The notes under the pieces: generated by a model | Databases searched by the model: none | What the model saw: only the letters and a program-made list of their open reading frames with translations | What the model was told of the DNA's origin: nothing | DNA from: Fonticula alba ATCC 38817 | Lineage: Eukaryota; Protista; Nucleariida | NCBI GenBank assembly: GCA_000388065.2 | Contig: KB932214.1 | DNA: 47,542 bases | Direction: 5' to 3' (one strand) | Program-made: the position numbers and the translations under genes | In this document: piece after piece, positions 1 through 47,542 of the stretch | Layout: every line of letters begins with the position of its first letter | Numbering within the stretch: the first letter of the stretch is position 1

Positions 1-65
1 GGGGGGGGGGGGGCGAGGGAACAAGGACATGTATCTCTTCGTGACCGTGACGCGGTCACGCAGAG

Positions 66-170
66 GTGTGCCTGTGTGTGTGTGTGCGCGCGCGCGCGGA
101 GGAAGTGTGGCGAGGAAGAGGGCGGAGATTTCTCTGCCTGTGCCCCGGGCGACAGGGGCAGAGAGAAAAG

Positions 171-204
<34 letters not shown>

Positions 205-205
205 T
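66..205. repeat. (TG)n(CG)n and (CA)n microsatellites just downstream of the NIS gene
   Basis: Read directly at ~74-98 and ~168-200. Confidence 0.85.
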
Positions 206-238
206 ACAGAAAGAGAGGCCGCGGTCCGGTTGGCGGCC

Positions 239-2663
239 TCAGTGTGAAGAAAGATGCGGCAGGGAGGGCGCCGCGCCGTTGAGCGCCAGGGATTGCTCGA
301 TGTCGAGCGGGGTGTACAGCTTCCACACCAGGGGGTTGGGAACATGTCGAAGGATGTCATCCGACACATAGTCCTCTTGGCGCATGCGCAGGAGGCACTT
401 GAAGGGGATGGTAGGGGCGAACCAGGCCTGGGCGAGGCAGGAGCTGGCCGGCTGCTGCGAGGCGGTGGATTGCCCGCCAGGCAGGGAGATCTGGGGGAAG
501 TGGTGGATGATGCGGTCGCGGACGATCTGCCAAGCGTCGTCCGCCCGGTGAAGGTCCAGCGCACGAAGGAGCCGGTGGATGTGATGCTGGATGCCGGTGT
601 GGAAGAACTTGATGTAGGCCTGTGGAAGGAAGGGGCAAGGAGGGAAGCGCGGGAGGAGGGGGTAAGTACCTCGGCAGGGAGGGAGGACGCCATGGGCCAG
701 CGCGCTGCCGCCAGGGCCGAAAGAAGGGGCCGAGAGGGGGCCAAGAGAAAAAAAAAGCAGCGAAGGCGAAAGGAGGAGGCAGAAGGAAGACGCACCTCTT
801 CCAGGGTGAAGGCCTCGGTCATGGAGCCGGGCTTCAGGCGGATGTCAATGCCGGTGGTGGCACGGACCGTGTCCAGGTGGACCTTGACGCCGCCGAAGTC
901 GCGGACCACGAAGCCGGCCGGCCACCAGGCAGGCTGCCCATCGGCATCGGTGGTGTCGCCGGTGCGCTGCACCCGGAGCATGGTATTTTGCCCGTGGGCC
1001 TCGAAGCCGAAGCCATGGTCACGCAGCGGCGGCAGGAAGGAGTCCAGGAAGAGGTGGACATACTGGCGGAAGAAGTCCAGGCGCCGGGCCGCCGGGGCAT
1101 CGGTGAGGTGGAAGGCCCGCAGGACATTCGGCACGCCATCCGGCCCGCGCTCCACCAGGGAGGCACAGACGATGGTGTTGCTGCCGGCCGGGCAGAGGGA
1201 CAGCGGGTCGGGCCGGGCCAGGCAGGCCATGTGCCGGGCCACCGTGGGGTCCGGGTGGGCCGAGCCGATGCTGATGCTCTCCGGCACGACGATGAGGCTG
1301 GCGGGGGCGATGCGCAGGGCCACCTCGGCAAAGACAATGCCATTGAAGACACTGAAGGGGGACACCGTGCGCAGGGCACTGGTTGTCTGGACGCCCAGGG
1401 CGAACTTCAGGTGGAAGGCCGGAGCCCCCGGGCCCGAGAGGGCCACACTGCGGAGGGAGGTTTGCGCCATGGCCCGGTGTTCCGGGGCCGGGGGCCGGTC
1501 CAGGAGAATGGCATCGGCAAAGCGGGCCGCGATGTTGGGCCACTGGCCGGGATGGATGGGGACCACCTTCTTGGTGGCGGGGTCCGAAGCCGGGGGGAGC
1601 CACTCGGCGAAGACTTGGGAAAAGTTGCCATACTCGACGACCGCCTCGTGGGGGACTTCGATGAAGGCGATGTCCACCAGTCCGCCGAGCTCGGCGGCCC
1701 ATTGGATGGCCTGCTGGTCATCGAGGCCGAAGCGGGTCCGATGCATCTGGGCAGGAGGGGAGGAGGGCGGGGATGTTAGCCGGGTGGCTGGCCGTATGCA
1801 AGTGGGCGAAGGGGATGGACATGGGGCGGGGAGGCGGGGCAGCTGGCCGGGGCGGTTGCATGGCGTACTGGGTGCGTGGCGTGGCCCTCGATGATGGCCT
1901 TCTCCCAGGCAATGGGCGGGTCGCCGGGGGTCGGGGCGGCGAGGGCATGGACGTCGCGCCAGGCCAGGGCCATGGCCTGGTTGCGGACCGAGGACTCCAG
2001 CTCATTGAGGATGAGCTGGTGAATGTCGTCCGGGAAGATGGTGGCATCGTCGTCGGCGCGAATGTGCGGCGCCGCCAGGCGGTAGATGTCCACCGGGGAG
2101 GTGATGAGCTGGCCGCGGTGGAAGGCACCGCCGATGGGCAGGAGGTCGTCCGGGTCGACGGAGCGCACGGGGAAGCCGGCCGGGAAGGTGCTATCCAGGA
2201 TGTCGGCGGCCACCGCCACCAGGAGCGCGTCGGTCGAGGCATCGACCGCGGCGGCGCAGATCCCGGCCAGGTAGGCGGTCGGGCCATGGGCGGTGGGGGT
2301 GTAGCCGGGGGGTGGCGATGTGCCGGGGGAGTCGGAATACTCGATCGGGGGGGTGGTGGCACAGCGGGCGGGCTCGGCATCGTGCGGCGCGCCGAAGGTG
2401 GGCTCCAGCACCTGCCGCGGGGCCAGGGGCAGAGCCAGCCAGCGGAGGGTGCCCGGCAGGGCGGGCCCGGCGTCCGGGGTGCCGGGGAAGAGGGTTACCG
2501 GGTTGGCGGGCACACGGGGGTCGCTTTGCGCCAGGGCGAAGCAGCTGAGGAGGCCTTCACTGATGAGGGCACTGAGCAGACGCCGGCCGGTGGCCCATTT
2601 GGCATTGGCCAGATGGGTGGCGGAAATGCAGTCCGCGCTGAAGGGGGCGGACTCGGAGGACAT
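239..2663 (-). CDS. IucA/IucC-family NRPS-independent siderophore (NIS) synthetase, ~708 aa, 3 exons
   Basis: Exons 2663-1869, 1746-796, 619-239 join in frame across GT-AG introns. Spliced product has NIS motifs in order: EKAIIEGHATHP/MHRTR, PIHPGQW, AQTSLRSV, HLKFALGVQTTSALRTVSP, GFGFEAHGQNTML, RDFGGVKVH, PFKCLLRMR. Confidence 0.9.
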
Positions 2664-2984
2664 GGTATTTCCTGGTGGAGAGGGGCGGTGGGGGGAGGTT
2701 AGATGGAGGCGAGGGTGCGCGCATACATGCATATGCATGTGTGCAGGAGGGGGCAAGGGCGGAGCAGCAGGATGCGGGGAGGGGCGGAGAGGGGAGGGGG
2801 GGGGGGACATACGTGGACCGGTTGGCGAAAGAGGCAGAGGGGGGGGGGCTGAATCCTGAGGCGAGGAGGGGACACCAGCCAGGAAGTGTTGGGAGAGAAA
2901 GAGAGAGAGCAAGGGGAGGAGTGGGCGGCTGTGTGGTGGCTGGTCGACCGGTGTCTGGGGGTGCCCGGTGCGCCTCGGGATATA

Positions 2985-3015
<31 letters not shown>

Positions 3016-5683
3016 GCCCTCGGGCCCGCCTCCGCTCGCCCAAGCCCTCCATCGCCGCGGGTGCGGGGCGAGAGGGGGGTCGGTGTGATGCGCCACCGAT
3101 CTTGGCGGGCCCCATCTTTCCCCTTGTCCTCGTCCTCGCATGGCGAGGGGGCCTCGCGCGAGGCGCGGCAGGGAAAAAGGCCCACCGGGTCACATCCGTC
3201 AATCTGACGCCGGGGCCCGGCCGCGGCGGGGCTGGCGGCTGGATGGCGTGCGCGTAAGCACCCCTCATCAGCATGCTCTGGGACTGACGCGACGTGAAAC
3301 AGCCGGCCCCGCAGGCCTGCCGGGCCCGGCCCCGCGGTGCAGGCTTGGGTAGGCTTTTTTGTGCATCACTGGCGGATGGGAACAACCCGGGCGGCGTCGG
3401 CAGCAGCAGCGGCAGCAGCAACGGCAACGGGAACGGGAACGGGAACGGGGGGGCGGGGGGGGGGGCGCAAAGGACGCCTGGCATGGTGGGAGCTTCGATT
3501 GTCAATCGGGCAGGGGCGGGCAATACGCGCCGGATCTGGGCCCGGCGCATTGTCATGTCGAAGCAGCCGGAGCCGGGCCGCCGGGGCCCCCCTCCCGGTC
3601 GGGGCGCCGAAAGGGCGTGACCTTCGAAGGGGGGGGGGAGGAAGGACGGGCCGCGGTGTGGGGCCGGGGAGGGATGCTCGAATCGCCGCCAGATGGGCCG
3701 GCGGAGGTCGAATGAGTCACAGAGCGGAGAGAGATATTCCGGCGCCCCATCGCTCTCGGCCCCGCCCCCCGACGCGACCTTCGCATGCCTGGGCTCCCCG
3801 CTTCGCGGCTCCGCCCGGCCGGGGGCGGGGGGTTGGGCGAGGGAAGAGCGCGCTGTTGTGATAGGAGGGGCCGGGATGCCGCGCGAGCAGCCCCCCATAA
3901 GTGGGCAGCTCGAGGGCACCTCGCGCACGGCTGGCGCCATGGTGTGTCGGCACGCGGGCGACGGCGTGTGAGTCGGATGCCGGCGCGTCGCACGACAGAC
4001 TGGCGACACGACGGACCTCCGGGGGGGGGGGGGGCGGGCCGGCTGGCCCCGACGCCCCCCTTCGTCCCGCGCCGCCGGAAAGACACCCTCACGCACCGAG
4101 GGCATATCTCGCGCCGGGGACCTCTCCACGGGCCGGGCCCCAGGGACTCCCCCCGCCCCCCCCCCCCCCAAGGGGGCAGGCAGGCGACTGACATCGTTCG
4201 AGGCGTCTGCGGTTTTTCGTCTCTGCGCCGGCCAGGGCGCGGTCCACAGAGGCTTTGGGCTCCTGGGCCCATGGTCAGTCGGCGTCGCACCTGCTCTCCT
4301 TCCGCCCGGGAGCGACCCGGACCAGCCCGGCCCCCTGGCGGCGGTGGCCCCCCCCCGCCCCCCCCCCCCGCAGCGCCCGCTACGACGGGCAAGCTCAGAT
4401 CACTGTTCCCCCCCCCCCCCGCCCCCCGCGGCACGGGCATCTGATCCGGAGCCGGCGTACGGGGGCGGGGGGATCGACCGCCGAGGGGCAGCACCTGCCA
4501 ACCCCCAGGGCCGATGTGTCGGCGTCCAGGCGGGCGCGGTCGCGCGGTCTCACGGCGCCCCAGCAGGGTCGGTGCTGATGGATCAGATTTCTGCGTGCTG
4601 GCGTCGCGCTGAGGTGGAGTGAGAATGGCGTGCCATGCGTCTTCCCGACGAGTACGGGCGCGCGCGGCATTCGGGAGCACACGGCCCGGGGGAACGCGGC
4701 CCAGCCGGCGGCCGGGGGGAGGGGGCGGGGGAAAACGCGCCCCAGACTCGGTCTGCGCTTCTCGCCCGGCGCCCTGGGCCTGTTTTCTCCCCCCGCACAA
4801 CGGCATGGCCCCGGAGCTCCCCCCCCCCTCCCCCGCGCCTGGCCCCAGGCCGATGGGCCGAAGACAGCCGGAGCCGGGCGAGAAAGCACGCGCAGTGCAC
4901 CTCAATACGGGGCTTCCGGGTCGAGGCTGCCGTGCAGGTGACGATGATGATGATGATGATGGGGTGATGAGCAATTGGCCCGCCGCGGTGGCCATTTTTC
5001 CGGCGGCCTCGGATGTCCCCCGCCGCCCGAGGGTCCCGGCGGCCGTGTTCCCCCGTTCCTGGGGGGCCGGGGAACGAGTGGGTGGGGGCTGCGTTGGTCG
5101 GGCGAAGATCTCGGTGGCGGGGGCGCTTGAGGCGTGCTTGGCCATTTGTTCCGGGGGTGGGAATGGGCGCTTCGGCCGAGTTCGGGCCAGAACAGCATAT
5201 GTTGGCCGTGACTTTATTTTGATTATTTTCCACCCCGTTTGCGGGGTCTCTGCCGGGGCGCCGATCTCATGGCGCACATGCCCGCGGTCAGCCCGCGCAG
5301 TTTGTGTTTGAGGGGGGGGGGGGGGGGGGGGCGGGACTCACACCGCCGCTGCTGCCGTTGCTATTGTCTCGTTTTCGCATGAGCACGCACGCGCGTGTAT
5401 GTGTGTGCCTGAGCAGAGTCCCCTCCTCGGGGGTTGAGGCTGGTGCAGATCTAGCCTACTCCCTGCCTCTCTGCCTGGCCGCCCCGCTCTCGCCCGGTTT
5501 ATGAGGGCCCCCCACACCCATGTCGACCAACTGCGCGTCTTCATACTCGATTGGGCCTCCTCTGCCTCCTCCCGCCACCCATCTCCCCCGTCTTGCTCCT
5601 GTTTTTCCTCCTGTTTTTCCTCCTGTTTTTCCTCCCGTCTTGCTCCTGTCTTCCTCGCCTCCCCCCTCTCATACTGTCTGTCG

Positions 5684-8603
5684 ATGGACGCGGAGAGCAA
5701 ACCCCTGCTTGGCGTGTCGCATGATGGCCCGACCGACCTCGGGACGGCGACCGGCCTGCCGGCCTATGCGGCCATGGGGTCCGGCCAGATCCAGCACTTG
5801 ACACCGGCGAATGCCGGCGGTCTTGGCGCCTCCGAGGGCCCGTATCCCGGGTCACCCGGGGCCGGGTCTTCGCGCGGGAACTCCTCCAACACGGATCTCG
5901 GCCACACGTATCCCTACTCGGATGGAGATAGCGATGGTGATGGTGATGATGATGATGGTGGTCACCTTTCCGGGGCCAAGGCGACGCCTTGCGCCACGAT
6001 GTCCGAGCGCGACGCCGCCGGCAAGACCCTCGGCAACACCCTGGTGGACAAGCCCCTGAAGTACCGCCTCCTGGCCCTGGTGTGTAGTTGTTTGCTGAGC
6101 GTCGGCAGCCACTATGCCTCGCACATGCTCAGCGCCCTGAAGCCGACGCTCAAGGAGGTGCGTGTGTCGTCTCCCTCGGCCCGTCGCGGCCGTTCGCCCG
6201 TGCTTTGGCCACAGCCGGACATCGGGCCACCTGGTCCAGCGATCCTCCTTCTTCGTCTCCGCCCCCTGCCCCCTGCCCCCCCCCCCCCTGTGCCTGCCGC
6301 TGGGGCTTTCCCCCTTTCTCAGGAGCTGACCACTTCCATGCCCTCGCCAATCGGCCGGCTGGCCGACATGTCTCGCCCGCGCGCAGGAGCTCGACATCAC
6401 CAACGCCCAGTTTGGCCTGCTGCAGTCGGCCGTATCGCTGGTGAACACGGTGATCCCCCTGTTTGGGGGCATTTTCATCGACCTGTTCGGCACGACGTGG
6501 GGCAGTTTGGCCGCCTCGACATTGATCCTGGTGGGCGAGGCCATCGTGGCCCTGTCTACCATGGCCGTCAGCTTCGAGGTGATGGTCATCGGCCGGGTGA
6601 TCTACGGCATCGGCGCCGGGTACATTGTCACCGTGCAGGAGGCCATCCTGGCGCACTGGTTCGAGGGCCGGGGCTTGGCCCTGACCATCGGTCTGCAAAT
6701 TGCCATGTCTCGCTTGGTGCGACAACGATGTCGGCAATTTGCCGCTCCTCCCCTCGGCCCTTCGGCCGGCCTTGGGCGCGAGTCCCTTCTCCCGCTCCCG
6801 CTCCCGCTTCTGCCTCTCGGTTGCGGTGCACTGCGCCATGGCTGACAGGTTTTTTTTTCTTCTTTCGCTCCCCCGGGTCGTGTGGCTTCGGCGGCCGTGT
6901 GTCCTCCCTTCGCACTTTCGCCAGTCGAGCTTCCTGGCCACCGGGACCGTGGTGCCGATTTCCGAGTCGACCGGCTTTTATGGCAATGCCTTCTGGGTGT
7001 CGACCGGCATTTGTCTTTTCTCGTGGCTGGTCAACATTGCCTACATTGTCCTGATGAAGTATGTCCATCGTCTGGACACTGACAAGGAAAAGGTGCGTGC
7101 CGCTGCTGCTGCTCCTCCGACGACCCCCCCCCGGCCGGCCCCTATGAGGGGCGGTCGGAGAGCGGCAGGCCGTCATCCGGGCCTGCACGCCTGCCTGCCC
7201 TTTTTCCGCCCACTCACACACACTCGGCTGTTGGCCTGTCCTCCTCGTCCAGGAGCTCCAGGAGCGTCTGCGCAAGAAGAACACCTTCCAGGCGCGGGAT
7301 ATGTTGGCCTTCCCGCCGATTTTCTGGTTTGTCATCTTCCTGGCCATCGCCCTCGGTGCCTCGTGGAATCCGTTCATGCATATTTCCGCGTGCGTGTGCC
7401 CTTCTTCGCTCCTTCCCCCCCCCCCCCTTTCGATCTCGCTCCCAGCGCCTCTCCTCCTCTCTTTCCGCCGCGCCTCCCCCTGCCCGGTGGGGGGAGTGGT
7501 TTTCTCTTCTGGCGCTGACAATCCCACCCATTTTCGCCATGCCCCCCCCTTTTGGGTTTTTTTTTTGGCTGCCGGACACGCAGTGAGCTCGTCCAGCAGC
7601 GCTGGGGCAAGTCCGACTCGATTGCCGCCTGGGAGTCCAGCATCCAGCTGGCCATTCCCGTTGTCCTCAGCCCGGTCCTTGGCTACATGGTGGATCACTT
7701 TGGCCGGCGATCCTTGATCGGTGCGCGCGCACGCACGTCTCTCTTGTGCTTCCATGTGTCTCTTCGGCGGGGGCCGATGGGGGGCATTTCCCGTGCTCTC
7801 CCTCCCTCGCCCCCCTCCCCCTCCCTTGCGCGCGATTCCTTCCATGGCCGGGCGGTGGGGCTCGGCCATTGGCCCTCTTTGCCGGTCCTAACCCTCCCCG
7901 GTGGGGTTTCTCCCGTCTGCTCTGTCGGCCTCTGGCCGTGCCGCTGTGGGCCGTCCCTGGTATAGCCATCATCTCGGCGGTTGTCCTTCTGATCGGCTAC
8001 TCGCTGGTGGGCTTCACCTGTATCTCGCCGCTGGTGGGCCTGGTGCTCTTTTCCTTCTCGCTGTCCCTCGGCCCGGTGGCCATGATCACGGCCATCCCGT
8101 TGGTGTTGGATCTGCGCCTGATCGGCACGGCCCTCGGGCTGTACAAGTGCGCCATCAACATCGGGTCGACCCTGCTGGATCCGATCGTCGGCGTGATCCA
8201 GGACACCCATGGGGGGACTTACCACCTGGTGATGGTGGTCTTCTGTTGCATCGCCGTGGTGGCCACCATCATCTCGGTGTTGCTGCTGCTGACCAGCCAC
8301 CTGAAGTATGGGGGGCTGATCGACCTGCCTCGGGCGGTGCTCGAAAGCACCGGCGCCCTGTCCATGAAGAGCTTCCCCTCGATGCCGCTTCTTTCGAAGG
8401 TGTGCATCGGGGTCGTGTGTGTCTTCCTGGCCGGCAGCTGGATGGTGTACTTCTTCGTCACCCTCAACGAGCTGTTGGCCGATGGCAGCGGCAGCATCAG
8501 CGCCAGTGCCTCGTCCTTGTCCTCGCCACTGGCCGACTTGCTGGCGTTCAGCGTCGGCACGCCGGATTCCTATTATTGCGTGGCCTCTCCGGTGGCCCCC
8601 TGA
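5684..8603 (+). CDS. MFSD1: Major facilitator superfamily transporter, MFSD1-like, ~627 aa, 6 exons
   Basis: Exons 5684-6157, 6387-6716, 6925-7092, 7253-7389, 7584-7720, 7966-8603 are frame-consistent. Many hydrophobic helices; MFS loop motifs IFIDLFG and YMVDHFGRR; GRVIYGIG; LSLGPV..TAIPLV; N-terminal ESKPLL dileucine motif. Confidence 0.8.
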
Positions 8604-9462
8604 TATGGGCATTCCCCTCTTTCTTTTTCTCTCTCTCTCTCTCTCTCTCCCCCCTTGTCCTTGTGTAATCAACCTTTCCCTTTCCGGTGTGCGTGTGTGC
8701 GTCCGGCGTGTGGTTGTCCGCTTTGGCTGCCACTTCCCGTGCCGAGGACCCCCCGCCGGTCGAATGCGCAAATACATAGATGCCTTTTCCATGTTGTGTG
8801 CGTGTGCGTGTGTGTGTGTCTGTGCGTGTGCTACCTTGCTGGGGGATCATCCAGCGCCAGGACGCCCCGTGTATTTGTTCCAAGTCCCCGACGACACCGC
8901 GAGCCCGAAGCAAGTGGGACTGCGAGTGCGGGCCCGGTGGCGGATGTGCTGCGCCACGAGGGGGGCCTCTTCGTTTCTTGGGCCACATCGCCGCGGGGCA
9001 GGGGGGGGGGGGGCACAACGGAATGCCCCTCGGGTCTATTGGGTGCAAAGTAACTGGATCGTTAACCGAGCAGGTCACGCACTATGGTCACGCCACCACT
9101 CACTGTTTGCCGAGCCTCATCCAGCCTGTATTTGAAGAGCCCCCCGCCGGACTTCGGTGCGAGGGAGGATGAACCGCGGGGGGGGGGGGGGGACGCCTGT
9201 GGGTCCCCTGGCTCGGCCCATTCGCGCGGTCGCCCCCTCTCCGGTGAGGGGGCGAGTCATCCGAACTATGCCTCCCGGGACATGTGTGCGTGTGTGCGTG
9301 TCTGGGCGGCCCTCTCCGAGCGCCGCCGCCTAGCCACAGGGGAGCCGGCGGGGGAGCCGGCGGGGGAGCCCCGGGCCCGGGAGCGGAGAGGCGGTTGACT
9401 GGCTGGGTTTGTTTAGGGTGCGGGGGAGGGGGGGGGGGGGGGGGGGGGCGAGCGCAAGCGGG

Positions 9463-9595
9463 NNNNNNNNNNNNNNNNNNNNNNNNNNNNNNNNNNNNNN
9501 NNNNNNNNNNNNNNNNNNNNNNNNNNNNNNNNNNNNNNNNNNNNNNNNNNNNNNNNNNNNNNNNNNNNNNNNNNNNNNNNNNNNNNNNNNNNNNN
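9463..9595. other. Assembly gap (N run)
   Basis: 133 N, with a long G run just upstream. Confidence 0.99.
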
Positions 9596-11108
9596 AGGAC
9601 GGGCAGGGGGACAAGGGCAAACCGACCGTTGAACAGCGCGGTCGGCGTTTGGGCCGATGATCGTCCGCGAGGGCCGGGCGCGCGCGCTCTCCCGGGCGCC
9701 CGGCCAGGCGGGGCATGAGGGGGCCGGCGAGCGTCAGATGGCCGCCGGCGGGTGATCCGCTCCCTGGGCCGTCTCTTTCTCTCTCACGGTCCTGTATGGC
9801 TTTTTTTATTTGTGGGGCCGCGGAGACCTCCGCACCGCGTGTGAATGGTGTGCGCGTGTGGGTGTGTCGTGGAGGTGGGGCGAAAGAGGGGCCGGGGAGC
9901 CCGGCCAGTGAGCCCCCCGTCCGGATGGCCCCGCTTGTCCCCTGGACAGGGCGGGGCGGTTTCAGGGGCCGGGTGGGCGTGGCTCCCGGCCGGGTGGGGT
10001 CTCCCGGGCAGTTCGCCGGGGCCGTGCGACGCGGTCAGGGGCATCCCTCCGGCTAGCCCCCTTTCCGGCCCCCCCCCCCCCCCCTGGCCCCCATGGTCGT
10101 AGGCCAGGTGCTTGGCCCGGGCAGGGGCCGGCGGCGCTGGTGTCCGCCCGGGCCGAGCGGTGTCTTCCGGTCGATGGGCTTCCCCCCCCCCCCGAGAGGG
10201 TGGCTCCCCTCCCCGGGCCCGCCGAATGGCAGATGTGCCGGGCGCTGTGGTTCGGGGCTCGTGAACGAGCAAGCTCCCGATGCCCGGCGGGGTCGGAGGG
10301 GCAGTGTCTGCGCCTGGGTGTGGTTTTTTCCCCCCATTTGAAAAGAAGACCAACCTGGCGAACCGCCCACCGGGGCGTCCTGCCGGCTGGCGGCGGCGTG
10401 TGTGGCGGATCTCGCCCGGGCCCGGCGGCGATCGGTCTGCCGGGGCTCCCCCCCTGGCGGCCACCTGGCCGGGAGACACCAGCGTGAGGGGGGCCCGACC
10501 TGTGGCGACGCCGGTGCCCGGGCGCGTCGTGTGGCCTTTGCAAGGGACCCGATCGTGCTTGGAGCTCCGGGCTTCCCACCGCCAGCCAGCGCGGGGGATG
10601 GAGCCGGGCAGCCCTCCTGCGCCTCCCCCCCCCCCTCTCTCTTGCTCTGCCGGGTGCCCCTGGGCGCGGCCTCCGCCCGGCGACGTGGCACAGGATGCCC
10701 CCTCCCCCCCAGGCGGGCGAAACCGCCCCCGGTGCAGGGGCCCCGGTCTTGGGCGCCGTGCCTCTTCGGCCGTGTGTCATGGATCCCCCCCCCGTGCCGG
10801 GAGGACATCCGGCGAATGCCCCAAGCAGGCGGACACCCAGGGAGGGGGGGGGGGGCGGGTGGGGGCGAGGAGGATCAGGGGCTCGCCTGGGTGTGCCCGA
10901 GCGGCGATCCGGATATTAGGCGAGCCGGGCCCCTGGGTTGCCAGCTCCGCGGACGAGTCACTCACTTCCCCCTACCACTCGATCCGGCGCCAGCTTGTGT
11001 GCCTTCTCTTTTGTTCCCTGTCCCCTTCCATTCTCCTTTCCCGCATATTGGCCAGGGGCACCTTTCCCTTTCTCCTCCGGGGCACACCCTCTTTCCATCG
11101 CCACAGCC

Positions 11109-11186
11109 ATGTCGATGGGCTTTGCCGGCCCGCCGGTGGCCGTGTCAGCCTCCTCGGCTGACAGTACGCGTCTCCCTGCTCCTGGC

Positions 11187-11220
<34 letters not shown>

Positions 11221-13665
11221 TGTCCTGGCTCCCGGGTGGCGGGTCCCCTTGTCCCCTCTCAACCGACTGACCGCCGACCCCGCCCGTTCTCTCCCTGCCC
11301 GTTCTCTCTCTCCCTTTGCCGCAGTCGGTGTCGAGGACATGATCCACCTGCCTGTCTTGTCGGAGGCGTCCATCTTGGAGAATCTGCGCGAGCGCTTCGT
11401 CCGGGGCTTTATCTATGTGCGTGCTTCCTTCTGCCTTTCTCTCTCTCTCTCTCTACGCCCTTCGAGCCCCGGCTGCCGTTGTGGAGCGTGTCGCCTCTCT
11501 GACCTTGGGACACCCCTGGCGGCGTGGATTTTTTGTCCGGACAGACCTACACCGGGTCCATCCTGGTGGCCGCCAACCCGTACAAGTGGCTGCCCATCTA
11601 CGAGGAGGTATGTGTTTGCATGGGTGCGGCCTGCTGTCGGTGTGGGGCACGTCTGACCCTCCGCGTGACCCTGTGCATTTGCATCCCCCCCCCTCCTCCC
11701 CCCCCCCCCCCCGGTCTCCGCTCCACGCGCACGCGTGTACACCCCTTGCTCTGCCATCTGTGTAGCCGGTCATCCGCGAGTACCAGGCCGGCGAGCAGTC
11801 GAAGCTGCCGCCGCACATCTTTGCCATCGCGCAGGCCACCTACCGCGGTCTGTGCCAGGGGCTGCTTGACGGCGCCAATGCCAACCAGGCGGTGGTCATC
11901 TCCGGCGAGTCGGGCGCCGGCAAGACCGAGTCGACCAAGCTCATCCTCCGGTGCGACGCGCTCCCACGGCCGTGGGGCTTTCTCTGCTTCTTTCCTTCTC
12001 CCCCCCCCCCCCCCTTCTCGGACCCCACTGACATGCGGGCTTCTCCTGTCGTGTGCCCTCCCAATCGCTCGGCCCCCCCGGTTCCCGCGCTTTCGGCTAG
12101 CTATCTCACGGCGGTGACGTCCAATGACGACTGGGTGGAGCAGCAAATCATGGAGGCCAACACCGTGCTGGAGTCCTTCGGCAATGCCAAGACCGTGCGC
12201 AACAACAACTCCTCGCGCTTCGGCAAGTTCATCCAGGTGCACTTCGACCGGGCGGCGCGAATTGTCGGCGCGTCGGTGGACAATTATCTGCTGGAGAAGT
12301 CGCGCGTGGTGCTGCAGTCGGCGGACGAGCGGTCGTACCACATCTTCTACGAGCTGTGCGCCGGTGCCTCGGATGAGGAGCGCGCGGAGCTGCACATCGG
12401 CCAGGCCGAGGAGTATCGCTACCTGTCGCAGTCCGGGTGCACCACCATCGAGGGGCATGACGATGCGCGTGGGCTGGAGGCCCTGCGCATTGCCCTCATG
12501 GTCTTGGGGATGGAGCCGGACACGATCCGGGCCGTGTTTGCGGTGCTGTCGGCCATCTTGCACTTGGGCAATGTGGAGTTCGGCGAGCCGGAGGGCGGCA
12601 CCTCGGCCGTCGGTGCCGAGGGGTCGGTGATCCTCAACATGCCGGTGGTGGCCCTGGTGGCCGGGCTGCTGGGCGTGGAGGCCGAGTCGCTGGCGGAGTC
12701 GCTGCTCTTCCGGTCGATCATTGTGCGCGGCGAGCAGAGCAAGATCCCCCTGCGCGGGGACCAGCCGCAGGTCAGTCGCGATGCCGTGTCCAAGGCCCTG
12801 TACAGCCGGCTGTTTGACTGGCTGACGGCCTACATCAACCGGTCCATTTCGCCGGGGGCCCGGCAGGCGGCGGCGGCGGCGGCGGCGTCGGCGGCCGGCT
12901 CGATGCCGACCGCCGTCGGCGGCCGCGGCCTGTCGGTGGACACCCAAGCCGCCGGGGGCCCCGGCGAGGCGGGGGCCCCGGCCGCCGACACGCACTTCAT
13001 CGGTGTGTTGGACATCTTCGGGTTCGAGCACTTCACGCGGAATTCCTTCGAGCAATTTTGCATCAACCTGGCCAATGAGAAGCTGCATGGGTTCTTCACG
13101 GATTACATCTTCCGTCTGGAGCAGGCGGAATACTCGCAGGAGGGTGTGGTCTGGTCGCAGATCGACTTCGTGGACAATGCCCAGTGCATTGATCTGTTTG
13201 AAAGCCGGCCGGCCGGCCTGTTGGCCCTGCTGGATGAGGAGTCGCGCTTCCCCCGGGCCACGGATGCCACGCTGCTGGACAAGTGGAATGCGGCCCATGG
13301 CGGCCCGACCGGGACCCTGTCCCGGGCGTCGATGATGGTGGGCAGCGGCCCGGGCGGCCCGAACCTCGGGCACATGCACTATGTCCGGGCGCGGCTGTCG
13401 GCCACGGAGTTCGGCATTGCCCATTATGCCGGCGTGGTGACGTACGACATCGAGGGGTTCTTGGACAAGAACAAGGACGAGGTGTCGGAGATGGTTTTCG
13501 ACGTGCTGGCTGCCAGCCGGGTGCCCCTGGTGCGGGACTTGGCTGCCGGCACCCCGGCCGAGCCGGTGTCCTCGGCCCAGGCTCCTCCGACCCCGAGCAC
13601 GCCGATGGCCGGCCAGGCGCCCACGGCCCGTCGCCGCAATACCATCGCCTCGCACTTCAAGGTAC

Positions 13666-13725
<60 letters not shown>

Positions 13726-16700
13726 ATGGGCCGATGCCCTTGGGCGAGGGCGCGCGCAGGGGAGAGGGCCCCTTGTTCCTTTTGTCCCCATTTCCCGGGC
13801 TCCCTTTCGCTCGTGCTGTTCCTTCCCCGGCCGGCGTGTGTGTGCTGCCTCCCTGTGAGCTTCTAACCGTGACCGCCCTTGTTGGTGATCTGGGGCTTTG
13901 CCCTTTTTTCTTTTTTGCCTCCTTTGCTCCTCCCCCCTCCTGGCTGTGGGGGTCATCGTGCGCGCGGGGCGGCGCTCCTGGCGCAGATGCAACTCAGCTC
14001 GCTGGTTGCCACGCTGGCCAACACCTCCGCGCACTATGTCCGGTGCCTGAAGCCGAACCACGAGAAGTCGGCGCTGCTTTTCGATGCGGAGCTGGTTGAG
14101 GCCCAGCTCCGGTACTCCGGCATGCTGGAGACCATCCGCATCCGTAAGGCCGGGTTCCCGCTGCGGCTGGACTTCGAGACCTTCTGCCGGCGCATGTGGG
14201 CTCTGATGCCGACGAAGCCCGCCTCGCCGGAGGCCGCGCGGGATGTGGCCCTGGCCATCATCGAGTCCTTCGGGCCGCGACTGGCGAATGGCCAGCCCGA
14301 CATGGATCAGATCCAGCTGGGCCTGACGAAGGTCTTCTTCCGCCATGCATCGGTGTGTTTTGGGTGGCTTTTTTCCCCCTTCCCCCTCCTCGGGCGCGCG
14401 CGTCTGTTTTTTCCCCCCCCCCAAGGGGGAGGCCCTCCCGGGGTTGGGATTGTCCTTTGTGCTTGTCCCTGTGTGCATCGCCGCGATATGCTCTGACCGA
14501 CTTCCCGTCTCTCCGGTGTTTTTTTTTTCGGGTGTCTCGGTCTCTTTCTCCCTGCTCCCTGTCTCTCCCCCCTCCTCCCCCCCGGATCACCGGGTCTGAT
14601 GTGTATGTGCATTCCCTGCCGCGCACAGTATGACACGTTTGCCAGCCAGGCCGAGAGTGCGGAGCGCCGGGCTGCTGCTCGGGTCACCGCCGCGGTGGCC
14701 ATGTTCTACCACCGGACGCGGTACCTCCGCGTGGTGGCGGCCGAGCGCGTCATCAAGGGCAACATGCGGGTGCATCTGGCCCGGGTTCGGTTCCTGCGCG
14801 CGCGTGCGGCTGCCATCGTGCTTCAGAGCCACTTCCGGGGGCTGCTCGGCCGCCGGCGCGTGGTGGCCATCCGCGTGGCGCTGGCCGAGGCGGAGCGCCT
14901 GCGCCTGGAGGAGGAGGAGCGCCGCCGTCAGGAGGAGCTTCGCCGTCAGGAGGAGGAGCGTGCTCGTGCGCTGGCCGAGGCCGCCGAGGCCGAGCGCATC
15001 CGCCTGGAGGAGGAGGCCCTGGCCGAGGCTGCTGCCGAGGCCGAGCGCATTCGTCTGGCCGAGGAGCGCGAGGCGCAGGAGGCCGCCGAGGCCGCGGCCG
15101 CCGAGGCCCGCCGCCAGGCTGAGATTGACGAAATCCGCGAGAGTGCGCGTGTGATTGAGCTGGCCCGTCAGGCGACCCAGGTGCGTATGTGGGCCCCCTT
15201 GCGCCGCGGATGCTTGGTCCTCGGGTGGTGGCCGGGCACGATGGCCCGGGCTCGCGCCCGGCGGAGGGCCGGGGACCGGTGTTCCGCCCCCTCGGAGATC
15301 CGATCCCCGCAGTCATCTTTCGTGCTTCGCCCCCTCTCTCTCTCTCTCACACACACACACATGCACACGCGCACGCACGTAGACTCAGGCCGAAGCGCAG
15401 GCCGCCGAGCGCCTGGAGAAGGAGCAGGCCTCCTCGCGCCTGGAGCGCCAGCAGAGCCTGCTGGACCTGGGCGACATCGACTTCGACATCGACTTCGATA
15501 TTGACTTCAATGTGAACGTCAGCCAGCCGGACCTGCCGGCGGCGGTGGCGGCGGCCGAGGCGACCACCGCGCCGGTGACGCCGGGCGCCTTCTCGGACAT
15601 CGACCTGGGCGACTTGATTGCCCTCGCCAACCTGGACGTCACGTCGGTGAAGTATGCCTCATCGGATGATGTGTCGCGGACGCTGCCGAAGCCGGGGCAG
15701 TTCACCCCGGCTCCGGCGGCGGAGGAGAAGGCCCCAGGCGAGGATATCCTGTCCGATCTGCAGGGTGCCTTCGACGAGCTGTTCTCCTTCATGAACACCA
15801 TCGACGGTGTGAGTGCCACGCCGGCGGCGGCTGCCGGCGAAGACGCTCCGGCGGCGACGGCGGCGGCGGCTCCTGCGGCCGTCGCCACTGCCACGGCCGA
15901 GGCCGGCACGAAGGTTGTCTCGCCGTTGGAGGCGGCGGTGTCGTCGCTGGCGCCGGTGGCCCCGGCCCCGGCGGCTGCTCCGGCGGCTGCTCCGGCCGCC
16001 CCGGCTCCTCCTCCTCGCGCGAAGTTTGCCCCGCTGGAGGATTTGCAGGCGGCGCATGAGAAGCGCCGGCAGGCGCTGTTCAGCTCGGCCGGCACCGACT
16101 CCTCGTATGCCTTCGATGGGTCGGCGTTGGAGTCCTTCCTGAAGAGCCGGGCCCTGGCGGGCGTGCTGCCGGCGGGTGCCCTCTTCCCGGGGGATGCCGG
16201 GTCCGTGGGGTCGCTGGCGGCGGCCGGCATCCAGGTGACCGAGGCGGACTTGGCAGCCAGCCGGGCCGCCATCGGGGCCGGGGCCGCCGGCTTTGTCTTC
16301 GGCCTGGAGCCATTGGTCCAGCCGCTGTTGCTGTCGACGGTTGGGCTGGCGGACCAGCCGGCCGGTGATGCCATCGGGTCGGAGCTGCTGACCGAGCGCC
16401 AGCAGATGTGCGGTCTGATGGCGGTGCGGCTGTACCGCCGGGTGTTGGACCTGGCGTCCGGCGTGGCGGCGGGGGTGGTGGCCCTTGTGCGGTCCGCCCC
16501 GCCGGGGGCGCCCCCGCGCAGCGTGGACACGGTGCTCGACAAGCCCACGCACATGGAGGAGACCGCGCAGCTGCTGGGGCTGGTGTGTGGGTCCGGGACC
16601 GGGGTTGCCCGGTTCCCGGAGCTGCGCGACGAGCTGGTGGCCCAGCTGGTCCGGCTGACGCGCGTGTCCGGCAATGTTGGCGGGGAGAATGCGGCCCTTT

Positions 16701-19700
16701 CGGCCGCCTGGCTGGCGGAGGGGCTGTCGCGCGCGGGCCAGGCCCCGGCGTCGGCCGATCAGGCGTCCGACCTGGCCGGGCTCTTCCTGCTGGCCGGGCA
16801 GGTGCAGCTGTGGCGTCTGCTGCTCGGTGCGCTGGCGAGCTTTGCCCCGGGGAAGTCCCTTTCGCGGGTGGTGTCGTCGCATTGCCGGGCCATCTTCGCC
16901 GAGCACGCCAAGCGGGGCTCCCTGCTGGAGGCTTCGGCCGGGGACCCGGATGCCAAGACCCCTCGGGGGTTGGCCCTGCGTGCGCTGCATCGGGCCTTGT
17001 CGCTGTTGGCTTCCAGCTGCTTGGTGGCGCTGACGGCGCATTCGCTGCGGGGCGGCCGTGCGGCTCCGCCGGCCAGCGCCGAGCTGAAGGCCCTCTTCCA
17101 TGGGCAGCCCTCCATGGGCCGTGTGCACATGCCGGATGGGTCCGGTGTCAAGGCCTTCACATATCACCCGTGGACGCTGGTGGGTGATGCGCTGCGAGCG
17201 GTGCTGACGCGTGCCGGGCTGGAGGCCACGCAATCGGCGGCCGAGGGCGCCTGGAGCCTGGCCCTGGTGGCGGATGTGGAGCCGGCCGAGGCCGATCGCC
17301 TGGCCCTGGAGGCGGCCGTGACGTCGGGGGCCCTGTTGGCGGCGACGGCGGCGGCCGATGCCGGGGCCTCCGGCCACCATCACAGCAGCCAGCCGATGTC
17401 GCCGATGTCGCCCGGTGGCATGGACACCGGGTCGACGACGTACCGCCTGCTGGCCAGCCAGCCGCAGGCCTTCCTCTCGACCTTGGGCTATGTGGCCGAT
17501 GTGCGGGAGATGCTGCCGGGCGGGATGTCGCCATCGGCGTTCATCGCGCCCCGCGGCCCGGTCGACCCGAAGGCCACCTCCAAGGGGACGATGATGGCGG
17601 CCGGGGGGATGGCCCTGCCGGGGGGCTGTCGGCTGGAGCTTCGGCTGCGGCACTTCCGCGCGCCGTATGCCATTCCCGAGGACCCGGTGGTGTTGCAGCT
17701 GCTCTTCTCGCACCTGCAGCGGGCCCTGGTGTCCGGGGAGCTGGCGGTGCCCTACCATTCGACCTTGGTGCGCCTGGTGGCCTTCGCTCGTCAGGCGGAT
17801 GTCCTGGGCACCGGTGGCTCCGGTGTCGTTGGCTCGGCCGGCGACGGCGCGTCGGCTGGCGGGTCGCTGGTCGGCGGTGCCGAGTGGCATGACAAGGTGG
17901 AGCTCCAGTGTCTGGAGACCCTGATCCCCGGGCATCTGCTGGATGTGGCGCCGAGCTTGACCGGAGCCACGTCGAGCGGCGGCAAGGGGGCCTCCTCCGG
18001 ATCGTCCTCCTCCTCCTCCTCCTCCTCCTCGAGCAAGCAGTCTCCCCGGCAGCAGTGGCTTGCCGCGGTTCGGGTGGCGGCCTCGCATTTGACCGGGACC
18101 TCGGCCATCCGGGCCAAGGTGCTGTTTGTGGAGACGTGTCGCGAGTTGCCGGGCTACGGTGCGCACCAGTACCGGGCGCAGTTCACCGGCGGCGCGTGGC
18201 CGTATGCCGCGTCGCCGGACACCTGGATCGCCATCCGGGCCTTGGATGGCGTGACATGGCTGCATGGGCGTACTCGGCTGCCGGTGCGGTCGGCCATTGC
18301 CTGGGGCCGGATCCGCAAGGTGGTGGTCGACCCGAGTGCGGGCGTGGTGAGCTTCCACCTGCGCGGACCGGCCGAGGCCGGGTCCGAGGCCGGTGGGGTG
18401 CCGGCCACGCCGGACACCCCGGGCCTGCCGACCCCCGGCGGAGCTGGCGCCGCGTCGTCCAACATCGAGCTGTCGCAGGCGGACTTCGTGTGCCCGGCCT
18501 ACGAGCAGCTGGTGGCTTCGCTGAAGCAGCTGGCTCCGGAGGGCATCTTCATCGAAGTGGAGTATCTGGATGCTGTGCGTGTGCCCCTGGGGCGGCGTCT
18601 TTGTTTTCTTTTTCTTTTTCTTCCCTCTCTTCTCCTTCTTCTTACTCTTCTCTTTCTTCTCTTTCTTCGTCCTCTTCTCTTTCTTCGTCCTCCTCCTCCG
18701 CCCTCCCCGCCCTCTGTCGCCTCTTCCGCCTCTCGCGTGTGGGCGCTCTTCGGCCCGGCAGGATGGCGAGGCCGTGGTGTCTGGGACAGGTGCCACCCCA
18801 GCCGGTGCGACTGGCGGTCCGGCCGGCGCTGGCGCCTCCCTGTCGGAGTCTCTGCATGCGGAGTTGCAGTCGGCCCGCCGGCGTCTGGAATCGTCCGGGG
18901 TGCTGCGAGTCCCCGGGCCCGCGCACCAGGCTGGCCTGGCCCCGACGCAGGCCGTCACCGACTTCAAGGCCACTTGCGCCGGGCTGAACATCAGCCTGGA
19001 GGAGGGTCTGGGCTTGAAGGCGTCCGGCGCGGTGCTGGCAGCCCGCCAGGCGGCCGCCTCGGCCGTCACCTCCATGTCCTCGCAGGATGGGGCTGACGGT
19101 GATTCCGGTCGGTCGTCGCTGCTTGGGCGGTTCAAGGGCCGGCGCAAGGCGGCCCCGCCGCCGGCGCTGAGCATCAACACCGGCGTCGGTGGCGGGTCCT
19201 CGGGAAGTGGCTTCCCGGGGCTGGCGACGCCGGTCGGCGGCGCGTACTCCGTGGCGGACTGGCGCTTTGGCCGGTACCGGACGAATGCGCCGCTGCTGGC
19301 ATTGCCGCCGGGCTTCGGCCGGCTGGCCGAGGTGGCGGACTTGTCGCTGCGCGTGCAGGCCGGTGTCCTGCTGTATGTCGGGCTGATGACGGTGTCGGAC
19401 CCGGCGCTGGGCTTCCTGTCGGGAGTGGTGGCCGCCAGCAGCAGCCATGGCTCGAGCGGTGGTGGCGGTGCCGGCGGCTCGGGCAGCGGTGCCGGCGGCT
19501 CGGGCAACCACTCGTCCGGTGCCGGTGGCTCGTCTGCCGGTGCCGGCGGCAAGGGCGGTGCGGCTGCACTGACGGCAGCCGCCCTGGAGGAGGATGGCGT
19601 GGCCCACTCGCTCCTGGTGCAGGACATCCTGCGCGTGGCCATTGACAGCCCGCCGGTGCGGGATGAGCTGTACCTGCTGCTGGTGCGGCTGACCTCGCCG

Positions 19701-21578
19701 GCGGTGCATGAGCCGGCCACCACACAGGCCCAGGCCCAGTCGGATGCCGGGCGTCTGATGGCCGCCTGGCGTCTGCTGTCCACGGTGGCCTGGGTGTGCC
19801 CTCCGAACACGACCGAGGTCTTGGGGCTGGTGAAGGCCCACTTGGCCTTCTTCGCGCACTCGGCCGCTTTTGATGTGCTTCTGGCCCTGGAGGAGGCCAC
19901 GGCCGGGCAGGGGGTCGATGCGGGGTCCTCCGGGTCCGGTGCTTCGGGCCTGCCGGCGGCGCTCCTCTCCCCGGGGGCGGCCTCCTCCGGGGGTGGGGGC
20001 TCGTCGGCGGTGGTGGCCGACGGTCGCAAGTCGTCCTCCAGCAAGCGCCATGGCGGCAAGCGCGCCCTGACCTCGGCCCTGCGGAGCCTGGATCGCGAGG
20101 AGGTGTCGGCCTTTGCGCGGTTCTGCCAGCGCGGCGTGGCGGCCCTGGTGCCGGGTGGCGCCGGGCTGCCGACATGCAGCGCGGCCTACCAGCTGGCCGG
20201 CAAGTCGGCCCCGGCCCCGGCGCCGGTGGCTCGCGTCCATCCGCCCAGCGCCACGGAGATCGCCTGCTCGGGCGGTCGCCGGGGCATGTTCGCGCGCATC
20301 GAATTCCCCGATGGCCAGTCTCGTGCGTTGGTGTTCGAGCCGACGGCCACCGCGTCGGAGGTCCTGGAGCAGGCCCTGTCGCGCATTGGCATCTCCTTCG
20401 AGGAGTCGCTGGTGCCGGCGGCCGCGCCGGGGGAGGACAGCGTGGCGGATGCCGGGGCTGCCGGGCTCCGGCATTCGGCATACGCCCTGTACGAGGTGTT
20501 CCCCGGTGAGGGGGTCGACCGGGCGGTGGATCCGGCGGTGGTCTTCGCCGATGTGGTGTACCACTGGTCCAAGGCCTCGCGGCGGGCGGCTGCCGAGGGG
20601 GCTGTCGGTGGGGCGGCCGGCGGTGGCCCGGCGGCCGGCGGGCCGGCCAGCCAGCGGCGCTTGACGTCGGCCGTGGCCAAGGTGGCACAGGGTGCCGGCG
20701 CGACCGCCGCGCCGAAGGCCGTGCGCTTTGTGGTTCGCCGGCGGCTGTACCCGCGCGGGCTGCTGCAGGCGGCCTGCGAGGCATCGACCCCGGTGTCGGC
20801 CGTGGAGCGGGAGATCCTGGTGCACCAGCTGTCGGCGGACATCCGCCAAGATCGGTTCCCGATTACCGGCGGGTCGGATGAGCTGGCCGATGCCCTGACG
20901 GCGGCGGCCATCCGGTCGCAAATTGATGCCGGGACGCCGGGCGAGTATCCGGCCGATGGGCAGCTCTATGCGACGGCCCTGCGGCGGTATGTGCCGAAGC
21001 ATTTGCAGTCGCGCGCGGAGCCGGGCCGCATTGCGGCCCTGCACCAGGGCCTGGCCGGGGTGTCGCGCGAGGCGGCCGTCAGCCGGTACCTGTCCCATGC
21101 GCTGGATTGCTGGTCGCTGGCCGGAGCCACGGTCTTCCCGGTGTTGCAGTCGTACACCACCTCGCTGCCGACGCACTTGTGGATTGCGCTGCACCATTCC
21201 GGCATCTACCTGGGTGCCCGGCGCTCGCGGACCAGCCTCGTCACCATTCGCTACTCGGCGGTCAAGGCGTGCGCCCCGGCCAGCAAGCACATCCTGCTGG
21301 TCGCCGGGGAGTGCGACTTTGGCAACAAGTTCGCCCCGCCGCCGCCGATGGCCGGTGGCGCGGCCGCTCCTGCTGCTGCTGCGCCCTCTGCCGCCTCCTC
21401 GGCGTCGAGCAAGTTCGTCTTCAACACCGAGGATGGGGCCATCATCGCGGGGCTCATTCGGGACTATGCGGCCGGCTGGAATGTGGCCTTGCGCCAGGAG
21501 AATGAGTCGGCCGCCGTCGGCCTGGGGAGCCTGCGCGCTCGCCATGCCTCGGTGGCCTCGCTGTCGGGCGGCTTCTAA
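11109..21578 (+). CDS. Unconventional myosin with IQ motifs, SAH helix and two MyTH4-FERM modules (Myo7/Myo22-like architecture), ~2960 aa, 9 exons
   Basis: Exons 11109-11163, 11325-11416, 11545-11607, 11766-11950, 12101-13661, 13987-14352, 14629-15180, 15383-18574, 18762-21578. P-loop GESGAGKT, switch I NNNSSRFGK, switch II DIFGFE, YVRCLKPN, IQ-like LQSHFRG, E/R-rich helix. MyTH4-like ELRDELVAQLVRL..LWRLL and VRDELYLLLVRL..AWRLL are each followed by a FERM-like start (VHMPDG; IEFPDG). Confidence 0.9.
13665..13724 (+). repeat. Compound microsatellite (CG)8(TG)22 starting at the donor of a myosin intron
   Basis: Read directly: GTA(CG)8(TG)22. Confidence 0.95.
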
Positions 21579-22377
21579 GTGTCGGGTCGCCGCCTCCTGT
21601 GGCGCGCCACAGCCTCGGGCCGTGGTGGGAAAGTCCTTTCCCCGATGCCGCCGCCCGGGTGCTTTTGCGCGCCCCTCCCTCCTCCGCCCCGGCGGTCCGC
21701 GCTTCCTGCTTGGTCCCTCCTTTTCATCAATATATGTGCACTGTTTGTTCCCTGTTGGGCATTCCCTTTTGTGTGTGTGCCTCTTGGGGAAGGGGGGGGG
21801 AGAGAGAGAGCAGGAGAAAGAGCGAAGGAGACAGCGAGGTGCTCTGGGGCGAGGCCGGCATTTTCCCCGGTCGGGGCGCGTCCCGCCTGGGGCGAGCAGG
21901 GCCAGTGAATTGGGGGCGATGCGTGGGCACTTGGGGGATCTCGACTCACACGCGCACCGTGCTTGTCCTGTTGTCTCGGGCCGCTGCCGGCCTCCAGGGG
22001 CAAGAGAGGGGTCTCGGGCGCGACGGGGAAGCCCGGGGAACGGGGCAAGGGGGGCGCGGGGGCATGTGTTTAGGTGGCGATGGACCGGGTCGAAGTCGCC
22101 CTGTCCAACTAACCAGGGCTCCGGGGTCAAGGGGGCATGCGACGCGCGCCGGATGCGCGATCGCTGTGCCCCCCCCCCCCCCCCTTTTCACCCCCTGCCT
22201 CTTTCCGAGGAGGATGGGCCGCAGAAAAGCGACCCCGGTCGGCGGGACGGGGCGGGGGGCATTTCCCGACAGATCCTCACTTCCTGCCCTGCCCCTTTTG
22301 TGGCTCGTCCTTCTTTGCCCCCCCCTTTTTTTCCGTGCCCCCCCCTCCCCCCCCCGCCCTTGCCCACCCATACAGCC

Positions 22378-23053
22378 ATGCTTCGCCTTGCCTCGGCTGC
22401 TCCTCTGCTGCGTCGCGCTGTTCCCATGATGGCCAGCCGTGGCCTGTCGACCCTCGGGTACAACAACGCCTCGGAGACCACGCTGGAGAACCTGGCCGAC
22501 CAGCTGGATGGCCTGGCCGAGCGTCTGCCCACCATGAAGCAGCTGGATGCCTCGCGCCGGGCGGAGTCCCTGCTGGATGCCGACTACTCGTCCGGGGTGC
22601 TGACGCTGGACATCAAGGCCGCCCCGTTCGGTGGCAAGAGCGGCACCTTTGTCATCAACAAGCAGCCGCCGAACCAGCAGATCTGGCTGTCTTCGCCGCT
22701 CAGGTACGCAGCCCCGCTGGCCTGGACTCACTCTGCGAAGCATGCCGTGCGATGGGGAGGCCCCGCCTGTCCGTGTTATTGACCGGGGCCCGTGCTCCTT
22801 GTCCCCCCCCCCCCTCTCCCCGGCATTTTCCTGCTCCCCCGTCGTCCGGTGCAGCGGGCCACGCCGGTACAACCTCGACACCACCCGTCGTGAGTGGGTG
22901 CCCTGTCCGACCACGGCCGAGGGTGTGCCCCCGGGCGAGAACATCGAGTCCCTGCTGTCGCGCGAGCTTACCGATATGCTGAGCATCGGTCCGGTGCCGG
23001 GCACCGGGCGCATCCTCATCGAGCCCGCCGATTTGGAGGATGTGGACCTGTGA
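22378..23053 (+). CDS. FXN: Frataxin (CyaY/Yfh1 family), mitochondrial, ~174 aa, 2 exons
   Basis: Exons 22378-22703 and 22855-23053. [34 protein letters not shown]; Arg-rich, acid-free presequence MLRLASAAPLLRRAVPMMASR. Confidence 0.93.
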
Positions 23054-23424
23054 GCCTGACGGTCGCCAGCCGGGGGGTGGCCCTCGCGCCCGGTGTCCCC
23101 GCTCGGTCTCTGGGCTTCTGGCCGGCTCCTCGAACATGCGAGGGGATGAGAGCGCACGATGAGGCCCCGCCGGTGTGCACATGCATTCTTTCCCGCTCTC
23201 CCCCCCCCCCTCCTCCTCTCTTTCTCCCTGGCTCCCCGCCGTCCGATCGCCTTCACATCTCCTTCTCCGGCTCCTCTTGTCGCCTGTGCTTTTTTTTAAC
23301 AAATAGATGCAAACCCTGTCCATCCCCTCCCGAAGCCAGGGGGAGCGGGGATTGGGCTATCATGGACCATGGAGGACAGGCGCATGTCGAGAGGTCTATT
23401 GGGATGGACTTCCACTTTGGAAGA

Positions 23425-26400
23425 TCACGGCTCGCCATACAACTCCTCATAGGTGAGGCCATGGTCGGGTTCGATGGTCGGGGGGGCCGTCGGCCGGCCG
23501 GGACCCGGGGCATGGGCCCCGGTGTCCAGGGCATCCAGTGCCGATCGAACTGTCTGAAAAAAGTGCTCATGAACCGGGCCACTGGAGTACACCACTTCAA
23601 TTGGGCACTTGGAAAGGGAGGTCACGGCAGCCGTGAGCTGGGCGCCATGCCAGCCATTGGTGGGGCGAACGGCGAATAAAGCGGCAAACCGGCCGCGGGA
23701 GGGGGGGGGGGGGGGGGGGGGAGAGGCAGAAGAGAGACAGCGAGGAGGCAAGACACCGTCAGTGGAAGCCGCTCGCCTGGGCGAGTGCATGCAGAGGCAT
23801 GTGCGTGGATGCCGGCGTGGGTGCCGGCGTGCCCATATCGAAGACGGCACGTACCGGGGCACAGCTTCGGAGCAGCTCATCATGGATGCCGTGCGCCTGA
23901 CGGAGGAGATCTTCGGCGGAAGCTCGGAAAAGGGCCATGCGCTCGGTGGATTCATCCAGCTCGAAGATCAGCCAGGATAGGGCGGACAGTTGGCGACTGA
24001 GGGCCCCGGCGCTGGCGCGCCGAGAAAGGCGGACCTGTGACAGGTCCAGGTGGCGAATGGCCTCGTCCACTGGGATCGCGGGCCGTGGTGTCAGCTCCGG
24101 CACAGGGGGCGGGCGGGCAAAGGACAAGCAGGAGGACGCGCGACGTACGGCGAGCAAGGGCATCGACCAACTGGCCGCTGGCAAGGGGGAAGGCCGTCCG
24201 GCGGGGCAGGTGCTGTGCAATCTGCGAAGCGAACAGTGCCATGCTGGTGGAGGAGGAAAAGAGATCGGCCGAAGATCGGGCCTGCTCATCGCGAAGCTGC
24301 TGGAAGAAGGCCCGGAGCTGGTGCAGGACGGGGGGGAGGGGGGATTAGCTGTGGGATTCCGGCGGGTCGAGGGGGCACGAAGCGCAAGGGCCGAAGGCGC
24401 ACGATTTTCAGGGACGCAATCAGAGGACCGTCGTTCGAGTCGGGGACGGACGCCGAGGCGAGCATGGACACGGGCTCCTCATCGTCCGGGTCACTGTCTG
24501 AGAGCCAGGAAATGGCAGCCCCATGGGAGGCGGGCGCATCGCCGGTGGGCGCATCGCTGGCGGATGCATCGCCAGCAGGAGGGTAGGTGCTGTCGGCGGC
24601 GTCGACAATCCAGGAGGCAGTATCGTGAGACTCGCCGACGGAGGAGGGGCCATCCGACGCGGCGACAATCCAGTCAGCCTCGGCGGCGGAGCCGGAATCC
24701 GCCCGGGAGAACTGGAGCTCCAGCTGGTGCAGAGGCAGGATGAGGGCCGTCGTGGCAGGGCAGCCGCATGTCCCGGAGGGTTGCCGCTGGCCATCAGGGC
24801 CCAGGACTTGGGCACAGGCGGCACAGTGCGTCCGATGGGATTGCAGATACACGCCAAGGAGCCATGCCAATGTGGGGGGGCCGGCCTGTTGCGAAAGAGA
24901 CTGCGCGTGGGCTTCGCACGCCCATCGCTGGGCGTCGGCGGCGACCGGGCGATCCGAGGCCCCGGCTTGCAGAGCAGTGGCCGCCTGGCCCCGAGCCACT
25001 GCGGCCTGGGCTTGGATCAGCCCGTGGAAGAGTCTGTCGCAGTGGGGAACCAGGGCCTCCTCTGGGATTTGGGCAAAGCGCCGCCACCAAGAGTGGTTGC
25101 GTCGGCACAGGGCCGGCAGCAGGGCGAGCGGCCCGGCATTGTCTCTCGCGACCAGGTTGGCTGGGGCACACCGGCACAGGTCGCATTGGTGACAGGCCGA
25201 CAGGGCGTCATCGGCCCGCGCGAGATCCAGCGCCGTCAGCAGCAGGGCCAGCTGGTGGGCGAGTGCGGCGGCGCCGCCGGAGGCCTGGGCCCGGGCGAGC
25301 AAGCGATCCAAGACCCGGAGCTGGGTCTGCAAGCGAGCGGGGAGGATGCTTCGGACTTGGCGCGCCTGGCGCCGGAGATTGCCGACCGTGGTCTTTAGCT
25401 GGCCATTGAGCCGGGCCCTGGGAGGGAGGTCAGTGCCAAGGGGCGAGTGTGACATTCGGCCGTGACCGCAGATACCAAAGCCGGATGGGGGGGGGGGGGG
25501 GGGGACGCACAGGGCGCGCTGGCCGTGCTCGCGGAGGAAGGTGGCCGAGGTGCCAGCCGCATGGGCCGGATCGAGGGCCAGTGACCGGGCGGCCGCATGC
25601 CACCACTCCACCGCCGGGAGGAGGGTCTCCGGAGTCGGCCGGCCCAGAAGTAGCAGGCCACGCTGCAGGAGGAAGGCCGCCCGGGCGGACAGACCGCCGG
25701 ATGCCGGCTGAAGGAGAAGCGGCTCCCCTGGCCGGGTCAGGGGAAGGTCGACCGGCGGGGCGGCCGGGGGGAGGATCGGCCCAGGCCCGGCGGCCAGGAG
25801 GGCCAGCTGCACACGAGCCAGCAGGGGTGCCGACGAGGATGTCGAGCCCAGGGCATCAGCCAGGCCGCCAAGCGCGTCGGCAATCAGGTGGATGTCCTGC
25901 GGCAGGGGGCGCTGCTCTGTGCTTTGAGGGTCAGAAGAGGAGGAAGAGGAGGAGGAAGAGGAAGAGGAGGAGGAAGAGGAAGAGGAGGAGGAGGAAGAGG
26001 AAGAGGAGGAGGAGGAAGAGGAAGAGGAAGAGGAGGAAGAGGAGGAGGAAGAGGAGGAGGAAGAGGAGGAGGAAGAGAGGCCATTGGAAGGGGAAGGGGA
26101 CAGGCCCCAGATGAGCAGGTACCAGGTGGCGCGGCAAGCAGCATTTGCAGGAAGGCAGGCAGGGGAATGGCATCGGGGGGATGGCCGGCTGGCGGCGGCG
26201 GCGGCGGGGGGAGGTCACCAAGGAGGGAAACCCGGGCCGCCGGCACGCCGGGCATCGGGAGCTGGTGTTTGGCCAGGAGGGCGGCGAGGTCGGCCGCCAG
26301 CAGGTCACTCACCAGGGAGACCATTGCCTGGCGAAAGATGGCCGCACGGGCGGTCTTCAGGAAGGTCCAGTTGATGGCCCAGTCTGGGAGGGGGGTCGTC

Positions 26401-26649
26401 CGGTGGGCAGCGCTCTGGGCATACAGCTGCCGGAGGAAGTCCCCCAGAACTGGGTCGACGTTAAGATGGCCGCGTGAGGATAGCCATCCTGGGGCAAAGA
26501 GGAGGGGGCAGGGACAACATCAGAGGGCAGCCCGACCGGGGAGGGCAATCGGCGAGGAACCACGCACCGGGGACATTGCCGATGTCAATTTGGATGTCGG
26601 CCAGGTCGGCCAGGTGGCTGCCCCCCGGAGGGGGGTGCGCAGTCAGCAT
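23425..26649 (-). CDS. CDK5RAP3: CDK5RAP3/C53 (DUF773) homolog, divergent, ~820-850 aa, 7 exons
   Basis: Exons 26649-26568, 26488-26123, 25916-25511, 25417-24403, 24317-24149, 24069-23855 (or -23777), 23637-23425. Collinear similarity to C53 as I recall it: IQIDIGNVPGWLSSRGH ~ IDIQTSKLLDWLVDRRH; TVGNLRRQ ~ EIPSLKKQ; an acidic disordered region with three Trp motifs; LRAFFQQLRDEQARSSADLFS ~ LEIFLAQRAVELSEEADVLS; terminal CPIEV ~ RPVNL. The last intron is ambiguous; the alternative stop is at 23759. Confidence 0.72.
25934..26080. repeat. (GGA/AGA)n trinucleotide purine tract; pyrimidine-rich on the gene strand, inside a modelled CDK5RAP3 intron
   Basis: Near-pure GAG/GAA repeats inside modelled intron 26122-25917. 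Confidence 0.85.
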
Positions 26650-26978
26650 CGTGTCTGGAGCACGGCGGGGCAAGAGAGAGAGAGAGGGGGGGGAGGGAGG
26701 GAGAGAGAGGAGGCGATATGGGGAAGGGAAAGGCGGGAGGGAGGCGGTGCCGGCATTAGGGCAGGGGCACCGCTGCACCTGTGTTTTGGGGTGTCGCGCC
26801 CGAGGTCGACCGGTGTGGCGGGGAGAAGGGGTGCGCGATCTACGCCCGGAAAGGTGCGGTGGGAGGGGGGGCCTGTCTGGCTCGCAGGCAACGGGGGGTG
26901 ATGGCGCTCGGACAAGCCAGGAACGTGGGAAATAGCTGGAGATATATGCCCCTCCCCCTGGTCGAGGGTCACCCTTCG

Positions 26979-27050
26979 GGGGGCTTAGCTCAGTGGTAGA
27001 GCACTCGACTCCAGATCGAGCGGTCAGTGGTTCGATCCCTCTAGTCCCCA
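26979..27050 (+). tRNA. trnW: tRNA-Trp (anticodon CCA)
   Basis: Cloverleaf: acceptor GGGGGCT/AGTCCCC, D arm GCTC/GAGC, anticodon arm CTCGA-CTCCAGA-TCGAG, T arm AGTGG-TTCGATC-CCTCT (one T-T mismatch), discriminator A. A and B boxes intact. Confidence 0.95.
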
Positions 27051-27059
27051 TTTCTTTTT
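27051..27059 (+). terminator. RNA polymerase III oligo-T terminator
   Basis: TTTCTTTTT immediately after the tRNA. Confidence 0.7.
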
Positions 27060-27289
27060 CGTCTCATCCGCGACCGATGACGGGCTATTTTTTTTGTTTT
27101 GCGGTCATTTTATCGGCCGGGGGAGGCGGGCAGTCGGGAGGGGTGGGCGGGCGGTGCACCGGCCACCAAACGAACGATGTCCTTTCGCGCTCGGGGCAGC
27201 CTGGGAAGACGGTAGCAATGTGTATTAGCGGGGGACAGGTGCGCGTGGGTCGGCCCCTCGGGCGTATGGCGGGGAGGGGAGTGGTCTAT

Positions 27290-30200
27290 CTACTCGGGCG
27301 GTGCCAGGATCTGGGCAGACACGTGGGAGGCCAGCGGCCGCGAGGCGGGATCGAAGGCCCAAAGGGAGTGGAGCAAGGACAGGGCCTTCAGTGCGATGGG
27401 CGGGGGGGCCGGGCGGCCGGGTGCGTCGAGGCGCAGGCCGGGCCCATAGGAGTCCGGTAGCTCCCCGGACTGAACGCGTGTGGCAATGTCCGACGAGAGG
27501 AGACCTGGGGCAGGGGGAGGAGGGGGGGGGGGACGAGGACGCAGAGGGTGGCATGTGTGTGAGGATGGGAGGCCGGCCCGAGGCATAGGAGGGTATAAAA
27601 GTGGGGGCGTACCGTTCCAGGGTCGCGCGTGGGACAGGAGATGCCAGATGACGGCGCCGAGGGAGAAGATGTCGGCAGCCATGTGGTTGAGTGCGGCTAC
27701 TTGGGTTTGCGGTGCGCTCATGGCGCCGAGGACCTAGGAACGACCAGCCGGCGGGGGGGGCGCGGGGGGGGACATGAATCGATGAGCCGGCGTCCGGTCG
27801 GGCTGTGACATACCGAGACCTTGGAGAATGGAGGACAGATCATCGCCACCCAGAGGGCCGGGGGTCGAGTCGAGCAGGTTCATCATGTCGGCCTGGTACC
27901 GCTCGAGGACCAGGGTGGAGGGGTCCTCGGTGTAGCCAAACAGCTTGACCACATTCGGGGAACTTTGCAGGGCCCTGCCGGTGGGAAAGCCGCGGAGGAG
28001 GAGCGACCATCAAGCCGGCGGGCAGGGGGGGGGGGGGGGGTACCCGGGCGGGGCGCAGCATTTTCCCGGCAGGAGGGGAGAGGTGGGTGACCAGGGCGTT
28101 AGACATGTGCATTGGGTGAGCGCGTGCAAGCAAGCGAGGCCCGAAACCCCATGGAGATACGAACCAGAGAATGGAGAGCTCATTCTTGAACATGGCCTGG
28201 ACCTGCACCAGCGTGACGGACATGTTCATTTGGGGGGCATCTGATGTTTGGCGCGATGCCAGAGTGTCGGACGGGTCGGGGGGTCAGTGGGCGTCCTACT
28301 GCGGCGGGTGCTCGGAGTGCGAGCTGAACGGCATCGCCGAAGATGGGCGCCGATACCCGGGGTCGGGGGAGGGGCGTGGGGAGGGCGACGCACCATTGGG
28401 CATCTTGATGACCAGGGGGGTGTCATTGGCGGACTCGAGGAGGCGACTGCTGAGGGCGGCCACCGGGAAGACGCCGCCCTGCGAGCCGCAGCCGCTTGGG
28501 GCCTTGCGATCGATGCGCAGATCCCGGTGGTACGAGAGGAGGAGGAATCCCGGGAGAGCAAGATCTGCACATGGGGATGGGCGGTCAGACGCGGCGTGGA
28601 GCCGGATTGGCGGGTACGCGCATGGGTAGGCCCCGGAAGGGCGGGATGCCGGCACTTGGGGCACATACCGAGGACGGTGTTCATGATGGTGCTATTCTCG
28701 TCGTCCGCGGCAGGGGGCTGGCACGTGTGCACGGGTGTAGCCGAGTGGGGGGGGGGGGGGGGACAGGATATGAGCATGCGCGGCCGAAGAAAGGCGGGGC
28801 AGGTCGATGATAGAAGGTGTGGCGCCGGAGGGCGGAGGCCCCGGCAGGTCAGGCCAGTGGGGTGGTTGGGCTGCCGGGAGACCCGGAGGGGGTCCACGGG
28901 AGAGGGGTGGACAAACGCACCGGAGCCGGTGCCAGGACGGGGGGCTTTGCCAGGCGTGCCCGTTTCACCACAAGAAAGTAGACAAGGGTCCCGGCAACGA
29001 GCAGGAGGATCAGCAGACACAGGCCCACCGAAACCCCGAGAATGGTGGTTCGGGCTGGTGGGTGCCATGGGCGTGCGCGGGGAGAGGAGGGGGGGGGGGG
29101 GGGAGCGAGCGAGACAGGCCTCGACAAGGGCAGCTCAGGTCAATAGGGACACCACCGATCCGCCAAGGGTGCCCGTGCGTGGGGGGAGAAGGGCGGGGTG
29201 GCATGGCTGGCGGGCGTGGGCGGCGGCGGAGATGGGCACAGGGTCAGGCGAAGGACGACGTACAGGTGGACATGCAAGACATGTCGGCCTGGCACCAGGT
29301 CAGCTCACAGAGGTGCTCGTCGGGGCCGGTGCACGTGTGGCAGCCCGGGGCACAGGGCACGCACTCGGCCATGCGCTGGCCGCCAAAGTGCTCGGGGTAG
29401 AAGCCCCCGGGGCAGGATTGGACACAGGTGGTCATGGGCTCGGTGACGGCCGACGCCACGGTGGCGCTGGTGTTGAGGCGGCGCGTGTGGGGATCCAGGC
29501 GGAGCATCAGCAGGCCGGCCTTGCAGGCGGTGCAGCCCGCTCGGTCGCACCGGTCGCAGCCGGCGGTGCAGGGGTGACACACCCGGGCCGCGGCGTCGAG
29601 CCAATGCTCCTCCACCGGGCAGTCCGTGTGGCAGGACCCCTGGCGCAGGAGGAGGTCCCCGCGACAGGAGAGGCAATGGGCCGGGGTGGGGCCGTCGCAC
29701 GTGGCACATGGCTGGACACAGGCCAGGCAGACCCCCCCGGCCTCGGGGGCGGTGAAGTACCCGGCAGGGCAGACCTCCAGGCAGGCCCCGGCATGGAGGT
29801 GACGCCCGACCGGGCATGCCACACAGGCAGCCTCGTCGCCGGGGCGCAGGCAGCCCTGGCAGGTGGGGTGGCAGGGCTGGCATGACAGCTGCCCGGTGGG
29901 GGAGATGCCCTCGGCCTCGGTGGCCGGGTCGCATGTGTCAATGCACCGGCCGGTGGACGGGCGCAGCCGGTGGTTGGGATCGGCGCAAACGGTGCATGCC
30001 CCGTGTGGCTCGATGCAGCGACTGCATGCGGCGCTGCAGCGAATGCACCGGCGCTCCGGGACATTCGGCCAGAAGCCGGTCGGACAGGAAAAGACACAAT
30101 CCCCGGGCGGGCCGGGCAGCAGGAGGAAGCCCTCGGAGCAGCTGGTGCAGGAGAGATCCGAGCGCGTCTTGGTGCCGGCGTCCGAGGGGGCCGGGTCGCA

Positions 30201-32615
30201 GGTGGTGCAGCCGGTCGGGCAGGGCTCGCACTGGCGAGGACCGGCATCCTTGGGCGCGGCCGCGCGGGCCCGGGCAGGAGCGAAGTGCCCGGCCGGGCAG
30301 GCGGCCATGCAGGCCCCCCGGAAGAGGAGGTCCTCGGCATTGGTGCAGGAGAGGCAATTGTCGGCGCCGGGGCCGATGCATTCGCGGCAGGAGCCATGGC
30401 AGGGGCGGCACTCGCCGCGGGCGAGATCCGAAAACATGCCCTGCGGGCAGCTGGTCACGCACATGGTCCCGGCCGGCCGGGCGGCGGCCCCGGCCGGGGG
30501 CACCTCGGCGGCCAGACGCAGGGACCCGCGCGGGCAGGCCGAACAGCCATTCGGCCCGGGGGCCTGGCACTGGGCACAGGAGGGGTCGCACCGGGCGCAG
30601 GAGATGGACGAGTCGGCGAACCAGCCGAATGCGGAGCAGGCATCGCGACATTCGCCGGCTTGGAGGACCTTGTTCTTGGGGCAGGACATGCACTGGGTGC
30701 TGGCCGGGCCGCTGCAGGTGTCGCCGCAGGTGGGCGAGCACCGGGCGCAATGGCCGCCAAGGAGGAGGGTATGCCGCCGGGGGCACTCTTCGACGCAATT
30801 GCCGTCCAGGGTGACCAGGCCGTAGCGGCACACGAGGCACTCGATGACGGCCGGGTCGTGGGGCGCCCGGCGGCAGAGTTCGCAATCGCGCCCGCATTCG
30901 ACACATTGGGAGGGGTCGTTCATGCAGTCGGGAACGCAATCGCCATGGTCCTTGGGCGGGGACACCGGGGGGATGGGCTGGCGAATGGTCAAGGGGGCCT
31001 GGCATTTGGTGCAGTCATTGACATTGGGGCCTTTGCACTCGGCACACAGGTTGAAGCAGGGCTGGCAGACATTGCCCGAGGAGAGGTCGTGGGTGTTGTA
31101 GTGGCCCGGCGGGCAGGCTTCCATGCAGACGTCATTGTGGCGGTGGAAGGTGGGCTCGCACATTTCGCAAATTTTGGCGCTCTGACACCGGGAGCAGCCC
31201 TGGCCGCAGGGGAGGCACCGCTCGCCGCTGGGGAAGGTCCCGGTCGGGCAGGAGGGCACACATTGCCAGTCGTTCAGGAAGAAGCCCGGTCGGCAGGCCG
31301 AGCACCGGGGGATGTCGGTCCCCGGGGCGGGGGCCGTGGCGTCGGTCGGCGGGGCGGCCGGCGGGGCGGTGCACCGGGCACAGGCAGCCGGGCAGGTGTC
31401 ACAGCGGTTGCCCTCGGCGGAGGTGAAGGTGCCGGCCGGGCAGGAGCCCACACATTGGCCCTCGTGCAGGTAGCGATCCTCTTGGCAGGTGAAGCAGCGC
31501 CCGGGGGCGCCATCATGGAGGGCGGCCTCGCAGGCGAGGCAGCCGGCGCTGCATGGCGCGCAGTGGGGCCCGCTCGGGGCGTTTGTCTCGACAAAGCCGG
31601 CCGGGCATATGGTGACACATGCGCGCTGGTGGAGGAAGAAGCCGGGCTGGCAGGCGCTGCATGGGCCGGTGGGGCCGGCACACGCGCCGCAGCCGGCAGG
31701 ACAGCCGGCGCACATGCCCCGCTTGGCGTCGGGGAAGAAGCCCCCCGGGCAGGAAGTGCCACAGGTACCCCGGTGGAGGACATGGCCGGTGTGGCAGGCC
31801 GTGCAGGCGGTCGGCCCGGTGCAGGTGGAGCACCCCGCCGGACAGGGGGTACATGCCTGCCCGGTGAGGTGATAGCCCGGGGCGCATGCGGTACACACGC
31901 CGCCGGCGGCGCAGGAGGTGCAACTGCTGGGGCAGGGGACACACTGGCGATCGGGCCCGGGCGCGTGGCCCGGTGGGCAGGCGCTGACGCAGGCATCCTC
32001 GTGGAGGAAGTGTCCGGCGGCACAGGCCGTGCAGTATCCGGCACTGGAGCACTGGGTGCAGCCGGAGGAGCAGGGCAGGCAGTCGTAGCCGGCCAGGTAG
32101 AAGCCGGGGTGGCAGCCGAAGCACCGGCCGCCCGGGTCGCAGTGGTAGCAATTGAGCGTGGAGCAGGGCCGACAGGACCACGGGCCCTCCAGGAAGAAGC
32201 CGGTCATGCATTCGGCGCACCGGCCCCCGGTGGAGGCGTAGTAGAGGCAATTTTCCACGAGATTCGGCTGGCAATAGGCCACCCCGTCGACGGTGTAGGG
32301 CTCCGAGGGGCAGGTGTCGGTGCAGGTGGCCGGATCGCCGAGGTGCAGGTATAGGCCGGGCCGGCAGCGGGTGCAGCCGGACTCGTTGCACGCGGTGCAC
32401 TCGGCCGGGCAGGCGGCTCGCGGTGCCGCGTGTGGCCGGGCAAGGGGCCCTCCGGCGTGCTTCGGAGCCGGGGCCGCGGGGGCATCGCCGGGGGGTGGCC
32501 GAGCGAAGGCCAGCGTCGTGAGCAACAGAACAAGCCCCAACAGGGACAGGCAGGGGAGGAGGGCCGGTGGCCCGGGGAACCGGCGTCGGGCCATTCGGGG
32601 GCCGAGGCCGGGCAT
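27290..32615 (-). CDS. Single-pass receptor with furin-like Cys-rich repeat ectodomain and a TKL-like kinase domain lacking subdomains VIb-VIII (pseudokinase or disrupted gene), ~1400 aa
   Basis: Exons 32615-29264, 29054-28921, 28717-28669, 28564-28394, 28240-28165, 27974-27814, 27733 or 27696 to 27613, 27504-27290. Signal peptide (LLPCLSLLGLVLLLTTLAFA), >1000 aa of CxxC repeats, TM ILGVSVGLCLLILLLVAGTLVYFLVV. Kinase elements GCGSQGGVF, LVIK, FKNE, NVVKLFGY, DIFSLGAVIW, WAFDPASRP are present; HRD, DFG and APE are not. Confidence 0.8.
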
Positions 32616-33717
32616 AGCTCGAGTGCCAGGGCAGCAAAAGGGGGCGGGAAGGAGACGGGGCGGTGGGGTGAGGCGAGTGCAGGCGGGCGGTGCCTCGAGC
32701 AGCAGCGGGCCTGCCGGCGGGTGGGTGTCTCTTGGCCGGGATCCCCCCAGGGTCGACTTGCCGGATCGGAGGCGGGGGAGACGCCGGCATCCGATGGGGC
32801 CCGGGCCGAGACGGCATACCAGCGCCGCAGCACCAGCGACATAATTTGTCGAGGGGGGCGGGGGGCAGGAGGCAGGGCGGGGCGAGGCACCGTGGTCAAA
32901 ACACATCTGGTCGCGTGTGCTTCGATCGCCGAGACATGGCACGATCGGGGATGTTCCCCCCCCCCCCTCCCCTTCCCGGCCCGGGTGTCTCCCCCCTCGG
33001 GGCCGGGGGTGACGTATACTGGCGGGGATTGCCGATCTTGTCCGTGGTGCCCGGGGGAGAGGGGCCATGTCGCGCGGCAGCGTGATGTGCTCTTCCCGGG
33101 GGGATTGGGTATCGGACCAGAGGCGCGCCGGGCAGCGAGGCAGATGCATGGGTCGCCCCGGGGCAGGCCGAGTGGACAGGGTGGCGGGAGGTAATTACAA
33201 TGGTGGCCCGGGTCGGGCTCGGTGCATGTGCATGTGTGTATGTGGCGCTTAACAGATGCCGGTGGCTGGTGCCCGGCGTGGGCGTGTCCGGCAAGACTCG
33301 GGCCAGGCCCTTTTCGGGACCGGGGCCGGCGCCGGGGGGGGGGGGGGGTCAAGACGGGCCGAGGGGCGAAATCAGGAACGCGGGACGCGATGCGGCGCAA
33401 CTTGCCCGGCGCCAAGAACCTCGACACCCATGGATTGCGATCTCGGCGCATCGTCTTGCCCTTGGGTCGCGCGTCACCCCCCCCCCTTCCGATCGTCTCG
33501 CTCGGCCCAGACGGCCTTGGTCATGTTGGAGGAGGAAAAAAGTCCGAGCGGCGGGAGGGGGGGAACAAACGGCCCGGCGCAGGGGCGGGGGGGAGGGGGA
33601 CTTCGTAGGTGTATCCCACCGAGCGGACGTATTTGGGCAACAGCAGAACACCCGTGGTTGCCGACCGCCACCGGGCACAGCCCGCCAAGGTGTCTCCCCT
33701 TCTCCCCCTGCCGCTCC

Positions 33718-33720
<3 letters not shown>

Positions 33721-33764
<44 letters not shown>

Positions 33765-33778
33765 GCGCGCGCGCGCGC
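33721..33778. repeat. Compound microsatellite (AC)15(GC)14
   Basis: Read directly; reverse complement of the (CG)n(TG)n type; lies between two head-to-head genes. Confidence 0.95.
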
Positions 33779-34303
33779 ACATAACCATAAATAAATCTGC
33801 CGGCAGCACTTTGTCGGCTCGCCCCGGGGAATAATGTGGGGGAGGTCGGTGTGGTTGTGGGCGAGGAGGAGGTTGCTGTCGTGGCGTGTGATGTGGGAAT
33901 GGTATTGCCAAATAGGGCGTGACTTCCTGGTGCCAACGATGCTTGTCATTCGTTGGGACTGATCGGCATGAAGCCGCATTGGCCGCCTTTCCCTGCGCCA
34001 AGAAGAGGGAGGCCATGTCCCTGGGGCCCTCTCGTCTGCCGCGTCCGGGAGCATGCCCGTCCAGGGGTGGAAAGCAGCACACCAGCCTTTTGTGCGAGAT
34101 TGCCAGAGGCGGCATCCCGAGCACGTTGTATCCCTCTCCTTCTCCCTCCCTCTCTTTCTCCCCCTCCCCCAGACCGCCCTCCCTTTTTCACGAGCCAGCC
34201 CAGCTCCAAGAGCCTAAGTTGCATCGACACGCACGCACGCACGCACGCACGCACGCACATCCACTCGCCCAACTTGATCGCCTGCTTTTAGCCATACGCC
34301 GAG

Positions 34304-35668
34304 ATGTTCGCACGCCTGGGGCCACTGGTCCTCCGGCGCCGGCCTGCATCTCGGTCGCTGGCGATGCTGGCCGCGTCGCGATCGGCGCCGCCGTCACCGA
34401 CGGGCCCCCCATCGAGCACCGGCCCCTTGGCAGCCCCGCAGCAGCCGGCACCGAGTCCGAGCAGCCGGTCCCCCGCGCCACGGCCAGGATGCCTGCCGGG
34501 GGGCAAGCGCTTGCCGGCGTCCGTGTGGCTTATCCAACTCCCGGAAGTCCCCCTGACGCCGGGCGAGCTCTACTGCCGGGACATCGAGGCCGGGCGAAAG
34601 CCCCTTCCGAAGGGCTTTGACTCGGTCAATTGCCTGCGGCTGCTGCTGCGGCTGTTGGGCTTGCAGATGCAGGCGTGCACCATGATGATGCTCGGCCGGC
34701 TGATGGGGTTCGACCAGAACACCATCCAGGTGCTGAGCCGGGAATATATCCTGCAGGGGCTGGCGATCCCGCCGCCGGGGCGCAAGACGGCCCCGCGCGC
34801 CGTACGCACGGTCCAATTCTCGGAGGAGGCCCTGGCCGAAGTGGAAGACCTGATGACCCGCGACCCGCCGGTGCCGGTGAAGGTGATCGGGTATCTGCTG
34901 GGGTTACCCCACCCGATCTTGTATCGCGGCATTGAGACCATGCTGCCGGATTTGATGCCGCCGGTGGAAGATCGGGGGCCCTGCCTGTGGCGCCTGCTGA
35001 TGCTGGCTTCCGTGCGCCCGCCGATGCACCTCCGGCAGATGGCGACGCTGCTGTCCGTCTCGCAGAGGGCCATCCACCGTGCGGTCGACATTTCGGCCTT
35101 CATGCCGACCTTGCAGATCGACAAGCCCTCGGCCTCGCAGTGGCGGCGGCTCCGGGAACTCCTGGCCCAGGAGGACCCGGTGCTCTCCCTGGCGGAGATC
35201 GCCGACCAAACCAACATCAACATCCGGACCCTGATGAGCTGGGGCCCATACATTGACCCCTCCTATGCGGCCCGGGCATGGGGGCAGCTGGACCAGATGC
35301 ATCCATTGCGATCGGGCTCCTCGCCGGCCGGCATGGCACTTCACAGGGGCACCACGGGCCAGACCCTGAGGGCCTTTCAAATTCGCTGGTATCGCCAGCT
35401 TTATCTGTTTGCCAAGCCGCCGGGCGCATCGAACGCCGGCTTGAAGTCGCACAATCGGCCACGCCAGCTGGCGACGATCACCATGGGGGACTATCTCGAC
35501 CGGTGTTGTCCCCTGCCGCTGGAGGCCATGGTGTCCATGGCGGCCGATGAGGGGGCCGACGCGGCGCCCCGCTTGGGCCCCGGCGACGATGTGCACTCCG
35601 AATCCCTCGCCCGGGACGACGCCCAAGACGGCGGGGGGGCTGCTGGCGCCGGCGTCGGGCCCGCCACG

Positions 35669-35701
<33 letters not shown>

Positions 35702-36424
35702 ACCACCGCCACCAGCGACCATGGCAACTGGTCGTCGGAGGACGAGCGGCTGCTGTGTCTCCTGTCTCTGCGGCCGGCCTTGTCGATCTTCGAGATATCG
35801 GTGCAGATGTCGGTCCCGAAGCACACCCTGCAGGAGCGCATCCGTCGGTTGAAGATTGACGAGGGCCTCCGGTCGAATGCCCCCTACATGCGCTTGACCG
35901 CCAGGGGGATCGCCGACTTCCGCCAGCTGGCCCTGGAGGCGGATCCCTCGAAGGCCGGGCATACGCGACGCTCGGTGCGGGACATTGCCCGGAAGTTGGG
36001 CCGCTCGCCGGATGAGGTGTTCTCCGCGCTGCACCGGTACTGTCCGGAGTACTTTTTCCTGGGGCTTCCGCCGGAGCTCGCGTCCGGCCCGGCGGGCATG
36101 TATGTCCCGGAGGAAAAACTGCAGCCCCTGCTGGCGGCGGTGGCGAACCAGTACCCGGTGCCGGTGTTGCACCAGGTGGCGGTGGATCTGGCCTGCTCCC
36201 TGCCCCAGGTGATCAACTCGCTGCGGGTCCATCTGCCGGACATGCCGCTGCCGCAGTACTCTCGGACCTTTTTGTATCGTCTCCCGGAGCTGGAGGCCTT
36301 CCTCAGCCAGGGGACCTGGCCATCACGGAGAAAGATGGCGGCGCATTTTGGCATCAGCCTGTACACACTCTCGCACGCCTTGCAGACCATCGGCTATGTG
36401 CCCGCTCAAAAGTCGACTGTGTAG
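34304..36424 (+). CDS. Uncharacterised intronless protein with ~8 tandem HTH-like repeats and a mitochondrial-presequence-like N-terminus (family copy A), 706 aa
   Basis: ATG-to-TAG ORF, collinear with 37513-39567. Repeats such as LSLAEIADQTNINIRTL, SVRDIARKLGRSPDEV, VLHQVAVDLACSLPQV, SRRKMAAHFGISLYTL. Confidence 0.8.
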
Positions 36425-36585
36425 AAGATCGGAAGAGCACACGTCGGAGCTGGAGGCCTTCCTCAGCCAGGGGACCTGGCCATCACGGAGAAAGATGGCG
36501 GCGCATTTTGGCATCAGCCTGTACACACTCTCGCACGCCTTGCAGACCATCGGCTATGTGCCCGCTCAAAAGTCGACTGTGTAGA
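36286..36585 (+). repeat. 140-bp direct duplication (36286-36425 and 36446-36585) of the 3' end of copy A, probably artefactual
   Basis: The two copies read identically by eye and are separated only by the adapter. Confidence 0.9.
36426..36445 (+). other. Illumina TruSeq adapter fragment (assembly artefact)
   Basis: AGATCGGAAGAGCACACGTC equals the first 20 nt of the TruSeq adapter and sits between two identical 140-bp copies. Confidence 0.95.
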
Positions 36586-37512
36586 TGTGTCTGCTGGGGA
36601 AAGAGAGCGAGTGGGCGAGAGCCTCGCGGGTGTTTGGTGTTTCGCCGCCGGCGCGGTGCGCTGGCCTAGAGGGAGACCCGGGCCCTGTACTTCGCGACAA
36701 TTGAGAAAGGCTCCTCGCTGCTGTGTGTGTCTTCCTGTGTATGTGTGTGTGTGTGCGCGCGCGATCTGAGCTTGCATGCCGGGTGGGGAGGGGGGGCGGG
36801 GGGGGGGCTGTTCGTCAGACACAATGGTGCCTTCAGGACGCCATCGGTCCGGGAGCCGTTGCTGACAGGCGGGTGCCGGCGACGGGGGCCGAGCGTGCAG
36901 TGCGCCTACCTGGCGGTGAGGTGCACACAAGAGTGGCTGGTCCTCCGGGCATCCGGGGATGGAGGGAGGGGGTGCATGAAAGTGCCTCGTCCCCGGGGAG
37001 GGAGGAGGGGTCTAGACGCGTGGCGGCACGGCCTTCGGGGCCAATCGAGCAGGCAGCCGGCTCCCGAGCGCCGGGGGGGCTCGGGCGGCGGTGCCGTGTG
37101 TTTGGATTCGCACGTGCGTTGGCATCTCGAGGCACACGCCTGTGCATGGGGGTGAGATTTCCGGCCCATGCCATGCCAGGAGGGCGGGGCTGGGGGCGGC
37201 TCTCCGCGGCCCGGGGCCTCCTGGCATGGGGGGGCCGCGCCTTGCCCGGGGAAGGGGAACGGCCGGGGGATGGGGCCCGACCACGCGTTGAAAGGCACGT
37301 CCCACTTCCAGGATGGAAGCTGACATGCTGGCCATGCTAGATCGACTACTCGCTTCCCCTCCTCGCTCTTCGTCGCTCGCCCCCCCCCCCCCCCTTCCAA
37401 CATCATATCCCTTCTGTGATTTTTTTCTCTCTCATCCCCCCCCCTCCTGGCCGGCGTCACACAGGCAGCCTCGTGTGACACTGGGACCACCTCCTCGGTG
37501 AAGCTGCTCCTG

Positions 37513-39567
37513 ATGCTCTTCGGCTTCAGGGCTGTCTTTTGTCGCACCATCGGGCTTTCGGTCAGATGGCAAGCAGCTGCTCGGTCGCTGCCGGGTTTCG
37601 TGCCGCGGAAGGCCGGCTCCCCATGGGCGCCTGCGGGCTGGAGTCGGCCGGCCGGGGCCGGTTGCCCTGTGCGCGAGGCATCCTCCACGGCGGTCGGGGC
37701 CCGAGACACGGGTGGAGATGACCGCCCATGTCCCGCCGGCGTTCATGGTGGGGACACCTATGTGGCCCTTTCGCCGGTGGTCGACCGTCGGCCGGCTGGA
37801 TGCGCGGGGACGCGCCTGTGCCGGGACATCGAGGCCGGGCTGGCCACCATGCCGCGGGCATTCCAGGATGTTGAGGACTTTCGCCTCTTCCTGCGTCTTG
37901 CCGGGGTCCGGAATGTCTATCTGTCGACGACCAGCGAGGCATCCATCGGCCGACTGGTCGGGCTGGATGTCACCACCACGCGACACCTGTTGGACCGGTA
38001 TGGCAAGGACTATGGCATTATGCCGGGATCCTGTGCCTGGGAGGGAGATGTGATGCCGGAGCATGCGACCTTTAAGGATGCCATGTGCCTGGCTCGGCGG
38101 GACCCGCCGATATCGCGTCAGCTCCTCGCGCGACTGACAGGCATGTCCACTGCCCAGACGAGGAGGGTCCTGGAGCATCATTTGTCGAGGGAGGAGCTGG
38201 CAAGGTTCCACCAGCACAGGGTGTGCCTCGGGCGCTTGGGGAAACTCCTGACCGTGGTTCCTGCCCAGCCGCTGGCAATCATGGCCGAGCTGCTGTCATG
38301 CACCCCGGGGGAGGTGCGAGCCGCCCTGGCGGAGCACTTCCCATGGTTCGAGTTTGACGATCGGGAAAGGATGAACCTGAAAAGCATCTGCCTGATTCGC
38401 CATGCGCTCGACACCGCGATGCTCGCGCCATTCTCGACCACTCCGCTGGTGGAAGACATGGCCAAGAAGACGGGCGTGACGCAGCGGAAAATCCACCAAC
38501 ATGGCCCGGGGCTGTGTCCGAAGTATATCATCGCCCTGAATGGGCCCCTGTCATCCGGGCACTTGGCCCTGCTGCGCTCGGAAATGGCCTCGGGCGAGCT
38601 GACCCTGAGCAAGGCGGCCGGGATGCTGAATCTGCCCATTTGGATGACGCACTGGTACATCAGGTACTACTTCCGGAATGCCCACATTCCGAGATCGGCG
38701 AGCCAGCCGATGACGCCGGCCTCGCCGAGCCAGGCCAGTCCCAGCCTCACCCTGGTGGAGTATTTGGATAGAACCCTGCCCGGTCCGAGCGTGTGGCTGG
38801 AGACGCAACAGGCCCTGCATTTGGGGGAGCAACCATCCGCGGGTCATTCGCTGGAGCAGCTGCTTGTCGAGGAGCTGCTGGGCGTCCTTGCGCTGAGGCC
38901 GCCACTGTCGAAGCCGGAGATGGCCATGCAGCTGGGGCGACCCCGGAGGGAGCTCCGAGCCGACTTTCCGGCAATGCGGGCAAAGGGGCTGTGGCAGAAC
39001 TGCCGCCTGGATCTGGAGTTGCCGGTGGAGGACATTTTGCACCTTCGGAGCCTCGGGGAGCAGGTGCACCCGGCCGGCGGGCGCATGCGCTTCACGGTGC
39101 GCGAGATTGCACGGCGGCTGGGTCGCCATCCGGACTTGGTGTTCTCGATGCTTCACCGGTATTGCCCGGAGTACTTCTTCCTTGCCCTGCCACCGGGGTC
39201 GGGCTCTGGCCCGGGGGGGATGTATGTGCCGGAGGGCAAGCTTAATGCCCTGCTGGTGGCGGTGTCAAACCGGTATCCCCCGCCGCTGCTGCACCAGGTG
39301 GCCGTGGATTTGGGCTGCACCCTGCCGCAGGTGATAAATTCCATCCGGAGGCAGAATGTCCATGCGGATGCTCGGCTGGAGGCGCCGCTTTATGCGCGGC
39401 ATCCGGCTGGACGCTATTTCGAGGTGGCCACCATCGCGGCCACATGCCACTCTCCGCTGAGGCATGCGGCCAGCCTGGTGCTGGGGTCTTCGACTTCGAC
39501 GATCAAGGCACTTGATTTTTTCCTGGAGAATAGACAATACTCGCCGCCCGGTGGTGCCTCCACATGA
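37513..39567 (+). CDS. Uncharacterised intronless protein with ~8-9 tandem HTH-like repeats and a mitochondrial-presequence-like N-terminus (family copy B), 684 aa
   Basis: First in-frame ATG is at 37513 (the ORF track starts at GTG 37498). Shares LCRDIEAG, RDPP and HRYCPEYFFL..GMYVPE.KL..LHQVAVDL.C.LPQVINS with copy A. Confidence 0.8.
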   Translation: MLFGFRAVFCRTIGLSVRWQAAARSLPGFVPRKAGSPWAPAGWSRPAGAGCPVREASSTAVGARDTGGDDRPCPAGVHGGDTYVALSPVVDRRPAGCAGTRLCRDIEAGLATMPRAFQDVEDFRLFLRLAGVRNVYLSTTSEASIGRLVGLDVTTTRHLLDRYGKDYGIMPGSCAWEGDVMPEHATFKDAMCLARRDPPISRQLLARLTGMSTAQTRRVLEHHLSREELARFHQHRVCLGRLGKLLTVVPAQPLAIMAELLSCTPGEVRAALAEHFPWFEFDDRERMNLKSICLIRHALDTAMLAPFSTTPLVEDMAKKTGVTQRKIHQHGPGLCPKYIIALNGPLSSGHLALLRSEMASGELTLSKAAGMLNLPIWMTHWYIRYYFRNAHIPRSASQPMTPASPSQASPSLTLVEYLDRTLPGPSVWLETQQALHLGEQPSAGHSLEQLLVEELLGVLALRPPLSKPEMAMQLGRPRRELRADFPAMRAKGLWQNCRLDLELPVEDILHLRSLGEQVHPAGGRMRFTVREIARRLGRHPDLVFSMLHRYCPEYFFLALPPGSGSGPGGMYVPEGKLNALLVAVSNRYPPPLLHQVAVDLGCTLPQVINSIRRQNVHADARLEAPLYARHPAGRYFEVATIAATCHSPLRHAASLVLGSSTSTIKALDFFLENRQYSPPGGAST

Positions 39568-39648
39568 GGAACGGGCGTGTATCTCCTTGTCTTGGATCCA
39601 TGTGGGTGCATGAGTGTGGGGTGTCTCCGCGCGGGGTGCGCGGGGGGT

Positions 39649-39687
<39 letters not shown>
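39649..39687 (+). repeat. 39-nt poly-G run
   Basis: Read directly, ~80 nt downstream of copy B. Confidence 0.85.
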
Positions 39688-39688
<1 letters not shown>

Positions 39689-40219
39689 ACCGGACAGGGG
39701 TGGCGAGGGTCGAGGGCATGTCCGGGGAGTTGTCATGGCCGTCGTGGCGGATAGGGCATAGCACGCAAACCAGGGGGCAGGGCAACGCGGCACGCGGGAG
39801 GCACGGCCGAATCGGGGGGCGGGAGTGGCTCCTGGGGAGATGGCCGCCCGGCGGGGGGTGGGGGGGGCTTGAGGCGTGGCTTCGTCGCGAGCATGGGAAC
39901 TGAAGGCGAGGGCAGGGGAAGGTCCCCTCCCGGGTACATCTCCCCGGTCCCGGGGGTGGGGGAGGGGCGAGCAGCAAGTCGATTGCCTTGCAATGGACCG
40001 CCGCTCCCTCGGATGGCTGAGCCCTCGGCCCCTCGCGGTGCCGTCCGACATCGACCCAGTGCTTGGCCATGGATGCGTCTTCCTTTCGTGACACCGGCAC
40101 CCTGGCTCCGGCTATTTGCGGAAGGACCCGGATTCGCACCTCTCGCCCATGGGGTTTTTTTCGTGTCATTTGTGCCTCTCCCTCGCGGGAAAGGAGACCC
40201 CATTGTGGCCACGGATCGG

Positions 40220-41990
40220 GACACAGGCGCCGAGATTGCCCGCTGACTGTGAGAAGGCGGCTGCGGCCTGCTGCGGCGCTGGGGGGTAGTGCGGTTCCCC
40301 TGTGCCTGCCGCTGATTGCTTCGGGTGGGACATCACTCCCGCTACGATGCTGAGCCGCGGCCGGGGAGAGGCAGGCTCTGGTGCGACAGTGGGCGAACGG
40401 GGGGGGGGGGGGCTGCGTGGGTTGTAGAGGGCCTCGGTCGGGACGAGGCAGCCGACGACGGCCCCTAGCCGGGGAGATTCATCTTGGTGCTGGCCACCGG
40501 CGAATGATGCTGTGTCCAGCCGGGAGGGGGCGGAGGAAGGAGCGGGCGGGAAGGGTCACCCAGGTAGTCGGGCACCATTGGTCGGCGCCCGGAAATGGGC
40601 CAGGACGTCGGCGAAGGGGCTGTCGCGGGGAGAGGCAGGGGAGATGGCCGGTGCCCGGGCGATGGGGCAGCTCCGCATGTCTTGCGCCAGGGTGCTCCCC
40701 CGAGCATCCGGCGGTCGAGGACTCGGTGACACAGCCCGGGCGAGATCCCCCCACACGAGGGTGCGCCTTTCCCTGGCTGGCGCGTCTCACGTCGGGGCAA
40801 GTGTCATTTCCATTGAAAGAGCACCTCCTCGAGGCGGGGGTGCCCATTGCCAGACAGCGTCCAAGATGGGCCCGGCCGGGGGCGACACACGCCGGTGTCG
40901 TGGGCGTCCACCTACCGAGGGCGGGATGAGACATCCATTCGACTGTCGGCGGCTTTGGTGCCAGATGAGGGGGACAAAAAATGTGCCCGCCCACGGGTGT
41001 GTCCTTTGGTGTCCTGGATGCCAGTCGCAAAGCAGAAGAGGCTACGGGCCATGTTGGCCGACTGGACACGCGTAGTGACACCACGGCCCGGGGAGGCGTG
41101 TGCCCGGGCCGGAGGCATGCCTGGCAATCCACCCAAAGCCAACAGCTCGATGTGGAGGACATCGCCCAAATCCGTTGGGCGAGCTGCCGCGGGAACAGGT
41201 GGGCTGATTGTGCACTCGGTGGCAAGGGCGTTGCCTAGACGTGGGCAACATGGCCCGGCGTGCGGGATGGCGGAGAGCATGACCCGGGTGGCACACCATG
41301 TGGGTGCCACGAGCCGGGATGGCTGCTGCTCTTGAGAAAGCCGGCACCGGCGCGGCGGCTGGATCCGCCCAAGCGTGTCGGGCGAGTGACGTTGGGCAAG
41401 TGCACCGGGCGCTTCTGGTTGGCGGAGTCGCTGGAACAGGGGCAGCCCAAGGGTGAGGGATGGGGGCGCGATCGAACACCGGAGCGCCTGGCGATCGCCG
41501 GTGCGCGCCCGATTGACCTGGCGCAACACGACTCTGGGACGGGGGTCGGCCCGTGGCTTTGGGGGCCGGCCTTTGGCCAGGGTCCGGAGGGCCAGTGACA
41601 GCGTCGGGCCGGCCGATACCGGCGATCGCTGAGGCGGGCCGCTGTCTCTCCCGATGGCGAGATTCTCCTCTGGCGGTGCCGGGGCAGGCAGGTGGTCCTA
41701 AGCGGTCGAGGGCGTGCGGCCCACGGCGGGGGGAGATAATTGGCGATGTGGGCTGGCGTCCGGGCGTTCACGCTGCCATGCTGCAGGGGCATTGCCTGGG
41801 GTGCCTCCCTCGGACCCTGGAGGCGGGGCTCGGCGACAGGAGGAAGGAGGTGTCGGCGGACCAGCCCGGGTGCGCGGCCGAGGGCGGCGGATGGCCGGGC
41901 GAGGCTGTGTTGTGTCGACGCGCATGTGCGCCTTGGTGCGAGTGGCGCAGCCCAATGTATCGGGCGTTGCACGCTGCTTTGGCGATTCGA
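40220..41990 (+). pseudogene. Decayed third copy (C) of the HTH-repeat family
   Basis: Collinear remnants in shifting frames: PEH..D..RDPP..LARLT (40699-40791), KRLRAMLA (41036-41059), LR/PLSLPMA with a +1 shift (41629-41659), EIIGDVGWRPGVHAAMLQGHC (41733-41795), PNVSGVARCFGDS (41951-41989). Boundaries approximate. Confidence 0.65.
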
Positions 41991-42560
41991 ACAGGAGCAG
42001 CTCCCGGCCACGAGGTGTGGCATCTCAGGAAGCGGAGTCAGCAGGCTGTTTGGCTGTGAAAATGGCCCCCTCCCCGGACGATGTCGAGCGAGGCTGCTCC
42101 GGGGGATGGGCGAAAATCCGCTAAATCCAGGGGAGAGCACAAGTTTCCACATGGCGGGGGGGGGTGCATCTTCGGCCGATCGTTTCTCCAAGCAAGGGTC
42201 ACACAAGGCGAGACCGGGCGGCTGGCAGGAAGGAGGAGAAGGGGGGACATGGAGTAAGCGGGCCCACGTCGATGGTACTGTCGCAAAGGAAGAACGGCCA
42301 CCATTTATTGAGTGTGGTGGCAAAAAGCACATGCCAATGTAGATGCCCTGGCTGCTCGATTTTCGATGTACTTCCTCGCGAGTGGGGGGCAAGGGAGAAA
42401 GGGGGTGTTTAAATGTTCATAAACATACACGGATGTTTTCTGTTTTTCGGGGAGTTTGGTGCGCGGCAACTGCGTGTACTTGGTCCACCCCGCTCCGTTT
42501 GTCCCCCCCCCCCCGGCCGAGGCGCATGAATGTTTTCCCGATCCACGCGGTCCCTGCCTG

Positions 42561-42835
42561 TCCTCTTCTTTTTTTTCTTCTTTCTCCCCCTCTCTTCTTC
42601 TTTTCTCTTCTTTCTCCCCCTCTCTTCTTCTTTTCTCTTCTTTCTCCCCCTCTCCTCTTTTTGATCCTTCTCCCTCCCTCTCTCTCTCCCTCTTTTTTAT
42701 CCTTCTCCCTCTCTCTCTCTCTCCCTCTCTCCCTCTCTCCCTCTCTCCCTCTTTTTGATCCTTCTCCCTCTCCTCCCCCTACCCTCTCCCCTCCCTCTCC
42801 CTTCTTTTCCTCGTCCCTCCCCCCTATCAAGCCTC
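42561..42835. repeat. Polypyrimidine/polypurine tract with a 30-nt unit repeated about 3 times
   Basis: TTTCTCCCCCTCTCTTCTTCTTTTCTCTTC repeats from 42581, followed by (CT)n and (CTCC)n. Confidence 0.85.
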
Positions 42836-44229
42836 TGTCCTGTTCGCAAGAGGGTGTGACATGGACTTTGGACTTGCCCCCCCCCCTCTCGCACTCGCAC
42901 CCCGGCATGTGTGTGGTGCTCCTTTTAGGCGCTGGTCCCCCCTCGTCCGAGCCCTTCTGTTTGCCTGCTCCCTCGGTGCGCGCCTTTGCGCCTCAGGGAG
43001 CTGCCTATGACTCGGCAGGAGCACAGGGTCCCTGCGTAGGGGAGGCCCTCCGATACCCTTTCTACGCCTCTCTCTCTCTTCCACTCTAGGTGCGCATGGT
43101 GCTGCTGGCCCGGCGAGGGGCGGATGCGGGAGGCTCGATGGCGCTCTTGGAGGGTGCCGCCCTCCCTCGCCGAGCAACTCGAAGCACGCCATCACAAGGC
43201 CTGGCTCCTTTCCTTCTGGCCCTTAACCGGCGCATCTGGACATGCGCTTAGGCGCGCGCATGCCCCTCTCTCCCTGTTGTGTCCGCCCCCCACAGGGCCC
43301 TTTTCTCTGCTGCGCCCCTCTTTGGGGCCGCCCTCCGGTGGCTGACTTTCATGCCCGTGTGCCCGCCGCCACCGAGCCACGTGGCATCCATCCAGCACTG
43401 GGGGGGGGTGTAGCGCGAGCCCCTTTCTCCTCCCTCTCCTCTTTCGTGTCGCCTGCATCCACCCACCGTTTCTGGCCCTTGGCAGCTTGCTCAGTGCCGT
43501 GCGGGCGCGCATGCGCACCGCTTCCTGGCGCGCCCTTGCGCCAGGGCTTCCGTCAGTCACTCGATCTGTCGCCTTCTGTGCATGGCCGCCCTGCCTCGTG
43601 GCGGAACGTGCTACTATTCTGGCCGAGGGGACGGTCAGTGCGCGGGGCTTAAAGTCCCCTCGCTCCCCCCTCCATGCGGAGCGCGCGATGTCGGCGCGGC
43701 GAGCGGCAGGCCTGTCGTCTGTCTGGCGGCCCCCCTCGTGGCATGCCTGTCTGTCGGCCGAATCCCTGGCCAACCCGTGCGGAGGGTCTTTCTCGAGGAA
43801 TGCCGGGAAACACCCTTTCTCAAAGCCCCGAGATAATCCGCGCTGGCTGCGAAGGGTGGCGGGAAAGGGCGTGCCAGCAGCCCTGGCAGCCGGAGGGTAG
43901 GGGGGTGACGCCAGTGGAAGAGGCGGGGCACCGGCAGGGGGAAGGGGCATGGTTATGGCCTGTGGTCTCTCAGGGTGCATCCCACAGGAGGACAAGGTGT
44001 CTTCAAGGCAATGTGGCGATTGCTCGAGCGCAGGATCATGCACGGGGAGGATACCGGCCACATACATTGAACGCCCCCTTCGGGGACGAGGGACGCCACT
44101 TTGGGCGTCGGGGGCAGTGTCGCTGCCCTGAAACTTCCACGTGGGCACCAGCAGGAGCATTACGGCGGTGGCGGGTCCTTCGTCTGTGTGTTCCAAAGGA
44201 ACAGTGGAAGATGGGAGGGGCACACGAGG

Positions 44230-46240
44230 GCCGGCCTCCGGCGAGGGCGGCCCATGTGCCATGGCCGGGCCGCGAGACATCGAGGAAGCGGGTCACCTCC
44301 GGCGAGATACCTTCGGGGGGAGGTGGGAAGAGCTCGGCTTTAACTGGTGCCATTCAGCCTCCTTGAGCCCCCCCGTCGAACCCTCCTCCGGGACGTTGAG
44401 GCTGGCTCGGAGCGCCCGCTGTTAGGGCAGGCCTTCGGGCGGGCATGCGTCCCCTGAGGACATGAGCGCCCTAACCGGCCGCAAGGCTTTGTCAAGGCCG
44501 GAAGACCTCGCTCATCGCGAGAGAGAGGCTGGTGGTCGATCGCAAAGGGCCGAATCTAGGGAACAGCCGGCGAGCGAAACGACAGGGGCTCCCGGGAGGA
44601 TCCCATCCTCGGACGGGTGGGGCGGGGCGCCCGCGCGGGAGTCTTTATGCACAGTGGCCCACAATCCGCTCATTCACATGTCCATTATGCGAGGTCATCA
44701 TGTATGCGATGGGTTGGAGGGTTGTGTTTTTGAATCACATGCCTGTTCCCGTGGGGGAGGGTGATGGCGTGTTGTCGTGGTTCGCGTCGATCGTCCCACG
44801 GAGCGGGCCTCACAGCGCCCTCATCCTCCCAGCGGGGACCGGCCGCTGGTGGTGCGGATGTCGTCCTGCGCAGGGGAGACACATCTCGGGCCCAAGGGGA
44901 AGCCACAAAAAGTGATATCATTCTGCGTCTCCTTTTCTCCTGCCCTTGTATTCCCTGTTTATGCTTGATCAGTCTGTTGCTGGCTGGTTTTGGTGCCCTC
45001 GGCCGGAGCCCGTCTCCTGGGGGCAGAGAGCTGGCCATGGGGAGCATGGTATCCCCAGCCGGGAGGAGGGCCGCGAGGAGGGGGGGGCTGTCGCGGCTCT
45101 GCTTGGCCCTCTTGCACGCCCACGATCAAGGGCAGGCCAGCAACCGGCTATTACTTTCCTTCGCTATGGTAGGAGCGGCCCGATGCGGGAGCGGCTGTGG
45201 TAAATGCATCGACACCAGCAGTCCCCACGACAAAGAAGGCAGAGGAATGTGCATCTGTCGCGTCGGTCGAAGATTAACGTTCATAGCCATGCATCCCGCA
45301 GTTCGGTAGAGATGGTGCAGTGCCGCAGACAGACCGGCAATGGGCGGGCCGAAAGGTCATCCACCGGGGATGTGGGATGGACCGGCTGGTGATCGAGAGT
45401 ATGAGAGTCCGCCGCAGCCGGGAGGCTGGGTCTTCCGCCGTGGGATCGGTCTGTGGCATGGCTGGCGTTGGGCCTGGGCACTCGGTGGCCGGGGGTCCTG
45501 TCGGGATTATCCCCGAGAGGCGCGCCGGTGCAGGGGAGTGAAGATCGCCGTCCGGTGTTCCGGCCGCTGGTTCGATGGCAATCCTCGCTGCAGGGGCATC
45601 GGCTGAGAAGAAGATGGCCGCCCTCTTGGTACATCGGCCGGGGGCGGGTGTATTCATCATCCACGAGGTCTGGAACTGTCGGATACCCCTCCGCCGAAGG
45701 ACACCATGGCGATGGCCCACTCATCTGGTCGACAATGACCGGCACATGGGGCGGACAAGACCTGCCGGGGGGTATGCGGACATCGGGGCACCGTCGGGTC
45801 AGACGGGCCGGCGCTGCCATGCTGTCAGATGCATGAGCATGCGGAAGTGACTCTGGATGGGGGCGTTGTCCGCGAGCCGAACCTCCGCGCCGAGGACAAG
45901 ACCCGCTGGTGGGGCGGAGCTGGCCAGAGGAAAAGGTGGTGCGGGTGCTGGGCCTGCGCACCGGGCCGTCGGACAAGCTTCCTCGGTGCCTGAACCAAGC
46001 ACGGCGAGTTGGCTGTGATGGAACGGCCATGGGCATCGGATCCCCGAACGACGGCCTGCCTCACCAGGGGTACTTTGTCGGGCTGGAGTTGGGCGGTAGA
46101 TGTGGCAGTCTCTCCCAAATGGGATCCCCTGGAATGGGAGGGCTCTGGGTGCCGAAGGGCTGGTCTGCCTGCATATCTTGCTGTGTGAGCGTACATTCGC
46201 CCAGCAAAGATGGTGCCCTCGCTAGCTGGTACAAGGGTCC
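44230..46240 (-). pseudogene. Decayed, inverted fourth copy (D) of the HTH-repeat family
   Basis: Collinear remnants: LYQLARAPSLLGE..LTQQDMQA (46234-46160), ARLT, PTVPDLVDDEYTRPRPMYQEGGHL (~45682-45610), GLP*QRALRASLNVPEE (stop at 44422-44424), HQLKPSSSHLPPKV. Boundaries approximate. Confidence 0.6.
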
Positions 46241-46396
46241 AGTGCGAGGACGAATCTGCGAGCAGGGGGGGGGGGGGGGGCAGCGGAGGACGTCATTGCG
46301 TCGTGGAGGGGGGGGGGTTGCCTTCTGGGGGGCGGGGGCGGGGGGGGGGGGGGGGGGGAGGGGGGCGCGCGGGGTGGGGGGGGGGGGGGGGGGCGG

Positions 46397-46449
46397 NNNN
46401 NNNNNNNNNNNNNNNNNNNNNNNNNNNNNNNNNNNNNNNNNNNNNNNNN
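46397..46449. other. Assembly gap (N run)
   Basis: 53 N, with G runs on both sides. Confidence 0.99.
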
Positions 46450-47084
46450 GGGGGGGGGGCAACCGGCGCATGAGTCTGTGTTTTGATGTGTGGGCCAGAG
46501 CGGGAGCGGCATCAGAGACCCTTGGAATGTCTCCCGTCGAACGGGGGCTCTAGGGTGGCTGTGTCTGGCGGGAGCGATCGACGGCAACCGGGGAGCGAGC
46601 CTCTCCTGTCCGCGACTGTCGAAGTGGCCGGCGAGAGGGGCTGCCGGATTGAGTGAACATCACTATTTCGTCGGCACAGCTCGTAGTCCCGCTGCCTAGG
46701 GCCCGCGTCGGAGGCGTGGTCCAGGCTGGGGGGGGGGGGGGCATTGGACCTGCCTTTGTCGTCGCGGGCGCTCCAGCCAGATGGCGAGGGGGATGTGCGC
46801 AGTGGCATGGGCTGGACTCGGGACGGGCGAATCCTCGTCCGGGAGACAATCCATAGACTGTGCTGCGCCAATCGCAGCAAATACCTGGTCGCGATCCGAC
46901 ACGGGAGCCAGGACCGTCTGTGAAACCGAGCATGCTGTGGAGTCCCTGGTCCGCGGTCTCCTCCTGTAAAAGGGGTATCTCAATTACCTGTTGGTCCGTT
47001 GCTCCCAGAGTGGGCAGGTCTACACACGCTCGGGGGAAAATCGCAACGGCAAGTAGGATCGAGCATGAGTGGTCATGCGGATAT

Positions 47085-47141
47085 TTTGAGAGGGGGAGAG
47101 AGGGGGAGAGAGGAAGAGAGAGGAAGAGAGAGGAAGAGAGA

Positions 47142-47173
<32 letters not shown>
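47085..47173. repeat. Polypurine tract (AGGAAGAGAG)n(GA)n
   Basis: Read directly. Confidence 0.85.
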
Positions 47174-47175
<2 letters not shown>

Positions 47176-47542
47176 CAGCGGAGCACTTGGAAGAGGAGGG
47201 AGAAGTGGCAAGGAAAAAGGAGGACAGAGGCGGCGGTGGTGGCCGGTGGGTGGAGGTGCGGGTCTGTCCGCGTGACCAGTTTGCGGAATCCGGGACCATC
47301 GGGGAAGTAGGCGGGCTACGAGGATGTGGCAAGTGGGAGGGGGTAGGTGGGCGCGGAGAGGGCAGGCATGGGGATCCTAGGCGGGGGAAAATATGCGCGG
47401 AGGGGGGGCTGTCGGGGCTTTGAAGTGGCGGGAGGAGAGGCCTCGGCGAGCGTGCGTGTGTATCAGAATCAATTGGGGTCCAGTAGAACGAGGATAATAG
47501 AGAAATTGGAGTAAAAAGCCGCGGCGGGGATATCGCCAAAAT

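What the first reader, a model, noticed from the sequence alone, without database searches (positions are those of the whole stretch)
34304..46240. Cluster of an unassigned tandem-HTH-repeat protein family: two intact and two decayed copies
Seen: four collinear homologs in 12 kb (A 34304-36424 +, B 37513-39567 +, C ~40220-41990 + decayed, D ~46240-44230 - decayed). They share ordered landmarks: LCRDIEAG, RDPP..LARLT, RLR.LL, LRP.LS..MA, EIA..LG..P..V..ML..YC, GLP..VPEE, HQ..LP.V. I recognise no named family. Inference: a lineage-specific family evolving by birth and death in a local array, built from repeated nucleic-acid-binding-type modules and apparently sent to mitochondria. It could be a functional analogue of organellar helical-repeat regulators (PPR, mTERF) built from a different fold.
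Basis: partly seen in the sequence, partly recalled or inferred. Interest (0 to 1): 0.88.

Follow-up and report, generated by a model that had tools for sequence, protein, structure and literature searches.

The report
Fonticula-only tandem HTH-repeat protein family
Two neighbouring, expressed genes of the amoeba Fonticula alba, plus one decayed copy beside them, belong to an undescribed species-restricted family of proteins built from eight or nine classic DNA-binding helix-turn-helix modules, which carry leaders that look like mitochondrial import signals.

Summary
The window is the end of Fonticula alba scaffold KB932214.1. Copies A (34304-36424 +) and B (37513-39567 +) are real paralogs and both are transcribed. 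Copy C is a real but badly decayed relic, with four collinear blocks at 40654-41706 (+). A and B alone do not detect it; a 15-sequence family profile and other paralogs do. Copy D (minus strand, 46240-44230) is not confirmed. Only non-significant traces lie elsewhere: 45326-45918 (+) and 43930-43715 (-).

The family has at least 9 full-length genes and at least 6 fragments. All come from F. alba in a profile search of 1.84 billion representative proteins. No catalytic or transposase domain was found.

Each protein has an acid-free, Arg-rich leader, a conserved CRDIEAG..PLPxGF motif and 8-9 three-helix units with the classic A-x3-G-x5-V HTH signature. Third helices of most units are hypervariable (14-27% identity). 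Units 7-8 and their linker are about 75% identical.

Tandem pairs recur at another locus, where the core looks gene-converted.

Mitochondrial import is plausible (leaders at 10 of 10 starts) but untested. The PPR/mTERF analogy is speculative, because the units look like duplex-DNA readers.

The scan flagged similar poly-HTH proteins elsewhere in this genome.

The parts
34304..36424 (+). Copy A: intact gene, 706 aa from the first in-frame ATG. The annotation (P0001) starts at the second ATG, 34364.
   Evidence: ORF. Identical to P0001 from residue 21. RNA-library contigs cover 34431-36716 while the intergenic depth is 0. AF2 model has mean pLDDT 68, and 80-96 over residues 80-330.
34304..34483 (+). 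Leader of A. MFARLGPLVLRRRPASRSL... has no Asp or Glu before residue 81. It is presequence-like and low-confidence in the model.
34625..35254 (+). HTH units U1-U4 of A (residues 108-150, 174-213, 228-263, 277-317), preceded by the conserved CRDIEAG..PLPxGF motif (residues 86-107).
   Evidence: Three-helix elements in the AF2 model. Off-diagonal self-alignment probabilities 74-94%. Per-helix conservation.
35735..35848 (+). HTH unit U6 of A (residues 478-515). Its third helix is 14% identical among paralogs.
   Evidence: VIA-align match to the AsnC/Lrp HTH, Z 6.4, rmsd 2.1 A over 50 aa.
35900..36232 (+). Near-invariant core of A: units U7-U8 plus their linker (RYCPEYFFLxLPP..GPGGMYVPE..LHQVAVDL.C.LPQVINS).
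   Evidence: 74-79% mean pairwise identity among paralogs that are about 30% identical overall. 73-77% nucleotide identity to B 39057-39348.
36269..36388 (+). HTH unit U9 of A (residues 656-695), variable.
   Evidence: VIA-align match to the second HTH of Mos1 transposase, Z 6.3.
36285..36585 (.). Perfect 160-nt tandem duplication spanning the stop codon of A. Probably an assembly artefact. It does not change the A protein.
   Evidence: TRF gives 1.9 copies at 100% identity. tBLASTn re-hits A 662-706 at 36447-36581. Contigs of two DNA runs and one RNA run join 36284 to 36445.
37513..39567 (+). Copy B: intact gene, 684 aa. The public annotation (P0004, 516 aa) stops short at 39060.
   Evidence: ORF. 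RNA-library contigs run unbroken over 37407-39540. Annotated end.
40654..41706 (+). Copy C: decayed, untranscribed relic covering profile positions 120-486. It has frame changes and at least 3 in-frame stops and lacks the conserved core.
   Evidence: No RNA run holds 40300-46200. No gene is called there.
45326..45918 (+). Possible further trace of a family member: two collinear weak blocks, profile 83-138 and 261-291. Not significant.
43715..43930 (-). Possible further trace: two collinear weak blocks, profile 52-67 and 113-127. Not significant.

Best explanation
A and B are two transcribed, intact members of a protein family found so far only in Fonticula alba.

Architecture. Each protein (about 620-800 aa) has three parts: an N-terminal acid-free, Arg-rich leader; a conserved CRDIEAG..PLPxGF motif; and a string of 8-9 canonical three-helix HTH units of about 50-60 aa each.

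How it most likely works (inferred):
- The array binds nucleic acid, most likely duplex DNA, one HTH per short segment.
- The hypervariable third helices of units 2, 3, 6 and 9 give each paralog its own target.
- The near-invariant units 7-8 and their linker perform a function shared by all paralogs, either a common site or a common partner.
- The leaders suggest that the proteins are imported into mitochondria, where they would act as target-specific regulators of the organelle genome.

Evolution. The family grows by tandem duplication. Its core is kept uniform, in part by gene conversion, and it loses copies by decay (relic C).

Status of the steps. Shown: paralogy, transcription, repeat architecture, HTH fold and signature, the conservation pattern, the taxonomic restriction in the searched databases, and relic C. 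Inferred: nucleic-acid binding, the division of labour between units, and mitochondrial localisation.
For: - Paralogy.
- Transcription: the libraries labelled RNA cover both ORFs, but show depth 0 in intergenic stretches and hold none of 40300-46200.
- Family range: 16 F. alba proteins at E<=1e-10 and nothing else close among 1.84 billion representatives.
- Repeats: hhalign self-matches at 74-94% probability.
- Fold: the AF2 model shows 8 clear three-helix units plus a degenerate ninth. Single units match AsnC/Lrp, MarR and Mos1 HTH domains at Z about 6 and rmsd about 2 A over 50 aa.
- Unit consensus over 69 units: L..LR.LL, then Pro (58 of 67), then ..E-I-A-x-L-L-G-L-S-x3-V, ending in a [YH]-x-P-E cap. 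This is the classic A-x3-G-x5-V signature.
- Pfam: whole-protein scores pass the gathering cut-off for HTH_11 (A, 27.9 vs 25) and HTH_23 (P0002, 35.3 vs 24.6).
- Conservation: third helices are 0.14-0.27 identical in U2, U3, U6 and U9, against 0.74-0.76 in U7 and U8.
- Gene conversion: tandem neighbours in L004 share 359 nt of the core at 96.9% identity, but only 65% or nothing elsewhere. They are the only supported sister pair in the tree.
- Leaders: 10 of 10 full-length starts are acid-free for at least 16 residues and Arg-rich. Two of these require an in-frame ATG 23-24 codons upstream of the annotated start.
- Cleavage motifs: RxFSS-type R-3 motifs occur in 5 of 13 members.
- Background: 5 of 15 neighbouring genes have acid-free starts.
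Against: - No experiment or dedicated predictor supports import. A 68% GC genome makes Ala/Arg/Gly/Pro-rich N-termini common, and the control set is only 15 genes.
- No target sequence is known.
- Inter-unit geometry is uncertain (pTM 0.43). No multi-domain match in PDB is significant (best E 0.25-0.3).
- Individual unit hits to Pfam HTH models are weak.
- A canonical HTH suggests DNA binding, but tandem winged helices can bind RNA. SelB was the top, non-significant, PDB hit.
Confidence: 0.55

Rival explanations
1. The family is a set of nuclear sequence-specific DNA-binding proteins: a fast-evolving transcription-factor or repeat/transposon-repressor family, in the manner of clustered KRAB zinc-finger genes. 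The N-terminal leaders would then be a by-product of GC-rich coding sequence.
For: - The units carry the canonical DNA-binding HTH signature.
- Hypervariable recognition helices sit beside a constant core.
- Copies are clustered, gap-rich loci show duplication and decay, and three loci lie within 40 kb of scaffold ends.
- Another F. alba multi-HTH protein, P0017, has an acidic, KRPR-containing N-terminus that is not presequence-like.
Against: - The presequence-like leader is kept in all ten full-length members even though its sequence is not conserved.
- I noticed no obvious nuclear localisation signal in the sequences I read, but I ran no formal search for one.
Confidence: 0.28
2. The family is a relic or accessory gene of a mobile element: a transposase-derived DNA-binding array, or a target selector like the TniQ-HTH arrays of Tn7-like elements.
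For: - The weak distant hits are bacterial TniQ+HTH arrays, nine IS630-type HTH repeats in one protein, and Conidiobolus proteins that start with a Mos1-transposase HTH.
- Copies are dispersed over at least 10 scaffolds.
Against: - No catalytic domain is present in any member.
- There are no terminal inverted repeats, and the paralogs inspected share no flanking genes or extra copies.
- Paralogs are about 30% identical with very long branches, so there has been no recent transposition burst.
- The distant hits are generic multi-stretch HTH similarity only.
Confidence: 0.07
3. The finding is not a real protein family, only chance long ORFs in GC-rich DNA.
For: Long spurious ORFs are common here on both strands.
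Against: - Collinear conservation holds across at least 9 full-length paralogs.
- RNA coverage is confined to the ORFs.
- The predicted folded units are confident.
- In a near-identical strain all three indels are intergenic.
Confidence: 0.01

Closest known systems
Canonical three-helix / winged HTH DNA-binding domains (Pfam HTH clan: HTH_11, HTH_23, HTH_24, AsnC-type, MarR, Sigma70_r4_2)
   Same: Each unit is a three-helix bundle with the A-x3-G-x5-V signature. Units superpose on AsnC/Lrp, MarR and Mos1 HTH domains (Z about 6, rmsd about 2 A). Whole-protein scores reach the Pfam cut-offs for HTH_11 and HTH_23.
   Different: The family strings 8-9 units in one chain with no dimerisation, ligand or catalytic domain. 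It has its own extra motifs (CRDIEAG..PLPxGF, RYCPEYFF..GPGGMYVPE, a [YH]-x-P-E cap). No single Pfam family describes it.
Tandem-HTH array proteins elsewhere: Conidiobolus coronatus 'Mos1 transposase HTH domain-containing' proteins (P0025, P0035), bacterial TniQ+HTH arrays (P0018, P0023) and an IS630-HTH x9 protein annotated 'transcriptional antiterminator' (P0015)
   Same: They share the architecture of many HTH units in a row. They are the next-best sequence hits (E 1e-14 to 1e-3, several matched stretches) and fold hits (AFDB E 1.6e-5).
   Different: They lack the family's conserved N-terminal motif and U7-U8 core. They carry an HTH_48 or TniQ head that this family lacks. Similarity is at the level of the generic unit, not an orthologous array.
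Myb/SANT repeat arrays (SNAPc4, Reb1) and the four tandem winged helices of SelB
   Same: They are arrays of small three-helix nucleic-acid-binding domains. They appear among the top PDB hits.
   Different: The hits are not significant (E >= 0.3, TM < 0.25). The unit consensus has no regularly spaced Trp as in Myb. SelB binds RNA hairpins, for which there is no evidence here.
Organellar helical-repeat regulators (PPR, mTERF, OPR)
   Same: The similarity is only in the proposed logic: nuclear-encoded, presequence-bearing, modular, lineage-expanded families evolving by local duplication.
   Different: They have a different fold, a solenoid of 30-38 aa helical hairpins, against independent 50-60 aa HTH bundles here. 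No Pfam hit to any of them. Localisation and targets are untested here.

Membership tests
HTH superfamily (Pfam HTH clan) | Three-helix unit with the helix 2 - turn - helix 3 signature Ala-x3-Gly-x5-Val/Ile | tested here: met
   In the consensus of 69 units, A (36/69), G (41/68) and V (34/68) fall at the right spacing. AF2 shows 8-9 three-helix units. VIA-align gives Z 5.2-6.4 to AsnC, MarR, Mos1 and NarL HTH domains.
HTH superfamily (Pfam HTH clan) | Score at or above a Pfam gathering cut-off for an HTH model | tested here: met
   A scores 27.9 on HTH_11 against a cut-off of 25. P0002 scores 35.3 on HTH_23 against 24.6. These scores are summed over weak repeats. Single units rarely pass on their own.
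Transposases (DDE, IS630/Tc1-mariner, IS30, ISL3) | A catalytic domain following the HTH DNA-binding part | tested here: not met
   Only HTH-type models hit A, B, P0002 and P0003. No DDE, rve or other catalytic family appears.
PPR / mTERF / OPR organellar helical repeats | Tandem 30-38 aa helical-hairpin motifs recognised by the family models | tested here: not met
   No Pfam hit at E<=1. The repeat period is about 50-60 aa with three helices.
Sigma-70 factors | Regions 2 and 4 at family thresholds | tested here: not met
   Only Sigma70_r4_2 hits, below its cut-off (20.7 vs 25.7). Region 2 is absent.
Mitochondrially imported proteins (presequence pathway) | N-terminal acid-free, Arg-rich amphipathic presequence with an R-2 or R-3 cleavage motif | tested here: inconclusive
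   10 of 10 full-length starts are acid-free and Arg-rich, two of them via upstream ATGs. RxFSS-type motifs occur in 5 of 13 members. 5 of 15 neighbouring genes also have acid-free starts. No dedicated predictor was available and there are no localisation data.
Conidiobolus / bacterial tandem-HTH array proteins | Shared head domain (HTH_48 or TniQ) and collinear homology over the whole array | tested here: not met
   Matches come as 3-8 separate stretches at E 1e-14 to 1e-3. The head domains are present in the hits but absent in this family.

The most novel reading that the evidence does not exclude
Fonticula alba has evolved a class of organellar gene regulators unlike any described: nuclear-encoded, presequence-bearing proteins that read mitochondrial DNA or RNA with a programmable string of 8-9 bacterial-type HTH modules. 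Variable recognition helices would set the target and an invariant two-unit core would dock to a common machine. Together with the other poly-HTH proteins the scan flagged in this genome, this would be a fold-independent counterpart of PPR, mTERF and OPR families.
Probability: 0.3. Interest if true: 0.85.

Novelty: new variant of a known kind. Interest (0 to 1): 0.58.

Why it matters
The HTH is the best-understood DNA-reading module. Long single-chain arrays of it are rare in eukaryotes and essentially unstudied.

This family offers a natural series of at least 9 paralogs with a constant core and hypervariable recognition helices. That is the pattern expected of a modular recognition code.

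If the leaders really direct import, it would show that lineages can build organelle-specific regulators from a DNA-binding fold, and not only from helical solenoids.

It would also be an entry point into mitochondrial gene control in the sister lineage of fungi. Even if the proteins are nuclear, a species-restricted, clustered, gene-converting DNA-binding family is a useful case of rapid regulator evolution.

Tried and rejected
- tBLASTn with A and B alone, at strict and very loose settings, found nothing usable in C or D. The loose run was only noise.
- A 4-sequence profile gave only E 0.06 for C.
- Real-DNA controls showed a 27.7-bit tBLASTn hit to be near noise level.
- My own frameshift-tolerant profile-to-DNA dynamic programme did not separate C from control DNA. 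With strict penalties it saw one block. With loose penalties control segments scored up to 59.5 against 42.9 for C. I dropped it in favour of HMMER E-values plus a collinearity test.
- The profile against PDB sequences gave no hit.
- Foldseek against PDB gave nothing below E 0.25, for both the whole model and the C-terminal four-unit model. Swiss-Prot models gave nothing below E 0.08.
- The Atlas feature search gave only sub-threshold leads to bacterial multi-HTH clusters (0.77).
- Long ORFs in the tail (41238-42392 -, 43195-44280 -, 42343-43086 +, 46553-47539 -) have no Pfam hit and no RNA support, so I rejected them as genes.
- A subtelomeric location was considered. The window ends at the scaffold end but shows no telomere repeat.
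- No flanking homology or extra copies occur around P0002 and P0003.
Full report
**Origin and setting.** The window is 66-73% G+C. The protein of ORF A is identical to an annotated Fonticula alba protein. It lies on scaffold KB932214.1 of assembly GCA_000388065.2, and the window's last base is the scaffold's last base. No gene is called downstream of B.

**The observation: A and B.**
- A (34304-36424, 706 aa) and B (37513-39567, 684 aa) are intact ORFs.
- They align collinearly: 53% identity over the last 155 aa (6e-37) and 25% over 334 N-terminal residues (4e-17).
- Contigs of two 2012 libraries labelled RNA cover both ORFs (A 34431-36716, B 37407-39540). Their depth is zero in the intergenic stretches 36900-37299 and 39700-40099.
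- No RNA run holds even a twentieth of the words of 40300-46200.
- So both genes are transcribed and the tail is silent.
- The B transcript runs unbroken past 39060, where the public model (516 aa) stops, so that model is too short.
- A's first in-frame ATG is 34304, 12 nt after a stop. The annotation uses the second ATG.

**The observation: C and D.**
- With A and B as queries, tBLASTn finds nothing in the tail at E<=0.01. A 4-sequence profile gave only E 0.06.
- I then collected the whole family (below) and built a 15-sequence profile. With it the + strand shows four collinear blocks with correct spacing:
  - 40654-40860, profile 120-187, E 1e-5;
  - 41006-41110, profile 234-266;
  - 41308-41463, profile 332-383, E 0.02;
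  - 41620-41706, profile 458-486.
- Other paralogs hit the same places: P0009 at 4.7e-6 across three in-frame stops, P0005 at 4e-5, P0008 at 5e-4, and P0006 at 0.002 in a different frame.
- It is the only chain of three or more collinear blocks in 91 kb of control DNA.
- C is therefore a real, old, frameshifted relic. It is closer to other paralogs than to A or B, and no trace of the family's most conserved block remains.
- For D (minus strand, 46240-44230) I found no landmark, no HSP and no profile hit.
- Two two-block collinear chains exist in the tail: 45326-45918 (+) and 43930-43715 (-). None was seen in the other roughly 125 kb examined. Each block is non-significant (E 5-64), so I report them only as possible traces.

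**The family.**
- A profile search of 1.84 billion representative proteins found 16 proteins at E<=1e-10. Fifteen belong to this family and are all from F. alba.
- Full-length or near full-length members are H696_05449, 05870, 06061, 04187, 04689, 05961 and 05305, plus A and B. Fragments are 05959, 06059, 02523, 03118, 05862 and 06131, and P0020 is a further family fragment at E 5.6e-7.
- The sixteenth protein and the weaker hits, down to E 1e-3, match in several separate stretches. They are generic tandem-HTH proteins:
  - bacterial TniQ+HTH arrays;
  - a protein with nine IS630-type HTH repeats;
  - Conidiobolus proteins headed by a Mos1-type HTH;
  - one other F. alba protein, H696_00212.
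- A literature search found no paper describing the family.

**Architecture.**
- hhalign of the family against itself gives off-diagonal matches at 74-94% probability, with shifts of about 60 columns.
- AlphaFold2 with the 15-sequence alignment gives mean pLDDT 68, and 80-96 over residues 80-330. It shows eight clear three-helix units plus a degenerate ninth, a disordered leader (1-63) and a low-complexity middle (413-473).
- VIA-align superposes single units on AsnC/Lrp, MarR, NarL and Mos1 HTH domains (Z 5.2-6.4, rmsd about 2 A over about 50 aa).
- An alignment of 69 units gives the consensus L..LR.LL, then Pro (58/67), then ..E-[LIM]-A-x-L-L-G-[LV]-S-x3-V, ending in [YH]-x-P-E. This is the classic HTH signature with a family-specific cap.
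- The unit profile weakly hits only canonical HTH regulators in PDB.
- Whole-protein Pfam scores pass the cut-offs of HTH_11 (A) and HTH_23 (P0002).
- No catalytic or other domain is present.
- No multi-domain PDB or Swiss-Prot match is significant.

**Conservation pattern.** Mean pairwise identity among the nine long paralogs:

| Region | Identity |
|---|---|
| N-terminal motif and helix 1 of U1 | 0.57-0.64 |
| Third helices of U1, U2, U3, U6, U9 | 0.38, 0.27, 0.19, 0.14, 0.14 |
| U7 helix 3, U7-U8 linker, U8 helices 2 and 3 | 0.76, 0.75, 0.79, 0.74 |

The putative recognition helices of most units are thus the fastest-changing parts, while two units and their linker are nearly fixed.

**Evolutionary dynamics.**
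- The tree is a star with very long tips (A 2.5 changes per site). A and B are not detectably sisters.
- In scaffold KB932217 a copy split into two ORFs (H696_06059 and 06060) sits directly upstream of H696_06061, on the same strand. These two are the only supported sister pair.
- They share 359 nt of the core at 96.9% identity, but 65% or nothing elsewhere. This points to gene conversion of the core.
- Between A and B the core is 77% identical over 248 nt.
- The loci are gap-rich. Three lie within 40 kb of scaffold ends.
- A near-identical strain in 2025 DNA runs differs by 10 substitutions and 3 indels over 6 kb. All three indels are intergenic.

**Leaders.**
- Nine of twelve annotated N-termini have no acidic residue in the first 30 positions and have 2-6 Arg/Lys there, 4-6 in eight of the nine.
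- The two exceptions among the full-length genes have an in-frame ATG 23-24 codons upstream that gives MLRLVCRQLG... and MLAHIGRAWWRR....
- All ten full-length members can therefore start ML/MF, hydrophobic and Arg-rich.
- Five of thirteen members carry an RxFSS-type motif.
- Of 15 neighbouring genes, 5 have acid-free starts, and two of those look like signal peptides.
- The property is conserved while the sequence is not, which is what a targeting peptide predicts. But the genome's composition and the small control leave this open.

**Interpretation.**
- The family is a new, species-restricted, expressed set of single-chain HTH arrays.
- The most economical mechanism is modular nucleic-acid recognition: variable units set the target and the invariant core supplies a shared function.
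- I give about 0.55 to the organellar version and about 0.28 to a nuclear DNA-binding family.
- A mobile-element origin gets about 0.07, because there is no catalytic domain, no repeats at the gene borders and no young copies.
The fold and signature point to duplex-DNA reading.

**Relation to earlier scan notes.** Other first-stage notes flag many poly-HTH proteins with presequence-like leaders on other pieces of this genome. Two of them have lengths equal to H696_05961 and H696_04187. These notes are unchecked and were used only as leads.

Noticed in passing
window 36285-36585: A perfect 160-nt tandem duplication repeats the last 45 codons, the stop codon and 20 nt of A. Contigs from two DNA runs and one RNA run carry only one copy, so it is probably an assembly artefact.
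   Followed up: partly
window 37513-39567: The public gene model for B (516 aa) ends at 39060. The ORF, its homology to paralogs and unbroken RNA contigs all continue to about 39540-39567.
   Followed up: yes
window 36773-36811, 39626-39690, 46257-46397, 33307-33348: Long poly-G tracts (up to 46 nt) sit shortly downstream of A and B and next to the N gap (46398-46450). Poly-C tracts lie at 37380-37394 and 42485-42514. These may be a general intergenic feature of this genome or an assembly hazard.
   Followed up: no
window 42551-42802 and 47088-47175: A TC-rich microsatellite block and a GA-rich block form an imperfect inverted pair 4.3 kb apart (75-86% complementary). Both are low-complexity, so this is probably chance.
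   Followed up: no
L004 7513-9534 and 10001-12070 (KB932217.1): A family copy is split into two annotated genes (H696_06059 and 06060) directly upstream of its sister H696_06061. The 359-nt core is 96.9% identical between them while the rest is 65% or unalignable, which suggests gene conversion.
   Followed up: partly
L002 9932-10000 and L003 9929-10000: In-frame ATGs 23-24 codons upstream of the annotated starts of H696_05449 and H696_05870 would add ML..R presequence-like leaders. The annotated starts may be wrong.
   Followed up: partly
window 34100-40099 in run X5 (2025, labelled organism B) and soil, sediment and sludge metagenomes X8, X14-X16: Near-identical DNA (10 substitutions and 3 indels in 6 kb) occurs in recent runs filed under another organism label and in environmental samples. 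This indicates a second F. alba strain or a contaminant.
   Followed up: no
P0017 (H696_00212, 900 aa, another scaffold): A second, distantly related F. alba multi-HTH protein (E 2e-10, 5 stretches) has an acidic, KRPR-containing N-terminus, not a presequence-like one. Not all poly-HTH proteins of this genome share the leader.
   Followed up: no

What the first reader, a model, noticed from the sequence alone, without database searches (positions are those of the whole stretch)
34660..36410. About 8 HTH-like units strung along copy A, with variable putative recognition helices
Seen: units fitting x-x-[IM]-[AGS]-x-x-[LMFT]-[GSN]-h-x-x-x-x-[VIL]: TMMMLGRLMGFDQNTI, PVKVIGYLLGLPHPIL, HLRQMATLLSVSQRAI, SLAEIADQTNINIRTL, SIFEISVQMSVPKHTL, SVRDIARKLGRSPDEV, VLHQVAVDLACSLPQV, SRRKMAAHFGISLYTL. 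Several are preceded by a further helix and a (D/R)P(P) hinge. Established: EIAxxLGxSxxTV is the classic HTH signature (Hin, Tc3, LuxR and sigma region 4 types). Inference: three-helix modules whose recognition helices differ between units and paralogs, possibly a modular sequence-reading code.
Basis: partly seen in the sequence, partly recalled or inferred. Interest (0 to 1): 0.8.

Follow-up and report, generated by a model that had tools for sequence, protein, structure and literature searches.

The report
Nine-module HTH array protein, Fonticula
This amoeba gene encodes a transcribed, basic protein made of a string of small three-helix modules of the classic DNA-binding helix-turn-helix type. 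It belongs to an undescribed family found so far only in Fonticula alba, and what it binds and where it works in the cell are still untested.

Summary
All eight peptides sit at the stated places in one ORF (34304-36424, +), and they are helix 2-turn-helix 3 of true three-helix HTH modules. A unit profile built without copy A finds exactly these eight (6.2-27.7 bits; best of 200 shuffles 6.0).

The organism is Fonticula alba. The family has at least nine full-length paralogs, all in this species, and its ground plan is nine modules (5 + 4 around a disordered linker). The fifth module is degenerate in copy A.

Profile-profile tests link the modules to each other, to a regular ~13-unit F. alba array (98%), and to a bacterial IS630-type HTH array (94%). 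An AlphaFold model (pLDDT 70) gives confident modules joined by floppy linkers. Single modules superpose on Mos1, AsnC and LuxR-type HTH domains.

Both window genes appear in RNA-library contigs and have no introns.

Recognition helices vary among paralogs in modules 2-6 and 9 but are conserved in 7 and 8. The "code" idea is therefore only partly supported and remains untested. Mitochondrial targeting is suggested by N-terminal composition only.

The scan had already noted this family on other DNA of the same genome. An Illumina adapter with a 160-nt duplication after the stop codon is an assembly artefact.

The parts
34304..36424 (+). Gene A: intronless ORF of 706 aa (public model starts at M21, nt 34364, 686 aa). 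Basic protein, pI 9.5, net charge +16.
   Evidence: contigs of runs labelled RNA (label guessed) cover the ORF without joints
34304..34546 (+). N-terminal leader (residues 1-81) with no acidic residue and 6 Arg/Lys in the first 40. Resembles a mitochondrial presequence in composition only.
   Evidence: helical amphiphilicity is not above shuffles
34562..34618 (+). Conserved head segment before module 1 (family motif around CRDIEAG...PLP.GF); pLDDT about 90.
34619..34759 (+). HTH module U1 (residues 106-152)
   Evidence: (U1-U2 94.6%)
34817..34951 (+). HTH module U2 (residues 172-216), RDPP hinge
   Evidence: (model 79-138 on the GcrA DNA-binding domain and others)
34970..35095 (+). HTH module U3 (residues 223-264)
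   Evidence: U3-U6 96.2%; 27.7 bits
35126..35263 (+). HTH module U4 (residues 275-320). Pfam HTH_11 27.9 bits, above the cut-off of 25.
   Evidence: (U4-U6 95.2%)
35279..35419 (+). Module U5 (residues 326-372): degenerate in copy A, clear in the paralogs (..RWYIKYY.P).
   Evidence: U5-U7 95.5%, U4-U5 90.9%; low pLDDT in A; not detected in A
35474..35518 (+). Short conserved bridge helix after U5 (family motif T..Y.RR.LP)
35519..35728 (+). Disordered low-complexity linker with a poly-Ala/Thr run; variable in length among paralogs.
   Evidence: pLDDT below 50; CCG repeat 35661-35710
35729..35857 (+). HTH module U6 (residues 476-518)
   Evidence: (model 386-441 on DosR, AsnC-type and GerE domains, Z about 6)
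35894..36049 (+). HTH module U7 (residues 531-582). Its recognition helix and the following ..YCPEYFF motif are conserved across paralogs. Pfam HTH_23 and Sigma70_r4_2 match here.
   Evidence: (HTH_23 up to 35.3 bits in P0008)
36104..36241 (+). Module U8 (residues 601-646): three helices in the model and the most conserved module of the family. Not linked to the other units by unit-to-unit profile comparison.
   Evidence: best 20.7%; helix 3 identity 0.74
36275..36397 (+). HTH module U9 (residues 658-698)
   Evidence: (model 569-620 on Mos1 HTH, 3hos 70-117, rmsd 1.9 A, Z 6.2)
36426..36585 (.). Assembly artefact: 20 nt of Illumina adapter (36426-36445), then an exact second copy of the gene's last about 140 nt. 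Not part of the gene.
   Evidence: contigs of DNA, RNA and an independent soil metagenome all skip 160 nt here
37498..39567 (+). Gene B: tandem paralog (ATG at 37513), collinear with A. 45% identity over the last 200 aa, about 25% over the first 330.
40654..41706 (+). Weak collinear remnants of a decayed third copy. Only the first piece (40654-40860) is significant on its own.
   Evidence: (E 1.6e-4)

Best explanation
Gene A encodes a member of a family seen so far only in Fonticula alba. The proteins are basic and about 620-800 aa long. Their ground plan is nine small three-helix helix-turn-helix modules (helix 1, proline hinge, helix 2, turn, helix 3) in two blocks of five and four, separated by a disordered linker. 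Copy A keeps eight recognisable modules. Most of the modules arose by internal duplication of one unit type; module 8 is not linked to the others by sequence. The same unit builds more regular arrays in this genome and resembles the N-terminal HTH of IS630/Tc1-mariner-type transposases. The most likely function is nucleic-acid binding, most probably double-stranded DNA. Several modules on flexible linkers would each insert helix 3 into a groove, as Myb repeats, the paired domain and Pipsqueak do. Modules 7 and 8 are nearly invariant among paralogs and would provide a shared contact or partner. Modules 2-6 and 9 have divergent third helices and would give each paralog its own target. Shown here: architecture, homology of the modules, fold type, presence in RNA-library contigs, family distribution. 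Inferred: binding, target type and cellular compartment.
For: Architecture: leave-A-out unit HMM finds eight modules. Unit-to-unit hhalign probabilities reach 90-96%, against at most 4% for reversed and 14.6% for column-shuffled controls. All nine unit types align in register.

HTH identity: Pfam HTH_11 27.9 bits in A, HTH_23 25.5-35.3 bits in three paralogs, HTH_28 and Sigma70_r4 above cut-off in others. The pooled unit profile hits HTH domains in the PDB (9sgv 6.7e-5, TtgV 8e-4, MarR, ArsR, DeoR).

Structure: the AF2 model with 13 sequences has pLDDT 70.1, with most 10-residue blocks within modules at 75-93. VIA-align places single modules on DosR, AsnC-type and Mos1 HTH domains (Z 6.2-6.3, rmsd 1.9-2.7 A). 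Whole-length Foldseek matches are to other multi-HTH arrays.

Related arrays: 98.2% probability to the H696_00212 repeat and 94% to a Clostridiales IS630-type array.

Other: pI 9.2-10.6 in all members. RNA-library contigs cover both ORFs but not the spacer 36758-37348. Only 18 hits in 1.84 billion representatives; every full-length one is F. alba.
Against: No binding assay exists. Some third helices, notably in U7, are rather hydrophobic, which would also suit protein-protein contacts. U8 is not linked to the other units by sequence. Z scores near 6 are in the range the tool calls common, although they cover whole 50-residue domains. The whole-model PDB Foldseek search had no significant hit. 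pTM is 0.41, so the mutual arrangement of modules is unknown. The nine differences from a soil-metagenome strain are 6 non-synonymous to 3 synonymous, too few to show constraint.
Confidence: 0.6

Rival explanations
1. Mitochondrial version: the proteins are imported into mitochondria and act on mitochondrial DNA or transcripts, with paralog-specific modules choosing different targets. They would be a functional analogue of PPR, OPR or mTERF families built from a different fold.
For: Eight of eleven members (A, B, P0003, P0005, P0006, P0007, P0009, P0011) have no acidic residue for the first 30-80 residues, and all but one have six Arg/Lys in the first 40. Seven of eleven neighbouring genes have an acidic residue within the first 14. 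All members are basic. A multi-paralog family with divergent putative recognition helices fits one-factor-per-target systems.
Against: The evidence is compositional only. Helical amphiphilicity exceeds shuffles in just 2 of 8 leaders. No targeting predictor could be run. The genome is GC-rich and favours Arg, Ala, Gly and Pro. The related array H696_00212 has an acidic N-terminus with a KRPR motif that looks nuclear rather than mitochondrial. P0004 and P0008 lack such leaders. No HTH-array family is known in mitochondria (my knowledge; searches found none).
Confidence: 0.4
2. Nuclear version: domesticated transposase-type HTH arrays acting as transcription or chromatin factors on nuclear DNA, as Pipsqueak, CENP-B and Pax do.
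For: The unit resembles transposase and resolvase HTH families (HTH_23, HTH_28, HTH_29, HTH_32, HTH_38, HTH_7). It matches the Mos1 HTH in structure and an IS630-type array by profile. AFDB neighbours are named 'Mos1 transposase HTH domain-containing'. There is no catalytic domain.
Against: Most members carry presequence-like leaders, and no clear nuclear localisation signal was seen in A or B. Matches to many HTH families are equally weak, so a transposase origin is not established.
Confidence: 0.35
3. The modules have the HTH fold but no longer bind nucleic acid. The protein is a scaffold or adaptor that uses the modules for protein-protein contacts.
For: The best-conserved modules, U7 and U8, have hydrophobic conserved third helices and a conserved aromatic motif (..YCPEYFF) typical of an interface. 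HTH and winged-helix folds serve as protein interaction modules in several complexes (ESCRT-II and ScpB appear among the structural matches).
Against: High net positive charge in every member. The HTH sequence signature is retained well enough for Pfam DNA-binding families to score above cut-off.
Confidence: 0.2
4. The eight motifs are chance matches in a helical, Leu/Ala/Arg-rich protein from a GC-rich genome.
For: The motif is short and degenerate and was derived from copy A itself. The genome's composition favours such residues.
Against: Shuffles, reversed sequence and column-shuffled profiles give nothing comparable. Independent Pfam, PDB-profile and structural evidence agrees.
Confidence: 0.02

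Closest known systems
N-terminal HTH domains of IS630/Tc1-mariner transposases (Pfam HTH_Tnp_IS630, HTH_23, HTH_28; Mos1, PDB 3hos), and bacterial arrays made of them (Clostridiales protein P0018/P0019)
   Same: Three-helix unit with helix 1, an Asn/Asp-Pro hinge and then the HTH. Profile-profile match 94%. U9 superposes on Mos1 residues 70-117 at 1.9 A. Tandem repetition as in P0018.
   Different: No DDE/D catalytic domain. Nine diverged units rather than two (transposases) or near-identical repeats (P0018). Eukaryotic and lineage-specific. Has a presequence-like leader.
Fonticula alba H696_00212 (P0016), a 900-aa regular HTH array, and the larger arrays noted elsewhere in this genome
   Same: Same unit type, including the Pro hinge and the ..PEY motif after helix 3. 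98.2% probability, E 4.8e-14. Thirteen units detected by this family's unit HMM, eleven of them at 4 bits or more.
   Different: P0016 is a regular array with a period near 52-57 aa and an acidic N-terminus. The family studied here has a fixed, collinear nine-module plan with individually diverged modules, a conserved head and a conserved U7-U8 core.
Eukaryotic tandem three-helix DNA-binding arrays: Myb R1R2R3, Pipsqueak (four ~50-aa HTH repeats), the paired domain, CENP-B
   Same: Several ~50-residue three-helix modules on flexible linkers, each able to place helix 3 in a major groove. This is the best analogy for how it may work (established knowledge of those families).
   Different: No Pfam match to Myb, HTH_psq, PAX or CENP-B_N in A or B. 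No regularly spaced tryptophans. Nine modules is more than in any of these.
Organellar helical-repeat nucleic-acid binders (PPR, OPR, HPR, mTERF)
   Same: Only if the mitochondrial reading is right: nuclear-encoded, lineage-expanded, basic repeat proteins with presequences and paralog-specific surfaces.
   Different: Different fold and repeat length (two-helix hairpins of 30-38 aa forming solenoids). No Pfam match. The model shows separate modules, not a solenoid.
   Same: Tandem helical repeats whose variable positions could set specificity.
   Different: TALE repeats are near-identical 33-35-aa two-helix units with one variable di-residue, each reading one base. Here the units are 45-65 aa, highly diverged and joined by linkers. 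No code can be read from the data.

Membership tests
Helix-turn-helix superfamily (simple tri-helical HTH) | Three-helix core with a sharp turn between helices 2 and 3, and the sequence signature (hydrophobic-Ala/Gly...Leu-Gly-hydrophobic-Ser...Val) | tested here: met
   Pfam HTH families above the curated cut-off; unit profile against the PDB; DSSP of the model shows eight clear three-helix modules plus the degenerate fifth; superposition at rmsd 1.9-2.7 A.
Helix-turn-helix superfamily (simple tri-helical HTH) | Binds nucleic acid through helix 3 | not testable with these tools
   Only indirect support: pI 9.2-10.6.
Winged helix-turn-helix | Beta-hairpin wing after helix 3 | tested here: not met
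   DSSP of the model shows no strands apart from isolated bridge residues, and units are only 45-55 aa.
Tc1/mariner or IS630 transposase | DDE/D catalytic domain after the HTH region | tested here: not met
   No transposase catalytic family in Pfam scans of A, B and eight relatives. The paralogs are only about 30% identical, so they are not recent transposon copies.
Tc1/mariner or IS630 transposase | HTH unit of the transposase type | tested here: inconclusive
   94% profile match to an IS630-type array and a Mos1 superposition, but AsnC, LuxR, MarR and IclR types match about as well.
Myb/SANT repeats | Three regularly spaced Trp per ~52-aa repeat; Pfam Myb_DNA-binding | tested here: not met
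   No Pfam Myb or SANT hit at E up to 1. The unit alignment has no conserved Trp columns.
Pipsqueak / CENP-B / paired | Match to HTH_psq, CENP-B_N or PAX profiles | tested here: not met
   Absent from the Pfam results.
PPR / OPR / mTERF organellar repeats | Characteristic 30-38-aa repeat profiles forming a solenoid | tested here: not met
   No Pfam hit. Modules are separated by low-confidence linkers; pTM 0.41.
Mitochondrial matrix proteins | Cleavable N-terminal amphipathic, Arg-rich presequence without acidic residues | tested here: inconclusive
   The composition fits in 8 of 11 members and not in the neighbouring genes. Amphiphilicity is not above shuffles in 6 of 8. No predictor or localisation data were available.
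TALE-like modular code | Near-identical repeats with one hypervariable specificity position per repeat | tested here: not met
   Units share 5-31% identity with the first unit of the alignment and vary throughout. Variation is spread over whole helices.

The most novel reading that the evidence does not exclude
The family, together with the larger HTH arrays of this genome, is a new class of nuclear-encoded mitochondrial gene-expression factors. The proteins would be imported through their Arg-rich leaders and bind specific mitochondrial DNA or RNA sites through paralog-specific third helices of modules 2-6 and 9, while the invariant modules 7-8 dock onto a common partner such as the polymerase, the ribosome or the nucleoid. 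This would be an HTH-based counterpart of PPR, OPR and mTERF systems that arose independently in a nucleariid amoeba.
Probability: 0.25. Interest if true: 0.8.

Novelty: new variant of a known kind. Interest (0 to 1): 0.5.

Why it matters
Tandem arrays of nucleic-acid-reading modules (zinc fingers, TALE, PPR, PUF) are rare, and each has become a research tool. This is an undescribed, transcribed, species-restricted family with at least nine full-length paralogs plus fragments and larger related arrays. It strings up to nine classic HTH modules together, with a conserved two-module core and divergent remaining modules. If the modules bind independently and additively, the family would be a natural test case for long-site recognition by HTH arrays. 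If the leaders are true presequences, it would be the first HTH-based organellar factor family, in the sister lineage of fungi. If neither holds, it is still a clear case of lineage-specific expansion that current annotation calls 'hypothetical protein', and the public gene models need correcting.

Tried and rejected
1. Word-indexed homology searches with A and with P0016 returned only the queries themselves because of the candidate cap. The exhaustive representative search was needed.

2. AF2 with the two-sequence alignment was useless as a model (pLDDT 38). The 13-sequence alignment was needed.

3. Whole-model Foldseek against the PDB and Swiss-Prot gave no significant match, as expected for a flexible multi-domain chain. 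The ESM Atlas shape and feature searches gave only low-score leads, all to multi-HTH proteins.

An orthologue-versus-paralogue test of the recognition helices was therefore not possible.

5. One 99.9% outlier among column-shuffled controls did not recur when stale output files were removed. I treat it as a script artefact.

6. Literature searches for Fonticula plus HTH, Fonticula mitochondrial genome, tandem HTH repeats and transposase-derived arrays found nothing on this family. In the mitochondrial papers, 'tandem helix-turn-helix' means PPR-type hairpins.

7. The hydrophobic-moment test of the leaders was inconclusive.

8. Nine SNPs against a soil-metagenome strain are too few for a selection test.

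9. No telomere repeats were seen in the last 300 nt of the window, which is the scaffold end.
Full report
**What is there**

The stretch lies inside one long + strand ORF, 34304-36424 (706 aa). A second, collinear ORF follows at 37498-39567 (689 aa). The two share 45% identity over the last ~200 residues and about 25% over the first ~330. The window has about 68% G+C, so every frame is full of spurious ORFs. The + frame is the real one because it is the frame conserved in the paralogs.

An exhaustive profile search of 1.84 billion representative proteins found only 18 hits. All those with a source name are hypothetical proteins of Fonticula alba: H696_06061, _05870, _04187, _04689, _05961, _05449, _05305 and the array H696_00212. 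The exceptions are one unnamed 297-aa protein and a Clostridiales 'transposase'. Gene A lies at 528890-530950 of the 542068-bp scaffold KB932214.1, so the window is the last 47.5 kb of that scaffold.

**Check of the observation**

All eight peptides are present at the stated coordinates. The motif was drawn from A, so I made a fairer test.

- I cut the family alignment (A3, 13 sequences) into units and pooled 89 units into alignment A4.
- I rebuilt the unit HMM without any unit from A and searched A with it.
- It finds exactly the eight listed places at 6.2-27.7 bits. Two hundred shuffles of A reach at most 6.0 bits, and reversed A gives nothing above zero.
- The HMM still contains the paralogous units of the other members, so part of this signal is paralogy rather than repeat similarity. 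The three weakest units (6.2, 7.0 and 7.7 bits) lie only just above the shuffle maximum.

A test that does not depend on paralogy is profile against profile between different unit positions:

| Unit pair | hhalign probability |
|---|---|
| U3-U6 | 96.2% |
| U5-U7 | 95.5% |
| U4-U6 | 95.2% |
| U1-U2 | 94.6% |
| U5-U6 | 91.9% |
| U4-U5 | 90.9% |
| U9 to U4 and U6 | about 75% |

Controls stayed low: reversed profiles at most 4% and 108 column-shuffled profiles at most 14.6%. A single outlier did not recur once stale files were removed. U8 is the exception. Its best link is 20.7%, so by sequence alone it is not shown to be the same kind of unit.

**Anatomy**

The listed 16-residue peptides are helix 2, the turn and helix 3. 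Its proline is the only column conserved in at least 70% of all 89 units.

The family plan has nine modules, not eight. An extra one (U5, A residues 326-372) is plain in the paralogs (..LG.P...LRWYIKYY.P) but degenerate in A. There it is modelled with low confidence and the unit HMM does not detect it.

The order along the protein is:

- an Arg-rich, acid-free leader;
- a conserved head;
- U1-U5;
- a short conserved bridge helix;
- a disordered low-complexity linker of variable length;
- U6-U9.

**Fold**

With two sequences AlphaFold failed (pLDDT 38). With the 13-sequence family alignment the mean pLDDT is 70.1, and most 10-residue blocks within modules lie at 75-93. Linkers are below 50 and pTM is 0.41. 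The modules are therefore confident but their mutual arrangement is not.

DSSP gives helix-helix-turn-helix triplets for U1-U4 and U6-U9, with no beta wing. An aligner that does not depend on Foldseek places single modules on HTH DNA-binding domains:

- U6 on DosR (Z 6.3) and on an AsnC-type domain (Z 6.2, rmsd 2.1 A, 24% identity);
- U9 on the second HTH of the Mos1 transposase (Z 6.2, rmsd 1.9 A over 48 residues);
- U2 on the GcrA DNA-binding domain.

Nearly all of the 50 best rows are HTH or winged-helix domains. The Z values are modest in absolute terms, as the tool warns, but each covers a whole 50-residue domain.

At the sequence level, the pooled unit profile hits PDB chains that are almost all HTH regulators or transposases (best 6.7e-5). 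Pfam HTH families pass their curated cut-offs in several members:

| Protein | Pfam family | Module | Bits |
|---|---|---|---|
| A | HTH_11 | U4 | 27.9 |
| P0003 | HTH_23 | U7 | 25.5 |
| P0006 | HTH_23 | U7 | 28.4 |
| P0008 | HTH_23 | U7 | 35.3 |
| P0009 | HTH_28 | U5 | 27.3 |
| P0007 | Sigma70_r4 | U6 | 24.4 |

Whole-length Foldseek matches in AlphaFold DB, after the paralogs, are other multi-HTH arrays from a fungus and from bacteria.

**Relatives of the unit**

The unit profile matches the repeat of the regular F. alba array H696_00212 at 98.2% (E 4.8e-14, 47 columns). The match includes the hinge proline and the ..PEY motif after helix 3. It matches the repeat of the Clostridiales array, which Pfam calls HTH_Tnp_IS630 (ten stretches, 224.9 bits), at 94%. 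The unit HMM reports thirteen units in H696_00212, eleven of them at 4 bits or more.

The simplest history is that one HTH unit of the transposase/resolvase kind was amplified into arrays in this lineage. One such array then froze into the nine-module plan, and its modules diverged individually. None of the proteins has a catalytic domain. The paralogs are only about 30% identical, so these are not active transposons.

**Do the recognition helices vary?**

Among nine full-length paralogs, the mean pairwise identity of helix 3 is:

| Module | Helix 3 identity |
|---|---|
| U6 | 0.14 |
| U9 | 0.18 |
| U3 | 0.19 |
| U2 | 0.27 |
| U4 | 0.32 |
| U5 | 0.36 |
| U1 | 0.38 |
| U7 | 0.68 |
| U8 | 0.74 |

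In U3, helix 3 (0.19) is far more variable than helices 1 and 2 (0.50 and 0.47). In U7 and U8 it is the most conserved part of the module, or close to it.

Nothing in the data indicates a one-repeat-one-letter code. The units are long, very diverged and linked by disordered segments, which is the logic of Myb or zinc-finger arrays rather than of TALE or PPR solenoids.

**Expression and gene structure**

Contigs of two runs labelled RNA (the label is guessed by the tool) cover gene A (34431-36374) and gene B (37407-39540). They have zero depth in the spacer 36758-37348 and beyond 39713, and show no joints inside the ORFs. Both genes therefore appear to be transcribed and intronless. The pattern argues against DNA carry-over but does not exclude it.

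An independent soil metagenome carries a near-identical strain with nine differences, six non-synonymous and three synonymous, too few to judge selection.

**Compartment**

In A the first acidic residue is at position 81. In B, P0003, P0005, P0006, P0007, P0009 and P0011 it lies at 31-64. The first 40 residues hold six or seven Arg/Lys in each.

Among eleven neighbouring gene models, seven have an acidic residue within the first 14 residues. Several of the rest look like signal peptides. This fits mitochondrial presequences.

However, the helical hydrophobic moment exceeds shuffles in only two of eight leaders. The genome's composition favours Arg, Ala and Gly. Two members and the related array H696_00212 lack such leaders. 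I rate mitochondrial targeting at about 0.4.

**Comparison with known systems**

In working principle the closest are eukaryotic tandem three-helix arrays (Myb, Pipsqueak, paired, CENP-B). In sequence and structure the closest are the HTH domains of IS630/Tc1-mariner transposases. Membership in any of these families fails on defining features:

- no catalytic domain;
- no spaced tryptophans;
- no matching Pfam profile.

Literature searches found no description of this family. The scan's own notes show that the same family had already been seen on other pieces of this genome. The follow-ups there reached similar readings: an undescribed, Fonticula-only family with an unproven mitochondrial role. 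I treated those notes as leads only.

**Verdict**

This is a new, lineage-restricted variant of a known kind (tandem HTH arrays) of moderate interest. The interest would rise sharply if mitochondrial localisation and modular binding were shown.

Noticed in passing
window 36285-36585: Twenty nt of Illumina TruSeq adapter (36426-36445) sit two bases after gene A's stop codon, followed by an exact repeat of the gene's last ~140 nt (period 160, 100% identity). Contigs from the source DNA, from RNA and from an independent soil metagenome all skip 160 nt here, so this is an assembly artefact in the public scaffold. The protein is unaffected.
   Followed up: yes
window 37513-39060 versus 37498-39567 (L001 13150-14697): The public model of gene B (P0002, 516 aa) stops without a stop codon at window 39060. 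The ORF runs on to 39567, and RNA-library contigs cover it to 39540. The model therefore lacks the last 168 residues, which hold the family's most conserved modules, U7-U9.
   Followed up: partly
window 40654-41706 (+): Collinear weak matches to family-profile positions 116-184 (E 1.6e-4), 232-266, 336-383 and 459-489, in the same orientation as A and B. This is probably a decayed third tandem copy.
   Followed up: partly
scaffolds KB932206-KB932217 (loci L001-L008): Six of eight family loci lie within the outer fifth of their scaffold half-length (6-72 kb from an end). My binomial arithmetic gives p about 0.001 if positions were uniform. Scaffold ends need not be chromosome ends. Several loci sit beside large furin-like/VSP-like cysteine-rich receptor genes, another expanded family.
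   Followed up: partly
L002 7516-9534: Immediately upstream of H696_06061 (P0003) lies another family copy split over three reading frames (profile positions 41-294, 305-403, 368-632). It is annotated as two separate proteins of 252 and 369 aa. It is either a pseudogene or a copy broken by assembly errors.
   Followed up: no
window 39649-39687, 37380-37394 and 16 other places: Long G or C homopolymer runs of 15-39 nt are scattered through intergenic DNA, including G39 about 80 nt after gene B's stop and C15 about 120 nt before its start. Contigs of the source reads break at several of them. Whether they are real sequence features or assembly noise was not checked.
   Followed up: no
window 9463-9595 and 46397-46449: Two runs of N (assembly gaps). 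The second is flanked by G-runs.
   Followed up: no
window 29244-33149 (-): A 1301-aa ORF with repeated furin-like/growth-factor-receptor cysteine-rich repeats and a weak match to Giardia VSP. The public model is 1406 aa.
   Followed up: no
window 33700-33800 and 34131-34258: Dinucleotide and short microsatellites ((CA)n, (GA)n-type, CACG x 7.8) lie in the spacer upstream of gene A.
   Followed up: no
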